Shown: positions 1 to 64,000 of the stretch, piece after piece | Layout of the letters: every line of letters starts with the position of its first letter | Numbering within the stretch: the first letter of the stretch is position 1 | Virus record (IMG/VR): IMGVR_UViG_2675903375_000003 | Span: 1 to 64,000 of that record | Length of the DNA stretch: 64,000 nucleotides | Strand: one strand, 5' to 3' | DNA from: a virus | Taxonomy: Duplodnaviria; Caudoviricetes | Program-made: the position numbers and the translations under genes | Notes under the pieces: generated by a model | The model's input: only the letters and a program-made list of their open reading frames with translations | Told to the model about the DNA's origin: nothing | The model's database searches: none

Positions 1-41
1 ACAACCCCTGACCAGCAGAAACGTAAGAAGGGAACCCGTAC

Positions 42-554
42 GTGGACCAGCAGACCCGGACCGAACAGCGGCCGGGGACGGCGCCGCCGTCCCCGGCTCC
101 GACCCGCGTCCCCACCGCGCCCGCCCGGGTACAGCCGGTCCAGGCCCCGCCGAACCTCCTCGACCCGCCCACCTGGGGCCAGCGACTCCTGCCCAAGCAC
201 CTGCGGCAGGTCATGGCCGGCCTCGGCTGGTGGCGGGACCCCACCCCCCAACCCCCCTCCCTGCACCTCCTCCAGGTCCGCGAAGCCCTGACCCGGTACG
301 GCTGGTGCAAGAGCTTGGACGTGTCGCCGACCGGCCGGATGTGCATCCGTGGCTGCCAGGCCCTGCTGGAGAAGTCCGGGCACGTCACCCCCCATGCCCG
401 CGCCCGGGCGGAGCACTACATGCAGCACGTCCTCGCCCAGAACGGCGTGACCATGCCGTTCCACGCCTGGAACGACCTGCCCGAACGCACCTTCCCGCAC
501 GTCACAGCCCTGCTGACCAGCGCCTCCTACCAGGCCCGCGCAAACGGAGAGTGA
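42..554 (+). CDS. Hypothetical protein, DUF6197-like
   Basis: Clean ORF with GWCK...CIRG...AWND...RT pattern typical of actinomycete mobile-element proteins. Confidence 0.55.
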   Translation: MDQQTRTEQRPGTAPPSPAPTRVPTAPARVQPVQAPPNLLDPPTWGQRLLPKHLRQVMAGLGWWRDPTPQPPSLHLLQVREALTRYGWCKSLDVSPTGRMCIRGCQALLEKSGHVTPHARARAEHYMQHVLAQNGVTMPFHAWNDLPERTFPHVTALLTSASYQARANGE

Positions 555-555
555 A

Positions 556-1164
556 ATGAACACCCCCGACAACGACCCCGAATTCAGCGCCGTCATCAAC
601 AGCGGATACGGAATGAACACCGAAATGACCGACCCCAACCCCTACGGAATTCCGGCCCAGCCGGTAAAGCCGGGCCTGACCAAGCGCGGAAAGACTGCCC
701 TCGCTATCGGCGCCACCGTTCTCGCCGCCGGAGGACTCATGTCCTACCAGGCGTACGCCTCGTCCATGGCGGAATCCCAGGCCAAGGCCGACGAGATCGC
801 CCTCAAGGAGAAGGCTCTCGAGCTGGAAACCATGCGGGAAATGAACCGGGCGGCCGAGGCGCAGAAGAAGACCCAGTCCACGGAGATCAAGGCCCGCCAG
901 ACGTCCGTGGACAAGTGCATCAAGGACAAGGAAGACCTGGTGGGGAAGGGGCTCGGCTCGCCCACCTACCGGGACGTCGTCGACCTGTGCACCACCCAGT
1001 ACGCGGGCCCCGCCACCGACGGCAGCGACATGCAGGCCGCCGGATCCGCCCAGGACACCGGGGCCGGCGGCGGCGTCAACGACGGACTCCTGGTCGGCCT
1101 CGGCGTCCTCGGCCTCGGCGCCGTGTTCGCCGTCCGCAAGGGCAGCCGACCCGCCACCTCGTAG
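556..1164 (+). CDS. Membrane protein of the transfer region (two TM segments, coiled coil, Cys pair), Spd-like
   Basis: Hydrophobic ALAIGATVLAAGGL and LLVGLGVLGLGAVFAV followed by RK; RBS GGAG upstream. Confidence 0.6.
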   Translation: MNTPDNDPEFSAVINSGYGMNTEMTDPNPYGIPAQPVKPGLTKRGKTALAIGATVLAAGGLMSYQAYASSMAESQAKADEIALKEKALELETMREMNRAAEAQKKTQSTEIKARQTSVDKCIKDKEDLVGKGLGSPTYRDVVDLCTTQYAGPATDGSDMQAAGSAQDTGAGGGVNDGLLVGLGVLGLGAVFAVRKGSRPATS

Positions 1165-1284
1165 TTACTTCCCACCTACTTCCCACCCGGAACAGACCCC
1201 CGACCACGCCCCCACGCAGGCCATTCAGAGATCTTCTCCGGGTGGCCTGCCCAGTAGTAGTAGTCCACGAGAGCGAGGAATCTG

Positions 1285-3285
1285 ATGGCGAGCGACACGG
1301 CCCCCGCTGCCGCCTCCGGGCCGAACGACCCCGCCCACACCCCGCACACCCCGACCGGCCTGGCGGGTGTTCTGGCCCCTGTCCAGCCCGCCCGCCCGGC
1401 GCCCGCCACGTTCACCCTCGACCCCGCCAGCGCAGGAGCGCCGCAGGCCCAGGAGACGGCCGGTGGCGGGGCCTCCAGCGCCGCCTACCACGCCCCCGAC
1501 ACGGGGACCGGAAACGCTACCGGGAGCCGCACCTCGACCAATTCGGCCGCCAGTAAGGAGGGGGTATTCAAGACCATTCTCCGTGCGGCCGCCGAGCGGT
1601 GGCGCAGGGGTGCGGACATTCACGTGAAGCGGCTGGAGATGCAGAAGGCCCGCTACCAGGCCGCGCAGGTGAAGGAAACCCGTCAGGTCGTGGTGAACCG
1701 TTCTCCGGGAAACACTTCCGGTGGCGGTTCCGGGTCTGCTTCGGGCGGAAATCCGGGCGGCGGAAAGGGTAATTCTTCGGGATCTGGTTCCGGGGCGCAG
1801 AAGAATTCCAGCGGCGGCGGTCCGAAAGGCTCCGCCAATGGTGGCCGGGGGACCGGTTCCGGTGGTGGCAGCACGGGCAGTGCGGGCGGTCCCGGGAGCA
1901 AGGGCACCGGCTCGGGCTCTGGTGCTGGTGGTCGTGGGACGTCGGGCGGCGGGAAGGCCCCGGCCGCCGGCGGGAAGGCGCCGGGCACGGGCCCGGCAGG
2001 GAAGCCGTCCGGCCCGAAGCAGTCCCACGCCGGGCACGGCCAGAAGGACAGCGGCACCGGAGGCCAGACCAATGCCGGGGGACCGGGCAAGGACCGGAAG
2101 CCGTCGTCCGCCGGGAACACCGGCAGCACGGGCGGCCGGGGAAGCGACGGCAAGCAGGGCAAGGACGGCCAGCCCGGCAAGAGCACCGGATCGTCCGAGA
2201 AGACCGCAGGCGAGAAACCGAACAGCGACCGCCCGTGGAAGGACCGCACTGCGGCCGGCGAGACCAACGACAAGAAGACCCGCGACGGCGGCAGTTCGAA
2301 GGGCGGCACCCCGCAGCCCACCAACCCTGCCAAGGGCACCGACCCCAAGCAGAGCGACCCGAAGACCAGCGACGCGAAGGCCGATACATCGAAGGCGGGC
2401 GCCGCGAAGGCCGGTGAGGGCGCCGCGGGCTCCCCGCCCGCGGACCCGTCCAAGAAGCCCGGCACCCTGGACGCCGGGAAGACCGGCCAGGACCCTGCCA
2501 AGCCGGACACCCCCACCAGCCCGACCGCCGCACCCAAGAAGACCCCGTCGGCCCCCGGAACGTCCCCCCGCACCGGCAGCGGCAAGCGGCTGGACGTCCG
2601 GGCCTCCCGCGAAGCCGGATACCGCGACGGCGTCAGGACCGGCCGCGTCATCGCCCACATGGGCGCCTACCGCGACGGCGTACGCGACGGATACTCCGAC
2701 ACCCACGAAGCCGCCGACCGCCAGCGACAGCGCCTGGACCAGGCCCACGACACCCGCAAGCAGCAACGCCACACCGACACGAAGGGCCCCGAGGTGAGCG
2801 CCAAGACCAGCGCCGACCACCACCCCCAGCCTGTGCCCGTGCACCAGGTGACCGCCACCCACGTCACCTTCGGCGACGGCCAGTCCCGCACCCGCGGCGA
2901 GGTCCGCACCCTCAAGCAGTACGAACGCCGCCTGGAGGAGAAGGCCGACGGAATGCACCGCATCGCGGACGCCACCAAGAAGCTCCAGGCCCACGCCGAG
3001 GAACAGGCGAAGACAGCCACCGGCCTGCTCGAGCAGGCGAAGGCCATCAAGGGCGGCGAGAAGGTCACCTCCGTCCTGTCCCGCCTGGTCGACAAAGCCA
3101 CCAACCAGGCCCGCCTCGCCGGAAACCTGCAGCAGCGGGCCCTGCGCGCGGCGGAGAACACCACCGTCATCCTCGCCAACACCCAGACCCGGTACGGCTC
3201 CATCTACAAGGCCGTCGTCGACTCGCCCGAGACGAAGCCCGCCGAACTCCGCTTCTACCGCGACGGAGGCACCAGCAATGGCTGA
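1285..3285 (+). CDS. Gly/Ser/Lys-rich transfer-region protein with helical C-terminal domain
   Basis: 666 aa ORF with GAGG RBS; long low-complexity linker; overlaps the next gene. Confidence 0.7.
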   Translation: MASDTAPAAASGPNDPAHTPHTPTGLAGVLAPVQPARPAPATFTLDPASAGAPQAQETAGGGASSAAYHAPDTGTGNATGSRTSTNSAASKEGVFKTILRAAAERWRRGADIHVKRLEMQKARYQAAQVKETRQVVVNRSPGNTSGGGSGSASGGNPGGGKGNSSGSGSGAQKNSSGGGPKGSANGGRGTGSGGGSTGSAGGPGSKGTGSGSGAGGRGTSGGGKAPAAGGKAPGTGPAGKPSGPKQSHAGHGQKDSGTGGQTNAGGPGKDRKPSSAGNTGSTGGRGSDGKQGKDGQPGKSTGSSEKTAGEKPNSDRPWKDRTAAGETNDKKTRDGGSSKGGTPQPTNPAKGTDPKQSDPKTSDAKADTSKAGAAKAGEGAAGSPPADPSKKPGTLDAGKTGQDPAKPDTPTSPTAAPKKTPSAPGTSPRTGSGKRLDVRASREAGYRDGVRTGRVIAHMGAYRDGVRDGYSDTHEAADRQRQRLDQAHDTRKQQRHTDTKGPEVSAKTSADHHPQPVPVHQVTATHVTFGDGQSRTRGEVRTLKQYERRLEEKADGMHRIADATKKLQAHAEEQAKTATGLLEQAKAIKGGEKVTSVLSRLVDKATNQARLAGNLQQRALRAAENTTVILANTQTRYGSIYKAVVDSPETKPAELRFYRDGGTSNG

Positions 3286-3658
3286 CCTGACCTACAAGCA
3301 GCTGCTGCGGCAGTCCACCACCCTGGCCCGGCAGATCGTCCGCGACGCCGACGGCGTCCGCAAAGTCTCCCACCAGATCGAACAGGAAGCCGACGACACC
3401 GCCCGCCTGTCCCAGATGATCGCCGCGATGAAGGTCGACCCGGCCACCGTGTCGGAAACCCTCGACCTCGCCAAGATCATGCGCGGGCTGTCGGAAGCCG
3501 CCATCAAGTACGCGGCCGGCTCCGACGACACCGCCAAGGCCGCCCAGGCCACCTACGACGAGACCCGCAACGCCCACGGCGGCATCAACCAGGCCGTCAA
3601 CTCCTCCAACGTCACCGGCATCCACGACGTCCACCGCGACTGGTTCACCCAGGAATAA
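3278..3658 (+). CDS. Small helical conjugal-transfer accessory protein
   Basis: 126 aa helical-looking ORF with GGAGG RBS directly upstream of the FtsK-like ATPase. Confidence 0.6.
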   Translation: MADLTYKQLLRQSTTLARQIVRDADGVRKVSHQIEQEADDTARLSQMIAAMKVDPATVSETLDLAKIMRGLSEAAIKYAAGSDDTAKAAQATYDETRNAHGGINQAVNSSNVTGIHDVHRDWFTQE

Positions 3659-3723
3659 CCCCCTGACCCCCGGCCCCCACCCCTGGAGGAGGCCCCCTTC
3701 GACCGCCTTGGAGATCACCCGCC

Positions 3724-6006
3724 ATGCCCCACACCGCCGCCGCCCAGCCCCGCAGCTCCGTCACCGAACTGAACATCGCCCGCGCCCAGATCGTCGCCCC
3801 CATCGCCGTCGGCATCGCCGCGCCCTTCCTCAACGACAGCGCGGCCCTTGCCGCCGGCCTCGCCTACAGCGCCACCGCCACCTTCACCACCCTCAACTAC
3901 ATGCGCCGCCTGCCCGCCGCCCTCACCGCCCAGCTCCCGGCCGCCGACATCCTCGAGGCCCACAGCACCACCCTGGGCATCTCCACCGCCGCCACCGGCA
4001 TCAGCCTCACCCTCGGACTCCTCGGCGGCACCGCCGGAACCGACGCCCTCATGGCCGGCATCCTCGACCCCGCCAGCATCCCCGGCATCATCTCGCTGGG
4101 CTGGTGGGGCACCGTCGCCCTCATCCCCTACAAGCTCCGCAACGTCCTGCGTCGCCCCCGCGCACACCGCCCCGCCCCTCACCACCCCGCCGCCGTGGCC
4201 GTCCCCCTCACCGAAGAGGACTTGATCCTCCAGGCATGGGGCACCCACATCTCCCACCCCGCGCAAGGCACCAACCGCGAACAGATCCTCCAGGTCCGCA
4301 CCCTGTCCGCGACCCGCTGGACCGGCACCATCACCGCCCCCACCGGACAAGCCGTCACCGTCACCCCCGACACCGTCTCCAGCGTCTACCGGCTCCCCGC
4401 CCAATGGATCACCATCAAGCCCGGCGTCCACGCCGGCGAAGCCACCATCACCGTCAACCTGACCGCCCCCGCCGAGTTCGACCCCACCACCCTCGCCGGA
4501 GCCTGGCGCAAGTGGGCGGCACGCTCCGGCGGCGTCATGGCCGACACCCACCTCGAAGACGTCCAGGACGACCCCAACACCGGCGGCGAAGTCGCCTACG
4601 TCGTCGCCGGGGAATCCCTCGACAAGCTGCCCGTGCCCGACCGCGCCAGCCTCGCCGGAGCCCTGCGCACCAACACCCTGCTCTGCTCCTACAGCCCCGT
4701 CCCCGGCGACCCCCGCCGCGGCACCGTCCGTCTCATGAAGCACAACCCCCTCGAAGCCGGTGTCCCCTTCCCTGGCACCCACGTCCTGAAGATCTCCGAC
4801 GGCGGCTACGTCCAGATCGGCCGCCACGTCTCCGGATTCCCCGCCCGCATCCAGTTCGTCGACCCCAAGCTCGGCGCCAAGCACCTCTTCGTCGCCGGCG
4901 TCACCGGCTCCGGCAAGGGCGGCCTCATCCAGATCGTCGCCCTCGCCGACCACGTCAACGGCCACGCCATCCTCTACGCCGACCCCAAGGGATCCTCCAA
5001 CCCCGACGTCGAAGCCATGGCCTGCTACTCCGGCCTCGGAGACGACGGCTGCATGGGCCCCCTCCGCGTCGCCTACGCCCTGCTCCGCTGGCGGATCGCT
5101 GAATCCGCCCGCCTGAAGATGAAGAACTTCGTCCCCACCCCCGACCGGCCCTGGGTCCGCCTCATCCTCGACGAAGCCCACGTCCCCCTGTCCGAACTCG
5201 ACCAGCACAAGAAGGAAGCAGCGAAGATCCTGGAGGCTCTGGCGGCCAAGGCCCGCTCCCAGGGCATCATCCTCACGATCATCAATCAGGCCGTGAACGC
5301 CGACAAACTCGGCGGCTCCACCGCCCTGCGCACCAACGTCATCCAGGGCGGCTCCCTGGTCATGCTCCGCACCGACTCCGACCAGCGCCACCTCGTCACC
5401 ACCGGATTCGAAGGCGTCGACCCCGGCCAGATCCCCGCCGCCTGGGACGTCGACAAGCCCCTCGTCTACGACGAGAACGTCGCCATGCAGGACCCCGAGT
5501 CCACCTTCGGCCTCGGCTACACCCTCGGCCCGGGCGGCGCCGCCGAGATGATGCGCGACTTCATCCTCGAATCCGCCGCCCCCTACATCGACCCCACCGC
5601 CGTCGCCCACCCGGCCGACTGGCCCGACTGGGACGACCGGCACGAGATCGCCGCCACCAGCATCCTCGGCGAGGACGACGACACGGACGCCGACCTCACC
5701 GGCGGCCCGGCCAGCAGCATCATCAGCGGAATCGACCTCAGCCCGAGGAAGGACCCGACCGCCGAGGAGAAGATCCTCGCCGCCCTGCAGAACTCCGCCG
5801 ACCCGCTCGGCCTCGAGCCCGTCTACCTCCACAAGAGCGACATCGGAAAGATCGCCAGGCTGGAGGGATCCACCCTCGACAACACCCTCTCCCGCCTCGT
5901 CACCGCCGACCGGATCCACCGCCAGCCCGGCACCGGACGCGACGTCCGCGGCCGCTACGGCCACGGCCCGGCCCCCACCCTCGACAGCACCGAAGACGAC
6001 GAATAG
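3724..6006 (+). CDS. FtsK/SpoIIIE-like conjugative DNA translocase (TraB-like)
   Basis: N-terminal TM segments, Walker A GVTGSGKG, Walker B LILDEAH, C-terminal winged-helix-like tail. Confidence 0.8.
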   Translation: MPHTAAAQPRSSVTELNIARAQIVAPIAVGIAAPFLNDSAALAAGLAYSATATFTTLNYMRRLPAALTAQLPAADILEAHSTTLGISTAATGISLTLGLLGGTAGTDALMAGILDPASIPGIISLGWWGTVALIPYKLRNVLRRPRAHRPAPHHPAAVAVPLTEEDLILQAWGTHISHPAQGTNREQILQVRTLSATRWTGTITAPTGQAVTVTPDTVSSVYRLPAQWITIKPGVHAGEATITVNLTAPAEFDPTTLAGAWRKWAARSGGVMADTHLEDVQDDPNTGGEVAYVVAGESLDKLPVPDRASLAGALRTNTLLCSYSPVPGDPRRGTVRLMKHNPLEAGVPFPGTHVLKISDGGYVQIGRHVSGFPARIQFVDPKLGAKHLFVAGVTGSGKGGLIQIVALADHVNGHAILYADPKGSSNPDVEAMACYSGLGDDGCMGPLRVAYALLRWRIAESARLKMKNFVPTPDRPWVRLILDEAHVPLSELDQHKKEAAKILEALAAKARSQGIILTIINQAVNADKLGGSTALRTNVIQGGSLVMLRTDSDQRHLVTTGFEGVDPGQIPAAWDVDKPLVYDENVAMQDPESTFGLGYTLGPGGAAEMMRDFILESAAPYIDPTAVAHPADWPDWDDRHEIAATSILGEDDDTDADLTGGPASSIISGIDLSPRKDPTAEEKILAALQNSADPLGLEPVYLHKSDIGKIARLEGSTLDNTLSRLVTADRIHRQPGTGRDVRGRYGHGPAPTLDSTEDDE

Positions 6007-6313
6007 CCGCCAGGGGATAGCGGCTCAGACAAACCCGCCCCCGTACGGCACCATCAGGAAGTGCACGGCCCGAACTCCTCAACGGGTTAACGTCCCCGCG
6101 CCGACCCACAGCGGACACCGGGCCGTGCACACCCCCCACCTCGGAACCGCCCACCCCCGGGGCCCACCGAGCAAGAGGCCCTCCCGTGCACCCATCCCCC
6201 CGGCGCGCAGGAGGGCCTCACCCATACCCGGGGAACCCCACACCCAACATCAGCGATCATTCAAGGAGAGGCGCGGGGCCCCTACAACCACACAACGCGG
6301 GAGCCCCACCGCC

Positions 6314-6871
6314 ATGGCCCACAACAAAGCCAAGCTCGCCCAAGTCGCATCCCGGCGCACCGAGCTGATCAAACTCCGCCTCCAGGGCATCCGGTTCGAC
6401 GACGAACGCGTCCTTGAGCTCGGATACACCAACAGCGGCAGCGCCCGGAAAGATCTCATCCGCGCCCTCGAACAGCACCGCGAGGAAGAAGCCGCGGCCA
6501 TCGGCGTCTACAGGCAGCAGGAGAACGAACGCCTCGACGCCCTCCTCGAAGCCGTCTGGAACCGGGCCACCGTCCCCCACCCGATCTTCGACAAGGAAGG
6601 CGTCCAGCTCGGCGAAGAGATCGACGTCCGGGCCATCGACACCGTCATCCGCCTCATCGACCGGCGCGCCAAGCTCAACGGCCTCGACATGCCCGTCAAG
6701 GCCGAAGTCACCGGCGCCGACGGCGGCCCCCTGGCCATGGTCACCGCCAGCCCCGACGAACTCGCTGACCTCATCGCCGCCACCAGCCGGCTTGACGTCG
6801 CCCAGCCCGCCAACACCAAGACCTCCACACCTGACGAGGACGACGACGAAGACGAGGAATCGGAAGGGTGA
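6314..6871 (+). CDS. Terminase small subunit
   Basis: HTH-like N-terminus, RRAKLNGLD..EVTGADGGP motif, overlaps the large-subunit gene; ATG at 6314 preferred. Confidence 0.75.
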   Translation: MAHNKAKLAQVASRRTELIKLRLQGIRFDDERVLELGYTNSGSARKDLIRALEQHREEEAAAIGVYRQQENERLDALLEAVWNRATVPHPIFDKEGVQLGEEIDVRAIDTVIRLIDRRAKLNGLDMPVKAEVTGADGGPLAMVTASPDELADLIAATSRLDVAQPANTKTSTPDEDDDEDEESEG

Positions 6872-8400
6872 CCACCGCCCTTGAGGACCAGGTAGCCGTC
6901 TACCGGACCCTGCCGCCGCAGCAGCGCACCGAAATGGCCCGGCAGGCCAGCAACGAGATGCGGAAAGTCCTTGCCTGGGCCGAACGGCAGATGGCCATGG
7001 AACGCTCGCCCGGCTCCATGGCCGCCGTCCTCACCGGCGGCCGCGAGTGGCAGGCCCGCCACCTCGACCTGATCGACAAGGCGTTCATCCGGATCGCCAA
7101 CGGCGAACGCATGCGCGTCCTGCTGAACATGCCGCCCCGGCACGGAAAGAGCGTCCGGGCGGCCCGGTGGGCGCCCCTGTGGTACCTGGCCCGGCACCCG
7201 GACCACCGCGTCATGATCGCCTCGTATGCGGCCAAGCTCGCGGAAGGGCACGGCCGGTGGATCCGTGACGCGATCCGCGCCCACGGGCCGGAGATCGGCA
7301 TCCAGCTGCGGTACGGATCCCAGGCCGCCAACCGCTTCGATCTCGAAGACACCGCCGGCGGCCTGGTCACCGCGGGCGTCGGCGGATCACTCACCGGCAT
7401 GGGCGCCAACGTCGCCATCGTCGACGACCCCCTGAAAGACGCCAAGGAGGCCGACAGCCCGGTCAAGCTCGCCAACCTGTGGGACTGGTGGCAGCAAGTC
7501 GTCAACACCCGCATGGAACCCAACGGATCAATCATCGTCATCCAGACCAGATGGTCACAGAACGACCTGGCCGGCCGCATTCTCCAGGACGGCGCCCGCG
7601 GCTGGACCGTCCTCAACCTGCCCGCCGTCGCCATGACCGAAGGCGACCCCCTCGGCCGCGCCATCGGCGAACCTCTCTGGCCCGAACGGTTCCGCCGCAA
7701 GCACCTGCGCCGCTTCAAGAAAGACGTCGGCGAACGCGGATGGTGGGCCCTCTACCAGCAAGAACCCAGACCCCTCGAAGGAGGCGTCTGGAAATGGCCG
7801 TGGATCACCGAGAACCGCATCACCCCGCAAGCGTTCCGCGGCGTCGACCTCACCCGCACCGTCGTCGCCATCGACACCGCCGGCGGCCGCGAAGATAGCG
7901 ACGAAGTCGGCATCGTCGGAGCCGGCCGCGACGCCGCCGGAGAGATCTACGTCCTCGCCGACCGGTCCAAGAAGATGGGCGCAGCCGAATGGGGGCGTAC
8001 CGGCTGCCTCCTCGCCATCGAACTCCAGGCCGACGCCTTCGTCGTCGAGTCCAACTTCGGCGGCGACATGGCCGCACAGATCCTCCGCCAAGCCTGGGCC
8101 GAACTCGAACGCGAAGGCGTCACCAAGGGCCTGCTGATGCCCCGCATCATCGAGGTCACCGCCAAGGTCGGCAAACGGCTCCGCGCCGAACCCGTCGCCC
8201 AGATCTACGAGAACGGTCACGCGCACCACGTCGGCGAGTTCCCCGGCCTGGAAGTCCAGTACGTCTCCTGGATCCCCGGCATGGACTCCCCAGACCGGCT
8301 CGACGCCGCCGTACACGCCATCACCGAACTCGCCGACCCCACCCAGCAAAGCATCGGCGGCAGCAGCTACGCCGACAACCGTCTCGGAGGCCGCCGCTGA
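6868..8400 (+). CDS. terL: Terminase large subunit
   Basis: Walker A PPRHGKS, Walker B IVDDP, QTRW coupling motif, nuclease acidic motifs VAIDTA and DRLDA. Confidence 0.95.
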   Translation: MTTALEDQVAVYRTLPPQQRTEMARQASNEMRKVLAWAERQMAMERSPGSMAAVLTGGREWQARHLDLIDKAFIRIANGERMRVLLNMPPRHGKSVRAARWAPLWYLARHPDHRVMIASYAAKLAEGHGRWIRDAIRAHGPEIGIQLRYGSQAANRFDLEDTAGGLVTAGVGGSLTGMGANVAIVDDPLKDAKEADSPVKLANLWDWWQQVVNTRMEPNGSIIVIQTRWSQNDLAGRILQDGARGWTVLNLPAVAMTEGDPLGRAIGEPLWPERFRRKHLRRFKKDVGERGWWALYQQEPRPLEGGVWKWPWITENRITPQAFRGVDLTRTVVAIDTAGGREDSDEVGIVGAGRDAAGEIYVLADRSKKMGAAEWGRTGCLLAIELQADAFVVESNFGGDMAAQILRQAWAELEREGVTKGLLMPRIIEVTAKVGKRLRAEPVAQIYENGHAHHVGEFPGLEVQYVSWIPGMDSPDRLDAAVHAITELADPTQQSIGGSSYADNRLGGRR

Positions 8401-8428
8401 CCCCCGCCAAGGGAACCCCGACCAGCAA

Positions 8429-8460
8429 GGCCCGTACCCTGATCCATAGGCGTGGGGCCT
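8429..8460 (+). promoter_or_regulatory. Putative late promoter (-10 TACCCT) followed by an AGGC-GTGGG-GCCT hairpin
   Basis: GGCCCGTACCCTGATC recurs as GGCCCGTAACCTGATC at 29702; the hairpin recurs at about 10394. Confidence 0.5.
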
Positions 8461-8479
8461 GCGAGTGAAGGACATCTCT

Positions 8480-10372
8480 GTGGGCCTGAAAAGTCTGGTC
8501 ATCGACGCCTGGTCGTGGCTGAACTACAAGCCGCTGTTCAGCGACAACCTCGGCGTCCCCCACCGCCGCGCCTTCCCCGAGGCGTACGCCTCCTGGGTCC
8601 CGGCCACCGACGAACGCCGCCTGGCCGCCTACAAACTCCTCGCCGCCTACGACAACAACCAGGCCGGTGAACTCGCCGAGATCCGCGACGGCGAATCCGC
8701 CCGTGAACGCCGCGAGTACGGCGACCCGTCCATGTTCGTCGACACCCTCGTCGCGCACGTCCTGGGCCGGGAGCAGCGCATCACCGTGCCCGGCGCCGAA
8801 CACGCCACCAACGGCACCCGTGACCCGGAAGCCGCGATGGCGGAACGAGTACAGGACCTGCTGCGGGAGTGGGCCGACGAGGAACTCCTGCCCCTGCGCA
8901 TGCTGCAGGCCGAACGGAAAGCCGTCGGGCTCGGCGACGGCATCATGCACCTGTGGTGGGACCCGGAGAAGCAGCGCCCCCGCGTCACCACCTACGACCC
9001 CGGCTTCTACTACCCCGTCCTCGGTGAGGACGCCGACGGCGGCGACTTCCCCACCCGCGTCCACCTCGGCTGGGAACTCGCCGAGGACAAGAAGCGTGGC
9101 CTGCCCGCCCGTCTGCGGCGGATCACGTTCGAACTCGACTGGATCCGCCCGGCCACCGGCAGCGGCGTCGACCGCACCGGCCGGCCCGTCCGCGCCCCCC
9201 TCATGTCCGAACCCGACGACGGCACCCCCTCAGCTCCCCTCCTCGGCACCGGCGACCAGACGGACGCCTCCGGCGCCATCACCCGCCTCTACCCCTGGTC
9301 CGAACAGCCGTCCTACAAAACGTGCTACCTCACCGACGCCACCTGGGACCTCGGCGACCTCAAGGGCGGCGTCGACATCGACAGCCTCCCCATGGACCAC
9401 GCCCGGTTCGCCACCAACAGCCAAGGTGAAGTCCTCGACCACCTCGACCTCTACCAGGATTTCATCAGCCTCATCCACATCCCCAACACCGTCCCCGCCG
9501 CTGGCGAGCACTGGGGCCAGTCCAGCCTCGCCAAAGCCCTGCAGGCGTTCGACGAACTCGCCGCCTCCGACACCGACTCCGCCCGCGCCTCCGCCACCAC
9601 CGGCCTGCCCATGGTCGGGATCTCCGGCGTCGCCGACCCCAAGCGGCAGTTCTCGGTCGGCCCCGGGCAGGTGTTCGTGATGGGGGAGGGCGGCCGCCTC
9701 ACCACCGTCGACACCAGCGCCGCCCTCAGGGAGCTCCGGGACCACGGCCACGACCTCGCCGACCGGGCCGCCAACGTCGTCCGCCTCCCCGCCGTGTCCC
9801 TGGGCACCATGGACCCCTCCAAAGTCCCCTCCGGCTACGCCCTCGAGCTGTCCCTGGGCCCGCTGGACTCCCTCATCTCCGGCATGCGGCTGGCCCGCGA
9901 CCACGCCGACCGGCTCCTGCCCAAGTTCGTACAGCGCCTGTTCCTTGCCGGGCAGCACCCCGACTGGGCCGGAATCACCCCGCTGCCCGCGAAACTCACC
10001 CGCGGCCCCTACACCCCCACCGACAAGGCCGCCGTCCTCGAGCAGGTCACCACCGCCTACCAGGGCAAGGTGATCAGCCTGGAGACCGCCGTACGGATGC
10101 TGATGGACGCGGGCTGGCCCATCGAGGACGCCGAGCAGGAGATCCAGCAGATCCAGTCCCGCTCCTTCGAGGAAGCCCGCATGCTCGCCGACGCCCTCGG
10201 CAACCCCGACGAGGTCGCCGGCTACCTCGGCCGCGAAGCCCCCGACGAACCCGAACCCCCCGCCCCCGTCCTCCCCCCGAGCGCCGATCCGAACGCTGCC
10301 GCAGACCCCGCGGCCACCGGAGCCGCAGGCGTGCCGGGAGGGAACCAGGGGAGCGGGGGGAACACCCCCTGA
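8480..10372 (+). CDS. Portal protein
   Basis: About 630 aa ORF directly after terL; GQSSL and SGYALEL-type portal segments; GTG at 8480 follows GAAGGA. Confidence 0.8.
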   Translation: MGLKSLVIDAWSWLNYKPLFSDNLGVPHRRAFPEAYASWVPATDERRLAAYKLLAAYDNNQAGELAEIRDGESARERREYGDPSMFVDTLVAHVLGREQRITVPGAEHATNGTRDPEAAMAERVQDLLREWADEELLPLRMLQAERKAVGLGDGIMHLWWDPEKQRPRVTTYDPGFYYPVLGEDADGGDFPTRVHLGWELAEDKKRGLPARLRRITFELDWIRPATGSGVDRTGRPVRAPLMSEPDDGTPSAPLLGTGDQTDASGAITRLYPWSEQPSYKTCYLTDATWDLGDLKGGVDIDSLPMDHARFATNSQGEVLDHLDLYQDFISLIHIPNTVPAAGEHWGQSSLAKALQAFDELAASDTDSARASATTGLPMVGISGVADPKRQFSVGPGQVFVMGEGGRLTTVDTSAALRELRDHGHDLADRAANVVRLPAVSLGTMDPSKVPSGYALELSLGPLDSLISGMRLARDHADRLLPKFVQRLFLAGQHPDWAGITPLPAKLTRGPYTPTDKAAVLEQVTTAYQGKVISLETAVRMLMDAGWPIEDAEQEIQQIQSRSFEEARMLADALGNPDEVAGYLGREAPDEPEPPAPVLPPSADPNAAADPAATGAAGVPGGNQGSGGNTP

Positions 10373-10435
10373 CTTTTATGCTGTCCTTGATCTAGGCGTG
10401 GGGCCTTGTAGACGGAGTCTGGGAGGACTTCCCTC

Positions 10436-11182
10436 ATGACCGACGGCGCCCCCGCCCTCAACCCCGGCCAGCAGCCGGCCGTGCCGACGCCCGGCGACCT
10501 CGCGCGCGCCGGACAGCAGCAGAACCCGCCCGCACCCGTCCTTCCCCCGGCCGGGCCGCAGGCACTCCTCGACACCACCACCGGCCTGCCGATGACGCAG
10601 GACCGGTTCACCACCATCATGACCAGGGAAAACGGCAAGGGACGCCTCAAGGTCCTCAAGGAACTCTGCGAAGCCGCCGGCCTCCCCTTCGACCACGAGC
10701 GCACCGACGTCGCCCAGCTCACCCAGGTCCTCAAGGACGCCGAGGAAGCCCGCAAGGCGCAGCTCAGCGACGACCAGCGCCGCACCCAGGAGATCGAGGC
10801 CCGCGAACAGGCCCTCGCCGACCGGGAAGCCCAGGCCCGCCAGCGGGAAGCCGACGCCGCCCGCCGGGACCGGGAGACCCGCATCCGGGCCGCCCTCGTC
10901 ACCCTCGGCGCCACCGGCGACGACCTCAACGACGCCGTCCTCCTCATGAACGTCCCCGACGAAGCCACCGACGAGCAGATCACCCAGGCCGCCACCCAGC
11001 TGAAGGAACGCCGCGGCGTCCTCTTCGGCACCGCAGCGCCGCAGACCCTCCCCCCGGCCCCCTCCGGAGGCCCGGCCGGCGGCGGCACCCCCCGGCCCCA
11101 GGCCAACAGCAAGGACGCCGTCAAGGAATCCGCGCTGGCCCGCGCCCGCGCCATGGGACTGCGCAACGACGACGCAGCCTGA
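10436..11182 (+). CDS. Capsid scaffolding protein
   Basis: Coiled-coil protein with Pro/Gly-rich tail between portal and capsid genes. Confidence 0.7.
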   Translation: MTDGAPALNPGQQPAVPTPGDLARAGQQQNPPAPVLPPAGPQALLDTTTGLPMTQDRFTTIMTRENGKGRLKVLKELCEAAGLPFDHERTDVAQLTQVLKDAEEARKAQLSDDQRRTQEIEAREQALADREAQARQREADAARRDRETRIRAALVTLGATGDDLNDAVLLMNVPDEATDEQITQAATQLKERRGVLFGTAAPQTLPPAPSGGPAGGGTPRPQANSKDAVKESALARARAMGLRNDDAA

Positions 11183-11293
11183 CCCCCTTTCCGGGGCACC
11201 ACCAGCTCAGGGACCACGCCCTAACCCCCGTGGACGGCGCCAGGCAGACGCCCTCACACGAACACCCGCGTACATCGCGAAAGGGGCTACGGC

Positions 11294-12028
11294 GTGGACA
11301 TCCAGCCGTACACCAGCACCGAGACGCTCGCTGTCGGCCGCCCGTGGCTCATGAGCATGCTCGGTATCGAAGCCAACCAGACCGTCACCCTCGACCTCAC
11401 CGCGTTCACCGAGGACCTCCACTGGACGGAGGCGTCCAAGTACCAGAAGGAGCGGACGCTGAAGTCCGGCATCCCGCTCGCTCAGATGACCGCGTCCAAG
11501 CTGTTCGTGCCGTACAAGGCCGTCACCAACGAGGTCCAGACCCTCACCGTCACCGGCGCGCCGACCGGCGGCACGTTCACCATCACCTGGTCCGGTCAGA
11601 CCACCGCCGCGATCGCCTACAACGCCACCGCCGCGCAGGTCCAGACCGCACTGGAGGCCCTGTCGAACATCGCGCCCGGCGACGTCGTCGTCACCGGCAG
11701 CGCGGGCGGACCCTGGACGCTGACCTGGGGCGGCGCGCAGCTCGGCGAGAACGTGGCCGCGCCGACCACCACCGAGTCGTTCACCGGCGGCACCAGCCCG
11801 GACATCACCATCGCCACCACCACCGCCGGCGGCGCCGCGGCCACCGCCGACGGCTCGGACGTGTTCGCCGGGTTCCTGTTCACCGAGGTGTCCTACTACC
11901 CGGACACCACCAAGGTCGGCGCACCGCTCATGGTCCACGGGCAGATCGACCCGTCCCAGCTGCCCGTCGCGTTCGACCCCACCGACGTCCCTGACGGCTC
12001 CAACAAGAGCTTCGTCTACAAGGTCTGA
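11294..12028 (+). CDS. Head decoration protein with inserted Thr/Gly-rich beta domain
   Basis: Position before the capsid gene; LKSGIPLA...AGFLF...HGQID decoration-like frame interrupted by an EVQT...GG domain. Confidence 0.7.
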   Translation: MDIQPYTSTETLAVGRPWLMSMLGIEANQTVTLDLTAFTEDLHWTEASKYQKERTLKSGIPLAQMTASKLFVPYKAVTNEVQTLTVTGAPTGGTFTITWSGQTTAAIAYNATAAQVQTALEALSNIAPGDVVVTGSAGGPWTLTWGGAQLGENVAAPTTTESFTGGTSPDITIATTTAGGAAATADGSDVFAGFLFTEVSYYPDTTKVGAPLMVHGQIDPSQLPVAFDPTDVPDGSNKSFVYKV

Positions 12029-12044
12029 TCAGGAGAACTGAGCC

Positions 12045-13106
12045 ATGCCGAACGACATGCTGGAAGTCCTCCTGCGGGACATCAACCCCACCGAGATCAA
12101 CGCGTTCGTCCGGGCCATCCAGACCCGCGCCGACTACGAACTGACCCGCTCCGTCATCCCCGAGCGCAGCGTCAACTCGGTCAAGTGGCAGGTCCGCGGC
12201 ACCCGCCGCCGGGTCGCCGCCGCCTCCTACCGCGCGTGGGACGCCCAGACGAAGGTCGCCACCCGCGAGATCACCCGCTGGGTCACCGAGGGCAAGCTGC
12301 TCCCCCTCGGACAGAAGTACATCGTGGGCGAGCTGGAGACCATCCTCCAGAACGTGCAGCGCGGCATGGACGGCGACGACCTCGTCCAGGCCATCTACGA
12401 CGACGTCGCCGCGCACGTCGAGTCGATCCACTCCCGCATGGAACTCGCCGCCGGCGACATCCTCGTCGACGGCAAGTTCACCCTCACCGGCGAGAACGGC
12501 CTCACCATCGAGGCCGACCACAAGGTGCCCGCCGGGAACATGCCGACCGCCGCCGTGGCCTGGACGAATCCGGCCGCGGACATGCTCGGCGACGAACTGA
12601 AGTGGATCGAGTACCTGCGGTCCATCGGAGCACCCCGCCCCACCCGGGCGCTCACCTCGTACAAGGCCAAGGCGCTCGCCATGGCCAACGACTCCTACCG
12701 GGCCGCGTACTACCAGTCCGTCAGCCCCAGCGCCACACCCACCGCGGTGCTGTCCCCGGCGGACGTGGACACCGTCCGCGCCCGCTACAACCTGCCGCCC
12801 ATCGTCGACTACGACGTCAACATCGACCTCGACGACGGAACGCAGAAGCGGCCGCTGCCGGAGAACATGTTCTTCCTCCTCCCGCCCGACCCGCGCCAGA
12901 TGGGCGAGACCCAGTACGGGCTCACCGCCGAAGGCATCGTCCTGTCCTCGGGCGGCAACCCGTCCATCGAGCGGGAGGAAGCCCCCGGCATCATCGTCAC
13001 CACCGGCTACCAGGACGACCCCGTCCAGGTGTGGTCGAAGGGTGCCGCCGCCGCACTGCCGGTGATGTACACCCCCGACATCCACATCGCTGCGACGGTG
13101 TGGTGA
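12045..13106 (+). CDS. Major capsid protein (lambda gpE-like)
   Basis: 353 aa; synteny; RMELAAGDIL and C-terminal ALPV motifs. Confidence 0.85.
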   Translation: MPNDMLEVLLRDINPTEINAFVRAIQTRADYELTRSVIPERSVNSVKWQVRGTRRRVAAASYRAWDAQTKVATREITRWVTEGKLLPLGQKYIVGELETILQNVQRGMDGDDLVQAIYDDVAAHVESIHSRMELAAGDILVDGKFTLTGENGLTIEADHKVPAGNMPTAAVAWTNPAADMLGDELKWIEYLRSIGAPRPTRALTSYKAKALAMANDSYRAAYYQSVSPSATPTAVLSPADVDTVRARYNLPPIVDYDVNIDLDDGTQKRPLPENMFFLLPPDPRQMGETQYGLTAEGIVLSSGGNPSIEREEAPGIIVTTGYQDDPVQVWSKGAAAALPVMYTPDIHIAATVW

Positions 13107-13109
13107 CTG

Positions 13110-13496
13110 ATGGCAGCCCAGCTCGCAGCGACGGTGTACGTGACGGACCCCGACACGCACCAGACGACCGTCCTGGCCCAGGGCACCAGCCCGGAGTCGC
13201 GCCTGGCCGCCCTGGTGACGAACCCGGCCGCCTGGGTCGACGGGGAACTTCCCCGCCGGCCCAAGGCGACCGCGCAGAACAGGCCGAAGGACAAGGACGA
13301 GCAGGGCGGGGACCCTACCGGCGACGGCCCGGACGACGCCTCTGGCGCCGGCTCCGACGCCGATAGCCAGCCCACCCTCGACCAGTCCACCGAACCGGCC
13401 GCACCCGCGGCCAAGAAGACGGCCGCCGCCAAGACGGCGGCCCGCAAGCCGGCCCGGGGCCGGGACGCTGCCGACCAGGGCGACGGCGGCGCGTAA
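13110..13496 (+). CDS. Hypothetical virion protein with PAAKK-rich tail
   Basis: ORF directly after the capsid gene. Confidence 0.6.
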   Translation: MAAQLAATVYVTDPDTHQTTVLAQGTSPESRLAALVTNPAAWVDGELPRRPKATAQNRPKDKDEQGGDPTGDGPDDASGAGSDADSQPTLDQSTEPAAPAAKKTAAAKTAARKPARGRDAADQGDGGA

Positions 13497-13499
13497 GAC

Positions 13500-13552
13500 G
13501 GTGTGCGGGCCCGCCCCCGTGGTGGGGGCGCCAACAGGCGGGCCCGCACACC
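13500..13552 (+). terminator. 16-bp stem-loop after the capsid genes (terminator or mRNA stabiliser)
   Basis: GGTGTGCGGGCCCGCC ... GGCGGGCCCGCACACC perfect inverted repeat. Confidence 0.6.
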
Positions 13553-13595
13553 GCCCTCCCCTGCTCCTGCCCCCACACCCGGGAGGACCCCCACC

Positions 13596-13940
13596 ATGGC
13601 CCTCGACCTCAGCGTCCAGGCATGGCTGCTCGCCGAACTCGGCACCGCCACCAGCCTCACCGACCTCGAAACCCGCTACACCCGCCTCGGCACCGCCCGA
13701 GCCGTAGCCCTCGAAGTCCTCCGTGAACGCCGGGCCGCACTCATCCAGCAGCCCACCACCGTCAGCGTCTCCAGCGTCGTCTCCGTCACCACCAGCGAAA
13801 ACATCAAGGCCCTCGAACGGCAGATCGCCGCTCTCCAGTCCGGAACCCCGGCCGCACCCGACGAACCCGACGCCCCCACCGACAACGACGGCCTGGCCGC
13901 CCTCGGCGTGATCCAGCTGATCGAACGGCCCCGCCGATGA
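13596..13940 (+). CDS. Putative head-tail connector
   Basis: GGAGG RBS; size and synteny. Confidence 0.55.
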   Translation: MALDLSVQAWLLAELGTATSLTDLETRYTRLGTARAVALEVLRERRAALIQQPTTVSVSSVVSVTTSENIKALERQIAALQSGTPAAPDEPDAPTDNDGLAALGVIQLIERPRR

Positions 13941-14800
13941 CGACCTCCATCGAACGCACCGTCGAAGGCCGCGAGGAACTCCACGCCCTCATCGCCGCCG
14001 CAGTCGCCCAACTGGTACGCGAATGGAAGCGGCTCACCACAGCCCAGGACACCCTCCTGCACGCCGTGGAAACGATCCGGCCCGGGCCCGGCGCCACCGC
14101 CGGCATCCACACCGCCGTCCGCGACTTCAACGCCCAGGTCGCCGAGTTCGACCGGAACGCCCGCGCCTTCACCGAACGGTGGGCCGCCCAGGACCTGCCC
14201 GTCGCCTACCGCGACGGCGCCCTGCGCGCCCTCGAGCGGGCCGGCGCCACCACCACCCTGTTCCAGTGGACCGCCAACCACCAGAGCGCCATCACCGTCC
14301 TCACCGCCACCTTCTACGCCGACCTCATCCACCGCGTCCAGCAGGCCGTACGCCGCGCCCAGATGTTCCTGCGCGACACCCAGGCCGCGGCCCGCCGCGT
14401 CGCAGCAGGCAGCCAGCACTCCGGCATCGACCCCGCCCGCCTGACCGCCGACCACCCGCTGTCCACCGTCATCTACGCCAACAACGCCCGGCACCCGGTC
14501 CGATCCTGGGCGTCCTCCGCCCTGGGCTGGCAGGCGGTCCTCACCGCCAACACCGCGGCCATCAACACCGGCCGCCTGGAACTGGACTGCCAGTGGATGC
14601 AGGCCCGAGACGGCGACGAGTGCGGATTCCGCGGCCACGAGGACACCGACCACGCCGACGGCAGCATCCGCTCCGTCGACGACGCACTCGCCTTCCCCAC
14701 CGCCCACTTCGGCTGCGTACGCGAGTGGATCCCCCGCCCCGACCTGAACACCACCCGCGGCCTCGTCTCCGGCGACCGCGCCCCAGGAGCGCCCCTATGA
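13937..14800 (+). CDS. Minor capsid / MuF-like head morphogenesis protein
   Basis: C-terminal C...AHFGCVR motif resembling MuF HPxCR. Confidence 0.6.
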   Translation: MTTSIERTVEGREELHALIAAAVAQLVREWKRLTTAQDTLLHAVETIRPGPGATAGIHTAVRDFNAQVAEFDRNARAFTERWAAQDLPVAYRDGALRALERAGATTTLFQWTANHQSAITVLTATFYADLIHRVQQAVRRAQMFLRDTQAAARRVAAGSQHSGIDPARLTADHPLSTVIYANNARHPVRSWASSALGWQAVLTANTAAINTGRLELDCQWMQARDGDECGFRGHEDTDHADGSIRSVDDALAFPTAHFGCVREWIPRPDLNTTRGLVSGDRAPGAPL

Positions 14801-15168
14801 CCGGCCCCGACGCCCAGACCGTGCACCCCGGCCACGGCATCCCGCCCAGCGAGCAGCGCCTGCGCATCAACGCCTGGCTGGAGGCCAACGGCATCGACCC
14901 GGCGAAGGTCGTCTCCACCCGCCCCATCTACGTCCTCGCCCTGCCCACCGGGATCATCAACGGCGGCGTGCCCTGGCTCCTCGACGTCATCGTCTTCCAC
15001 CAGTTCTTCGAAGATCCGTCCGGGGCCCGGGAGCAGAACTTCATCACCCGGGATGCGGTGATGTTCCAGCGCACCGTTCCACTGCGCGTGCCGTTCCAGA
15101 TCAGCCCCACGGTGGCCGACGAAGAGGAACCCTCGGAGAAGCCGGAAGACGAAGCGGGTAAGGCGTGA
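14797..15168 (+). CDS. Hypothetical protein
   Basis: ATGA overlap with the upstream gene. Confidence 0.55.
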   Translation: MTGPDAQTVHPGHGIPPSEQRLRINAWLEANGIDPAKVVSTRPIYVLALPTGIINGGVPWLLDVIVFHQFFEDPSGAREQNFITRDAVMFQRTVPLRVPFQISPTVADEEEPSEKPEDEAGKA

Positions 15169-15473
15169 GCACGCCCAAGACCGCCCCGCCGACCGACTGG
15201 CCAGGACTAGAGATGGTCGGCATGACTCGGCTGACCGACGACATCTACTTCGGGTGGCTGGCCGAGGAGCCCAACCCCACGTTCTGGCACTGGTGCCGAT
15301 CCCTTGAGGGCGTGCCCGCAGACCGCAAGGTGCTCGACGGATGCTGGGTAGCCGCCAACACCAGCGACCACACCCTGCTCTCACGGGAACCGCTGCATCT
15401 CGAACCATCGCTGCTGTGGCGCTGCTGCGGTCTGCACGGATGGGTCCGCAACGGGCAATGGGAGGACGCCTGA
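15165..15473 (+). CDS. Small Cys/His protein (PSL..CC..HGW..G.W motif)
   Basis: GTGA-coupled ORF with a probable metal-binding motif. Confidence 0.55.
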   Translation: MSTPKTAPPTDWPGLEMVGMTRLTDDIYFGWLAEEPNPTFWHWCRSLEGVPADRKVLDGCWVAANTSDHTLLSREPLHLEPSLLWRCCGLHGWVRNGQWEDA

Positions 15474-15697
15474 TGCGGCTCACCCTGACGTCCGGAGAGA
15501 CAACCGTCGACCTGCGCACCGACCCGGGTGAGGCCGTGTCCCTGCGAGCCGCCGAGAACGCCGCGCTACGCCTGTTCAGGGCACTTCCGAAGGCATCCAC
15601 GGACGCCGATGAGGAGCAGCCCTTTGGGTTCTCCCTGTCGTCCGACACCGAACGCTCCCCAGAGCCCGCCCCCGTGGAGGACGAAGACGATGAGTGA
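15473..15697 (+). CDS. Hypothetical protein
   Basis: TGATG coupling, GGAGG RBS. Confidence 0.5.
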   Translation: MRLTLTSGETTVDLRTDPGEAVSLRAAENAALRLFRALPKASTDADEEQPFGFSLSSDTERSPEPAPVEDEDDE

Positions 15698-16079
15698 ACA
15701 TCCAGAGCACCCCCAAGCGCGCGGCGTACGCATCGACGCGCAGCCCGGCCACGCCACCATCGCCCTCGACGGCAACACCCTTCCCCAAGGCATCGTCACC
15801 GGATACGTCCTCGAGCACTCCATCGCCGACTCCCTGCCGATGCTGATCCTGCACACCCGGCAGAGCCGCGACGTGGCGTTCGAGGGCCTGGCCCGTGTCG
15901 CCGTCGCCGTGCAGCAAGACCCCGGACAGGCGGTCGCCGACTTCGTCCTCGGCCTGGACCCCGCCGCCGTGCAGCGTGCCGCCCTGGACCGCAGCGACCT
16001 GTCGGGCGGAAAGACGGAGATCACCGAGGCGATCCTGAAGCAGATCGCCGAATGGGCCACGGGAGGCGGTGGCCAGTGA
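15690..16079 (+). CDS. Hypothetical protein
   Basis: GGAGG RBS, overlapping operon arrangement. Confidence 0.55.
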   Translation: MSEHPEHPQARGVRIDAQPGHATIALDGNTLPQGIVTGYVLEHSIADSLPMLILHTRQSRDVAFEGLARVAVAVQQDPGQAVADFVLGLDPAAVQRAALDRSDLSGGKTEITEAILKQIAEWATGGGGQ

Positions 16080-16522
16080 CCGGGCTCGACGGCGCCCTCG
16101 CCGGGGTGAAGACGTGGATCGAAGAAAATCTCCTTGTCGACATTGTGCGGATCGAGCTGGCCGCCACCGGTGAACCCGTCCTCGACGAGGACACCGGCGA
16201 ACTCACCCGGCCCACCGGACAGATCCTCTACGAGGGCCCGGGAGCAGTACAGGGCGGCACCGCCCAGTCGGAGATCTCCGCGATCCCAGGTGCCCTCCAG
16301 CCGTGGACGCAGGAGACCAAATCCCGCTACCGGCTCCTCACACCGCTGGACGCGCCCGTCGCGCCGAAAGACGCCGTCGTCACCGTCCTGCAGGTCCACA
16401 ACCCGGCCAACACCGCGCTCATCGGCCGCACCTGGACCTGCCAGGACCCCAGCCGCGCCGGCACGGTGGAAGTCGTCCGGATCACCCCGCTGGACCAGAA
16501 CCAGCACGTGAGGCAGCCATGA
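16076..16522 (+). CDS. Head-closure protein (DUF6093-like)
   Basis: DEDTGE...LYEGPGAVQ motif; synteny. Confidence 0.65.
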   Translation: MTGLDGALAGVKTWIEENLLVDIVRIELAATGEPVLDEDTGELTRPTGQILYEGPGAVQGGTAQSEISAIPGALQPWTQETKSRYRLLTPLDAPVAPKDAVVTVLQVHNPANTALIGRTWTCQDPSRAGTVEVVRITPLDQNQHVRQP

Positions 16523-16905
16523 CCCCCGACGAACTCGCCGACAAACTGGACCACGCCGCCACCCGCATCGGGCCGGCCGTCGCCCGGGCCGTGCAGCACA
16601 CCGGAACGCTGGGGCAGGCCCGCATCCGCGGGAACGCCTCCGGCCGGCCCGGCCCGAACATCATCACCGGCGCCTACCGCAACTCCTGGCAGGCCGACAC
16701 CCGCCGCATCCCCTACGGAGCCATCTGCACCCTAGGCACCCGCGCCCCGCAAGGACGCCGCCTGGAGTTCGGGTTCACGGGCATCGACTCGCTGGGCCGC
16801 CACTACAACCAGCCGCCGTTCCCGCACGTGCAGCCCGCCCTGCCGTTCATCGAGCAGGCGCTGCGGTCGTCCATGCGTCTGGCAGTCGCGGAGATCCTGC
16901 TGTGA
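16519..16905 (+). CDS. HK97 gp10-like neck/tail completion protein
   Basis: TGAYRNSW, LEFG and PFPHVQPA motifs. Confidence 0.8.
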   Translation: MTPDELADKLDHAATRIGPAVARAVQHTGTLGQARIRGNASGRPGPNIITGAYRNSWQADTRRIPYGAICTLGTRAPQGRRLEFGFTGIDSLGRHYNQPPFPHVQPALPFIEQALRSSMRLAVAEILL

Positions 16906-17351
16906 TCGACTCCCGAGTGTTCACGAACGCCCTCATCGACCTCCTGGCCACCGCCTCCGGCAAGGAAGTCGGCCGCGGGCGGCACCCGGACGGCCAGCCC
17001 ACCCACTACTACATCGTGTACCGGGTCGACCGGCAGACCACCGGCGCCCCGCTCTCCGACCTCAACGAGGACGCCACCCTCGTCTACCAGGTCACCTGCG
17101 TGTCCGGGCCCGACCCGGACGATCCGGACTCCTACGGCACGCAAGCCCAGCTGGAGTGGCTCGAGGACACAGCCAGGAAGATCATCCTGGGTCGGGTTCC
17201 CGGCACCCGGCAGTGGCTGCACGCCCTCAACCCGCCCGGGATCAGAGTCATGAGCAGACGATCCGACGTCGAACCGGGGGGAACACCCGACCCGACCGAT
17301 GGAATCATGAGCAGTGCCAGCAGGTTCGCTTTCGACGTGAACAGCGCCTGA
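16902..17351 (+). CDS. Tail terminator protein
   Basis: YQVTCV motif; position before the tail tube gene. Confidence 0.6.
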   Translation: MIDSRVFTNALIDLLATASGKEVGRGRHPDGQPTHYYIVYRVDRQTTGAPLSDLNEDATLVYQVTCVSGPDPDDPDSYGTQAQLEWLEDTARKIILGRVPGTRQWLHALNPPGIRVMSRRSDVEPGGTPDPTDGIMSSASRFAFDVNSA

Positions 17352-17498
17352 CCCCCCGAGGGGGCAGGGCGTGCAGCGACCGCACCGCGGCGGGACCCCA
17401 CGCGGACGCCACCAGGCAGGTGGCCGAACCCATACACCTCCGTGTAAGGGGCCGGGCCCGCAGACGACGGGAGGCCCCGGGACCAAGGGGCCCACGCC

Positions 17499-18296
17499 AT
17501 GCCTGTCAAGAAGTACATGCGGCGCGGCACATCGAAGTTCTACTTCGTGCCGACGATCGCCGCCGAAAGCATGATCCCGACCCGTACCGAACTGAACGCC
17601 GGTACCGAGTTCTCCGAGTACATCGCCGCGATGGACGGGTGGACGGTCGCCAACCAGGAGATCGACACGCCGGACATGGCGGACACCTACGACTCCACCA
17701 TCCCCGGCTCCGACAAGGCCGACAGCTCCTCGTTCACGTTCTACGAGGACGAAGAAGACGCCGACATGGAGCAGACGTTCGCCAAGGGCACCAACGCCTA
17801 CGTCGTCATCCTCCGCAAGGGCGACATCCCCGGCAACAACTCCATGGACATCTTCCCCATCCGCGTCGCCTCCCAGTCCCCGCAGTACACCGCGGAGAAC
17901 GAGGCCGCCAAGTTCATGGCCACCTGCTCCATCACCTCCCGCCCCCTGCAGGGCGCCCCCGTCCCCGTGGCCGGCACCGACGAAGTCCAGACCGTCACCA
18001 TCACCGGCACTCCCACGGGCGGCACCTACACGCTCACCTTCTCCGGGCAGACCACCACCGGGATCGCCTACAACGCGACCGCGTCCGCAGTGCAGTCCGC
18101 GCTGGAGGCCCTGTCGAACATCGCGTCCGGTGACGTGGTGTGCGGCGGCGGCCCGCACCCCGGCACCCCGGTCACGGTCACCTTCGGCGGCGACTACGAC
18201 GGCGAGGACGTGCCGCAGATGACCGCCTCCGCCGCCGGCCTGACCGGCGGTACCAGCCCGGCCGTCACCGTCACCACCACCACGCCCGGCGGCTGA
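17499..18296 (+). CDS. Major tail (tube) protein with C-terminal accessory beta domain
   Basis: PTRTELNAG...IPG actinophage tube pattern; synteny. Confidence 0.8.
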   Translation: MPVKKYMRRGTSKFYFVPTIAAESMIPTRTELNAGTEFSEYIAAMDGWTVANQEIDTPDMADTYDSTIPGSDKADSSSFTFYEDEEDADMEQTFAKGTNAYVVILRKGDIPGNNSMDIFPIRVASQSPQYTAENEAAKFMATCSITSRPLQGAPVPVAGTDEVQTVTITGTPTGGTYTLTFSGQTTTGIAYNATASAVQSALEALSNIASGDVVCGGGPHPGTPVTVTFGGDYDGEDVPQMTASAAGLTGGTSPAVTVTTTTPGG

Positions 18297-18405
18297 CCCG
18301 CACAACCCCGCTTCCCCAGCTCCCGGCCGGACGCCGACCCGCGTTCGGGAAGGGACGCCGTGAGGCGTCCGGCCGGGTCCCTTCCCCTGACGGAGGACCA
18401 CCCCC

Positions 18406-18963
18406 ATGACCACCACCACGAAGAACGCCCGCCCCGCCCCGCCCGCGGCCGCCGTAGCCGCGGACGCGCACTGGGCGGCGAAGATGCAGCGCCTGCGGGA
18501 CCGCCACCTCGCCGAGACCACGTTCGTGATCTGCGACGACCAGCAGATCCGCACCCGGTACCTGCGCGCCCAGCGCGCCTTCGAACTCGCCTTCTCCTAC
18601 GCCGAGGACAACCCCGACGAGGACGAGGCCCGCACCGAACTCGCCAAGGCCACCGCCGACCGGGACGAAGCGAAGACCGCCTACGACGAGATCGCCATCC
18701 CCGTGAAGTTCCGGGCCCTGCCCAGGCCCGCCCTGGAAGCCCTGTACAAGGCCCACCCACCATCGGAGAGCGAAGCCGAGGACGGAGCGACCTGGGGCAA
18801 GACGTTCCCCGCCGCACTGATCGCCGCCGCCTCCGTCGACGGCATGACCGAAGCCGAGGCACAGGAACTCCTGGACTCCTGGTCCCTCGCCGAAGCCAAC
18901 GCCATGTTCAACGCCGCCCACGGAGTGCAGACCACCACCCGGTCCGACATGGGAAAAGACTGA
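18406..18963 (+). CDS. Tail assembly chaperone (gpG-like)
   Basis: Between tube and tape measure genes; ends in a slippery site. Confidence 0.8.
   Translation: MTTTTKNARPAPPAAAVAADAHWAAKMQRLRDRHLAETTFVICDDQQIRTRYLRAQRAFELAFSYAEDNPDEDEARTELAKATADRDEAKTAYDEIAIPVKFRALPRPALEALYKAHPPSESEAEDGATWGKTFPAALIAAASVDGMTEAEAQELLDSWSLAEANAMFNAAHGVQTTTRSDMGKD
18951..18957 (+). other. Programmed -1 frameshift site G-GGA-AAA
   Basis: X XXY YYZ heptamer just before the stop; the -1 frame is open to 19331. Confidence 0.85.
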
Positions 18964-19331
18964 TCCAGGATGAGCGCCTGCGTGCCGAACTCGCCCTGTG
19001 CCACCAGTGGGGCATCCCCCACTCCAAGTTCCGCGGCATCGGCGACGGCACCTGGAGCAGCCTGGACCGGGACAAAGCCCTCGCCTACGCGGCCCTCGAG
19101 CGCAGCCGCTGCCCGCAGTGCGGCACCCGCGAATCCGAATGGGTCGACGACCAGGGCGACTACGTCGACAGCTATGTCGCCGTCAGCCACAAGTGCTTCG
19201 GATGCGAAGAGATCGCCGTCAAGCAGCGGCAGATCCCCGAAGGGCAGGCCGGCGCCGGAATGAAAGTCCTGCTGCTGCCCGCGTCCGTGTACGCAGCCCA
19301 GCAACTCGCCGAGGAACTCGGTCTCACCTGA
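18951..19331 (+). CDS. Tail assembly chaperone frameshift extension (gpT-like, CxxC...CxxC)
   Basis: -1 frame reads RLIQDERLRAEL...CPQCG...CFGC with no start of its own. Confidence 0.75.
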   Translation, partial: GKRLIQDERLRAELALCHQWGIPHSKFRGIGDGTWSSLDRDKALAYAALERSRCPQCGTRESEWVDDQGDYVDSYVAVSHKCFGCEEIAVKQRQIPEGQAGAGMKVLLLPASVYAAQQLAEELGLT

Positions 19332-19362
19332 CCGGCAGCGAACGTAAGGAAGGAGGAGCACG

Positions 19363-22300
19363 GTGGCGAACTGGAACCTGTCGGTCGACCTGCGCGGCCA
19401 CGGCAACGACCTGGCGCAGGCCCTGAAGTCGTCCGCGAAGCACGCCCGCAGGCTCGCCACCGCCGCCCGCGACGCCAAGAACGACGTGAAAGAGCTGGGG
19501 CAGGCATCCCAGACCGCCTCCCGGCACGTGCGCAGCCTGGGCAGCGAAGCCCGCACCACCGCCCGCCGCCTGACCGCGCTGGGAGACGGCGCCCAGAACG
19601 CGGCCCGCCGGCTGGGCCGCTACGGCGACGCCGCCCAGCGCGCCAACCGGCACGTCAACTCCCTCGGCGACAACTCCCGCACCACCGGTCGGCAACTCGC
19701 CCGCATGTCCGGGCAGATCGACACCGCCGTACGGGACCTGCTGCGCCTGGCCCAGGCCGCGCAGCGCGCCGACGCCCGCCTGAACCGCGTCGGCGGCAGC
19801 ACCCGCGGCATGCGCCGCTACGCCGACGAGACCGGCCGCGCCCGCCGCGAGCTGATGTCGGTGGCGAACCTGCTGACCGGCGGCGCGTTCGCGATCGGCG
19901 GCGCCGAGCTGCTCAAGATGGGCGGCGAGTACCAGCAGGCCATGAACACCTTCGGTGCCGTCACCGGCGCCACCGCCATGCAGATGCAGCGGGCCGCCGC
20001 CACCGCCGACCAGCTCGGCAACGACCTGTCCCTGCCCGCGGCGTCCGCAACCGACGCCGCCGAAGCCATGGTCGAACTCGCCAAGGCCGGCTTCCGCACC
20101 GACCAGGCCATCTCCGCCACCCGGGCGTCCCTGCAGCTGGCGGCCGCCGCCCAGATCAACGCCGCCGACTCCGCGAAGTACCTCGGCGACATGATGGACC
20201 AGTTCGGGATGGGCGCCGACCAGGCGTCCGTGGCCGCCGACACCCTCGCCGCCACCGCCAACGCCGCCAGCGGCGACATCATCGACATCTACTACGCGAT
20301 GAAGTACGCCGGGCCCGTCGCCCACGGCCTCGGCGTCACCATGCAGGAAGCCGCGTCCGCGGTCGGCATGCTCGGCAAGGCCGGCATCCTCGGCCAGACC
20401 GCCGGCACCACCCTGCGCGGCATGATGGCCAACCTGGCCGCCCCCACCCCGCAGATGATCGAGGGCCTCAAGGCCATGGGCATCGAGGCGTGGGACGCAC
20501 AGGGCAACTTCAAGGGCCTGCGGCATGTGATCGACGGGCTGTCCAAGGCCCAGCACCACATGACGCAGCAGGACTTCGCGGCCGCGGTGAAGAAGTCCAT
20601 GGGCAAGCCCGCCATGTCCGGTGCGATCGCCCTGGCCCACCAGGGAGTCGACTCGTTCGACGCGCTGATGTCCGCGGTGTCCGACACCGGTGCCGCCTCC
20701 GACATCGCCGCCGCCAAGGGCAAGGGCCTGGCCGGCGCCATGCTGCAGCTGAAGACCCAGGCCAAGCAGACCGGCCTGACCATCTACGACGGTCTCGCGC
20801 CCGGACTTGAGTTCCTCACCCGCGGCACCACCAGCCTCCTCGCCCGCGCCACCCCGAAGATCAAACAGTTCTTCGACTACTTCAACGACGCGGCAACCCT
20901 GTTCGGCCCCGACCTCGCGGCTGCCGCCCGCGAGGAACTCGCCGGGATCGCCGACGCCGCCGCCGACCTCGCTGGACCGTTCAAGGACCTCGGCACCGAC
21001 GCGCTCGCCGCACTTCTCCACCTCCTGATGACCGGCGGAACACTCGCCGCTGAGGTCCTGTCCGCGCTCGCCGACGGCGCCGAGCCTGTCGTCGACGCCC
21101 TGAGCGGACTGACCGGGGAAGGGAACACGGCCGCCACCACCCTGGACCTGGTCGTCACCGTCCTGGACCTGGCCGCCACCGCCGCCGGAGCCCTCGCCGG
21201 CGCCCTCGGGCCGCTCGGGCACCTGGTCGGCGGCCTGGTGTCGATGTTCGCGGCGCTGCCCGGACCGATCCAGCAGTTCGTCCTGGCCGCGCTGCTGGTC
21301 CGCCGCCTCCAGCCCGGCATGGCCGGACTGGCCTCCACCGTGTCCGGGCGGGTCACCGGCGCCTTCCGCTCCCTGAACCAGCAGATGGCGGTCCAGCGCA
21401 GCCTCGCCGCAGCCTCCGGAATGACGATCTCCCGCTACGGCGCGGCCTTCGCCGTCCTGCAGACCCGCGTCCCGGTCATCGGCCGCATGGGGGACGCGTT
21501 CCGCACCGCGCAGAGCCACGCCACCGGATTCGCCGGCACCCTGCGCGGCATCGGCGCCGCCTCCGCGAGCGCCGCCCGGTCCATGGGCTCCGGCCTCATG
21601 GGCGCCCTCGGCGGGCCGTGGGGCCTGGCCATCACCGCAGCCACCGTCGGCCTAGGCGTCCTCGCCAGCAGGCAGCAGCAGGCCGCCGCGGCGGCCGCCG
21701 AACACCAGAACCAGATCCAGTCCCTGTCGCAGGCGCTCCGCGAATCCAACGGCGTCGTCGACGAGTCGGTGCGCGCCATCGCCACCGAGAACCTGATGAA
21801 CACCAAGGTCAAGACGACCCTGGACGGGCAGCAGCGACTGGTCGATCTGGCCCGCAAGGCCAAGGTGCCGATGTCGGACCTGGTGGACGCCTACACCAAC
21901 CAGGGCACGTCCCTGTCGCGGCTGCAGCGGGAACTGAAAGCCACCGCGGCTGCGCAGACCACGATCGCGATGGACCCGGAGACCGGTCAGTCCGGCAAGG
22001 CCCTCACCGTCCAGGGCCGCGCGGCCACCGACCTCCGCAAGAGCCTGGGCGGCCTGTCCGGCGACTTCAAGAAGGCCGCCGCGGACGCCCGGGACTACAA
22101 CAACGGCGTCAAGGGCGCTGGCGACGGCGTGTCCGCCTACAGCCGTCTGAAGGACGCGGTCGGTGCCCTCGCCGACAAGACCGCCGACGCCGACTCCCGC
22201 ACCCGCGCCCTGCGGGACGCCCTGGACCTGCTGTCGGGCGGCAGCGTGTCGCTGCAGGCGGCGCAGGCCCGGGTCAACGAGGCGGTCACCAACGCCACCG

Positions 22301-24645
22301 AGGCCATGCAGGGAGGCATCGACAAGGCGGACGGTTGGGGCAAGGCACTGCTGAAGACGAACGGGCAGCTGGACACCACCAGCAAGAACGGCCAGGCCCT
22401 GTTCAACACGCTGAACACGATCTCTGACGGTTCGGCGTCGGCGTCGATCGCCGCGTTCGACTTCGCGCAGTCGCAGGGCAAGAGCCTGCCCGACTCGCTG
22501 AAGGCGGCCCGCAGCGAGATGGAGAAGAACCGGGCCGCCGCGATCGGCCTGGCGAAGGACTACGGGCTGAACGCGGAGCAGGCCGCCCGGGTCGCCGACT
22601 CCATGGGCCTGATCCCCGGGCAGGTGTCGATCCTGCTGCAGACGCAGGGCGTCGACCAGACCCTGGCCGAGCTCCTCGCGGTGCAGGCCGAGTTCGAGCA
22701 GACCCCCGACAGCAAGACCATCAAGGTCGACGCGCTCGGCGACGAGGCGAAGAAGGAACTCGAAGACCTCGGCTACAAGATCAAACTCATTCCCGGCACC
22801 CGCGAATACAAGATCACAGCGCCGACGGATGAAGCCCGCCGCCAGCTGGACCTGCTGATCGGGAAGCTGGGCTCCACCAACGGCAAGAACATCAAGGTCG
22901 ACGCCGACGTCCAGGAGACGATCGCCGACCTGGAGGCGGTCAAGAAGAAAGTCGCCTCCACCAAGGGCAAGACCATCACGATGAGGGCGCCGACTGCGGC
23001 GGCCCGTGAGGAACTCGAAGCCCTCGGCTTCAAGATCCGCAACACCAAGGGCAAGAACGTCGTCATCACCGTGCCCACCGGATCCCAGCGGGCGGGCGTG
23101 GACGGGCTGCGCGGGGCCATCAACTCCCTGCGCGACAGGTCGATCACCGTCACCACCCGGCACGTCACCATCAACGAGACCGTCAACAAGACCGCCGGCA
23201 GTCTCGCCGACGCGCTGCGCAAGCAGGCCAGGAACGCCCGGAAGAACGCCGACGGCGGCGTGTTCGACTACTTCAACGACGGCGGCATCCAGCGCGGCGG
23301 CATCCAGCACTTCGCGAAAGGCTCCGAGAACCACGTCGCCCAGATCGCCCCCGGCGGATCCTGGCGGGTATGGGCGGAGGACGAGACCCAGGGCGAGGGC
23401 TACGTCCCCTTCGCCCGGTCCAAGCGGCCCCGCTCCCGCGCCATCACCGAGGAGATCGTCCGCCGACTCGGCGGCGACCCGGCCGGAATCCAGTGGAACG
23501 CCGACGGCTCCGTCACCGACTGGCGCTACGACCCGCAGACCGGCTCCCTGTACTCCTCCTCCGACGCCGGCGCCGCAGGCCACAAGACGAAGAAGGTGAA
23601 GATCAAGGGCAAGGTCAAGGAGATCGAGTACTTCGACGTCGGTGCCGTCGAGAAGAAACTGAAGTCCGCGGGCAAGGCCACCCAGGCGTGGAACAAGGAC
23701 CTGGAGAAGGTCGCCGACCGGGTCGGCGGGGACGTCGCCGAAGCGCTCGCCGCGATGGGCGAGGACGGCGTGAAACTCGCCGACAAGATGGCCAAGGGCT
23801 CCACCAAGTACATCAACCAGATGGCCAAGGCCCTCCGCGACCTGCAGAAGACAGCGAAGGCGTCCCTGACCGACTACACCCGGCAGCTGGACAAGGCCAA
23901 CAAGCTCGACAAGACGTTCTCCGACAACCTGGCCAAGCTGGCCGCGCAAGGGTACGGGGACCTCGCCGCCCAGCTGGCCGAGCAGAACGACGAGGCCGCC
24001 ATGGACCTCGCGGCCGCCGCGGTCAAGGACAAGGGCAAGGCGGGCAAGGCCAACAAGGCAGCCAAGACCGCGAACAATGCGCTGACCGCGGACCAGGTGT
24101 CCCAGCTGGTGTCCATCATCGCCGGGATCAAGAACAGCAAGACCGGCATCCACGACGTCGCCGCCACCACCGGCCTCGGCGAGGACGACATCATCGCTGT
24201 CGCCACCAAGGCCACCAAGCAGATCAAGTCGGCGCTCGGTTCCCGCGCCGGCCGGTTCCTCGCCGACCTCGCCAAGGCGCAGAAGGGGATGGCCTACGAG
24301 AACGGCGGCATCCGCGCGGGCATGTACGCCACCCAGGCCGGGATCATCCGCTTCGCCGAACCGTCCACGCACGGCGAGGCGTACGTGCCGTTCGCGCCGT
24401 CCAAGCGGGGAGCGGCCACCTCCGTCCTCGCCGACGTCGCCGGCCGCTTCGGCTACGGCCTCACCCCCGCCGCCGGGGCGGGCGGGCAGGTCGTCATCAT
24501 CCGCGAGAAGGCCCCGCTGGTCGGCTCCCAGACCTGGCACGTGACCTCCGGCGGCAGCGCCGACGACACCGCCCGCAAGGTCGACGCCAACAACAGCTAC
24601 CAGCTGCGGCGCCTGGCGCGCGGCGGAGTCGGAGCACGCGGATGA
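19363..24645 (+). CDS. Tail tape measure protein
   Basis: 1760 aa, Ala-rich, TP901-type core (ELAKAG, AGTTLRG) and GGPWG motif. Confidence 0.95.
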   Translation: MANWNLSVDLRGHGNDLAQALKSSAKHARRLATAARDAKNDVKELGQASQTASRHVRSLGSEARTTARRLTALGDGAQNAARRLGRYGDAAQRANRHVNSLGDNSRTTGRQLARMSGQIDTAVRDLLRLAQAAQRADARLNRVGGSTRGMRRYADETGRARRELMSVANLLTGGAFAIGGAELLKMGGEYQQAMNTFGAVTGATAMQMQRAAATADQLGNDLSLPAASATDAAEAMVELAKAGFRTDQAISATRASLQLAAAAQINAADSAKYLGDMMDQFGMGADQASVAADTLAATANAASGDIIDIYYAMKYAGPVAHGLGVTMQEAASAVGMLGKAGILGQTAGTTLRGMMANLAAPTPQMIEGLKAMGIEAWDAQGNFKGLRHVIDGLSKAQHHMTQQDFAAAVKKSMGKPAMSGAIALAHQGVDSFDALMSAVSDTGAASDIAAAKGKGLAGAMLQLKTQAKQTGLTIYDGLAPGLEFLTRGTTSLLARATPKIKQFFDYFNDAATLFGPDLAAAAREELAGIADAAADLAGPFKDLGTDALAALLHLLMTGGTLAAEVLSALADGAEPVVDALSGLTGEGNTAATTLDLVVTVLDLAATAAGALAGALGPLGHLVGGLVSMFAALPGPIQQFVLAALLVRRLQPGMAGLASTVSGRVTGAFRSLNQQMAVQRSLAAASGMTISRYGAAFAVLQTRVPVIGRMGDAFRTAQSHATGFAGTLRGIGAASASAARSMGSGLMGALGGPWGLAITAATVGLGVLASRQQQAAAAAAEHQNQIQSLSQALRESNGVVDESVRAIATENLMNTKVKTTLDGQQRLVDLARKAKVPMSDLVDAYTNQGTSLSRLQRELKATAAAQTTIAMDPETGQSGKALTVQGRAATDLRKSLGGLSGDFKKAAADARDYNNGVKGAGDGVSAYSRLKDAVGALADKTADADSRTRALRDALDLLSGGSVSLQAAQARVNEAVTNATEAMQGGIDKADGWGKALLKTNGQLDTTSKNGQALFNTLNTISDGSASASIAAFDFAQSQGKSLPDSLKAARSEMEKNRAAAIGLAKDYGLNAEQAARVADSMGLIPGQVSILLQTQGVDQTLAELLAVQAEFEQTPDSKTIKVDALGDEAKKELEDLGYKIKLIPGTREYKITAPTDEARRQLDLLIGKLGSTNGKNIKVDADVQETIADLEAVKKKVASTKGKTITMRAPTAAAREELEALGFKIRNTKGKNVVITVPTGSQRAGVDGLRGAINSLRDRSITVTTRHVTINETVNKTAGSLADALRKQARNARKNADGGVFDYFNDGGIQRGGIQHFAKGSENHVAQIAPGGSWRVWAEDETQGEGYVPFARSKRPRSRAITEEIVRRLGGDPAGIQWNADGSVTDWRYDPQTGSLYSSSDAGAAGHKTKKVKIKGKVKEIEYFDVGAVEKKLKSAGKATQAWNKDLEKVADRVGGDVAEALAAMGEDGVKLADKMAKGSTKYINQMAKALRDLQKTAKASLTDYTRQLDKANKLDKTFSDNLAKLAAQGYGDLAAQLAEQNDEAAMDLAAAAVKDKGKAGKANKAAKTANNALTADQVSQLVSIIAGIKNSKTGIHDVAATTGLGEDDIIAVATKATKQIKSALGSRAGRFLADLAKAQKGMAYENGGIRAGMYATQAGIIRFAEPSTHGEAYVPFAPSKRGAATSVLADVAGRFGYGLTPAAGAGGQVVIIREKAPLVGSQTWHVTSGGSADDTARKVDANNSYQLRRLARGGVGARG

Positions 24646-25538
24646 GCAGCCCCGTCGAACTCGACGACAACCAGCACCAGCTCGGCACCGTCCTCATCGG
24701 CGCCGGCACGCCGGTCCGGATCGCCGCGATCGAAGGGCTCGGGCAGCCCGAACTGCGCACCCAGGACGTGGAGCCGCCCGGCGAGGACGGGCTGTGGATC
24801 GGAGCCGACTACTACAGCGGCCGCACCGTCCGTATCGACGCCGGCATCAAAACCCCCGGCAGCCAGGACGAGGCCCTCACCGTCCTCGCCGCCCTGCAGG
24901 TCGACGCGGCCAGTGCCGCGGTGCGCGGATCCGGCGGCACCACCATGGACCTGCGGCTGAAGTTCCCCGGCCGGGACGCCCGCGTCGTCCGCGGCCGCCT
25001 CCGCAAACTCGCCCCCGACCTCGCCAAGTCCATCCACGGCTGGATCCCCCTCGACCTGGAATTCCAGGGCCAGGACCACCTCTTCTACGCCGACACCGCA
25101 GAGTCCACGTCCATGCCGCTGGGCTCCCTCACCGAGGGCGGCATGACGTTCCCCCTGCAGTTCCCGTTCACCATCGCCGCCGAAGCCTCCGCGATCGCCC
25201 GACCCGGATACCTCCAGGTCGACGGCACCGCCCCCACCTGGCCGGTCCTCCGCGTCAACGGCCCGTGCGCCAACCCCACCATCACCCACATCGGATCCGG
25301 CCGGTCCCTCACCGTGCAGACCACCCTCGCCGCGGGGGAGTGGGTGGAGCTCGACACCCGGCCCGGCTGGCGGACCGTGCTCCGCAACAACGGCGGCGGC
25401 GCCCCCCTCACCCCCGCCTCCCGCATCGACCAGTTCGTCCTCACCCCCGGACTGAACGAGATCCGCTGGTCCGCGACCGACCTGACCCTGTCCTCCACCC
25501 TGGCCGTCACCTGGTGGCCGGCCTACACCTCCCTGTAA
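24642..25538 (+). CDS. Distal tail protein (Dit)
   Basis: After the tape measure; GTAPTWP..GP..NP and LTPGLNEI motifs. Confidence 0.75.
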   Translation: MSSPVELDDNQHQLGTVLIGAGTPVRIAAIEGLGQPELRTQDVEPPGEDGLWIGADYYSGRTVRIDAGIKTPGSQDEALTVLAALQVDAASAAVRGSGGTTMDLRLKFPGRDARVVRGRLRKLAPDLAKSIHGWIPLDLEFQGQDHLFYADTAESTSMPLGSLTEGGMTFPLQFPFTIAAEASAIARPGYLQVDGTAPTWPVLRVNGPCANPTITHIGSGRSLTVQTTLAAGEWVELDTRPGWRTVLRNNGGGAPLTPASRIDQFVLTPGLNEIRWSATDLTLSSTLAVTWWPAYTSL

Positions 25539-25548
25539 GGCGACCGCC

Positions 25549-26502
25549 ATGACGCTGAGCCCGATCCCGATCGCCACCACCGGCGGCGAGCACACCGCCC
25601 AGCAGTTCCGCATGATGATCAAAGACCTGGCGCGGGACCAGCAGGGCGTCACCACCGGCCTCGACCTGAAGGTCACCGCCCTCGCCACGCCCGGCGCCGG
25701 CGTGCAGGTCTCCGACGGCTCCGCCGTCATCGCCGGCAAGGTCTCCACCGTCCAGGGGCACTACTCCGCCTACAACATCGGCGCCGACACCGTCGCCATC
25801 TCCGCGACCGGCGGCACCGGCCGCTCCGACATGCTCGTCCTGCGCGTCGAGGACCCCGACTACGAAGGCACCCGCGACCCCGAAACCGACCCGATCGTGT
25901 TCTTCGAGGTCGTCTCCAACGTCTCCTCGTCCGCCACCACGGCGCCGTCCGGATACTCGGCGATCCCGTTGGCCCGCATCGACATCCCCGCCTCCACCGC
26001 CACCATCACCAACGCGATGATCGTGGACCTGCGGAAAGTCGCCAACCCGCGCCGCGAACGCCTCCTGGAGACGTACTACGCCTCCGACCCGCTGGTGGAG
26101 ATCTCCGGCACGTCCGAGACGTGGAAGACCCACCCCAACCTCACCATGAAGACCCTCGCCATCCCCGCCTGGGCGAAGTCCGCGAAGGTCGTGTTCACCG
26201 CCGCCGGGATCCGCCTCGTCGACGGCAACGTCTTCGGCGGATTCCGGTTCATGCTGGGCACCGAAGAAGCCGCCCAGTGGGTCAACATCGACGACAACCA
26301 GGGCAGCCCCGCCCGCCGCATCCACGCCCTCACGATGGCCGAGACCATCGACCTGACCACCACCACCGGCGCCGCGATGCGCGGCACCAACCAGGCGTTC
26401 AAGGCCCGCATGCGCACCCGCACCACGAACGCCGGAAAGATCGGCGTCGACGGAGCCACCAGCTTCATCATCGACGTCGAGTTCCAAGAGGGCGCCATCT
26501 GA
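25549..26502 (+). CDS. Minor tail protein
   Basis: RSDMLVLRVED...IPLARIDIPA...IVDLR baseplate-type motif. Confidence 0.7.
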   Translation: MTLSPIPIATTGGEHTAQQFRMMIKDLARDQQGVTTGLDLKVTALATPGAGVQVSDGSAVIAGKVSTVQGHYSAYNIGADTVAISATGGTGRSDMLVLRVEDPDYEGTRDPETDPIVFFEVVSNVSSSATTAPSGYSAIPLARIDIPASTATITNAMIVDLRKVANPRRERLLETYYASDPLVEISGTSETWKTHPNLTMKTLAIPAWAKSAKVVFTAAGIRLVDGNVFGGFRFMLGTEEAAQWVNIDDNQGSPARRIHALTMAETIDLTTTTGAAMRGTNQAFKARMRTRTTNAGKIGVDGATSFIIDVEFQEGAI

Positions 26503-27599
26503 TGACCGCCCGGTGGCGCTACTTCACCCAGCACGCTCTCACCGGGCAGGTGCTGCACCCGGCGCTGCCCCTGTCCGGCGTCGAGTTCGGCAACGAACTC
26601 AACGGACCCGGATCGTTCTCCGCCACGATCTCCCCGCGCTGGCTGAAGGCCAACCCGGACGTCGTCGACCCCGCCACCGCCCTCATCTACGCCGAAGCCG
26701 ACGGGTTCCTGCGCTGGGGCGGACTCGTCTGGGACGCCACCGCCACCGCCTCCGAATACAAGATCGAGGCCGCAGGCTGGTCGTCCTACCTCAACAAACG
26801 GCACGACCTCCACGGCGAACTCGGCGGCCGCGGCCCCTACGTGTACCAGGACCCGTGCGTCATCATCCGCGACCTGTGGGCGTACGCGCAGGAACAACCC
26901 GACGGCAACCTGAACGTCGTCGTCGACTCCACCACCTCCACCGCCAAGGCCGGCACCCCGGCCGAACCGTGGCACTCCTACTGGTACGAGACCCCCGTCC
27001 TCGGCGACCACCTCGACGACCTCGTCTCCGAAGAAGGCGCACCGCAGTACACCAACGCCTGCCACTACCAGACCAACGGCACCATCCGCCGCCGCCTGAT
27101 CCTCGGCTACCCCCGCCTCGGCGCCCGCCGCACCGACATCAGCTTCAAATCCGGGGTGAACATCGTCGACTCCCCGCCCGTCAACCGGTCCGGCGACGAC
27201 TACGCCAACACCGTCATCGGCACCGGCTCCGGCGAAGGCACCGCCACCCGCTTCGCCGTCAACGCCGTCCGTGACGGCCGGCTCCGCATGGAATCCGTCC
27301 TCGCCCTGCCCACCGTCAACGGCAAGGACGTCCTCGGCCGCAGAATCGCCGCCGAACGCAAACGCCGCCAGATCATGGGACAGGTCGAACAGATCACCAT
27401 CCGCGACCACCCCAACGCCCCCCTCGGTTCCTGGCAGATCGGCGACGACGTCCACGTCTCCGTCCACAACGAATGGACGTCGTTCACCGGCTGGTCACGG
27501 ATCACCGCAGACTCCTACCGGCCCGGCGACACCCCCGACCAGGCCGTCCTCACCCTGCGCCGCGCCGACACCTTCCACTACGGCTCCCCGGAGACCTGA
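26502..27599 (+). CDS. Minor tail / baseplate hub protein
   Basis: LNGPGSF, WGGLV and YANTVIGTGSGEG motifs; TGATG coupling. Confidence 0.7.
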   Translation: MTARWRYFTQHALTGQVLHPALPLSGVEFGNELNGPGSFSATISPRWLKANPDVVDPATALIYAEADGFLRWGGLVWDATATASEYKIEAAGWSSYLNKRHDLHGELGGRGPYVYQDPCVIIRDLWAYAQEQPDGNLNVVVDSTTSTAKAGTPAEPWHSYWYETPVLGDHLDDLVSEEGAPQYTNACHYQTNGTIRRRLILGYPRLGARRTDISFKSGVNIVDSPPVNRSGDDYANTVIGTGSGEGTATRFAVNAVRDGRLRMESVLALPTVNGKDVLGRRIAAERKRRQIMGQVEQITIRDHPNAPLGSWQIGDDVHVSVHNEWTSFTGWSRITADSYRPGDTPDQAVLTLRRADTFHYGSPET

Positions 27600-29368
27600 T
27601 GTACAACTCCCTGGCTCTCGAGGTCGCCCGGCTGCGCCGCGACGTCGCACAGGTCAAGAAGGGGCAGCGGCTGGCGCACGGCGCGTCCATCGAGGACAGC
27701 GCCCTGGAGGTACGCGACGACAGCGGCAGCCTGCGCGCGATCGTCGGCCAGCAGGGCGACGGCACCACCGCCGTCACCATCGTCAACGGTCCCCCGCCGC
27801 CGCAGCCCACCGACCCGGTCGTCGCCTCCGTCCTCGGCGGCGTCACCGCCTCCTGGACAGGCACATTCGCAGGCGGGGCCGTCCTGCCGCTGGACTGGCA
27901 GCGCGTCGAGGTCCACGCCTCCACCGCCTCCACCTACGACCCCACCGCGGCCACGCTGCAGGCCACGATCGAGACCGCCCAGGGCGGCACCGTCGTCGTT
28001 CCCTGCGACGACCCCGTCTACGTCCGGCTGGTGGCCCGCAACACCTCCGGCACCGCCGGCACCCCCTCCGGCACCGTCGGCCCGTTCGGACCCACCCCGG
28101 TCGTCGCCGACGACATCCTCGACGGCATCGTCACCGAACTGAAACTCGCCGACGAAGCCGTCACCGAAGCGAAGATCGCCGCGAACGCCGTCACCGACGA
28201 GAAAATCATCGCCGGAGCGATCCTCGCCGGGCACATCGCTGCCGGCGCCGTCGTCACCGACAAACTCGCGGCCGAAGCGGTCACCGCAGCGAAGATCGCA
28301 GCCCTCGCGATCACCACCGACAAACTCGAAGCCAACGCCGTCACCACCGGCAAACTCGCCGCCGGATCCGTCGACGCCACCGCCATCGCCGCCACCGCCA
28401 TCACCGGAAAAACCATCACAGGCGGCACCATCACCGGCACCACAATGACCGGAGGACTGATCCAGACAGCCTCCTCCGGACAGCGCATCACCCTCAACGA
28501 AGCAGGCGCCAACAAGGTCATCGTCTACAACAGCAGCGGCGTAGCGATCGGTGAACTCTCCGCGCAGGGCCTCCTCGTCAAGGGAAGCACCGGAGCCGTC
28601 CTCTGGCTCAACCCGAACGCCACCTACCCGCAGCTGAACCTGTACAACGCGGCCAACACCAGCAAAGCAACCATCCAGGTCACCGAGCCCACCACCGGCG
28701 ACGCCAACCTGGAAACGTTCTGCGGACCGTTCACCGGCAGCGGCCACTCAGACATGACCTGGCGCTCCTACCTGGCCCGTGACGCCGCCACCATAGAACG
28801 CGTACGGGCCGCCGCGGACGGCACCGTCATCGGCGGCCGACTCGCCCTCTTCAACGACGAGGCCAACATCGGCTTCAAGAACACCGCCGACCCGACACAG
28901 GACACGAACCTCTTCATCGAAGCCGGCAACGCGATGCTGACCGGCGGCCGCCTCCAGATCATCCCCGTCGCGTCCGCAAGCAGCTGCCTCTACGTCGAAG
29001 CAGCAGCCGCCCACACCGGGAACCTGCTGCGCCTGTTCCGCGACGCCATCGACCGCTTCAAAGTCGACGCCGCGGGCAACGCGACCGCGTCCGGCGCCGT
29101 CATGGCCGGCAACATCCGCGCATCCCGCACCTCCTGCCCCGCCCCCGGCGCCGGAGGCGGCACCACCACCGCCACCGTCACCTTCTCCGTCCCCATGACC
29201 AACACCCCCCGCGTCGTCCTCACCCCCGACACCACCGTCGACCCGGCCACCGTCACCATCCGCGCCTACGCCGACAGCATCTCCACCACCGGCTTCACCA
29301 TCCGCTGCTACCGGTCCACCAACTCCTCCACCAACGTCAACTGGGTCGCTATCAGCGACCCCGCCTAA
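27599..29368 (+). CDS. Tail fibre / receptor-binding protein
   Basis: About eight 10-aa AVTxxKIAAx repeats; C-terminal VTF..P.V..T...GFT...NWVA domain. Confidence 0.7.
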   Translation: MYNSLALEVARLRRDVAQVKKGQRLAHGASIEDSALEVRDDSGSLRAIVGQQGDGTTAVTIVNGPPPPQPTDPVVASVLGGVTASWTGTFAGGAVLPLDWQRVEVHASTASTYDPTAATLQATIETAQGGTVVVPCDDPVYVRLVARNTSGTAGTPSGTVGPFGPTPVVADDILDGIVTELKLADEAVTEAKIAANAVTDEKIIAGAILAGHIAAGAVVTDKLAAEAVTAAKIAALAITTDKLEANAVTTGKLAAGSVDATAIAATAITGKTITGGTITGTTMTGGLIQTASSGQRITLNEAGANKVIVYNSSGVAIGELSAQGLLVKGSTGAVLWLNPNATYPQLNLYNAANTSKATIQVTEPTTGDANLETFCGPFTGSGHSDMTWRSYLARDAATIERVRAAADGTVIGGRLALFNDEANIGFKNTADPTQDTNLFIEAGNAMLTGGRLQIIPVASASSCLYVEAAAAHTGNLLRLFRDAIDRFKVDAAGNATASGAVMAGNIRASRTSCPAPGAGGGTTTATVTFSVPMTNTPRVVLTPDTTVDPATVTIRAYADSISTTGFTIRCYRSTNSSTNVNWVAISDPA

Positions 29369-29384
29369 CCCGGAAGGAACCCGC

Positions 29385-29675
29385 ATGCTCACCCTCCCCG
29401 ACCGCTCCGGCATGATCCCCACCGGCCTGGAGATCTTCTTCCCGATGGGGCCCGGCGAGTACGTCGAGGACGGCCCGATCATGCGCCTCGACAAACGCGA
29501 CATCGAGACCTACACCGACCAGGACCTCGACACGCTCATCGCCGCCCGCATAGCCCCCTACCAGGCAGCCCACCCCGACTGGCGCATCGAAGCCCACCGT
29601 GCCTGGACCTTCGGCGGACTCACCGGTGGCAGCACAGTCGTCCAGGAACAGGCACCCGTCGAACCCACCGAGTAA
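29385..29675 (+). CDS. Hypothetical protein (possible fibre chaperone)
   Basis: AAGGA RBS; follows the fibre gene. Confidence 0.55.
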   Translation: MLTLPDRSGMIPTGLEIFFPMGPGEYVEDGPIMRLDKRDIETYTDQDLDTLIAARIAPYQAAHPDWRIEAHRAWTFGGLTGGSTVVQEQAPVEPTE

Positions 29676-29816
29676 CCGGCCGGGGGAACGCATGTCCTCA
29701 CGGCCCGTAACCTGATCACAGGGCGACCCTCCGCCCCACCGCTCCACCCCCGAGGGACGGCCGCCGGCAGCGGCCCACCATCCAGCCTGGCGCGGGGAGT
29801 CCAGGAGCACGGGCGA

Positions 29817-30638
29817 GTGCCCGAACTGACCGTCCACACCTACGACGTGCCACCGGCCCTCGGCCGGCACCTCGTGCTGGACCCGCGCACCCTCGCCTAC
29901 CGGCGCCGCTACACCGGCGACCCCATCCGCCGCACCGAGTGGGAACCCAAGGCCCCCGTCCTGGACCAGCAGCACCTTCTCACCCAAGGCATCCGCACCA
30001 GCGTCCTGTTCGCCGACACCGCCGACGTCGACGCCCTCGCCTCCTGCACCGGCAACGCCGCCACCGCGGCCCTGTCCGTCCTGCACACCACCCGCACCCT
30101 CGCCGACGCAGGACTGGACACCACCGACCCGGCCGCCGCAGAAGCCTTCGCCATCGGCCTCTACGCGCAAGCCACCACCCGCGACCAGTGGCACAGCATG
30201 GCCTGGCCCTCCGACGACTGCGGCTCCTCCGGCCTCGGCGTCGCCAAGGCCCTGCGCGCCCGCGGACTCATCGACCAGTACGGCACCGCCACCACCGCGG
30301 AGGAACTGTGCATGCTCCTCCAGACCGGGCCCGTCCTCATGGGCATGCCGTGGCACGCCGCGTTCAGCGAACCGGACCCCAACGGCTTCATCGACACCGC
30401 GGACGGCTGGGACAAGTCACCGGTCGAGGGCGGCCACGAGGTGTGCATCACCGCCCTCGAGACCGTCGCCACCCACAAGGGCGGCGGTCTGAGCTACGTC
30501 GACACGATCCTCCGCGCCCGGAACTCCTGGTCGTCCTCCTGGGGCGACCACGGCGAGTTCCGGTTCTCCCTCGCCCTGTACCAGTCCCTCCGCCCCGAGA
30601 TCGACCTGGTGCACCCCCGATTGGACACGATCCGATGA
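29817..30638 (+). CDS. Papain-like (C1) cysteine peptidase
   Basis: SCTGNA (Cys), GGHEV (His), RNSW...WGDHG (Asn) in papain order. Confidence 0.8.
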   Translation: MPELTVHTYDVPPALGRHLVLDPRTLAYRRRYTGDPIRRTEWEPKAPVLDQQHLLTQGIRTSVLFADTADVDALASCTGNAATAALSVLHTTRTLADAGLDTTDPAAAEAFAIGLYAQATTRDQWHSMAWPSDDCGSSGLGVAKALRARGLIDQYGTATTAEELCMLLQTGPVLMGMPWHAAFSEPDPNGFIDTADGWDKSPVEGGHEVCITALETVATHKGGGLSYVDTILRARNSWSSSWGDHGEFRFSLALYQSLRPEIDLVHPRLDTIR

Positions 30639-32029
30639 CCCAGTACCACGTCGCAGTCGACCACCTTGCCTCGCCCGACCCGAACAGCCCCGTCCAGACC
30701 AGCACCACCTACCTGGGCACCGTCGGCCAGGCCCACGTCGACGAAGTCCGCGCGATCGCCGACCTGCCCGACAGCGGCCGCATCGTCAAGGAACACCCGC
30801 GGCTGGCGGGCGCGTTCATGGTGCTCCGCAACGACGGCGACCTGGACGTGTACGTACCGACCGACGCCGCCGAATACCGCGTCTACCAGCCCGACCCGGG
30901 CCCCAAGACCCGCAACGAGGGCGGCGACCTCGCCCCGGACAACGCACAGACCGTGAAGACCACACCAGGCGACCTGCCGCGCGGCGCCTCCGGCCCGGCC
31001 TACATCACCGGCGTCGTCCGCGTCGGCGACCAGTCCATCGGCGGCGCCATGGACACCCCCAGCCACCCACCGCGGAAGACCTGGCACACCACCGAATCCC
31101 CGGCAGGCCAGTCGTACTTCTACTCCGTCGCCGCCTACCTGATGCGAGTCGGCGCCGAACCCCAGGTCATCTACGACCCCGACTCCGATCTCCTCGGACA
31201 GTTCGGTCCGCTCACCCAGTCCGGGCGGGCGCTCCGCAACGACGGCACCCGCCGCACCAACCGCGAAGGCAAGGTCAACATCCAGGTCGAGGTGCTGGGA
31301 CGTGCCAGCCAGCCGTGGACGAAGGGCTTCGACCCGGCGAAGAAGCCCAACTTCCGCAAGCTGCTGGCGGCCGGCCGGGCGCACGGCATCCCCGACGCCT
31401 GGCCCGCCGGGAAGCCCCCGGCCACCGCAGCCGCAGCCGCCAAGGGATCCCGCTCCCGTACGACGTGGGAGACCAAGGGCGGCCACTACGCGCACGGCCA
31501 GGTGCCCGGAAACGACCACTGGGACCCGGGCGCCATCGACACCAGCATCGTCCCCGGCAACCCCCCCACCACCCCGGGCACCGGCGGCGGAGGCGACACC
31601 GGGGCCACCGGCGGGACCGGCACGTACACGGTGAAGAAGGGCGACACCCTGTCCTCGATCGCCAAGGCCCACGCCACCACCGTCGCCAAGCTGACCTCCC
31701 TCAACGGCCTGTCCGACCCGGACGAGCTGAAGGTCGGGCAGCAGCTGAAGGTTCCCGCGAAGGAGCCGTCCAAGCCGGTGTACGAGCCGTTCCCCGGCTC
31801 CGCGTTCTTCCACGGCGGCCGCCACTCCCCGATCGTCACCGCCCTCGGACGCCGCCTGGTCCAGCTCGGGTTCGGCCGGTACTACAAGCTCGGCCCCGGC
31901 CCCAACTGGACCAACGCCGACAAGGAAGCCGTCGCCGCGTTCCAGCGGTCCCAGCCCGAGCTGGCCGGGGACGCGGACGGCATCCCGGGCCCGAAGACGT
32001 GGGCAGCCCTGAAGATCCCCAAGGTCTGA
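30635..32029 (+). CDS. Endolysin: N-terminal unknown domain, amidase, LysM, peptidoglycan-binding domain
   Basis: WHTTE...QVEV...H..VPGNDHWDPG amidase; YTVKKGDTLSSIA LysM; AFQR...ADGIPGPKTW. Confidence 0.9.
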   Translation: MTQYHVAVDHLASPDPNSPVQTSTTYLGTVGQAHVDEVRAIADLPDSGRIVKEHPRLAGAFMVLRNDGDLDVYVPTDAAEYRVYQPDPGPKTRNEGGDLAPDNAQTVKTTPGDLPRGASGPAYITGVVRVGDQSIGGAMDTPSHPPRKTWHTTESPAGQSYFYSVAAYLMRVGAEPQVIYDPDSDLLGQFGPLTQSGRALRNDGTRRTNREGKVNIQVEVLGRASQPWTKGFDPAKKPNFRKLLAAGRAHGIPDAWPAGKPPATAAAAAKGSRSRTTWETKGGHYAHGQVPGNDHWDPGAIDTSIVPGNPPTTPGTGGGGDTGATGGTGTYTVKKGDTLSSIAKAHATTVAKLTSLNGLSDPDELKVGQQLKVPAKEPSKPVYEPFPGSAFFHGGRHSPIVTALGRRLVQLGFGRYYKLGPGPNWTNADKEAVAAFQRSQPELAGDADGIPGPKTWAALKIPKV

Positions 32030-32071
32030 ACCCTGCAGCCCCCACCAACCCCCTTCTCGAAGGAGACCGTT

Positions 32072-32458
32072 GTGAGAATATTCGGACGCGAACCCGTCGC
32101 GATCATGGCGTTCATCGCCGTCGCCCTGAAGCTCAGCTCCGCCTACGGGTGGGACGTCGACGCGGACACCCAGGCCGCCATCATGGTCGCCCTCTCGTGC
32201 ATCGTCGCGGTGGTCGAGGCGTTCGTCCTCAAGACCGGCGCCGCGTTCGCCGCGATCGTCAACCTGGGACACGCCGCCATCGCCCTGTTCCTGGCCCTCG
32301 GACTGGAGATGAGCGCCACGGACCAGGCCCTGTGGATGGCAGGCATCGAGTCCTTCATCGCCCTGTTCCTGCGCCGCGAGGTGACCGCACCGGTGCAATG
32401 GCTGCGCATCGAGCAGTCCAGCCCGCTGGACCGGGCCAACACGACCAGGGCAGCGTAG
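32072..32458 (+). CDS. Holin-like membrane protein
   Basis: Multiple TM segments, GREPV start, follows the endolysin. Confidence 0.7.
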   Translation: MRIFGREPVAIMAFIAVALKLSSAYGWDVDADTQAAIMVALSCIVAVVEAFVLKTGAAFAAIVNLGHAAIALFLALGLEMSATDQALWMAGIESFIALFLRREVTAPVQWLRIEQSSPLDRANTTRAA

Positions 32459-32905
32459 ATGAGGCGCCGGGCGGCCGAATGGTTCAGCGGACGAGTCGGC
32501 CTCCGCGGGCGCTTCCTCCTGTTCATGGGCGTCGGCAAGGTGTGCTGGGGCGTCGGACTGATCGTCGAACCGCCACCCGGCATGGGACTGACCCTGCTCA
32601 CGCACTACGCACCACTGCACTGCTGGGCCTGGGTATGGATCCTCGCTGGACTGGGGACCTTCACCTCGGCCTGGGTTCGGTTCACCCGCGACGTCCTCGG
32701 CTTCGTCGCCGCTTCCATCCCGCCCGCCCTGTGGGCCTTCGCCTACGGGTGGGCCGGGCTGGCCGGCGACTACAGCCGGGGCCTGTGGATTTTCGGCTGG
32801 TACATGACCTCGCACTGTGGGGTGATCTGGTGCGCATCACGAGTCCCACCTGAGTCCGGATCACCCGGTCAACTCGGCCGGGTGGCTGAGAGGAGACCCG
32901 GGTGA
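32459..32905 (+). CDS. Membrane protein (lysis cassette)
   Basis: About four hydrophobic segments. Confidence 0.6.
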   Translation: MRRRAAEWFSGRVGLRGRFLLFMGVGKVCWGVGLIVEPPPGMGLTLLTHYAPLHCWAWVWILAGLGTFTSAWVRFTRDVLGFVAASIPPALWAFAYGWAGLAGDYSRGLWIFGWYMTSHCGVIWCASRVPPESGSPGQLGRVAERRPG

Positions 32906-33231
32906 ATGGCGTCTGGGGAATCGTCGGCGCAGTCATCACCGTGCTCGGCGTTGTGACAACGGGTTTCTTCACCTACCGAGGAACACGCGCGGCAGCCGCC
33001 ATTCAGGCCGCGCCGCAGGCTGACGCAAACAAGTTCGCCGTGCTCCAGGCGACGGTACAGAGGGTCGACCAAGAGAACGGAAAGCTCCGAGAGCGCCAGT
33101 CCCGACTGGAGGCGCTGCTGAGGGCGTTCGCGTGGACCACGGACCGGTGGGCGCGGCAGATGCACGATCAGGGGATAGACCCCGACCCGGCTCACCCTCT
33201 CGTCGACGAGTACAACCGAACTGGAGTCTGA
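32902..33231 (+). CDS. Membrane-anchored coiled-coil protein (lysis accessory)
   Basis: N-terminal TM plus coiled coil. Confidence 0.6.
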   Translation: MNGVWGIVGAVITVLGVVTTGFFTYRGTRAAAAIQAAPQADANKFAVLQATVQRVDQENGKLRERQSRLEALLRAFAWTTDRWARQMHDQGIDPDPAHPLVDEYNRTGV

Positions 33232-33235
33232 ATCG

Positions 33236-34702
33236 ATGACCACCGTGAAGGGGAAGCTGCTCGGGGTCACCAACCCGCAGCGCGTGGAGATGGAAGCCCT
33301 CCTCGTCGACGTGACCGGACAGCCGGCCGTCGGCTACGTCCCCACCCAGGACGGCGAACTCGTCGCCCCCGTCCGCATCCAGGCGGACAACGACGGGGAC
33401 TGGACCGCCGACCTGACCGCGAACGATCTGGTGGAGTCGACGTCGGGGGACACACTGTGGGCGGTCCAGGAGGGCCGAGAGAGGGACGGCACTCCAGTCA
33501 TCACGTACATCCTCGTGCCGGAGTCCGGTGACGACTGGTGGGTGGGCGACCTGCGCGTCGACCTTTCCGGCACACAGACCGGGCAGGGAACCGTCGTGTA
33601 CGTGCCGGGCGAGACCGGGCCCCAAGGCCCCGCGGGCGTGCAGGGCCCGGCCGGCGCCACCGGACCGACCGGACCGCAAGGTCCCGCGGGGGCAGACGGA
33701 GCTGACGGACTGAACGGCGCACCAGGCGTGGCCGGCGAGCAAGGACCCGAAGGACCAGCAGGACCCACCGGACCCACCGGACCCACCGGGGCAACGGGAC
33801 CGGCCGGCCCGAAGGGTGACACCGGAGCTCAGGGCGCCAAGGGCGACACCGGAGACACCGGCCCGGCCGGAGCAGCCGGAGCAACAGGGCCCGCCGGTAC
33901 GCAGGGAGAAGAGGGCCCGCAAGGACCTGAAGGACCGCAGGGGCCCGAAGGACCTGAAGGACCACAGCCACCGCTCGGCGCGGCAGGCGCCGGTGCAGAC
34001 ATCGCACTGCGCTCCACCGACCCCACGACGACGAACCCCCGCACCCCCACCGCTCACGCCGCCTCCCACGCCACCGCCGGCTCCGACCCCCTGTCCCCGG
34101 ACGCGATCGGCGCGCTGCCCGCCGCGGGCGGCACCATCAACGGCCACCTCGCCGTCACCGGCAACGCCCTGGGCCTGGACACCCCGGCCGTCCACGGGGC
34201 CGCCGCCTGGTGCTACGACCCCGCGCTGGCCGTGAACTCCTCGCAGCTCTCCAACGGCGTGCTCTACCTGATCCGCGTCGACATCGCCGCCGCCGTGACC
34301 GCCACGAAGCTGCACTGGTGGGTGGGGAACTCCGGCTCGTCCCCAGTCTCCGGGCAGAACCAGGTCGGCCTGTACGACTCCACCGGCACCCTGCTGGCCT
34401 CCGCGACCGTCGACGCCGACATCTCCTCGGCCAACCTGAAGACCACCACCATCACCGGCCAGCCCCTGTCGGCGGGGGAGTTCTACTGGGTGGGCATGCT
34501 GTTCAACGCGTCGGTGCCGCCCACGCTCACCCGGGCCTCCGGCTGGACCGGCGCGGCCGCCGCCGCGAACCTGGGCCTGCCCGCGGCCGCGGCCCGGTTC
34601 GCCACCAACGGCAGCGGCCGGACAGCACTGCCCTCGTCGATCAACCCCGCGTCGAACGTGGGCACCGAGTTCGCCGGGCCGTGGGCAGCGGTCAGCGCAT
34701 GA
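33236..34702 (+). CDS. Collagen-like fibre protein
   Basis: About 40 uninterrupted Gly-X-Y triplets (33608-33967) between globular domains. Confidence 0.85.
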
Positions 34703-34721
34703 ACGTACGTACGATGACGCC

Positions 34722-34901
34722 ATGACCAGCCCTGCAGCCCTCAGACCCGTCCCGCCCGCCCCTGTGTGCGCCCCGGCCCAGGTCGGCCCGTGTACGGCCT
34801 GCGGGCACCCGACACACCGGTACGGGTTCGGCGGCTGCCCGCTGTGCGTCGTGTGTCTGGTTCCGGTACGACAGCGGCAGACGAAACAGGTCCCCCAGTA
34901 G
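34722..34901 (+). CDS. Small CxxC...CxxC protein
   Basis: 59 aa ORF (CTACG...CVVC); TACGAT 6 nt before the ATG. Confidence 0.5.
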   Translation: MTSPAALRPVPPAPVCAPAQVGPCTACGHPTHRYGFGGCPLCVVCLVPVRQRQTKQVPQ

Positions 34902-34910
34902 GCTGCCGCC

Positions 34911-35312
34911 ATGCGGAACGAGTGGGATGCGGGGGCCACGCCGTGGCTGCGCCAGCATCAGACGACAGCAGGGTACGGCGATCAACAGAACCCGGTGCAG
35001 TGCATGTTCTGCGGAGCGCAGAGCATCAAGCGATCCGCCTCCGACCGAGATCAAGACACGGGGCGAATCGAGCTGTACTGCGACAACCAGCTCTGTGACG
35101 CCCGCGAGATGGTGCTCCTGGTCAAGCGGGACGGTGCCGAGTCCATATTCCGCGCCGACGTTCGGGCACTCCACCTCGTGGACGACGGCACGTTCGATGT
35201 GCACTCGGCCTTCCCGCCCGAGGTCAAGTCCTACTCCATGGCCGACCTGCTGGCCGACCGCGGCAACGAGGTGGAGCGCAGGATGCGTAAGGCGACCCGG
35301 CCGACGGACTGA
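34911..35312 (+). CDS. Zn-ribbon hypothetical protein
   Basis: CMFCG...CDNQLC; TAGGCT 6 nt before the ATG. Confidence 0.6.
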   Translation: MRNEWDAGATPWLRQHQTTAGYGDQQNPVQCMFCGAQSIKRSASDRDQDTGRIELYCDNQLCDAREMVLLVKRDGAESIFRADVRALHLVDDGTFDVHSAFPPEVKSYSMADLLADRGNEVERRMRKATRPTD

Positions 35313-35434
35313 GGTAGATCCGGCTGAAGTCGGCTGACGTGCATGGCGGCGCGAATAGCCCTGGGTTCCTTCATGGGAAGCCAGGGCCGGCACCGTGAGA
35401 CCGTCAAGGTGTCGCCATCCTGAAGGAGGGACCC

Positions 35435-35770
35435 ATGGGACACCGCCCCTACCCGAACGCCGACCGGGCGCGCCGGTACGTCGACGCCAGGCACGGAAGC
35501 GACTGCCCGCGATGCGGCCACCACGCCTCCGTTCACCCCTACCGTCGGGGCCAGTTCGTGTGCAGCCCCTCCCGCGACGGCATGCCCTCCTGCCGCGAGT
35601 GCACCGCCCGCCTCATGGCTTTGAGGGAGGGCCCGCTGCGTGGGTTCGCCGAGAGCACCGCACGGGTTCACATCACCATGCCGAACCTTCGTCTCCCGAC
35701 CTCGGCCACTGGTCTCGTGGTCCGCTCGGTCGACGAATCCCTTCTCCGGGCATTCAGGCATCGTGCTTAG
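35435..35770 (+). CDS. Hypothetical Cys-rich protein
   Basis: AGGAGG RBS; CPRCGH...CREC. Confidence 0.55.
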   Translation: MGHRPYPNADRARRYVDARHGSDCPRCGHHASVHPYRRGQFVCSPSRDGMPSCRECTARLMALREGPLRGFAESTARVHITMPNLRLPTSATGLVVRSVDESLLRAFRHRA

Positions 35771-35821
35771 GATCGTTCCTGGCGAAGAATCGCACGCACA
35801 ATCGAGCACGGGGAGTGCCGC

Positions 35822-36112
35822 GTGGAGATCCTCGACGAGATCCGCTTCCACATGCAGGTGGCCACCGACGCCCGCCGCACCCTCATGTGCACGCCGGATC
35901 AGGCCGATGCCGTCCGGGCCGCCGTGGACCAGCTGGGCGCGAGCCACATCTTCACGGTGAAGGCCAGCCCGTGCTGTCCGGAGGGGACGATCGTCGTGAT
36001 CGACGAGCAGGCCCTCGAGGCGTCCTGGCAGCAGAGCATCCAGCGCACCGGACACGATCTCCGCGTCTACGGACTGCGCGGACGGGACAGCGGACCGTCT
36101 GACTCCCGATAA
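35822..36112 (+). CDS. Hypothetical protein
   Basis: GGAG RBS; codon usage. Confidence 0.55.
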   Translation: MEILDEIRFHMQVATDARRTLMCTPDQADAVRAAVDQLGASHIFTVKASPCCPEGTIVVIDEQALEASWQQSIQRTGHDLRVYGLRGRDSGPSDSR

Positions 36113-36153
36113 GCTCACATATCAAGAACGATCACGAGCAGGGGAGACGCACC

Positions 36154-36396
36154 GTGGACGAGATCAAACTCGGTGACTTCGCCACCACAACCGATGCGGA
36201 TGGAGTCCAGTACGTTGCCGCTTCCGACATGACCAACCTCCTCCGCACGATCGCCGGCCTCTACGTCACCAGGTCCTGGCAAGACACAACAGCCGACGGC
36301 GCGCGCACGCTGAAAAGCCTCTCGGAAGAACTCGTCAGGATCGCCGACACCTTGGACGTCCACTTCATCACCGAGCAGGGCGACGGACATGAGTGA
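36154..36396 (+). CDS. Hypothetical protein
   Basis: GGAG RBS; overlaps the recombinase start. Confidence 0.55.
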   Translation: MDEIKLGDFATTTDADGVQYVAASDMTNLLRTIAGLYVTRSWQDTTADGARTLKSLSEELVRIADTLDVHFITEQGDGHE

Positions 36397-37405
36397 CATC
36401 CTCCCCGCTCGCTCTCTCCTGCCCGCCGAGTTCGACGATGATCTGCGCGCACGCCTGGCCGCCCTCGATGCCGCATCCGACGAACACGCTGACGACCAAC
36501 GGCCGGACAACACCAAGCGGTCGTACGCCTCCGACTGGAAGACCTGGGAAGCCTTCTGCACCCAGCTCCAGATCCCGCCCACCGCCGCCACCCGCGGCAC
36601 ACTCCGCGCCTTCGTCGACTACCTCTGGAACCGCGAACAGCGCGCCTACTCCACCATCGACCGGAAACTCGCCGGCGTCGTCGTCACCCTCCGGCGGCCG
36701 CCGTACAACGTCCTCGTCGACCCCGACGCCACCCGCGCCGCCCGCGAACTCCTCAAGGACTACCGGAAGAAGGCCGACGCAGCCGAAGAACCGGCGCGCG
36801 GCCGCGGCAAGGCCCCCGCCATGCGCCTGGCCGACCTACGACTCATCGTCTCCAAGTGCGACACCGACATCTTCGGCCTCCGCGACCGCGCGATGATCCT
36901 CCTCGGGTTCTCCATCGCCGCCCGCCGCGCCGAACTCGCCGGCCTGCGCCTGCGGAACATCCGCGACGACGACAACGGCCTCCTCGTCGACGTTCGCGTC
37001 TCCAAGACCGAACCCCGAACCGTCGCCGTCCCCCACGGCAAGAACCCGGAGACCTGCCCGGTCCGGGCCTGGCACACCTGGCGCGACGCCGCACAGATCC
37101 TCGACCCGGACCGCCACGCCTTCCGCCGAATCCACCACACCGGCGCCGTCCAACCCCAGGGCCTCACCCCGCAGCGCGCCGGCGACGTCATCACCGCCGC
37201 CGGGCTCCGCGCCGGGTTCGAGGAACTCTTCACCGGGCACTCCGTGCGCTCCGGCATGGCCACCGAGGCACGCCGTGCCGGGAAGGACCGCAAGGCCATC
37301 GCCGCCGTCACCGGCCACGCGGACGGCTCCAAGGTCCTCGACGGCTACATGCAGATCGTTGATCAGTGGGGAGAGCAGGACAATGCTCTCGTGGGCCTGA
37401 TGTAG
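36389..37405 (+). CDS. Tyrosine recombinase, Cre-like
   Basis: RDRAMILLGF..AARRAEL, SKT, GHSVRSG, TGH and DGY give a complete R-K-HxxR-H-Y set. Confidence 0.9.
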   Translation: MSDILPARSLLPAEFDDDLRARLAALDAASDEHADDQRPDNTKRSYASDWKTWEAFCTQLQIPPTAATRGTLRAFVDYLWNREQRAYSTIDRKLAGVVVTLRRPPYNVLVDPDATRAARELLKDYRKKADAAEEPARGRGKAPAMRLADLRLIVSKCDTDIFGLRDRAMILLGFSIAARRAELAGLRLRNIRDDDNGLLVDVRVSKTEPRTVAVPHGKNPETCPVRAWHTWRDAAQILDPDRHAFRRIHHTGAVQPQGLTPQRAGDVITAAGLRAGFEELFTGHSVRSGMATEARRAGKDRKAIAAVTGHADGSKVLDGYMQIVDQWGEQDNALVGLM

Positions 37406-37431
37406 GTCCGGCCACTCCAAGGAGGAAGATC

Positions 37432-38007
37432 ATGGCTGTCCACCTGGCACCGGGCATCACGCTGGAAGGGTTCGACCCGCGGCGGAGCGATGACGTTGAC
37501 ATCCTCCAGGGCATGTTCATCGACTACCTGCTCGAGGAGTTCCAGCGCATCGGAGAGCTGGCATTCGGTAACCCCGTCGCGAACTACTTGGCTACGACCT
37601 TCATCCGGCGCGAAGGCGAAGAGGCGGGGTTCATGTCGCTGGACGGCGGCCGTCAAGCAGTAGAGCTGATCTACGTGAAGCCAGAGTTCCGAGGCCAGGG
37701 ACTCGCTGAGCTGGCACTTCAGGAGACGGACCGCGTCTGTCCCAACAAGCTCGCCCTCAAGACGCCCCTGACGCCCGGCGGCGAGGCCCTCGCGAACCGC
37801 TTGGAGCTGGACCGAGCCGACAACTTCCCCCACGAGGCGGCGAAGAACGCGGAGTTCCTCCAGAGCGTACGGGACCGCATCAAGCAGACCTGCCCACACG
37901 GCAAGAAGTCTGGCGACCCGCGGAAACCGTGCGCACGCTGCTACCGCAAGTTCCTGCGCAGTTACGCCGCCCGCGGCATGGAAAAGTACGTGGCGCCGTT
38001 CCAATAG
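37432..38007 (+). CDS. GNAT acetyltransferase with C-terminal Cys/His cluster
   Basis: YVKPEFRGQGLA acetyl-CoA motif A; CPH...CARC; AGGAGG RBS. Confidence 0.75.
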   Translation: MAVHLAPGITLEGFDPRRSDDVDILQGMFIDYLLEEFQRIGELAFGNPVANYLATTFIRREGEEAGFMSLDGGRQAVELIYVKPEFRGQGLAELALQETDRVCPNKLALKTPLTPGGEALANRLELDRADNFPHEAAKNAEFLQSVRDRIKQTCPHGKKSGDPRKPCARCYRKFLRSYAARGMEKYVAPFQ

Positions 38008-38046
38008 GGCAGTCGCCCCTGGGCTCGGTTGGCTTCTCAGAGAAAA

Positions 38047-39015
38047 CTAGTTGCCGCCAGGTTCCTCGGCGCCCGCTTCGGCCTCGGCCTCGGCCTGCCG
38101 GGCGCGCCGCTTCGCGCGCGTGCCGTTGCCGGGCTTGTTCAGCGTCTCCCAGTCCGGCTCCTCGCCGGGGTCCTTCGTCGCCACCTTCGTCACCTTCAGC
38201 CCCGCGGCCCGGCCCCGGGTGTGCTGGCTCGTGTCGCACGTGAGGAGCCGTACCTCGCGGCCGGCCAGTCCCTGGATGGCGACCGTCCGGTCGATGATCT
38301 CGACGTCGGGGCGGTCCAGACGTACGTGGCCGGGCGGATCGAGGACGATCTCGACGTTGACCCGGCCGTAGGTCTCGCCCTCCGCGGGGACACGCTTCCC
38401 CTCGCGAAGAACTCCGTGCTCGTGGCCGTTGAGGACGCCATCGAGGAGACCGAGGGTGTGGGCGGCACGCCAGCGGGGCCGCGCTTTGCTGGCGTCCTTC
38501 AGGTCGTCCAGCTCGTCGACCACCACGATCGGGAACAGCAGGCGCACGTACTCCCGGCGCGGCACGTCGAGGATCTCGTGGATGTCGACGTCGGCCAGCT
38601 TCACCTCGTTCTGGATGTAGAAGCTGGAGTCGGCGACGACGAACACCTCCCGCTGGTTCCAGCGGCCGATCCAGGTGTCCAGCGTGTACACGGCGGCCTC
38701 GAGCGCCTCGATCCGTTCGGCTACCTCGAGTTGGACCAGACGGTTCACCAGGCGCGTCTGCGCGGTTCCTGCGAGTGTGCCGCAGCTGGCCAGCAGTACC
38801 CGGTAGCGGTCGGTGAGGATGAGCGTGTCCAGGTCGCGGTCGCTGATCTGGGGGCGCAGCATCCGAGCGGACTCCGTGGCCCACTCCAGATACGCCAGCA
38901 GAGCATCGTAGGCGCTGTCGTACGGCTTCTGCAGGTTCATGGCCGCGACGTGGACACCGCCGAGTACCTGACGGATGTTCTTCCGATCCGCGCCTGGGCG
39001 GGGTGTGATGAGCAT
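38047..39015 (-). CDS. PIN-domain nuclease with helical N-terminal domain
   Basis: VADSS, PIVVVDELDDLK, DVEII and LLTCD acidic PIN motifs. Confidence 0.8.
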   Translation of the reverse strand: MLITPRPGADRKNIRQVLGGVHVAAMNLQKPYDSAYDALLAYLEWATESARMLRPQISDRDLDTLILTDRYRVLLASCGTLAGTAQTRLVNRLVQLEVAERIEALEAAVYTLDTWIGRWNQREVFVVADSSFYIQNEVKLADVDIHEILDVPRREYVRLLFPIVVVDELDDLKDASKARPRWRAAHTLGLLDGVLNGHEHGVLREGKRVPAEGETYGRVNVEIVLDPPGHVRLDRPDVEIIDRTVAIQGLAGREVRLLTCDTSQHTRGRAAGLKVTKVATKDPGEEPDWETLNKPGNGTRAKRRARQAEAEAEAGAEEPGGN

Positions 39016-39058
39016 GCCGCTGATCCTGCCAGGGGGTTCTGACAGCGGGAACCGGATT

Positions 39059-39256
39059 TCAGGAGACCGGCAGGGTGTGACGGCCGTTCGCGTCGACCAC
39101 GATGACGGGCGGGCAGCCGGGGCAGGAGTACAGGTTCTGGGTGCCGATCCACCGCCAGCCCGCCTCCCACAACGGCTTGTGGTTCCGGTCCTCCGGCAGG
39201 CCGGCGGTGGCCCCGCAGTTGGTGCAGGTGAGGAACGAGGGCTTCGTGTACGCCAT
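39059..39256 (-). CDS. Small Zn-ribbon protein
   Basis: CTNCG...GW...CPGC; TATGCT 7 nt before the ATG. Confidence 0.55.
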   Translation of the reverse strand: MAYTKPSFLTCTNCGATAGLPEDRNHKPLWEAGWRWIGTQNLYSCPGCPPVIVVDANGRHTLPVS

Positions 39257-39297
39257 GACGGCCAGCATATCGGCGCCCCGGCCCGGCTCTGGCCCGG

Positions 39298-40182
39298 TCA
39301 ACTGTTCTCGGGGGTGTCCCAGAACCCGGTGTGGGCGATGGCGTCGGCGGTTGCTGGGGGGAGGGGTTCGCCGGTGGTGGGGTCTCGGCGGTCGGCGAGG
39401 AGGGGGTGGGTTGCGGCCATCTGTCCGACGAGTTTGTTGACCCAGCGGGACTGCAGGGCGTGGCGGGTGTCGTTGAGGAGCAGTGCGTGCTCGCCCGGGT
39501 CGGCGGGCTCGGGCCGGACTTTCAGGTAGTCCTTCAGGGCGGCGCCGGTGAGGGGTTCGAGGGTGAACTGGCGGCCGACGTTCTCGTGGTCGTCGGGGGC
39601 GCGGACTTCCCAGGTGCCGTCGGGCTGGGGGTAGAGGTGGCGGGTGTCGACGCGGACGACCTGGGCGGGGCGGAGTCCTTCGAGGAGGAGGAAGATGGCG
39701 AGCCGGTCGCGCTGGTAGTGCTTGGAGTGGTTGGGGCCCCAGCCGCCGATGACAGCGAAGAGGGTGGCGCGTTCCATGCGGGTCAGCCTGTTCGAGGCGC
39801 CTGCGGGGCGGGGGACGCCGGAGCGCAGCACGGTGAGGTTGGGCGGCATGGTGATGATGCCGCGGTCGCGGGCAGCCTGAAAGTACTGGGTGAGGGCGGT
39901 GATGCGCCGGTCGTGGGTGCGGGCTGCTTCGGGATGCCGGTCGGCGAGGTGGGCGAGGGCGTCGGGTCCGTCGAAGGGCCGGCCGCCGAGGTAGGGGGTG
40001 AGGAAGCAGTCGGCGGCCCAGGCGGCGATGTCCTGGGGGCGGGCGGTGAGGGCGTCGACGGGCGGGGTGCGGCCGGTGCACCAGGTGAGGAAGGAGCCGA
40101 TCTCGCGCGCGTATTCGGCGCGGGTGGAGTGGCGCAGCGTAGAGGTGTCCAGCCAGGTGTGCAGCAGCTCGTCGGCGTCCAT
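39298..40182 (-). CDS. Tyrosine-recombinase-like protein lacking C-terminal catalytic residues
   Basis: STRAEY.REI..F core-binding domain and RDRLAIFLLLEGLR box I; no HxxR or catalytic Tyr before the stop. Confidence 0.65.
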   Translation of the reverse strand: MDADELLHTWLDTSTLRHSTRAEYAREIGSFLTWCTGRTPPVDALTARPQDIAAWAADCFLTPYLGGRPFDGPDALAHLADRHPEAARTHDRRITALTQYFQAARDRGIITMPPNLTVLRSGVPRPAGASNRLTRMERATLFAVIGGWGPNHSKHYQRDRLAIFLLLEGLRPAQVVRVDTRHLYPQPDGTWEVRAPDDHENVGRQFTLEPLTGAALKDYLKVRPEPADPGEHALLLNDTRHALQSRWVNKLVGQMAATHPLLADRRDPTTGEPLPPATADAIAHTGFWDTPENS

Positions 40183-40213
40183 GCCCATCATTCTGCCCAA
40201 CCCGAAGATCGCT

Positions 40214-40329
40214 TTACAAAACTTCCGAGCTACCCCGGCCCCATCCGGCGCTGTGGTTCATGTGCCCGGGACGGTGCGGGTCGGGGGCGCCGCGTGCGCG
40301 GGTAGGAGGGTGGGGCGGACGTTTTGTAA
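40214..40329. repeat. 14-bp inverted repeat (one mismatch) upstream of the recombinase-like gene
   Basis: TTACAAAACTTCCG (40214-40227) and CGGACGTTTTGTAA (40316-40329). Confidence 0.65.
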
Positions 40330-40484
40330 CCCACCACTGGATTCGAGTATCGGGCAGGGTGGGAGGAGGAGAACGGGGGAACTCCCCCTCCCACCCGGAC
40401 GCCCGGCGGAGCGCGGAACACAACCTCTGCGCACACGCTATGACGGAAAACCCGGCTTGTCCGAGCCGCTATCCCCCGGCCCGG

Positions 40485-40982
40485 TCAGTGGTCGCCGTCG
40501 TAGCCGTACATGTCCGGGATGTCGCCGCAGCAGACCGGGCACAGGCACCGGCAGGAGTCCTCCCGGCCCGTGCACCGGCCTTTCCACATACAGCGCCCGT
40601 CCGCGCCCTGGCAGGGATGGACCGGCTCGGGGCAGTCGGCCACGGCCATCTGGTGGGTCTCGCACCAGGTCCGCATCGCCGTCTCCAACTGGACCTCGCC
40701 CCACACGTGCCCGTAGCGGCGGGCGTCCTCCTCCCACGGGCAGCGCGCCTCAACCTCCTGAGGAGGGCAGGACGGTGCCTGGCCGTCGGGGTAGGTCACC
40801 CAGCCGTCCCCTTCAGGGAACGACGACCAGTCCCGGCCGTCGGGTGCGAGCCACGACAGCCACTCCCGGGGTCCGTGATCATGGTGGGCGGCGACGCGGC
40901 GCCAGACAGTCACGCCGCAGTCGGCACACCGCCCGCCGTACCGATCGCCCTGGAGGCGGTGCTGGCCGGTGATGTCGGCCAA
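40485..40982 (-). CDS. Cys/Trp-rich hypothetical protein
   Basis: 165 aa ORF with many Cys; start uncertain. Confidence 0.45.
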   Translation of the reverse strand: MADITGQHRLQGDRYGGRCADCGVTVWRRVAAHHDHGPREWLSWLAPDGRDWSSFPEGDGWVTYPDGQAPSCPPQEVEARCPWEEDARRYGHVWGEVQLETAMRTWCETHQMAVADCPEPVHPCQGADGRCMWKGRCTGREDSCRCLCPVCCGDIPDMYGYDGDH

Positions 40983-41019
40983 CCTGGCTCGGGTGCCGTT
41001 GATGGCGGTGCTCCTCTCT

Positions 41020-41214
41020 CTACAGGCCGGGTATGGGGTCTTGGTCGACGTCGTGCCGGTCCTGCCCGGTGCGGGCGTCCGGATCGCACTCCGCCCCGAG
41101 CTGGCGGCGCCGTGATTCCGGGTCGGTCAGCTCACGGTGGCAGCGGCGGCACCACACACGCCGGCGCGCCCCGGGAGGCGTTTCGGTGAGGGCTTCCTGC
41201 TGGTGACGGTCCAT
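41020..41214 (-). CDS. DUF6011-like Zn-finger protein
   Basis: CRRCHRELTDPESRRRQLGAEC. Confidence 0.7.
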   Translation of the reverse strand: MDRHQQEALTETPPGARRRVWCRRCHRELTDPESRRRQLGAECDPDARTGQDRHDVDQDPIPGL

Positions 41215-41343
41215 GAGTTCAGTGTGATCCGGGAAGGGGGCTAGCAGGGTGGTCAGTTGATCCGTTACGCTGCGCTGTGCGCGCTGAGTGCGCGATCGGC
41301 CACCAACCCCGGTCCGGGGCGGTGGCCTTCGTCGTGTGCGAGG

Positions 41344-41553
41344 TCAGGTCTTGGCCGCTGCTCGGCAGGAGGGGCACCATGCGGCGTCGGAAGGCGGTAC
41401 GTCCCGCACGGCTCCGGGCAGTGTGATGCCCTCGTCGTCGCTGCACGCGATGGCCTGGAACTCTTCCACCGGGCGGCCGACGGGCCGGTGGAAGAGGACA
41501 CGGTCTGTCGTGCTGGCGCTGTTCGATGGGATGCGTTCCTGCACGGCACGCAT
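41344..41553 (-). CDS. Small hypothetical protein (H..C..CxxC)
   Basis: AGGAG RBS; follows the WYL gene. Confidence 0.5.
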   Translation of the reverse strand: MRAVQERIPSNSASTTDRVLFHRPVGRPVEEFQAIACSDDEGITLPGAVRDVPPSDAAWCPSCRAAAKT

Positions 41554-41562
41554 GGGCTTCTC

Positions 41563-41997
41563 CTAAGCGGCGAGGTCGGTCTGGGACTGGATGAGCTTCA
41601 CTCGGGGACGGTAGTCGGCGTCGTCGGGGTCGCGCTCCAGCTCGAAGTGGACGATGGCGGTCTCGTTGTCGGCCGGGGCGTCGGCTTCGCGCTCGTACGT
41701 GGTCGGCTCGGGCCGGGTGAGGACGAACGCGATCCGGTGTGCGGTGTAGGCGGAGATGCGGGAGACGGTGAAGGCGCGCTCGGCGTCGTCGGGGTTCTCG
41801 GCGGCGGCGAGGCGGCACATGGCGTGGACGCGGATGTCGCCGGCCTTGGTGGTGCTGAAGGCGAACGGCTCGATCGTGCGGATCGTGGTGGTGCCGTCCC
41901 GGTCGGTGTAGGTGATCGTCATCGCGTGCTGACGGTCGATGGCCCGGTACAGGTCGGCGATCGTCTTGGTCTGGGTCTGGTTCTTCGTCAGCTTCAC
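41563..41997 (-). CDS. Stand-alone WYL-domain protein
   Basis: AI....ITY...G....RTIEP.......AMC.......RAFTVSRI pattern; GTG at 41997 after GAGGGG; no HTH. Confidence 0.75.
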   Translation of the reverse strand: MKLTKNQTQTKTIADLYRAIDRQHAMTITYTDRDGTTTIRTIEPFAFSTTKAGDIRVHAMCRLAAAENPDDAERAFTVSRISAYTAHRIAFVLTRPEPTTYEREADAPADNETAIVHFELERDPDDADYRPRVKLIQSQTDLAA

Positions 41998-42041
41998 GGT
42001 GTCCCCCTCGGTGCGGTGTGATCTCAGAATACACATGCGCC

Positions 42042-42055
42042 ATTGCGTCCGCAAT
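42042..42055. promoter_or_regulatory. Palindromic operator overlapping the -35 boxes of two divergent promoters
   Basis: ATTGCGTCCGCAAT; plus strand TTGCGT-N18-TATGGT; minus strand TTGCGG-N17-TATTCT. Confidence 0.75.
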
Positions 42056-42119
42056 ACTCGTGCATGTATGGTGATGTTGTCGGGGTGCGGGAACGCGCCA
42101 CGATGCGAGGCCATACCGC

Positions 42120-42133
42120 ATGGCGTCCGCAAT
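42120..42133. promoter_or_regulatory. Second operator copy (one mismatch) in the leader of the tetra-RHH gene
   Basis: ATGGCGTCCGCAAT. Confidence 0.6.
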
Positions 42134-42153
42134 GACAGGAAGGAGATACTGGC

Positions 42154-43080
42154 GTGGCCAACGCCCCCACTACGCGCCCGCCCAACAGGTCCGATCGGCG
42201 GGCGCCGAGAGGACACCGCCACATGCCGAGCAGCAGGCCGCCCAGGCCCGTGCGTTCCGAACTGACTGCCGCGTCCGCGAAGCTCCGCGCACTGCCGGTG
42301 CCCGCGCTCGCCGAGGGCCTGGATGCCGTGAAGCTGGCCGACGCCCTGGACGCCGTGCTGGCGCCGGGCGGCTGGCACGTGCTGGAGCAGACCGATCCAG
42401 CGCTGCAGGAGCCCGAGGAGCCGAAGCGCAACATGGCCTTCCCCGTGCTCAAGAGCATCCGGGACCAGATCATGGAGGCCGTGGAGGCCGATCCGGAGAT
42501 GAAGACGGTGACGGCGGCGGTGGAGCACGGGTTCCGTGAGTTCCTGGCCAGCCGGTTCCGTCCGCTTGCGCCGGAGCCGGGTCTGCCGGCGGTGGTGGAG
42601 CAGCGGGTGAACATGAACGTGCGCCCGCGGAACTCGCTGCGTGAGCAGGTTGCGGCGTCAGGGACGGCTGCGGGCAGGGTGGCGGCCGAATACCTGATGT
42701 TCCGGTACCAGTTGGGCCGGTACGCGTCGGGTGCGGAGGCTCGTCTGCCGCGGGGTGCTCAGCGTCTGCCGGAGGTTCCTCGCCGGGTGCGGGACGAGAT
42801 CCGTGTCCAGGCGAAGGCCACGGGGTGGCGGGTGGACGACGTGGTGAACGAGGGCCTGGGGAAGTTCCTGGACGGCTCGTTCGAGGCGGTGGCTCCGGTG
42901 TGGTCGGAGGAGGACCGGCGCGACATGGTGCCGCTGTCGATGCATCCGAACACGGATCTGTATGAGCGGGTCCAGGGCCGGCGTGCGGAGACCGGGCTTC
43001 GGGCGTCGCAGGTGGCGATCGACTATCTGCTGGACCAGTTCGGTATCGAGGCCGGTGTGCACGCTGACGACGGCGTGTAG
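42154..43080 (+). CDS. Putative DNA-binding regulator with four tandem ribbon-helix-helix-like units
   Basis: Four beta-helix-helix-like segments in A-B-A-B arrangement; alternative start at 42223. Confidence 0.6.
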   Translation: MANAPTTRPPNRSDRRAPRGHRHMPSSRPPRPVRSELTAASAKLRALPVPALAEGLDAVKLADALDAVLAPGGWHVLEQTDPALQEPEEPKRNMAFPVLKSIRDQIMEAVEADPEMKTVTAAVEHGFREFLASRFRPLAPEPGLPAVVEQRVNMNVRPRNSLREQVAASGTAAGRVAAEYLMFRYQLGRYASGAEARLPRGAQRLPEVPRRVRDEIRVQAKATGWRVDDVVNEGLGKFLDGSFEAVAPVWSEEDRRDMVPLSMHPNTDLYERVQGRRAETGLRASQVAIDYLLDQFGIEAGVHADDGV

Positions 43081-43172
43081 GCGGTAGGGGGCGCGGTCTG
43101 GCCTGGACGCCGACAACCCGGCCGGGCCGCGCCTGAGTACAGCATCAACATCACATCTCTCTTGGAGACCTC

Positions 43173-44207
43173 ATGGCGCAAGCCGTTGAGGCCCCCGCCA
43201 CCACTTCGGCGGAGGGCCCCACCCAGCACACCCAAAACCAGGCCGATGGGGGGCTGGACTTCGTGGACGCGACCCGCCCCGCGACGAATGCTTTCATCGC
43301 TCTGACAGGCCCGGCCAACGCCGGAAAGACCTACACCGCCCTGGCCATGGCCACCGGTATGGGAACGACCATCGGCGTTTGCGACACCGAGCGGGGCCGT
43401 GCCAGCCACTACGCTGGCCTGTTCCCTTTCAAGCATCTTCGGATGCCGGACTTCCGCCCGCAGACCCTTGTTCGGGCTCTGGCAGTGGGGGCGCGGCGCG
43501 GCGTCGACGTCATGGTCATCGACTCGGGGACGCACTACTGGTCCGGTCGAGGCGGAGTCCTGGAGCAGGTCGATCGGACGACGAACGACTCCCGGTCGAA
43601 GAACGCGTTCACGTCCGGCTGGAAGTCCATCAAGCCCGTCGAGCACGAGATGTGGGACGCGGTCATGGCCTACCCCGGGCACGTCATCATGACGCTCAGG
43701 GTGAAGACCGCGTACGAGCTGGTGACGAACAAGAACGGCCAGACGGAGCCGAAGAAGATCGGTCTGAAGCCGGATCAGCGGGCCGATGCGGAGTACGAGT
43801 TCGACTTCGTCGGTGACCTGGACATGGAGCACACGATGACCGTGTCGAAGTGCTCGTATCCGGGGCTGTTCGAGTCGGGTGAGCGTATCGAGCTGCCGAA
43901 CACCGAGACCGGAAACAAGATCGTCACGTGGCTGAGTCAGGGTACACCGATGCCCACCGTGCAGGACTACGTGAACCGGGCCATGAATCCGGAGGTCACG
44001 TATGAGCAGCTGCTCGCCCTGTACCGGGGGGAGCTGTCCCAGCGGGGCCTGCTTGGCGCGGCTCTGTTCGCCCCGGACACCGGAGAGCAGACGACGCTGG
44101 GCGGTCTGATCGCCCGTATCGGCGGTGAGCGTAAGGCTGCCGCCGAGGGCGCGCCAGCTACGTCGCAGACCGCTCAGGGCGGCGCCCCGGAAAGGAGCGC
44201 CGCCTGA
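43173..44207 (+). CDS. AAA_24 / Sak4-like recombination ATPase
   Basis: GPANAGKT, DTERG, VIDSGTHYW and EYEFD motifs. Confidence 0.8.
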   Translation: MAQAVEAPATTSAEGPTQHTQNQADGGLDFVDATRPATNAFIALTGPANAGKTYTALAMATGMGTTIGVCDTERGRASHYAGLFPFKHLRMPDFRPQTLVRALAVGARRGVDVMVIDSGTHYWSGRGGVLEQVDRTTNDSRSKNAFTSGWKSIKPVEHEMWDAVMAYPGHVIMTLRVKTAYELVTNKNGQTEPKKIGLKPDQRADAEYEFDFVGDLDMEHTMTVSKCSYPGLFESGERIELPNTETGNKIVTWLSQGTPMPTVQDYVNRAMNPEVTYEQLLALYRGELSQRGLLGAALFAPDTGEQTTLGGLIARIGGERKAAAEGAPATSQTAQGGAPERSAA

Positions 44208-45664
44208 TGTCCGCCTGGTCGCGGTGGGCGCCGCAGCAGAAGGGCATAGTCCTGGACCTGTTCGCGGGTCCGGGCGGGTGGTCGGAGGGGTTGCGGCAGT
44301 TCCTGGGGCTGCACGATGTGGGTCTGGAGTGGGATGAGGCGGCATGCCGGACACGGAAGGCTGCCGGGCACCTGACGGTCCGTGTGGACGTCTCCTGCTT
44401 CGTCCTGGGCCCGGTTGTCGGCAGGGTGTGGGGGCTGATCGCTTCCCCGCCGTGCACGAAGTTCTCCGCCGCCGGTGACGGTTTCGGAAACCGGGTCATG
44501 AAGCTGCTCGCAAAGGGCGTCCAGCGGATGATGCGCGGCGATGACTGCCGACAGGAGATCCGCGACCGGATCTATCCGCTGGCTCTGGCTGAGCAGCGGG
44601 AGAAGAACGAGGGCCGCGCGGAGGGGAAGCGGTGGACTGAGGCCCGAGTGCAGTCGGCCGCCCAGCAGGACACCTTCCTGACCGTGCTGGTGTTGGAGCC
44701 GGCCCGCTATCTGTACGCGCTTCTGACCGGCGGCACGGCGGGCGGGGTTCCGCTGGAGTGGGCGGCGTTCGAGCAGGTTCCGTCGGTGCTGCCGCTGTGG
44801 CAGGTGTATGCGATGGAGCTACGCCGGTTCGGCTGGCAGGCGTGGGCTGGGATCCTGAACGCGGCCGACTACGGGGTGCCGCAGACCCGGAAGCGCGCTG
44901 TCCTGGTGGCGTCAGCGGTCCGGAAGGCGGGTCCTCCTGTCGCGTCGCACGCCGAACAGGCCGGCGCAGACGACGCCGGATTGTTCGCCGACCCCCGGCG
45001 GCCGTGGGTGACGATGGCGCAGGCGCTGGGCTTGAACGGCCGGGAAGTCGTGAACACTCGCGGCGACAGGAAGACCCCTGGGGGGAACAACTTCCCGGTC
45101 GATGAGCCGTCGTGGGCGCTGACGGAGAAGGCCCGGTCGTGGATTCTGCACACGAACCGGAACCAGCAGCCGGACGGAAGCAGGCAGACGACCGACCCGC
45201 ACACGGCACCGGCACCGGCACTTACCAGCAAATCCGGTGGTCAGTGGGTTCTCCAGCACAACGCCCGCGCCAACGCCACGGTACGCACGGTCGACGAGCC
45301 CGCCGCAACCCTGGCATTCGGACACGCGCGAAACGAGTACGAGTGGAAGCTGCGCAATGGCACCCAGGCCAACGCGGCAACACGGGGCCTGGACCAGCCC
45401 GCCGGGACGCTGTTCTTCGGTGGCCGCTGCAACGACGTGTCCAGGACACGTCGTTGCAGCGGCCACCCGGTGGAGGAAACCACGGTGCGCATCACCGTTC
45501 CGGAGGCGTCCGTACTTCAGTCGTTCCCCGCCGACTACCCGTGGCAGGGGACCAGGACGGCGCAGTTCACGCAGGTGGGGAACGCTGTCCCGCCGCTGAT
45601 GGCCGCGCACGTGGTCGCTGCCGTAAGCGGGCTGCCGTTCCAGGAATGTCGGGTGGCGGCATGA
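44207..45664 (+). CDS. DNA (cytosine-5) methyltransferase 1
   Basis: DLFAGPGG, SPPC, EQV, PQTRKR, QSFP and GNAVPP motifs. Confidence 0.92.
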   Translation: MSAWSRWAPQQKGIVLDLFAGPGGWSEGLRQFLGLHDVGLEWDEAACRTRKAAGHLTVRVDVSCFVLGPVVGRVWGLIASPPCTKFSAAGDGFGNRVMKLLAKGVQRMMRGDDCRQEIRDRIYPLALAEQREKNEGRAEGKRWTEARVQSAAQQDTFLTVLVLEPARYLYALLTGGTAGGVPLEWAAFEQVPSVLPLWQVYAMELRRFGWQAWAGILNAADYGVPQTRKRAVLVASAVRKAGPPVASHAEQAGADDAGLFADPRRPWVTMAQALGLNGREVVNTRGDRKTPGGNNFPVDEPSWALTEKARSWILHTNRNQQPDGSRQTTDPHTAPAPALTSKSGGQWVLQHNARANATVRTVDEPAATLAFGHARNEYEWKLRNGTQANAATRGLDQPAGTLFFGGRCNDVSRTRRCSGHPVEETTVRITVPEASVLQSFPADYPWQGTRTAQFTQVGNAVPPLMAAHVVAAVSGLPFQECRVAA

Positions 45665-46716
45665 CCATGGTGGACTTGTTCGCCGGCCCAGGCGGCCTGG
45701 ACGTGGGCGCCTCCCGACTGGGCCTGGAGGTGGTCGGGATCGAACGCGACCATGCGGCATGTGAGACGCGGCGCGCGGCAGGTCTGGGAACGGTGCAAGG
45801 CGACGTACGGGCATACGGGCCTGTGGACTTCCCAGAGGCCACCAATCTGGCAGGGTCGCCTCCATGTCAGCCGTTCTCGGTGGGCGGCAAGGGCGCGGGG
45901 CGCAGGGCCCTGGACACGGTCCTGGACCTGGCGCAGCAGCTGGTTGCCCGGCGAAGCATCGCACTGGCCCTTGATGGCTTCGCCGACGACCGGACGGGTC
46001 TGGTGCTGGAGCCGCTGCGGTGGTCCCTCCAGGCGCTGGACGCCGGGCGGCCGTTCCGGACGGTCGTTCTGGAGCAGGTGTCAACGGTGCTGCCGGTGTG
46101 GGATGCCTTCGCCGGGATCCTGCGCGCGGAGGGCTACAGCGCGGTCGCCGGGCGGCTGTCGGCGGAGGAGTTCGGCGTTCCGCAGACTCGGGTGAGGGCT
46201 TTCCTGGTCGCCTCCTTGGACCGTGAGGCCCGACTGCCGGAGCCGACGCACCAGCGCTACCGGAAGGGTGACCCGCAAGGGCAGGGCGCGCTGGGTCTGC
46301 TGCCGTGGGTGTCGATGGCCGACGCGATCGGCTGGGGTATGACCCACCGCCCCGCCCTCACGATCGCGGTGGGCACGGCCGCTGGCGGTCCGGACCCGTC
46401 GTGCGTGGGCGGCTCCGGGGCCCGGGCCACGCTGTACGGAGAGCGTGACGCGGGCCGCTGGATCGACTGCACCCGCATCGTCGACGCCGCCGACCTGCCC
46501 GCCTACAGGGGCGGGCGGCGCGACACGATCCGTCTGTCCGTCCAGGACGCGGCTTTGCTGCAGTCGTTCCCCGCCGACCATCCGTGGCGTGGAAGCAGGA
46601 CCAAGCAGCTTGAGCAGATCGGCAACGCGGTGCCGTGCCTGCTGGCTCAGCATGTCTTCGCGGCTGCTTTCGGTATCCCGGCCCGCGCTGCAGACAAGGG
46701 CAGCGCCGCCGCCTGA
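45661..46716 (+). CDS. DNA (cytosine-5) methyltransferase 2
   Basis: DLFAGPGG, SPPCQPFS, EQV, PQTRVR and GNAVP motifs. Confidence 0.92.
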   Translation: MTMVDLFAGPGGLDVGASRLGLEVVGIERDHAACETRRAAGLGTVQGDVRAYGPVDFPEATNLAGSPPCQPFSVGGKGAGRRALDTVLDLAQQLVARRSIALALDGFADDRTGLVLEPLRWSLQALDAGRPFRTVVLEQVSTVLPVWDAFAGILRAEGYSAVAGRLSAEEFGVPQTRVRAFLVASLDREARLPEPTHQRYRKGDPQGQGALGLLPWVSMADAIGWGMTHRPALTIAVGTAAGGPDPSCVGGSGARATLYGERDAGRWIDCTRIVDAADLPAYRGGRRDTIRLSVQDAALLQSFPADHPWRGSRTKQLEQIGNAVPCLLAQHVFAAAFGIPARAADKGSAAA

Positions 46717-46778
46717 ACCGGGGCGTCTGCCGCACCTCACATCCGTCTCTGGCCTGCGGGCCGAATCGAGGTCTCGTC

Positions 46779-47063
46779 ATGTCTGAACCCGTGCGCTGGG
46801 TGATCCCGGCCATCCTGCTGGTCGCCGTGGCGGGGATCCCGCTGTCGCTGCTGTGGGAGAAGGCGCGGCCGTCGTCGTACACCGCCCGCGGGGATGCCGT
46901 GGGTGCGGATCTCTCGGTGTGGCGGGGTCTGTCCACGGATCAGCAGGCCGCCGCCGATGCGTTCGCGCTGGAGGCGCAGGAGTCTGCGGAGGTCGACGCC
47001 GAGGATGCGGCGCGGCTTGTGGTGGAGCGGGCTTCGCAGGCCAACGCCCGGTCCCGCCCCTGA
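46779..47063 (+). CDS. Small membrane-anchored protein
   Basis: N-terminal TM segment. Confidence 0.5.
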   Translation: MSEPVRWVIPAILLVAVAGIPLSLLWEKARPSSYTARGDAVGADLSVWRGLSTDQQAAADAFALEAQESAEVDAEDAARLVVERASQANARSRP

Positions 47064-47148
47064 CTTCCGGGCCCCGGCGTCTGGCCGGGGCCCGTTGGTC
47101 TTCCCCTGTTCCTTGTCCGTTGTGGTTGCGCTCCGAAGGAGAGTGCCG

Positions 47149-47460
47149 ATGGCTCTGTGTGTGTGGACCGCCGCGGTGCTTGCCGCGGCGGTTGTCGTTT
47201 GTGCGGGCGTTGTCCGGTATCGCCGGCTGGCCCGGGCGTTGGTGCGGGAGCGGGCGGCGCGTCGGGTGTCGGATGCGTGCCTGCACCGTGACCTGGCCGC
47301 GATCCGGCTGGTGGCGGAGGCCGAGCGGGCCCGGGCTGGGGTGTTGCGGGAGGCCGATCTGGTGCTGAGTGCGGCGCTGGCGGCGCATGGCCGGGGTGGG
47401 CGGATAGCCGACTCCGGGTCTGGTTTCACTGATCCGTTCATGGAGGGGGGCCCGGTATGA
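47149..47460 (+). CDS. Small membrane-anchored protein
   Basis: AAGGAG RBS; N-terminal TM segment. Confidence 0.5.
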   Translation: MALCVWTAAVLAAAVVVCAGVVRYRRLARALVRERAARRVSDACLHRDLAAIRLVAEAERARAGVLREADLVLSAALAAHGRGGRIADSGSGFTDPFMEGGPV

Positions 47461-48482
47461 CCGGCACCGAGATGACTGACGTGCGTCGCGCGTATGTGGC
47501 GTGGACTGAGCACCGTTTTTTCAAGTACCGGGGGTGTGCCCCGGATGTGGACGATCCGTCGCGGGCGGCTGGGGATCCGGGGCTGTCGTTGGATGCCTGG
47601 CATGGTCCGGATGTGGACGGGGGTGAGCCGCAGAAGGAGCGTCGGGCGCGGGAGGCGGCGGCGAAGGCGGTGTGCGCCAGGTGTCCGGTGTTGGCGGAGT
47701 GTGCGGCGTACGCCAGCACGGTGTCGGTGGAGGGGAAGTTGGTGGAGCCGGACGGGATTCGGGGTGGGCGTACGGCGTTGGAGCGGCATCGGGCGTTTAT
47801 TCAGCACAGGCATGAGGTGGCGGAGCCGGCGCCGGCGGTGCGGTTCCAGACGAAGCAGAAGCAGGATGTGCTGGCGGCGTTGGCGGGCCACTCGGATCCG
47901 TGTCGGGTGGCTGAGGTGGCGGGGGTGGATTGGCGGACGGCGTCGTGGCAGCGGTCGAGGCTGGTGACGCAGCTGAATCTGTGCAAGGTGTCGGCGACGC
48001 GGATGCAGGTGCTGGAGGAGGCTGTGGCGCGGGGGCTGTTGGATGGCTCTCTGGTGGTGGCGGATGACGGGTCGGTGCCTGCGGTGCCGCCGTCGCCGCC
48101 CGTGCCGGCCCCCGCGATGGATCCCGCGCTGGAGACTGCGGCACCGGTGGCCGACGGCCCGGAGCCGGGTGTGGGGCTGCCAGGGAGCTCGGAGGGCGCG
48201 GCGGGCCCCCTGCGGCGCGCGCTCGGCCCGTCTGGAGGCCGGGAGGATGCCGCCGGGGCCGACGGTCCCGTAGCGGCCGACCTGGTTGAGGGAGCGGGCG
48301 GGCCTGGCCAGGCCACACCGTATGAGCCGGTCCGGGTGCACTCCCCGCGACGAGACCGGTTCGCGGCCGTCCACGGCCAGCTGTCCCTCGACGATGTCCT
48401 CGCCGACCTGCCGGGGCCGGTGCGGTCCCGGCAGGCTGTCGTGCTGTTCCCGCACCCTGTACGTCTGGAGCCGGCCGCATGA
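47457..48482 (+). CDS. WhiB-like Fe-S domain fused to an HTH domain
   Basis: C...CARCPVLAEC and GIRGG, then VAEVAGV...KVSATR..AVARGLL (LuxR-like). Confidence 0.7.
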   Translation: MTGTEMTDVRRAYVAWTEHRFFKYRGCAPDVDDPSRAAGDPGLSLDAWHGPDVDGGEPQKERRAREAAAKAVCARCPVLAECAAYASTVSVEGKLVEPDGIRGGRTALERHRAFIQHRHEVAEPAPAVRFQTKQKQDVLAALAGHSDPCRVAEVAGVDWRTASWQRSRLVTQLNLCKVSATRMQVLEEAVARGLLDGSLVVADDGSVPAVPPSPPVPAPAMDPALETAAPVADGPEPGVGLPGSSEGAAGPLRRALGPSGGREDAAGADGPVAADLVEGAGGPGQATPYEPVRVHSPRRDRFAAVHGQLSLDDVLADLPGPVRSRQAVVLFPHPVRLEPAA

Positions 48483-48874
48483 CGGCCGCGCCCGAGCCCG
48501 CGGTCCTGGACGAGGTCCTGGCCGGGCGTGCGGCGCAGTCGGGCCGGACGCTGGCGGGTCTGATCCTGGCGGCGGAGCTGGACACGGCGGGCGCGCCCCG
48601 GAAGCTGCCCGCGGATCTGTTCCCTGATGTGGATCCGGTGGTGGTGCAGGCGGTGTGGGATCGGGCGTTGGTGGTGGGGATCCGGGCGGCGCAGTTCCTG
48701 GCCGCGCCCCGCTTCCACCGGGATCGGTTGGCTCGGCTTCAGGGGGAGTTGGAGGCGGCGGCGTTCTCGGCGATGGGCTCGATGGTGGCCGGGGCCCGGT
48801 CGGCTGTGGGGTGTCAGGCAGTGCTGTGGGAGGACGAGGGCGGGGAGGTGGGTGGGCGTGATGGTGGGGTGTGA
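48479..48874 (+). CDS. Hypothetical protein
   Basis: ATGA coupling. Confidence 0.55.
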   Translation: MTAAPEPAVLDEVLAGRAAQSGRTLAGLILAAELDTAGAPRKLPADLFPDVDPVVVQAVWDRALVVGIRAAQFLAAPRFHRDRLARLQGELEAAAFSAMGSMVAGARSAVGCQAVLWEDEGGEVGGRDGGV

Positions 48875-49216
48875 TTTGTCGTACAACCGACACGAGTTGG
48901 GAGGCACGGGACAGGTGACCACTGCAACGGGTAGGCTGGTGCCTGCGCCAGACGACCACTCAGGATCGGTCCGAGGCTCACAAGCAAAGAGAACGGTCCC
49001 GCTCCCCTGGCTGGTAACCAGGATCGACGCGGGACCGGTGCCGGAGACAGTTAGCGACAACTTCCCGGCGCGGCCAACACACAACTCAGAAGGTGCTGAC
49101 ATGGCTCAGAGTACCCGGGGATTCCCCCGGTCAGACAGTGAGACCCGATTCTCCACCGTGAAGATCACACCGGTGTCGAGCGTTTCGGCCACTGTCCCCA
49201 CTACACACTCCGTCGC

Positions 49217-49660
49217 GTGACCGCCCAGCGCGAGGACATCCTCGCCTGGTTGAGCAACGCCATCAGTGAGCGTGAAGAAGCAGGTCGAGCGGCCCTGGCA
49301 TTCGGGGACGCCTTCGCCGCCGGACGGGAGGCGCCGGACTGCGTCTACGGAACGGGACCCGGCGGCCCGTACATGCGCGTGACCGTACCCGGATTCGATG
49401 GCCAGACCGAGGCAGCCGTCGCCCACTTCGCTCTCCACAGCCCCGAGTCGGTTCTCCGCCGCTGCGCCGCCGACCGGAAGCTGCTGGAACTCCACGGCGG
49501 GAACATGCACTCCTGCCCAGCCACAGACGAGACCGACTACCTGGACGAGTGGACCCACTTCGACTACTCCCAGGCATGCCCGGTCGTTGAACTCCTTGCC
49601 GCCAGCTACGGAAGGACGGCAAGGCAGACCCCACCCATTGAGGGAGATCAGGTGACTTAG
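49217..49660 (+). CDS. DUF6221-like hypothetical protein
   Basis: H.ALHSPESVLRRCAADRKLLELH...LLA..Y motif. Confidence 0.65.
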   Translation: MTAQREDILAWLSNAISEREEAGRAALAFGDAFAAGREAPDCVYGTGPGGPYMRVTVPGFDGQTEAAVAHFALHSPESVLRRCAADRKLLELHGGNMHSCPATDETDYLDEWTHFDYSQACPVVELLAASYGRTARQTPPIEGDQVT

Positions 49661-49876
49661 CCGATTCCGGCGGGAGATTCCTCGACCGCCTGGCCGCTTT
49701 CCCGGTTGGTGCGCCAACACCTTCCGGGCCTCTGCGGCCCTCGTACCACGGATCGGACGCCAATCCGATCTAAGGCCCGCCGGGCGCCAACCCGAGCGAG
49801 CGACCTACAGGTTCTGCGACGAACCACCTTCACCACCGAGCGGGCTTTTTCATGTCCGCAGGACGGCAGGTACATA

Positions 49877-51364
49877 GTGCAGCACGCACACCCTTCTTGT
49901 CAGCTTGGCGCTTCCCCAACGCCCGATTCGCGAGGAATCTCCCCCCGCGCGGCTGACACCCAGTGCCCCCACACCCCACACGGCACCCCCAACCACTCCC
50001 AGCCGCTCGAACACTCGTACGATTACAGTGGCGGTCCCGGTCGTGGCGGACAACTCCTGGTGAACGCAGCTAGCCAGTGGCTGCACGCCACGACCGGCCG
50101 CATCGCCACCTGCGCCCACTCCTGGATGCAAGCCGTCCACTGGATGTCCGGCAGCGGCCTCTACACGCCCTCCCGCGCACACGGCCCGAAGTGGGGCACC
50201 ACCACCCTCGCCGTCGCCCGCGAGATCAGCGCGCTCACCGAGTGCCGGCCCGGCGTCGACTACCTCGCCCGGAAGCTCCACATCTCCGAGCGCACCGTCC
50301 AGTACCACCTGGGCATGCTGCGGGAGGCCGGGCTGCTCGTGTACCGCAGCAAGGGCACCCGCATCCACGGCGTCGGCGGTCGCGCCTCCGTCTTCGAGCG
50401 GATCATCCCCACCGTCTTCGATGAGGCTCTCGGGATCCGTACGGTCGGTGAGGGTGCAACGCGCCGCCCCGTCGGCGCCGCCCCGGAGCACCGCAAGGCC
50501 CTCGGCCAGCTCGCGAAGAAGGCCGCCCGGAAGATCCGCCGCACCCGCCGCCGCCCCACCCGGACCCCTGTTTCGGACCGGAGGCTTTGCACCCCAATGC
50601 AGGGTGGTACTTCCGGCACTTCTTCTGCGGCTGGTACTCACTCTCCCTCTGAGAGCAAGCTCGCAAGCGGGGAAGCCGAGTCGCCCACCAGGAAGTCACC
50701 GAAGCGCGGGCCCCGAACCCTGAACAAGACCGGCCGCCGCTACCAGCTCGCCCGGGAACTCATCCAGCTGGTGCCGTGGCTCGGCCGCGCTTCCGCCCCC
50801 CGCATCGCCTGGATCGTCCGGCACGTCGCTGACGCCGGATGGACAGCCCTGGAGGTCCAGGCTGTTGCCGAGTGGGAGCCCGTCCACGCCGACGACGCCC
50901 GCCGCCCCTCCGGGCTGCTCGCCTACCGGCTCGGCAACCGGCACCAGCTGTTCGACACCCCCGCCAAGCGCCGGACCGCCGTCCAGGTCTGGCAGGACTC
51001 CCGCGCCGCCGAGCAGGCCCGCCACAGCGGCTACGACCAGCCCGCCCGTTCCGGCGGCCCCCAGAGCGTTGCCGCGCGCCGTGCCGTCGACGAAGCCTTC
51101 AACGCCATCCGTGACCGCCTCACCGTCGACGCCGCCGACATCATCCCCGTCGAGGAGACCACCGTGCAGCTCGAGGACCTGGCCCGAGACGAGGTCATCC
51201 AGATGCGGGCCGATGCCGCACGCGACCACGGCCTGATCTTCGCCGCGATCGACCTCCTCGGCGAGCGCGATGCCCGTCGGCTCTACACCAACCGGCTCGT
51301 CGACCAGGCCCTCGCCCTCCAGGCCATCGCCGACCGCAACGCCACCTACACCCCCGCTTTCTGA
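49877..51364 (+). CDS. Putative replication initiator (winged-HTH Rep-like); start uncertain (49877 or 50060)
   Basis: PGVDYLARKLHISERTVQYHLGMLREAGLL HTH; RRPSGLLAYRL C-terminal motif; next to DciA and par genes. Confidence 0.65.
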   Translation: MQHAHPSCQLGASPTPDSRGISPRAADTQCPHTPHGTPNHSQPLEHSYDYSGGPGRGGQLLVNAASQWLHATTGRIATCAHSWMQAVHWMSGSGLYTPSRAHGPKWGTTTLAVAREISALTECRPGVDYLARKLHISERTVQYHLGMLREAGLLVYRSKGTRIHGVGGRASVFERIIPTVFDEALGIRTVGEGATRRPVGAAPEHRKALGQLAKKAARKIRRTRRRPTRTPVSDRRLCTPMQGGTSGTSSAAGTHSPSESKLASGEAESPTRKSPKRGPRTLNKTGRRYQLARELIQLVPWLGRASAPRIAWIVRHVADAGWTALEVQAVAEWEPVHADDARRPSGLLAYRLGNRHQLFDTPAKRRTAVQVWQDSRAAEQARHSGYDQPARSGGPQSVAARRAVDEAFNAIRDRLTVDAADIIPVEETTVQLEDLARDEVIQMRADAARDHGLIFAAIDLLGERDARRLYTNRLVDQALALQAIADRNATYTPAF

Positions 51365-51367
51365 GGA

Positions 51368-51592
51368 TTGGACAGCACCGTGCCTGACGCACCTACGAGC
51401 GCCGATTTCTTGACCGTCCCGCTGGCCGACGGGGGGAGCTGGACCCGGCTGGACCGACTCACGGACGGCCGTGTCATGTGCTGCCTCTGCTTCGAATACT
51501 GCACCCGAGACCAGTTGAATCCGGTGCAGGGCGGAGTCGAGGACGTCTGCAAGGGCTGCGCACGCGCCGAAGCAGAAGGAACTGGCCGATGA
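51368..51592 (+). CDS. Small Zn-binding protein
   Basis: CCLC...CKGC. Confidence 0.5.
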   Translation: MDSTVPDAPTSADFLTVPLADGGSWTRLDRLTDGRVMCCLCFEYCTRDQLNPVQGGVEDVCKGCARAEAEGTGR

Positions 51593-52371
51593 CCCAGCAG
51601 GCATCTGGTGCCGACCTGGCCCGGCAGGCCCTCGCCGCCTACAAGGCCAGCGCCCGCACTGCTCCCACCACCAAGCCCACCCGGCCCAAGCGGAAGCGCG
51701 CCGAGCGCGGAGCCGGCCGCGACCCGCAAGGACTCGGTGCCGTCCTCGGACGCCTCACCGCCGAACAAGGCTGGACCGGCGGCATGAACGGCGGCAGCAT
51801 CCTCGACCAATGGGCCCAGCTGTGCCCCCAATACGTCGGCCTGGTCCAGCCCGCCCACTACGACGACACCACCGGCCGCCTCGACCTCCGCCCCGGCTCC
51901 CACACCTACGCCGCCCAACTCCGTCTCCTCGGCGGGCAGCTCGCCAAGCAGATCAACGACAAGATCGGGCGGCCCGTCGTCCGCACCATCCGCGTCCTGC
52001 CCGTCGGCACCCTGGACAGCACACCCCGCACAGAAACCCCCACCACGCCCGGCCCCGAGGCGCCGGTGAAGACCCGGGAGACCGCCCACCCCGGCTACCG
52101 GGCCACCCTCGACGCCGCCCTCGCCCACAAACCCGACCGGGCCCCCACCGACCCGTACCTGCTCCAAGCCATCCAGCAGCAGGACCAGGCCCTGCGCGCC
52201 AAGCGCCTGCCCGAGGACGAGCACACCGAGTACCTCGCCGAACGCGAACGCCTCGAGCGGCTCGCCGGCCCTGCCCCAGGCAGCGTCGAGGCATCCCGTG
52301 CCGCCGCCCTCGCTTACAAGCGCCGCGAAGCCGCCGGACAGACCCCGCGCCGAGCCTTCGACGCCGCATGA
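51589..52371 (+). CDS. DciA (DUF721) family helicase-loading factor
   Basis: RDPQGLG..L..L....GW....W....P......L.......A.QLRL....L...IN..IG...VR.IRV pattern of actinobacterial DciA. Confidence 0.75.
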   Translation: MTQQASGADLARQALAAYKASARTAPTTKPTRPKRKRAERGAGRDPQGLGAVLGRLTAEQGWTGGMNGGSILDQWAQLCPQYVGLVQPAHYDDTTGRLDLRPGSHTYAAQLRLLGGQLAKQINDKIGRPVVRTIRVLPVGTLDSTPRTETPTTPGPEAPVKTRETAHPGYRATLDAALAHKPDRAPTDPYLLQAIQQQDQALRAKRLPEDEHTEYLAERERLERLAGPAPGSVEASRAAALAYKRREAAGQTPRRAFDAA

Positions 52372-52817
52372 CCACTGCGGCGCCGCACCTGGCCCTCATC
52401 CTCGTCACCGGATCACGCACCTGGCCGGACCCGCGGCTCCTTGAGGACACGCTCCTCGACGTCTGGCACGACGCCCTCCAGGACGGCTGGGACGGCATCG
52501 AGGTGATGCACGGCCACGCCGACCACGGCGCCGACGCCATCGCCGACGCCTGGGCCATCCGGCACGCCGTGCCCTACCGGCGGCGCCCCGCCGACTGGCC
52601 CGGCCCCTGCGCCGCCACCTGCCCGCCGGGACACCGCCGCATCAACTCCCGCGGTCGCCCCTACTGCCCGCTCGCCGGCCACCGCCGCAACCAGGCCATG
52701 GTCGACGAACAGCCCCTCCTCGTCGTCGCCGCCTCCCATAACCGGTCCACCGGCACCGCCGACTGCATGCGCCGAGCCAAGGCCGCCGACATCCCCGTCC
52801 ACCTGATCACTGTCTGA
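52368..52817 (+). CDS. SLOG-family (DUF2493/YspA-like) protein
   Basis: LVTGSR, HG...GAD, ADW, AG.RRN..MV and GTADC motifs. Confidence 0.8.
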   Translation: MTTAAPHLALILVTGSRTWPDPRLLEDTLLDVWHDALQDGWDGIEVMHGHADHGADAIADAWAIRHAVPYRRRPADWPGPCAATCPPGHRRINSRGRPYCPLAGHRRNQAMVDEQPLLVVAASHNRSTGTADCMRRAKAADIPVHLITV

Positions 52818-52885
52818 GCGGAGGGAACGGTTCACGGCATCTGGTGCACGGTGGTCGCGATCACCCGCACAAAGGAGACCAGCCC

Positions 52886-53095
52886 ATGGCCAACACCCCG
52901 CCCGGCATGTGCCTGCTGCACGCCGACTTCCACCCCATGGGACAGGACTGCTGGCAGACCTGCACCGACTGGTACCTCGCCCACACCGAACTGCCCGAAC
53001 AGGACCGCCGAGACCGGTACCAGTGGGAAGTGGAACGCGCGATCCTCGACCAGCACATCCGGGCGCTCAACCCCACCCTCACACTGGCCGTCTGA
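52886..53095 (+). CDS. Small hypothetical protein
   Basis: AAGGAG RBS. Confidence 0.45.
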   Translation: MANTPPGMCLLHADFHPMGQDCWQTCTDWYLAHTELPEQDRRDRYQWEVERAILDQHIRALNPTLTLAV

Positions 53096-53270
53096 CCGTC
53101 CGAAGCCACTGCCCGTCCACCAGCCGAAGGCCCGCCGATGCCCGCCACCGCCACACCCCCCAGACCCGCCTACCCGCGGCCTCCCCTGCACCACCAGCAC
53201 GACGTCCTGTTCCGCGAGCCCGTCTACGCCGACGGCGGCCCCTACGAGCAGGACGACGAGGACGGCGAGT

Positions 53271-53342
53271 AGGTGGTGACCAAATGGTCACCACCTTTGG
53301 GTCAGATAGACGACAAGGTGGTGACCATTTGGTCACCACCTT
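53271..53342. repeat. Two 24-bp near-perfect palindromes in inverted orientation (candidate centromere)
   Basis: GGTGGTGACCAAATGGTCACCACC and its reverse complement GGTGGTGACCATTTGGTCACCACC, just past the 3' end of the par operon. Confidence 0.85.
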
Positions 53343-53366
53343 GAAATGCCGCCCGACCGCCGTTCG

Positions 53367-54302
53367 CTACCCCAAGTTCCCGGACAGTTCCTCCAGCAGC
53401 TCCCGGACCGCGTTCTCCAGCTCCTCCGCCTGACGGCGCGCCTGGTCGGGGTCCTTCTCCGCCAGAGCCCGGATCCGTTCCACCGCACGCAGAGACTCAC
53501 TCGGCCGCGACACCGTCCTCAGGCCCGCGGTCTCCTTCCCCTCGTCCAGCGCGGGCAGCTCCTTCGGCGGGGCGTAGCCCAGGAAGTTCGCCGCCTGCTT
53601 CAGCGCCGTGTCGGTGACGTTCCCGTGCCGGGCCGCCTCCTCCCACGTCCTTCGGACAGCCTGCGCCCCGTGGGTATCCAGGATCGGCACCAGCACCCGA
53701 AGCGGCCGCTCCTTCAACTCCTGGGTGGTGATGTCCTCGAGGGCCTGGGCCACGCCGAGCACGCGGATGATGTTGTTGGCCTGGTGCTTCTTGATCTGGA
53801 ACCGGGCGTCGGTCAGGTCACCGAACGTCTCGAACCCCGCGGTCTTGTGCAGTTCCTCCTCCTTCACCGCGCGCAGCCGCAGCCCCAGCCCGATCAGCCG
53901 CTGCTGCTCGGCGCGTTCGTGGTTGGCGCGTGCCGCGTACTGCACGGCGAAGATGCCGCGGGAGTAGAACTCCAGGCGATCGGCGGGGTCTTCGCTGTCC
54001 GGCTCGGTGAACTCCGGCATGGGCAGGTACCCGGTATCCGCCGCCCGCGCGGTCACCGGTTCCGTGACGGCGGGCACCTCGCTGAGTGCCGCGGCCTCGG
54101 CTACCACCTGAGGGGCCTGCGCAGGAACTACCGCCGCCGGCGCTACCGGGGCAGCGGCAGGCAGCACAGCGGCCGCCTGCTGTTCACGCAGCCTGCGCTG
54201 GTTGTCCTCCCACTGCCGCAGCTGCTCCTCGCGGGAATCGTCCCCGCCCCCCTGGCCGCCGACCACCGGAATCGGCGGCGGCACCTTCTTCCTGGCGCTC
54301 AC
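53367..54302 (-). CDS. ParA partner, non-canonical partition protein
   Basis: GTGA coupling to parA; disordered N-terminus; GFETF...FQI HTH-like core; no ParB GxxRxxA box. Confidence 0.65.
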   Translation of the reverse strand: MSARKKVPPPIPVVGGQGGGDDSREEQLRQWEDNQRRLREQQAAAVLPAAAPVAPAAVVPAQAPQVVAEAAALSEVPAVTEPVTARAADTGYLPMPEFTEPDSEDPADRLEFYSRGIFAVQYAARANHERAEQQRLIGLGLRLRAVKEEELHKTAGFETFGDLTDARFQIKKHQANNIIRVLGVAQALEDITTQELKERPLRVLVPILDTHGAQAVRRTWEEAARHGNVTDTALKQAANFLGYAPPKELPALDEGKETAGLRTVSRPSESLRAVERIRALAEKDPDQARRQAEELENAVRELLEELSGNLG

Positions 54303-55456
54303 GCCGCAAGCTCCTTCGCCAGCGCCCGCATCACCTCGGCCTGCCCGGAGTCCGGCGCATGCTCCAGCAGCGGCACCTGATAGTCCGACGCCTCCCGGCC
54401 CTCGATCGCGTCCTTCAGCGTGGCCAGCACACCGGGAGTGGTCAGCTCGTTCCAGCCGTCGTAGAAGGACCGGGTGACCACGCCCTTGCGGAAGTCGTAG
54501 GCGTTGACGACGAACCCGAGCTGGTCGACGACGGCGCCGGTCATCCGGCAGTGCGTGCCGATCTGCTCGTTCAGCATCTCGTAAGCGTCGAACGAGGACC
54601 GGTCCGACCAGACCGGCATCAGGATCCCCGAGTGGTCGATGAGCTCGCCCGGCCGGCGCTGCACGTAGTTGATGGCGAGGTCTATGGCCAGCCCCAGGTT
54701 CGGGGGCCCGTCCAGGATGACGGCGTCGTAGGAGCCCTCGAGCGGAGCCAGCGCGCGAGCCAGGCAGGTGTCGCGGCCGACTTGGAGCAGCGCCAGCTTG
54801 GCATCCATCAGGAAGGCGTCCTTGGACGCGGGCAGGACGTGCAGGCGGCCCCCGAACCTCTCGTGGGGGAGAGCGACCAGGGAGCGAGCGAGGTGCTTGT
54901 CGGCCTCGCCGAGCATGTGCTTGAGGAGGCTGTCGGAGCCCGCAGGCAGGCCGGGGATCTGCAGGCGGCTGGTCAGGTGGCCTTGCGGGTCGTAGTCGAC
55001 CAGGAGGACACGCTGCCCGGCCTCGGCCATGGCCTGGGCCAGGCCAGAGGCGACGAACGTCTTGCCGACGCCGCCCTTCTGATTGCCCACCAGGATCCGC
55101 TTCACCGGCTGCGACACCAGACGCTGGTCGGGGGAGGGGTGGAGGCAGAGCCAGTGGACGATGGCCTGCGCCATGCCCTGCACCTTCGTGATGCCGCGGG
55201 TTTCGCAGTCTTGCGCGAACCGGGCGGGCAGGCCCGCCGGCAGGAAGACCCCCCACGACTTGGAGCCCTTGGTGTCGATCGTCTCGAACGGCGAAGCGCC
55301 TGTGTCGGTCTCCAGCCACAGGGTGACGGCGTTGGTTGCGGCGTCCTGCATGTTGAGGCCGTGCTCGGCGGCACGGATCCGCAGGTCTCTGCGTAGCTCT
55401 GGCGTGAGATTGACGAGCAACTTTTCGCGTGCTTCGTCGTTGATCGGGTTCGTCAT
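54299..55456 (-). CDS. parA: ParA partition ATPase with N-terminal tandem RHH-like domains
   Basis: Deviant Walker A KGGVGKT, VDYDPQG, ILDGPP. Confidence 0.9.
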   Translation of the reverse strand: MTNPINDEAREKLLVNLTPELRRDLRIRAAEHGLNMQDAATNAVTLWLETDTGASPFETIDTKGSKSWGVFLPAGLPARFAQDCETRGITKVQGMAQAIVHWLCLHPSPDQRLVSQPVKRILVGNQKGGVGKTFVASGLAQAMAEAGQRVLLVDYDPQGHLTSRLQIPGLPAGSDSLLKHMLGEADKHLARSLVALPHERFGGRLHVLPASKDAFLMDAKLALLQVGRDTCLARALAPLEGSYDAVILDGPPNLGLAIDLAINYVQRRPGELIDHSGILMPVWSDRSSFDAYEMLNEQIGTHCRMTGAVVDQLGFVVNAYDFRKGVVTRSFYDGWNELTTPGVLATLKDAIEGREASDYQVPLLEHAPDSGQAEVMRALAKELAA

Positions 55457-56211
55457 GGCGAGCAAATTACCAGGCGCCCCGGGGGTGGCCGGGTAACAGG
55501 CCGATGAACGTGCCCGTGTCGACGGCAGCATGACGGGACGACCTGCCCTGCGGCCTCGGCGCAGCACGCCGGGTAGGTCGTGTTTGCCGGGGTTTCTGAG
55601 TCACCCACTCGGGTGATCAACCCGCCCCCCTCTATCCCGGCCGCCCGAGTCCCCGGTTGGGTGGCCCGAGGCCGATCCGTGCGGGAATCGGCCATACCCG
55701 CTGGGGGAGTGGCGGCCGATCGCAGCCGACCGGACACACCACTCCTCCAGCGCTATGAACCCCCGCCCACACCCCGCACACCACCCCCACACAACAACGG
55801 GGGAATGCGTCTACCTGCATGACCAGTGAAGTGATTACACTGCCGTCATCTGACGGGCATGCCCCGTGAGGTCTCACGGCCCCCGCGGGCCTTTCTCCTG
55901 GGTGCGTTGTCGGCAACACCGTCTCCTCGGACCCTGCCTGCGGGGGCCCACCTGCGTGCTGACAGCATCAAGGTGGGCGGATCGTGGCCGCACCGTCACC
56001 CCTAGCAGCAAACGACAACAATGGCGCATTAAGACACGGTCAAGAGTGAGTCTGGCCTTACCCGGAAACCGTATTCAGTGCCACAGTGGCATTCCCCGGG
56101 TGCGGACTGGCAGCCGACACCCACCAGCGGGGCCCGAGCGCTGACCACGCCACGGGTAGACGTAGACAACGCCCTTCCCACCCCACGCTGCCAGAGGAGC
56201 GGAGACGCAGC

Positions 56212-56598
56212 ATGCCCTCAGCGTCGAACCCGCCCGGTCCCCCCTCCTCCCCCGGAGGGGACGTCATCCACCTCAGCGGCCGCCGCGGCCCCCGGCCCAG
56301 CGGACCGGTGGCCCCGATCGGAGGCAACGCCGCGTACGAACCACACCCCGAACCCGCGCTCCCCGGCTCCGACCCGCTGAACGAACTCGCCCTCACCGTC
56401 GAAGCCCTGTTCCGCTCCCAGCAGCGGACCCTCACCAACGAGGCGACCGCCGGCGACTACGGCATCACCCTCACCGCCGTCGAACTCATGATGCAGGGGG
56501 CACTCGCCCGCGGCATCATCACCGCCGACAGCCACATCCAGATCCACGGCATGCTCGAAGGAATGCGCGCCGCCGCCCAGTTGGTGACCCCCGACTGA
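56212..56598 (+). CDS. Hypothetical protein
   Basis: GGAG RBS; codon usage. Confidence 0.55.
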   Translation: MPSASNPPGPPSSPGGDVIHLSGRRGPRPSGPVAPIGGNAAYEPHPEPALPGSDPLNELALTVEALFRSQQRTLTNEATAGDYGITLTAVELMMQGALARGIITADSHIQIHGMLEGMRAAAQLVTPD

Positions 56599-56853
56599 CC
56601 AGCACATACGGAATAACTGTCACTGGTTGTGAATGTACGGCAGGCTGATGACCTGTCAGTTGTGACGAAACGGGCACAACTGAACGCGCGGGGTTCAGTC
56701 GTTCTCACGTTCTGTTCAACACAGCGCCCATACATGCCATAGTGGGGCGTCCGGAAGCACCGGAGTGCACACCTCCGGCCCCGGCGCGCGCCCCTGCCAC
56801 CCCACGGCACCGCTCCGCGCACCCCCGGGGCCACACCGTGGATAGGGGACGCC

Positions 56854-57429
56854 ATGGCAACAGGGGACGTCACAGGGGACCAGGACGCCGCCACCGCAGC
56901 ACGACAACTCACCCTCATCGCCACCGCCTACACCCGCCGAAAAACCGGCCGCGGCGACGTCACACAACACAGCACCCGATCCACCGGACCCGCCCACGCC
57001 CCCCTGCCCATCGACCCCGGCATCGTCGAACACATGCAGGCATGCGTCGCCGAAGTCATCACCCACACCCGGGCCGCCGCCCCCACCGCACCACCCGCGC
57101 CCGCCGACAGCGCCGTCTACGAATGGATGCGCGACCACACCCGCAGCCTCGACGCCCACCGCCAGGCCGCCGCCGAAACCATCGTCTACCGGCAGACCCT
57201 CGAACACGCCATCGCCATGGGCGACCACAGCGTCGTCCGCCGCCACCCCTGCCCCGCCTGCCACTGCTACGGCCTGTTTTGGCGCCCCCTGGCGGGGAAG
57301 GCGGCATGCGCGAACCGTAAGTGCCCCGATCCCAGCGGTGACGGACTGGCCCGCACCTGGTCCCTCGCCCACCTCGCACACCTCCACGTGCAAGCCCGAA
57401 AAGAATCATCAGCCCGCCACGCAACCTGA
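56854..57429 (+). CDS. Zn-ribbon protein, possible late-transcription regulator
   Basis: CPAC...CANRKC. Confidence 0.55.
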   Translation: MATGDVTGDQDAATAARQLTLIATAYTRRKTGRGDVTQHSTRSTGPAHAPLPIDPGIVEHMQACVAEVITHTRAAAPTAPPAPADSAVYEWMRDHTRSLDAHRQAAAETIVYRQTLEHAIAMGDHSVVRRHPCPACHCYGLFWRPLAGKAACANRKCPDPSGDGLARTWSLAHLAHLHVQARKESSARHAT

Positions 57430-57563
57430 GCCCCGCCTCAGCAGTCCAACCCCCAGCACCACCCGCACATCACCACACCCCACACCCGGCCCCGCATCCA
57501 GCAGGGGGCCACCACCCTGAGGCCGGTCGGAGCTGCGAACGACGGCCGCCGAAGGAGACCCAC

Positions 57564-57803
57564 ATGGCCGCCACCAGCCCGGCCCCCGCCCACTCCGACC
57601 TGGTCACCGTCGAGGAAGCCGTCGAGCTGTTCCGGGAGACCCCCCACCCGGTGTCCGTGACCACACTGAAGCGGTGGATCCGCAAGCACCGTCTCAGCGT
57701 CACCCCCGAGCCCTGGCCGGGCCGCGCCAACCGGGTCTCCTACAGCGACCTCCTCGAAGTCCACCGCGACGAGATCGGCCGCCGCGAGCAGGCCGCCGGC
57801 TGA
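57564..57803 (+). CDS. Small excisionase/MerR-like HTH protein
   Basis: LVTVEEA......VSVTTLKRWIRK. Confidence 0.7.
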   Translation: MAATSPAPAHSDLVTVEEAVELFRETPHPVSVTTLKRWIRKHRLSVTPEPWPGRANRVSYSDLLEVHRDEIGRREQAAG

Positions 57804-57852
57804 CCCACCACCGCCTGCGGCCGGCCCCACCCGGCACCCCTCCGTGTGAACG

Positions 57853-57890
57853 AAGTCCCCGCCCCGGCACCCCGGGGGGCGGGGACTTTC
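57853..57890 (+). terminator. Intrinsic terminator
   Basis: AAGTCCCCGCCCC...GGGGCGGGGACTT stem followed by a short T tract. Confidence 0.75.
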
Positions 57891-57914
57891 TCATGCCACA
57901 CCACAGTGCAGACT

Positions 57915-57945
57915 ATTGCGCCCGCAATGCGTCACGGGTTATTGT
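57915..57945 (+). promoter_or_regulatory. Operator ATTGCGCCCGCAAT and promoter TTGCGC-N18-TATTGT heading the early operon
   Basis: Exact palindrome arms; directly after a terminator. Confidence 0.75.
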
Positions 57946-58025
57946 GGTCGTGCCGACAGCGCAACAAGCCTCCTCACCAGGCATGTTCGCACCCGTCACA
58001 CCACCCAGGAGCACCCGTGGCCGTG

Positions 58026-58349
58026 ATGACCCATGCCCCGAACCGCACCGAAGCCGACTACACCGCCCTCACCCACGCGGACCAGGCCAAGTTCGACCAC
58101 CTCATGGACCTCGCCGACGACACCGCCGACCACGGCGAATTCACGGCCCTCATGCTCGCCGCCGCCTACGTCACCGGACTCGACATCCCCTACGGCGCCG
58201 AGATCCGCAAGTGCGGCTGCTCCTGCTACTGCGGCACCGTCTTCAACCCCGCCGACCCCGACGCCCACGTCATCGAGGAGACCGGCGGCTACAACCTCGG
58301 CCGCGTCCAGTGCCCCACCTGCGCCGACACCCACCGCGAAACCGCCTGA
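58026..58349 (+). CDS. Cys-rich hypothetical protein
   Basis: CGCSCYCG...CPTC. Confidence 0.55.
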   Translation: MTHAPNRTEADYTALTHADQAKFDHLMDLADDTADHGEFTALMLAAAYVTGLDIPYGAEIRKCGCSCYCGTVFNPADPDAHVIEETGGYNLGRVQCPTCADTHRETA

Positions 58350-58906
58350 TGGCAACCCAGAACGGAACCACACCGATGGCCACCGACCCCACCAAGCACC
58401 TCCTCGGCTACGGCCGACGAGACGCCGCAACAGGCATGCTGCACGGCCACATCCGCTGGCCCCACGGAACCACGCCCAACCCCTACGGCTGCCGCTGGTG
58501 CGGCGACGACCAGAACAGCCACGGTCGCCAGTGGACGGCCGGACACGGAATGCACAGCTGGCAGAAGCCCACCGAGGCGCAGATCAAGGCCCGCATGCTG
58601 GCGCGCCGGAACGCCAGGAAGGCGGTGTGCCGGTGCCCGCAGGACGACGACATGCCGCGTCCGTTCGCGCCGGTGGTGGACCCGTACTCGTGCGAGGCCG
58701 CCGACTGTCACGGCTCCTTCTCGGAGCTGAGCCCGTTCGGGGGAGGCCCGGTCCACGGGCACGACGCCAAGGTGTCCCGCACCTGCGGCCAGTGCGGCTA
58801 CCGGACGTCGGTCTGGCACGTCAACGACGGATCAGCGGAGGAAGAACTCCACCGCCACATCACCCGCGTCCACAACTCCCACCCCGTCGACCAGACCGCC
58901 GCCTGA
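58349..58906 (+). CDS. Hypothetical protein with several Cys/His clusters
   Basis: CRWCG..H..H, IKARMLARR, CGQC..H..H. Confidence 0.55.
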   Translation: MATQNGTTPMATDPTKHLLGYGRRDAATGMLHGHIRWPHGTTPNPYGCRWCGDDQNSHGRQWTAGHGMHSWQKPTEAQIKARMLARRNARKAVCRCPQDDDMPRPFAPVVDPYSCEAADCHGSFSELSPFGGGPVHGHDAKVSRTCGQCGYRTSVWHVNDGSAEEELHRHITRVHNSHPVDQTAA

Positions 58907-58981
58907 CCCACACCAGGCTCCCCGGCCGCGCACGACACCGCCTCTGCGCGGTCGGGTGAACAACCCCGCCAGGAGACCCTC

Positions 58982-59419
58982 ATGCGCAGCACCACCCACA
59001 CCCTCCGCCTCGCCGCCCACATCATCACCCACCGCGGCCTCCACACCGACGACCAGTTCGCCGACCGCCTCACCCGCCGCGTCGACATCTGCGCCGCCAT
59101 CTACCTCGCCACCCAGCCCTACCAGCGGCCGGAACGCCTCAACATCCCGGCCGAGTTCTTCACCGACGAAGGACACGCCATCACCCTCATCGAGGCCAAC
59201 CCCCAGGCCATGCAGGCGATCCGCGCCGTGTCCGCCGCCATCACCAACTACCTGGTGCCCGACACCGACGGCCAGCCCGACGTCATCGAACACGTCTCCA
59301 ACTGGGTCCGCACCCCGCCCATCGGCTGCACCCAGCCCCCCAGCCTCTCCGAAGTCATCGGCTGCATCCTCCGCGCCGCCCGCAACGCCACCAGCACCCC
59401 CCACCCGAACGCCGCCTGA
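58982..59419 (+). CDS. Hypothetical protein, DUF6197-like
   Basis: L..AA.II..RGLH...DICAAI...W...EVI..LRAA. Confidence 0.55.
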   Translation: MRSTTHTLRLAAHIITHRGLHTDDQFADRLTRRVDICAAIYLATQPYQRPERLNIPAEFFTDEGHAITLIEANPQAMQAIRAVSAAITNYLVPDTDGQPDVIEHVSNWVRTPPIGCTQPPSLSEVIGCILRAARNATSTPHPNAA

Positions 59420-59434
59420 AAGGCCCCCACCACC

Positions 59435-59680
59435 ATGACGATCCAGACCCTCGCCCCCGCCAACGACAGCCGCGGCGACAACAACTCCTACGACGCCGGC
59501 TACTTCGACGGCGAACTCGACGCCATCAGCAAGCTCCCCGCCGCGCTCGCCAACAACCGCGCCTCCATGGCCGACCCCTACGACCCCATCTGGGCGCAGG
59601 GCTACGCCGACGGCTACCTCAACCAGATCCAGGTCACCTACGCCCTCGCCGAGCCCGGCGGCCAAGCCCTCGGCGACTGA
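59435..59680 (+). CDS. Hypothetical protein
   Basis: YDAGYFDG and GYADGY motifs. Confidence 0.55.
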   Translation: MTIQTLAPANDSRGDNNSYDAGYFDGELDAISKLPAALANNRASMADPYDPIWAQGYADGYLNQIQVTYALAEPGGQALGD

Positions 59681-59763
59681 CGCCAGACACCCCCCACCCC
59701 GTCATCACCAGCACCGGAGCAGCACCGCACCACACCACCCGAACCGCAGGACGGAGACCGGCC

Positions 59764-60381
59764 ATGGCCCGGACCACCACCAGCAGCGCCCGCAAGACGC
59801 CCGCGAAGAAGACACCCGCCGCCCGCAAGGCCACGGCCAAGAAGCCGCCCGCCGCCAAGCCGACCACGAAGGCCCAGGGCACGGCCGTCGACACCCGGCC
59901 CCTGCTCCCGGTACGGCGACGCGTCTTCGTCGGCCCCATGGGCGCCCACGAGCAAGCCGCCATACGCGCCGCCCTCGCCTCCGCCGCCGCCCGCCTCCCC
60001 ATCCCCGTCCGCGCCTGGAACGGCCCCACCGCCCACCTCACCGACGGCACCGTCCTCACCCACACCCCCCACCACGCCACCACCGACCAGACCCCCCAGT
60101 TCATCGCCCACATCCCCTGCCGCCACGGCGCCACCCACCAGCACCTCATCCACACCGCCCGCGACCTCGCCGCAGCCCGCACCGCCACCAACCGCTGCGA
60201 CGGACTCCACGGCACCACACAGCCGAAGCCGCCCGCGATCCTCCAGCTCCGCGAGGGCATCCAGCGGGCCACCGCCTCCGCCGCCGACACCCAGCCCCTG
60301 TCCCGCGACGACATCGACGCCGGCCTCAACGCCCGCACCGCGGGCGACCCGGAACGCCCGAAGGAGCACCCCCAGCCGTGA
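59764..60381 (+). CDS. Hypothetical protein with histone-like AKK-rich N-terminus
   Basis: ARKTPAKKTPAARKATAKKPPAAK. Confidence 0.55.
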   Translation: MARTTTSSARKTPAKKTPAARKATAKKPPAAKPTTKAQGTAVDTRPLLPVRRRVFVGPMGAHEQAAIRAALASAAARLPIPVRAWNGPTAHLTDGTVLTHTPHHATTDQTPQFIAHIPCRHGATHQHLIHTARDLAAARTATNRCDGLHGTTQPKPPAILQLREGIQRATASAADTQPLSRDDIDAGLNARTAGDPERPKEHPQP

Positions 60382-60782
60382 CCGACAACCCGATCCCCAA
60401 CTGGTACCGCGCCGTCACCGAACGGGCCGCCAAGGAAGCCCCCACCGTGCCGGAAGCCACCGCACTGGCCACCGACTACTCCGTCAGCTGCGTCCCCGAG
60501 AACTGCGTCGACGCGTTCATCTTCAGCATCCGGGTGCAGTACCGGGGCTCGGGCCGCTACGCCGTCATCCGCGGCGGCGACATGTGCCTCGGGTCCGACG
60601 GCACCTGGGACCACGGAGTCAAGGAGTACGACCGCGGCCAGGCGTGGCTCGACCACCACCGCTTCGACCTCGACACCGCGCTCCGCCTCGCCAAGGAACA
60701 GGCGGCGCTGGTGACCGTCAACGGCCACACCGTGAGCGACGTGCTCGCCATCCAGAAGAACCGGGAGGAGAACCGTGGCTGA
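60378..60782 (+). CDS. Hypothetical protein
   Basis: Coupled ORF with AAGGAG RBS. Confidence 0.6.
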   Translation: MTDNPIPNWYRAVTERAAKEAPTVPEATALATDYSVSCVPENCVDAFIFSIRVQYRGSGRYAVIRGGDMCLGSDGTWDHGVKEYDRGQAWLDHHRFDLDTALRLAKEQAALVTVNGHTVSDVLAIQKNREENRG

Positions 60783-61179
60783 GCACACCCCCGGCTATGT
60801 GGCCGCCCTCGCCGCCGCCCTCCACCAGGCCAACGTCGACGCCCTCCTCGCCGCACAGAACGGCGACAACCAGCTCGGCACCGCCCTCCGCCACCACCCC
60901 GGCTTCCGCACCTGGAACGGCGACCTCCTCCAAATCGGCCACATCCCCCTCACCCCCTTCGCCATCGAATGCAACGTCCTCCTCCCCGACCACCAGTACG
61001 TCGACCAGGCCCACCACGAACACGTCCGCCTCACCCCCCTCGAACCACCCCCCGGCTACACCCGCGGCAACCGGGACTGGCGCGGCTGGATCTTCTGCCG
61101 AGCCGACGCCGACGGAGCCGTCCCCATCACCATCGCCGTCACCCAAACCCGACCCGACGACGAACAGGACACCCCGTGA
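60775..61179 (+). CDS. Hypothetical protein
   Basis: Overlapping ORF with GGAGG RBS. Confidence 0.55.
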   Translation: MAEHTPGYVAALAAALHQANVDALLAAQNGDNQLGTALRHHPGFRTWNGDLLQIGHIPLTPFAIECNVLLPDHQYVDQAHHEHVRLTPLEPPPGYTRGNRDWRGWIFCRADADGAVPITIAVTQTRPDDEQDTP

Positions 61180-61724
61180 CCACCACCGCCCCCGAGCCGA
61201 GCACCCAGCGGGAACTCCGACTCACCATCGTCGTCCACGGAAGGCCCGCACCCCAGGGCAGCAAGAAGTACGCCGGCCACCGCCGCAACAGCGCCTCCGG
61301 CCGCATCAGCGCCGTCCTCGTCGAACAGGTCAAAGGCGTCAGGCCATGGCGCCAGCAAGTACACGCCGCAGCCCTATCCGCCATCCGCCAGTTCGACAAC
61401 TGGCGCCCCCTGGACGGCCCCCTCGCCGCCGACATGGTGTTCACGGTCCGCGCCAAACCCGCCAGCCGACCCGTCTGGTGGCCCCGCGGCACCCGCTGGT
61501 TCAAGCACCTCCACTGGCGCCCCGCATCCGCCCCCGACCTCTCCAAGCTCCTGCGATCCACCGAAGACGCCCTCACCACAGCCCAGGCATGGAAAGACGA
61601 CGCACGAGTCGTCGAGTACGGCCACCTCGCCAAGTACTACGCCGGCGACCCCAGCCACCCCGACGTCCTACCCGAACCCGGCGCCATCATCCGCCTCTAC
61701 ACCCTTCCCGGAGCAGCAGCATGA
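61176..61724 (+). CDS. rusA: RusA-family Holliday junction resolvase
   Basis: GRPAPQGSK and PDLSKLLRSTEDAL....WKDDARVV motifs. Confidence 0.85.
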   Translation: MTTTAPEPSTQRELRLTIVVHGRPAPQGSKKYAGHRRNSASGRISAVLVEQVKGVRPWRQQVHAAALSAIRQFDNWRPLDGPLAADMVFTVRAKPASRPVWWPRGTRWFKHLHWRPASAPDLSKLLRSTEDALTTAQAWKDDARVVEYGHLAKYYAGDPSHPDVLPEPGAIIRLYTLPGAAA

Positions 61725-62218
61725 CCACCACGACCAGCCGCGATAGGAAGCCCGCCGCGCCCCGCCGCCCCGAAGGCGCCCTGGCCGTCCGGGAACCGGC
61801 TGCCACCACCGCCTGGAAGTCCCGAGGCGCCTGCCGCACCCACCACGATCCCGACCTGTGGTACCCCGAAGGGCAGTCCAGCCCCTTCCGCTGGCAGATC
61901 GCGGAAGCCAAGGAGATCTGCAACACCGAGTGCCCCGTCCGGCAGACGTGCCTGGAATGGGCGCTGGAGCACCGGCAGGACACCGGCATCTGGGGCGGCA
62001 TGTCGGAGCTGGAGCGGAGTGCTTTGCACGGGCGCCGTCGGCCGGGTGGGCATGCCAGTGCCGTGGACGGCATCCTCACCCGGCGCCTTCCGGAGTTTCT
62101 CCAGCTGCAGGAGCAGGGCTTGTCGCCGTGGGGTATCGCTCAGGCGCTGGGGACGAGCGTGGCCACCGTGAACAGGGTCATCGCCCGACTCGCCCAGGAG
62201 CAGGAGACGGCGGCATGA
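61721..62218 (+). CDS. WhiB-family regulator with C-terminal HTH
   Basis: WKSRGAC..DPDLWYP..C...CPVRQTC..GIWGG; IAQALGTS.ATV. Confidence 0.88.
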   Translation: MTTTTSRDRKPAAPRRPEGALAVREPAATTAWKSRGACRTHHDPDLWYPEGQSSPFRWQIAEAKEICNTECPVRQTCLEWALEHRQDTGIWGGMSELERSALHGRRRPGGHASAVDGILTRRLPEFLQLQEQGLSPWGIAQALGTSVATVNRVIARLAQEQETAA

Positions 62219-63141
62219 GCCGAAGGACGCCCTCCCAGCAGGCCGCCGCCACGCACATGCAGGCCCGTCGGCGACGGCTCAAGGCCCTGGGGCAGTGGCA
62301 GCCGTACGTGGACGCCGGCCCGGCCCGCGAGCACCTGAAGAAGATCAACGCCACGGGCATGCCGGTAGCTGCGGTCTGTGAACGGCTGGGCCTCCCGCAC
62401 GCGTCTTCTCTGCAGCCGCTGCTGTGGGGGCGCGGATCGTACGGGCCTGCGCAGAAGGTACGGCGGGAGACAGCAGAGCTGGTTCTGTCGTACTGGCCGC
62501 GGCTGGAGGACTTCCCGGACTCGGCGTTGATCGACGCGACGGGAACCCGCCGTAGGGTGCAGGCGCTGGCGGTCCGGGGCTGGTCTCGGAACTGGATAGG
62601 CCAGCAGGTCGGGATGCGGCCGGAGCACTTCCGTAAGGCCATCACCCGAGACCGCGTCACGGCGGCTCTGGCCCGCAGTGTGGCCGCTGTGTACGACGCG
62701 CGTTGGAACCAGGACCCGACCGACCACGGCATCTCCCTGAACGCCGCCTCCCGGGTACGGGCCGACGCTGCACGGTCGGGTTGCCACTCGGCTCTGGCGT
62801 GGGACGACGACACGATCGACGACCCGAGCGCGGTGCCGCTCACGGACGCCTGCGAGCCGGCCGCCACAGAGGGCGGGAACCTGGCCGCGCGGTGGCTGAT
62901 GGGCGAGTCCGTGATCCTCGACCTTCAGGCGAGGAAGGAAGTCCTGGCCCACCTGTATGAGTGGACGAACGACACTCCGCAGGAGATCGCCGACAAGCTC
63001 GGCATGACGTTCGCCGCGGCCGACCGGGCGTGGGAGCGGATGAAGGAGAAGGCCGCCCGTGATGGCCGGCGCCTGTGGCGGCGGGTGTATGTGGCGCGTG
63101 ACCGGGACCTGAAGAAGAACGAGATGGAGGAGGCGGCCTGA
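62215..63141 (+). CDS. Multi-HTH phage protein
   Basis: [25 protein letters not shown] and [10 protein letters not shown] motifs; terminal EIADKLG HTH. Confidence 0.65.
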
Positions 63142-63644
63142 TGGCTGGCGAGACGCTGTTGACGATCGTCGGGAATCTCGTTGACGATCCCGAGCTCAGG
63201 TTCACTCCGAACGGGGCTGCGGTGGCGAAGTTCCGTGTCGCGTCGACGCCGCGGTCGTACAACCGGGACACGCAGGGGTGGGAGGACGGCGAGAGCCTGT
63301 TCCTGTCCTGCTCGGTGTGGCGGCAGGCTGCGGAGAACTGTGCGGAGACGCTGTCGAAGGGGATGCGGGTCATCGTGCAGGGCCGGTTGAGGCAGCGGTC
63401 GTATGAGGACCGTGAGGGGGTGAAGCGGACGGTGTATGAGATCGATGTGGAGGAGATCGGCCCGTCGCTGCGGAACGCGACGGCGCGGGTGACGAAGGCC
63501 GGTTCGGGTGGGGGGAAGGAGGCGTATCAGCAGGCGCGGCAGGCGTCGTCGCGGGAGGGGTTGGAGGATCCGTGGGGTGCGTCGCCGGCTGGGCAGGGTG
63601 GCGTGTCGGCTGGCGGGTGGGATGGGGGTGAGCCTCCGTTCTGA
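63141..63644 (+). CDS. ssb: Single-stranded DNA-binding protein
   Basis: [17 protein letters not shown] fold; C-terminal EPPF. Confidence 0.95.
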
Positions 63645-63726
63645 TGTGGGGGTGGGTTGAGGGGTGTGGGGTCTGGCCTGGTGGTCGGGCCCCTTTCCCG
63701 TCTCCGCGCATCATCCGCGTGGAGAT

Positions 63727-63756
63727 ATTGCGCACGCAATGCGTGAAGGGTAGTCT
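63727..63756 (+). promoter_or_regulatory. Operator ATTGCGCACGCAAT and promoter TTGCGC-N17-TAGTCT
   Basis: Exact palindrome arms; canonical -35/-10 spacing. Confidence 0.75.
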
Positions 63757-63798
63757 GGTGGAGCCGACAACGCACAACCCACCCCCAGGGGGACACCC

Positions 63799-64000
63799 GT
63801 GCTCGACAACCTCGGATTCCACACCAACCGCGACTACCAGGCCGAACTCGACTCCCTGAACCAGCAGATCAACGCCACCACGGGACGCATCCAGATCGGC
63901 CTGTTCCACAGCCCCGAGGACGAGGCGAACACCCACAGCCAGCTCACCACCCTCCAGACCCACGCCCGGATCCTGGCCCGCGAGGCCGCCATGGAGAACC
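63799..64000 (+). CDS. Hypothetical protein, truncated by the window end
   Basis: AGGGGG RBS then GTG; frame open to the end. Confidence 0.5.
   Translation, partial: MLDNLGFHTNRDYQAELDSLNQQINATTGRIQIGLFHSPEDEANTHSQLTTLQTHARILAREAAMEN

Follow-up and report, generated by a model that had tools for sequence, protein, structure and literature searches.

A stand-alone WYL protein and a divergent tandem-RHH protein as a candidate early-gene control module of pZL12-like Streptomyces phage-plasmids

Introduction

Transcriptional regulators with the wHTH-WYL-WCX architecture, among them PafBC, DriD, CapW and BrxR, couple a single-stranded DNA (ssDNA) signal to transcription (PMC11662680). CapW and DriD bind ssDNA through their WYL domain, and the WYL repressors CapW and BrxR come off their DNA in response to ssDNA (PMC11662680). 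A ribbon-helix-helix (RHH) module is combined with WYL domains in RspWYL1, a Cas13d accessory protein (PDB 6oaw) (PMC6547453). This fused protein binds ssRNA and boosts a CRISPR effector. Separately, the F-plasmid protein TraY, a relaxosome accessory factor acting at oriT, has been described as an RHH dimer inside a single polypeptide (PMC12117103).

Temperate switches have been built in several ways. Lambda uses CI, an HTH repressor whose S24 domain cleaves itself, and its CI/Cro promoters are divergent and mutually exclusive. The immI region of P22 combines the RHH repressors Arc and Mnt with the antirepressor Ant, and P1 relies on C1/Coi with dispersed operators. To our knowledge, every characterised WYL regulator has its own DNA-binding domain. 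We also know of many actinobacterial prophages that have no cleavable CI-type repressor, and how these sense damage is poorly understood.

Here we analyse a stretch of 64 kb (hereafter, the window), which is the first part of a 94.5-kb pZL12-like Streptomyces phage-plasmid. In it, a WYL gene and a tandem-RHH gene diverge from a single palindrome, forming a conserved and uncharacterised module that may represent a new route for the prophage lytic decision.

Results and discussion

The WYL protein has no DNA-binding domain

The stand-alone WYL gene (41563..41997, minus strand) encodes 144 aa; its likely start is the GTG at 41997, with the Shine-Dalgarno GAGGGGGA read from the sequence. The protein scores 29.5 bits against Pfam PF13280 (cut-off 21.8) over residues 16-88. 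Its AF2 model consists of one helix and a five-strand Sm-like barrel spanning residues 13-90, and Foldseek matched this model to the WYL domains of PafBC, BrxR, CapW and DriD with a probability of 1.0 and an rmsd of 1.8-2.5 Å across 79-85 columns, that is, about 2 Å over some 80 residues. Arg40, Arg62 and Arg74, which are invariant or nearly so, align with conserved positions of the PafBC WYL domain. As modelled, the window protein is a bona fide WYL barrel.

In contrast to the wHTH-WYL-WCX regulators, neither Pfam nor the AF2 model revealed an HTH in this chain, whose barrel begins at residue 13, and with no N-terminal winged HTH it falls outside the wHTH-WYL-WCX group. Nor does a folded WCX domain follow the barrel: residues 91-144 were modelled at pLDDT 51-74 with one short helix. 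Thus, the first-pass annotation of a WYL protein devoid of a DNA-binding domain was borne out by Pfam, the AF2 model and Foldseek alike. Two other features set the protein apart from those regulators: I-R/V-V takes the place of the name-giving W-Y-L triad, and the conserved, acidic and mostly disordered C-terminal tail ends in DLAA. LAA forms the C-terminal end in 114 of 120 WYL homologues, and the family as a whole comprises at least 137 proteins. The gene heads a leftward operon with a tyrosine recombinase gene and a PIN-domain gene, a position resembling that of CI. Our literature search turned up no work on WYL proteins in the control of lysogeny.

The divergent gene encodes predicted single-chain RHH pseudo-dimers

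The opposite gene (42154..43080, plus strand; 308 aa) starts at the GTG at 42154, with the Shine-Dalgarno GGAAGGAG likewise read from the sequence. The protein opens with a basic, Pro-rich arm (residues 1-23) and a helical region (31-78) carrying an LAPGGW motif. These precede four beta-alpha-alpha units in the AF2 model, at residues 94-131, 151-184, 207-240 and 258-295, all with pLDDT above 90. The four RHH-like units that had been noticed in the sequence are therefore found in the model too, and its structural matches indicate an RHH fold. According to this model, the units pair as two TraY-like single-chain pseudo-dimers, 94-184 and 207-295.

In a wide structure search, the best matches were all RHH proteins, every one with Z below 8. 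The top match was single-chain TraY (Z 6.8, residues 90-186), single-chain Arc matched residues 198-301 at Z 5.3, and the 6oaw chain, a solved RHH-WYL fusion, matched units 1-2 at Z 5.9; further RHH-fold matches were AvtR, VirC2, RelB, DinJ, omega, CopA and NikR. Foldseek against the PDB gave nothing at E <= 0.001, and the ESM Atlas gave only leads below 0.9, to CopG, Arc and ParG clusters. The protein had no match in Pfam, PHROG, NCBIfam or PADLOC, and RHH_1, searched against all six frames of the record, returned nothing. The tandem-RHH assignment of the gene draws on the AF2 model, the fold matches and a profile search, which placed 271 representative clusters in the partner family.

The closest structural parallels are TraY, AvtR and VirC2, in which two RHH units per polypeptide reproduce the RHH dimer. 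Sequence similarity to these three is undetectable, and compared with TraY the window protein adds the basic N-terminal arm, the helical domain and a second pseudo-dimer, the last being confined to a sub-clade. Indeed, most partner proteins of the relatives have two RHH units, the four-unit chain being the sub-clade variant. Unlike TraY at oriT, the window protein is predicted to sit at promoter -35 boxes. The comparison with RspWYL1 differs in another way: there RHH and WYL are fused, and here they are encoded by two genes around a promoter-operator.

One palindrome provides both -35 boxes

Between the two genes lies O1 (42042..42055), a perfect palindrome, ATTGCGTCCGCAAT, with the structure ATTGC-N4-GCAAT, in which each arm forms the -35 of one promoter. 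The rightward (RHH) promoter would pair the -35 TTGCGT (42043-48) with a -10 TATGGT (42067..42072, plus strand) 18 nt away, and the leftward (WYL) promoter would use the TTGCGG arm, separated by a 17-nt spacer from the -10 TATTCT (42026..42031, minus strand). An imperfect second operator, O2 (ATGGCGTCCGCAAT, 42120..42133), is situated 78 bp from O1, within the transcribed RHH leader.

A generic sigma-70 promoter and terminator scan of 41400-43300 reported nothing; for the promoters this is because each fits just 8 of 12 consensus positions. The calls are instead based on conservation across related loci, which we gathered by searching with a WYL alignment. In 49 of 50 related loci, the palindrome is followed on its right by a TAnnnT hexamer 10-12 nt away, and one is present at the matching distance on the left in 42 of the 50. 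The distance from O1 to the WYL start is 44-52 nt in nearly all of 56 loci. In 34 of the 50, an O2-like copy with at least 8 of 10 arm positions kept lies downstream from O1, at 53-79 bp, its left arm consistently being ATGGC. Thus, the window sequence and its relatives both agree with the earlier proposal that the palindrome arms double as the two -35 boxes and that a second copy occupies the RHH leader.

When we compared protein and half-site covariation, the half-site ATTGC proved almost invariant in the tandem-RHH class, which may be partly due to its second role as a -35 box. Whether an operator is spaced at 13 or 14 bp correlates with the type of beta-strand found in RHH unit 2.

The operator heads further operons of the element

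Four sites with at most one mismatch were observed in the window against 0.37 expected, a number that none of 100 shuffles reached. The whole 94.5-kb record contains six, all intergenic. Perfect copies head three further operons, at 57915, 63727 and 83517. The first of these, ATTGCGCCCGCAAT (57915..57928, plus strand), is followed after 11 nt by TATTGT and precedes an operon running from 58017 to 63644 that includes DUF6197, RusA, WhiB-HTH and SSB genes. The next, ATTGCGCACGCAAT (63727..63740, plus strand), is followed after 10 nt by TAGTCT, the operon behind it starting at 63799. All four perfect sites share the same -35/-10 geometry.

In five related host genomes (n=5 whole genomes, about 43 Mb in total), all 11 perfect sites were located on the element contig, and the chromosomes had none. 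This confinement argues that the operator binder is encoded by the element, and a host regulon was consequently rejected as an explanation.

The pair is conserved and its partner can be exchanged

The WYL gene has a divergent neighbour of the tandem-RHH family at 60 of 68 loci. In at least seven of the remaining eight, a different small ORF with palindromes of its own replaces the RHH gene. The WYL and partner genes are divergent at all 68 loci, and the WYL relatives with other partners retain the conserved N-terminus and the barrel. By sequence, the replacement proteins resemble a single RHH of 70 aa, a Phd/YefM-type protein or a small protein with an HTH. Their palindromes are quite different, either GTGTACGTACAC three times over or TGTACA boxes. 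Conversely, a WYL only 35% identical to ours, with a tandem-RHH partner, still has ATTGC..GCAAT. Since the palindrome changes when the partner class changes, operator specificity tracks the partner and not the WYL protein.

Direct relatives of the window pair are pZL12.31 and pZL12.30c of pZL12 (GQ919031). The two elements share the gene order WYL, divergent RHH, AAA_24 gene and two C5 methylase genes; the pZL12 O1 is ATTGCCAATGCAAT, and O2 lies in the leader as in the window. The pZL12 RHH protein is 33% identical to that of the window. The pZL12 annotation calls the pair just 'transcriptional regulator' and 'hypothetical protein', and we found no functional study of either gene in the literature. 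Together with the 60 of 68 loci and the promoters of related loci, pZL12 bears out the expectation that pair and motif would be conserved in related elements.

Candidate repressors elsewhere on the element

The first-pass annotation had called the switch CI-less, with no Xre/CI-type repressor or S24 peptidase recognisable in the 64 kb. This holds for the window, in which HTH_3, HTH_31 and S24 had no match. It does not hold for the whole element, as two Xre-type HTH matches occur outside the window, at 69783-69944 and 90086-90262 of the record. The first belongs to an Xre protein encoded at 69444-69974 and the second to an Xre-HTH protein with helical repeats (about 400 aa, 89075-90280). Both were rejected as the operator binder, since neither is conserved on related elements in which the operator persists. 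Peptidase_S24 had no match anywhere in the 94.5-kb record, which distinguishes the element from lambda with its self-cleaving CI.

A model for early-gene control

We propose, with a probability of about 45%, that the operators are bound by the RHH protein, acting as early repressor, and that the WYL protein is a labile, signal-sensing modulator of this repressor. The module would then be the central early-gene control of this pZL12-like Streptomyces phage-plasmid. We infer the operator binder from adjacency, fold and the natural partner swaps.

Our model suggests that RHH units 1-2, as a TraY-like single-chain pseudo-dimer, read the asymmetric half-site ATTGC. With one pseudo-dimer reading one half-site, two chains would occupy the dyad ATTGC-N4-GCAAT. 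The two-unit relatives, which share this palindrome, point the same way: as they are the majority, the dyad is probably read by two chains via units 1-2. The original idea of the RHH protein as operator reader is in this respect only partly upheld, being favoured by the partner swaps but losing its single tetra-RHH chain.

Because the O1 arms are both -35 boxes, a bound operator would silence the RHH and WYL genes together. One operator over both promoters implies co-repression with possible protein-level antagonism, rather than a lambda-like either/or with mutually exclusive promoters. Accordingly, of the bidirectional switch first envisaged we keep the divergent promoters at one palindrome and drop the lambda-like alternation, both -35 boxes being covered at once. 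The weaker O2 in the RHH leader would tune autoregulation, and the operator, placed at an equal distance from the -10 box, would repress at least three other early operons, with functions in DNA metabolism, WhiB-type regulators and SSB.

On the sensing side, and by analogy with PafBC, DriD and CapW, the WYL barrel may bind a nucleic-acid-type ligand. The partner that binds DNA would be the target of the acidic tail. In contrast to wHTH-WYL-WCX regulators, DNA binding would reside on the protein of a separate, divergent gene. The C-terminal LAA would keep the WYL protein scarce via ClpXP-type proteolysis. In the direction that we favour, ligand-bound or stabilised WYL would inactivate RHH, with derepression of the WYL gene and the early operons, and the outcome would be a repressor/antirepressor double-negative loop. 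The overlap of O1 with the -35 of the WYL promoter fits a repressor that governs the promoter of its candidate antagonist.

In this arrangement the module would resemble P22 immI and P1, with RHH repressors at divergent promoters, a repressor governing the gene of its own antagonist and many scattered operators on a plasmid-prophage. Unlike in those systems, to which it has no homology, the proposed antagonist is a ligand-sensing WYL protein and a single operator spans both promoters.

Two observations temper the repressor role. The beta-strands of the RHH units, which are the expected base-readers, vary (NLNVRP vs TLTVTV), and against a near-invariant half-site this is unexpected if the strands read the bases directly. 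Another conserved reader might then be at work, or the conserved N-terminal arm might do the reading. In addition, the RHH gene lies behind the operator that its product would occupy, so the early promoters would never be shut more tightly than the RHH gene's own, and this placement would suit a Cro-like autoregulator no less than a maintenance repressor. The loss of the W-Y-L triad from the WYL protein also weighs against our model, as do the missing family matches of the RHH protein and its fold-match Z values, all below 8.

Alternative explanations

The RHH protein could instead be an autoregulated early regulator, with the WYL protein acting elsewhere as a separate, co-regulated early or maintenance function; for example, it could bind ssDNA or RNA to protect replication intermediates, blunt host defences under WYL control or act on a host factor. 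Short stand-alone WYL proteins do occur in many unrelated phages, as BFVD matches revealed, and the PADLOC models that match the window WYL are CRISPR- and DRT-associated. Moreover, WYL proteins with different classes of partner broadly retain the tail motif ELxRD...Y...AA, which suggests that its target may be a common host factor and not the partner. However, the persistence of the pairing, with a tandem RHH or, at nearly all other loci, another small ORF with palindromes, is hard to explain if the two proteins are uncoupled, and we consider this reading unlikely.

A second possibility is an obligate two-protein repressor, in effect a split wHTH-WYL, in which RHH would bind the operators tightly only with WYL as co-repressor; ligand binding by WYL, or its degradation by ClpXP, would dissolve the complex and derepress the early operons. 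The precedent is the release of the WYL repressors CapW and BrxR from DNA by ssDNA (PMC11662680). The tight linkage of the pair and the CI-like position of the WYL gene at the head of the leftward operon agree with this, and a co-repressor made labile by its LAA tail would allow fast induction. Nevertheless, this reading requires a putative WYL-RHH contact, and WYL proteins at about 80% identity have quite different RHH partners, of two or four units and with 13- or 14-bp operators. A stable state is also less obvious when a degraded co-repressor has a promoter that it shuts itself. Such a split repressor therefore appears rather improbable.

Could another protein of the element read ATTGC-N4-GCAAT, leaving RHH to bind O2, flanking DNA or another site? 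The candidate is a 79-aa HTH_17 protein (57564-57803), encoded about 110 nt from an operator in the window and about 85 nt from one in two related genomes. Among the five related genomes, three have its homologue on the contig that bears the operator and a fourth has it on another, small contig, and the variable RHH beta-strands facing a constant half-site would suit such a reader. The homologue was not found in the fifth genome, however, which keeps four operators, and HTH_17 proteins are typically excisionase-like. Besides, the operator changes with the class of WYL partner, and the operators between WYL and RHH, O2 included, suit classical autoregulation by the adjacent DNA-binding gene. 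We thus regard this protein as a doubtful candidate, with little chance of being the reader.

Finally, a toxin-antitoxin-like addiction pair is very improbable: the partners do span the range of type II antitoxin DNA-binding domains (RHH, Phd/YefM-like, HTH) and one component carries a degradation tag, but the genes are divergent at every one of the 68 loci and not co-transcribed, the tagged, labile component is the WYL protein, which has no toxin-like fold, and at least three unrelated operons are likewise placed under this operator.

Wider significance and further features of the locus

Returning to an RHH repressor modulated by WYL, sensor and DNA binder are here separate genes and apparently exchangeable. 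With a WYL-based sensor at their core, Streptomyces phage-plasmids of this family, about 90 kb in size, would have one route of damage sensing. The family includes the experimentally tractable pZL12, and the small module, with operators defined to the base, is directly testable. Should our reading prove right, the module would double as a compact operator/repressor toolkit for Streptomyces.

A broader scheme, which we put forward only tentatively, is a modular two-polypeptide switch in which a free, protease-labile WYL protein with interchangeable partners (tandem RHH, single RHH, Phd/YefM-like or HTH) would couple a nucleic-acid or DNA-damage signal to the derepression of dispersed early promoters, so that actinobacterial phage-plasmids would possess a means of induction independent of RecA/LexA. 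A further level of control would come from nested RHH isoforms, one long and one short; an internal start, the ATG at 42223, is conserved within the RHH gene in 56 of 56 loci.

An apparent 403-aa fusion at the locus, P0233, was discarded, since its N-terminal half arises spuriously from reading through the WYL gene in antisense. Directly 3' of the RHH stop codon there is a GC-rich hairpin (43089..43133, plus strand); it has no U tract, the folding energy of a 98-nt stretch is -43.9 kcal/mol (z = -2.5), and the structure looks like a terminator or attenuator.

A stand-alone WYL protein and its divergent partner

The first-pass annotation described two genes diverging from one palindrome, and all of its coordinates were confirmed on the sequence. 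The leftward gene (41563-41997, minus strand) most likely starts at GTG 41997, downstream of the Shine-Dalgarno sequence GAGGGGGA, and encodes 144 aa. Its Pfam PF13280 score exceeds the cut-off, and the AF2 model, built with 39 homologues, consists of one helix and a five-strand barrel (residues 13-90) that superposes on the WYL domains of PafBC, BrxR, CapW and DriD at about 2 Å. As had been claimed, no HTH is present in the AF2 model. The identification of this product as a WYL protein is solid.

Residues 91-144 are mostly disordered by prediction, and this tail is among the best-conserved parts of the family (consensus YELxRDxDDADYRPR...LAA), ending in LAA in 114 of 120 homologues and in AA in 119. 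ClpXP substrates of the ssrA type characteristically end in LAA, and in Streptomyces both ClgR and PopR are broken down via a C-terminal Ala-Ala. Because of this resemblance, we infer that the WYL protein is short-lived. We counted at least 137 homologues (85-181 aa). Where the contig is long, it is mostly a Streptomyces contig of about 85-97 kb, a sister phage-plasmid.

The rightward gene (42154-43080, plus strand) starts at GTG 42154 with the Shine-Dalgarno sequence GGAAGGAG and encodes 308 aa with no match in Pfam, PHROG or NCBIfam. Its AF2 model (10 sequences; mean pLDDT 77, repeats above 90) contains four beta-alpha-alpha units. Three TraY chains of the F relaxosome occupy the top Foldseek ranks (probability 1.0, E 0.04), and VIA, a structure search independent of Foldseek, matches residues 90-186 to TraY (Z 6.8) and residues 198-301 to permuted single-chain Arc (Z 5.3), followed by DndE, AvtR, VirC2, RelB, DinJ, omega, CopA and NikR; the Z scores are modest and the list is coherent. 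The TraY monomer holds an entire ribbon-helix-helix (RHH) dimer fold within one chain (PMC12117103), and our model predicts the same two-unit pseudo-dimer fold here. The four RHH-like units of the first-pass annotation are supported at the level of predicted structure, in which they form two single-chain pseudo-dimers. They are preceded by a basic proline-rich N-terminal arm and a helical region bearing a conserved LAPGGW motif.

This gene has nested starts. In all 56 loci, an in-frame GTG or ATG lies at codon 23-27, with A(G/A)AGGA 7-10 nt upstream of it; the codons composing this motif are rare in these genes (AGA 2.2% of Arg, AAA 3.7% of Lys, GGA 12% of Gly). The motif thus appears to be a conserved internal Shine-Dalgarno sequence. 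Since conservation extends to the upstream start and its encoded arm (MANAPTRPP..RRPPKGP), the gene probably yields two isoforms, a long one carrying the basic arm and a short one lacking it, the latter starting at ATG 42223 (nested starts within 42154-42225, plus strand). Public gene calls correspond to the short form.

One palindrome underlies both candidate promoters

The operator O1, ATTGCGTCCGCAAT (42042-42055), lies between the two ORFs, and its arms can be read as the -35 boxes of a rightward promoter toward the RHH gene (TTGCGT, 18 nt, TATGGT; plus strand) and a leftward promoter toward the WYL gene (TTGCGG, 17 nt, TATTCT; minus strand). A generic sigma-70 scan found no promoter in this region because each candidate fits just 8 of 12 consensus positions, so the promoter calls depend on comparison with relatives. 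We compared 68 loci from GTDB genomes and IMG/VR, a few of them being one element present in both collections. The divergent neighbour of the WYL gene belongs to the partner's family in 60 of them, and O1 is identifiable in 50, 44-52 nt from the WYL start. A TAnnnT hexamer lies 10-12 nt to the right of the palindrome in 49 of these 50 loci and 10-12 nt to the left in 42. Both the paired -35 boxes and the conservation of pair and motif are supported.

The imperfect copy proposed in the RHH leader, O2 (ATGGCGTCCGCAAT, 42120-42133), lies within the transcribed leader, and a second copy 53-79 bp downstream of O1 is found in 34 of the 50 loci. Its left arm is typically ATGGC, not ATTGC, across relatives, suggesting either selection for the imperfection or an additional determinant of binding. 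This arm follows a conserved CCATACC(C/G)C (42100-42133 and the equivalent site in relatives).

Allowing up to one mismatch, the window contains four copies of the motif where 0.37 would be expected, and no shuffle out of 100 gave that many. The whole record holds four perfect copies (42042, 57915, 63727 and 83517) and two with one mismatch (42120 and 86675), all six intergenic although the genome is densely coding. Beyond the window, the perfect copy ATTGCGTACGCAAT (record 83517-83530; L037:1495-1515) heads a leftward operon starting at 83461, and the one-mismatch copy ATGGCGGGCGCAAT lies at 86675-86688 of the record. The other perfect sites show the same distance to a -10 hexamer, with one promoter each, which suggests that the second arm is retained for a dimeric binder and not for RNA polymerase.

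The RHH-type partner is the candidate operator reader

A search of five whole genomes that harbour related elements (about 43 Mb) placed every one of the 11 perfect sites on the element contig, with no chromosomal copy, which argues that the operator binder is element-encoded. The RHH-type partner is favoured as this binder on three grounds. It carries the sole predicted DNA-binding fold of the conserved pair, and it adjoins O1 and O2 like classical autoregulators. The eight most divergent WYL relatives all retain the family's conserved N-terminus together with its barrel and terminal AA, and at least seven pair with other small ORFs that are DNA-binder-like by sequence: single RHH proteins (70 aa at L028; also L074), Phd/YefM-like proteins (L075, L076 and L078) or small HTH proteins (L079 and L080). 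The swapped pairs lie at L028:3681-4408 and, within L074, L075, L079 and L080, at about 2300-2950. Such loci carry very different intergenic palindromes, for example three copies of GTGTACGTACAC, or TGTACA boxes, whereas a WYL protein of just 35% identity with a tandem-RHH partner retains ATTGCGCGCGCAAT. The palindrome changes with the partner and stays with the tandem-RHH protein; the swap therefore points to the latter type as reader. The third ground is that the remaining HTH candidates are weaker, as set out below. Together, the WYL protein and its varied small DNA binders look like a mix-and-match sensor/DNA-binder system.

The partner family (271 representative clusters by profile search) falls into two size classes, one of about 160-200 aa with two RHH units and one of about 260-350 aa with two profile matches per protein, a sign of internal duplication to four units. 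The two-unit form is present in the majority of loci and shares the operator of the four-unit loci, an argument for units 1-2 as the reading head, with two chains on the dyad; units 3-4 are an accessory found in one sub-clade. The proposed single-chain tetra-RHH regulator is thus favoured as an RHH-type reader but not as a single chain on the dyad. Counting against the RHH partner, the beta-strand residues of its units vary (NLNVRP versus TLTVTV) while ATTGC is near-constant. This constancy may stem in part from the half-site also serving as a -35 box, and recognition may also involve the N-terminal arm, which is strongly conserved. The spacing of the operator (13 or 14 bp) correlates with the strand type of unit 2, a correlation confounded by shared ancestry.

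A minor rival reader is a 79-aa HTH_17 protein (57564-57803). About 110 nt separate the end of this excisionase-like gene from the operator-promoter at 57915, and in two related elements a homologue is located about 85 nt away from an ATTGC operator. The protein persists in four of five related genomes, unlike the Xre-type proteins. The latter, two in the record, were rejected, as they lie outside the window and are not conserved on related elements. The reported absence of an Xre/CI-type repressor consequently holds for the window but not for the record. One of them, of about 400 aa (record 89075-90400; L040:445-1770; HTH_31, E 2e-14), has its HTH at the N-terminus and a long helical C-terminal part, a layout like that of HTH plus repeat-domain peptide-sensing regulators, and is not conserved across five related elements. 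The inverted repeat TTGGCAAT-N14-ATTGCCAA lies upstream of its gene.

A proposed circuit

With both -35 boxes under one palindrome, occupancy by the RHH-type partner would repress the WYL and RHH genes together. The switch would be unlike lambda's in having no promoter toggle. In the simplest circuit fitting this anatomy, the repressor would shut its own gene, at least three early operons and the gene for the labile sensor, and feedback from the WYL sensor onto the repressor would occur at the level of the proteins. ssDNA releases CapW from DNA (PMC11662680). Given the behaviour of characterised WYL regulators and the LAA tail, we favour the WYL protein as a ligand-activated or ligand-stabilised antirepressor; in a less likely variant, it would be a co-repressor.

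A GC-rich hairpin with a 15-bp stem and no U tract (43089-43133, plus strand) directly follows the RHH stop codon, and the 98-nt stretch holding it folds at -43.9 kcal/mol (z = -2.5). This position suggests that the RHH gene is largely its own transcription unit, which would ease the objection that a repressor cannot head an operon it represses, and the hairpin may be an attenuator before the downstream AAA_24 and methylase genes. We consider the mechanism a plausible hypothesis.

WYL sensors, RHH repressors and dispersed operator regulons are known kinds, and stand-alone WYL proteins occur in many phages, uncharacterised. Our literature search turned up no study of WYL proteins controlling lysogeny, nor any of this pair. 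What would be new is a sensor and a DNA binder as separate exchangeable genes, a putatively degradation-tagged WYL protein, and a predicted tandem or four-unit RHH protein with nested starts.

The element and its nearest relative

The IMG/VR virus record is 94,556 bp and complete according to CheckV; the window (its bases 1-64000; 70% G+C) carries virion, TraB-type transfer, ParA, Rep/DciA and recombinase genes. Among named relatives, the Streptomyces plasmid-phage pZL12 (GQ919031) is the nearest, and its gene order matches locally: pZL12.31, annotated there as 'transcriptional regulator', diverges from pZL12.30c, followed by an AAA_24 gene and two C5 methylases. pZL12.30c is 33% identical to the RHH protein across 97% of its length. 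Downstream within the rightward gene array led by the RHH gene, positions 50060-52817 encode a wHTH-containing Rep-like protein (HTH_20, E 1e-5), then a DciA of the element's own and a protein of the SLOG family (YAcAr), probably the plasmid replication module.
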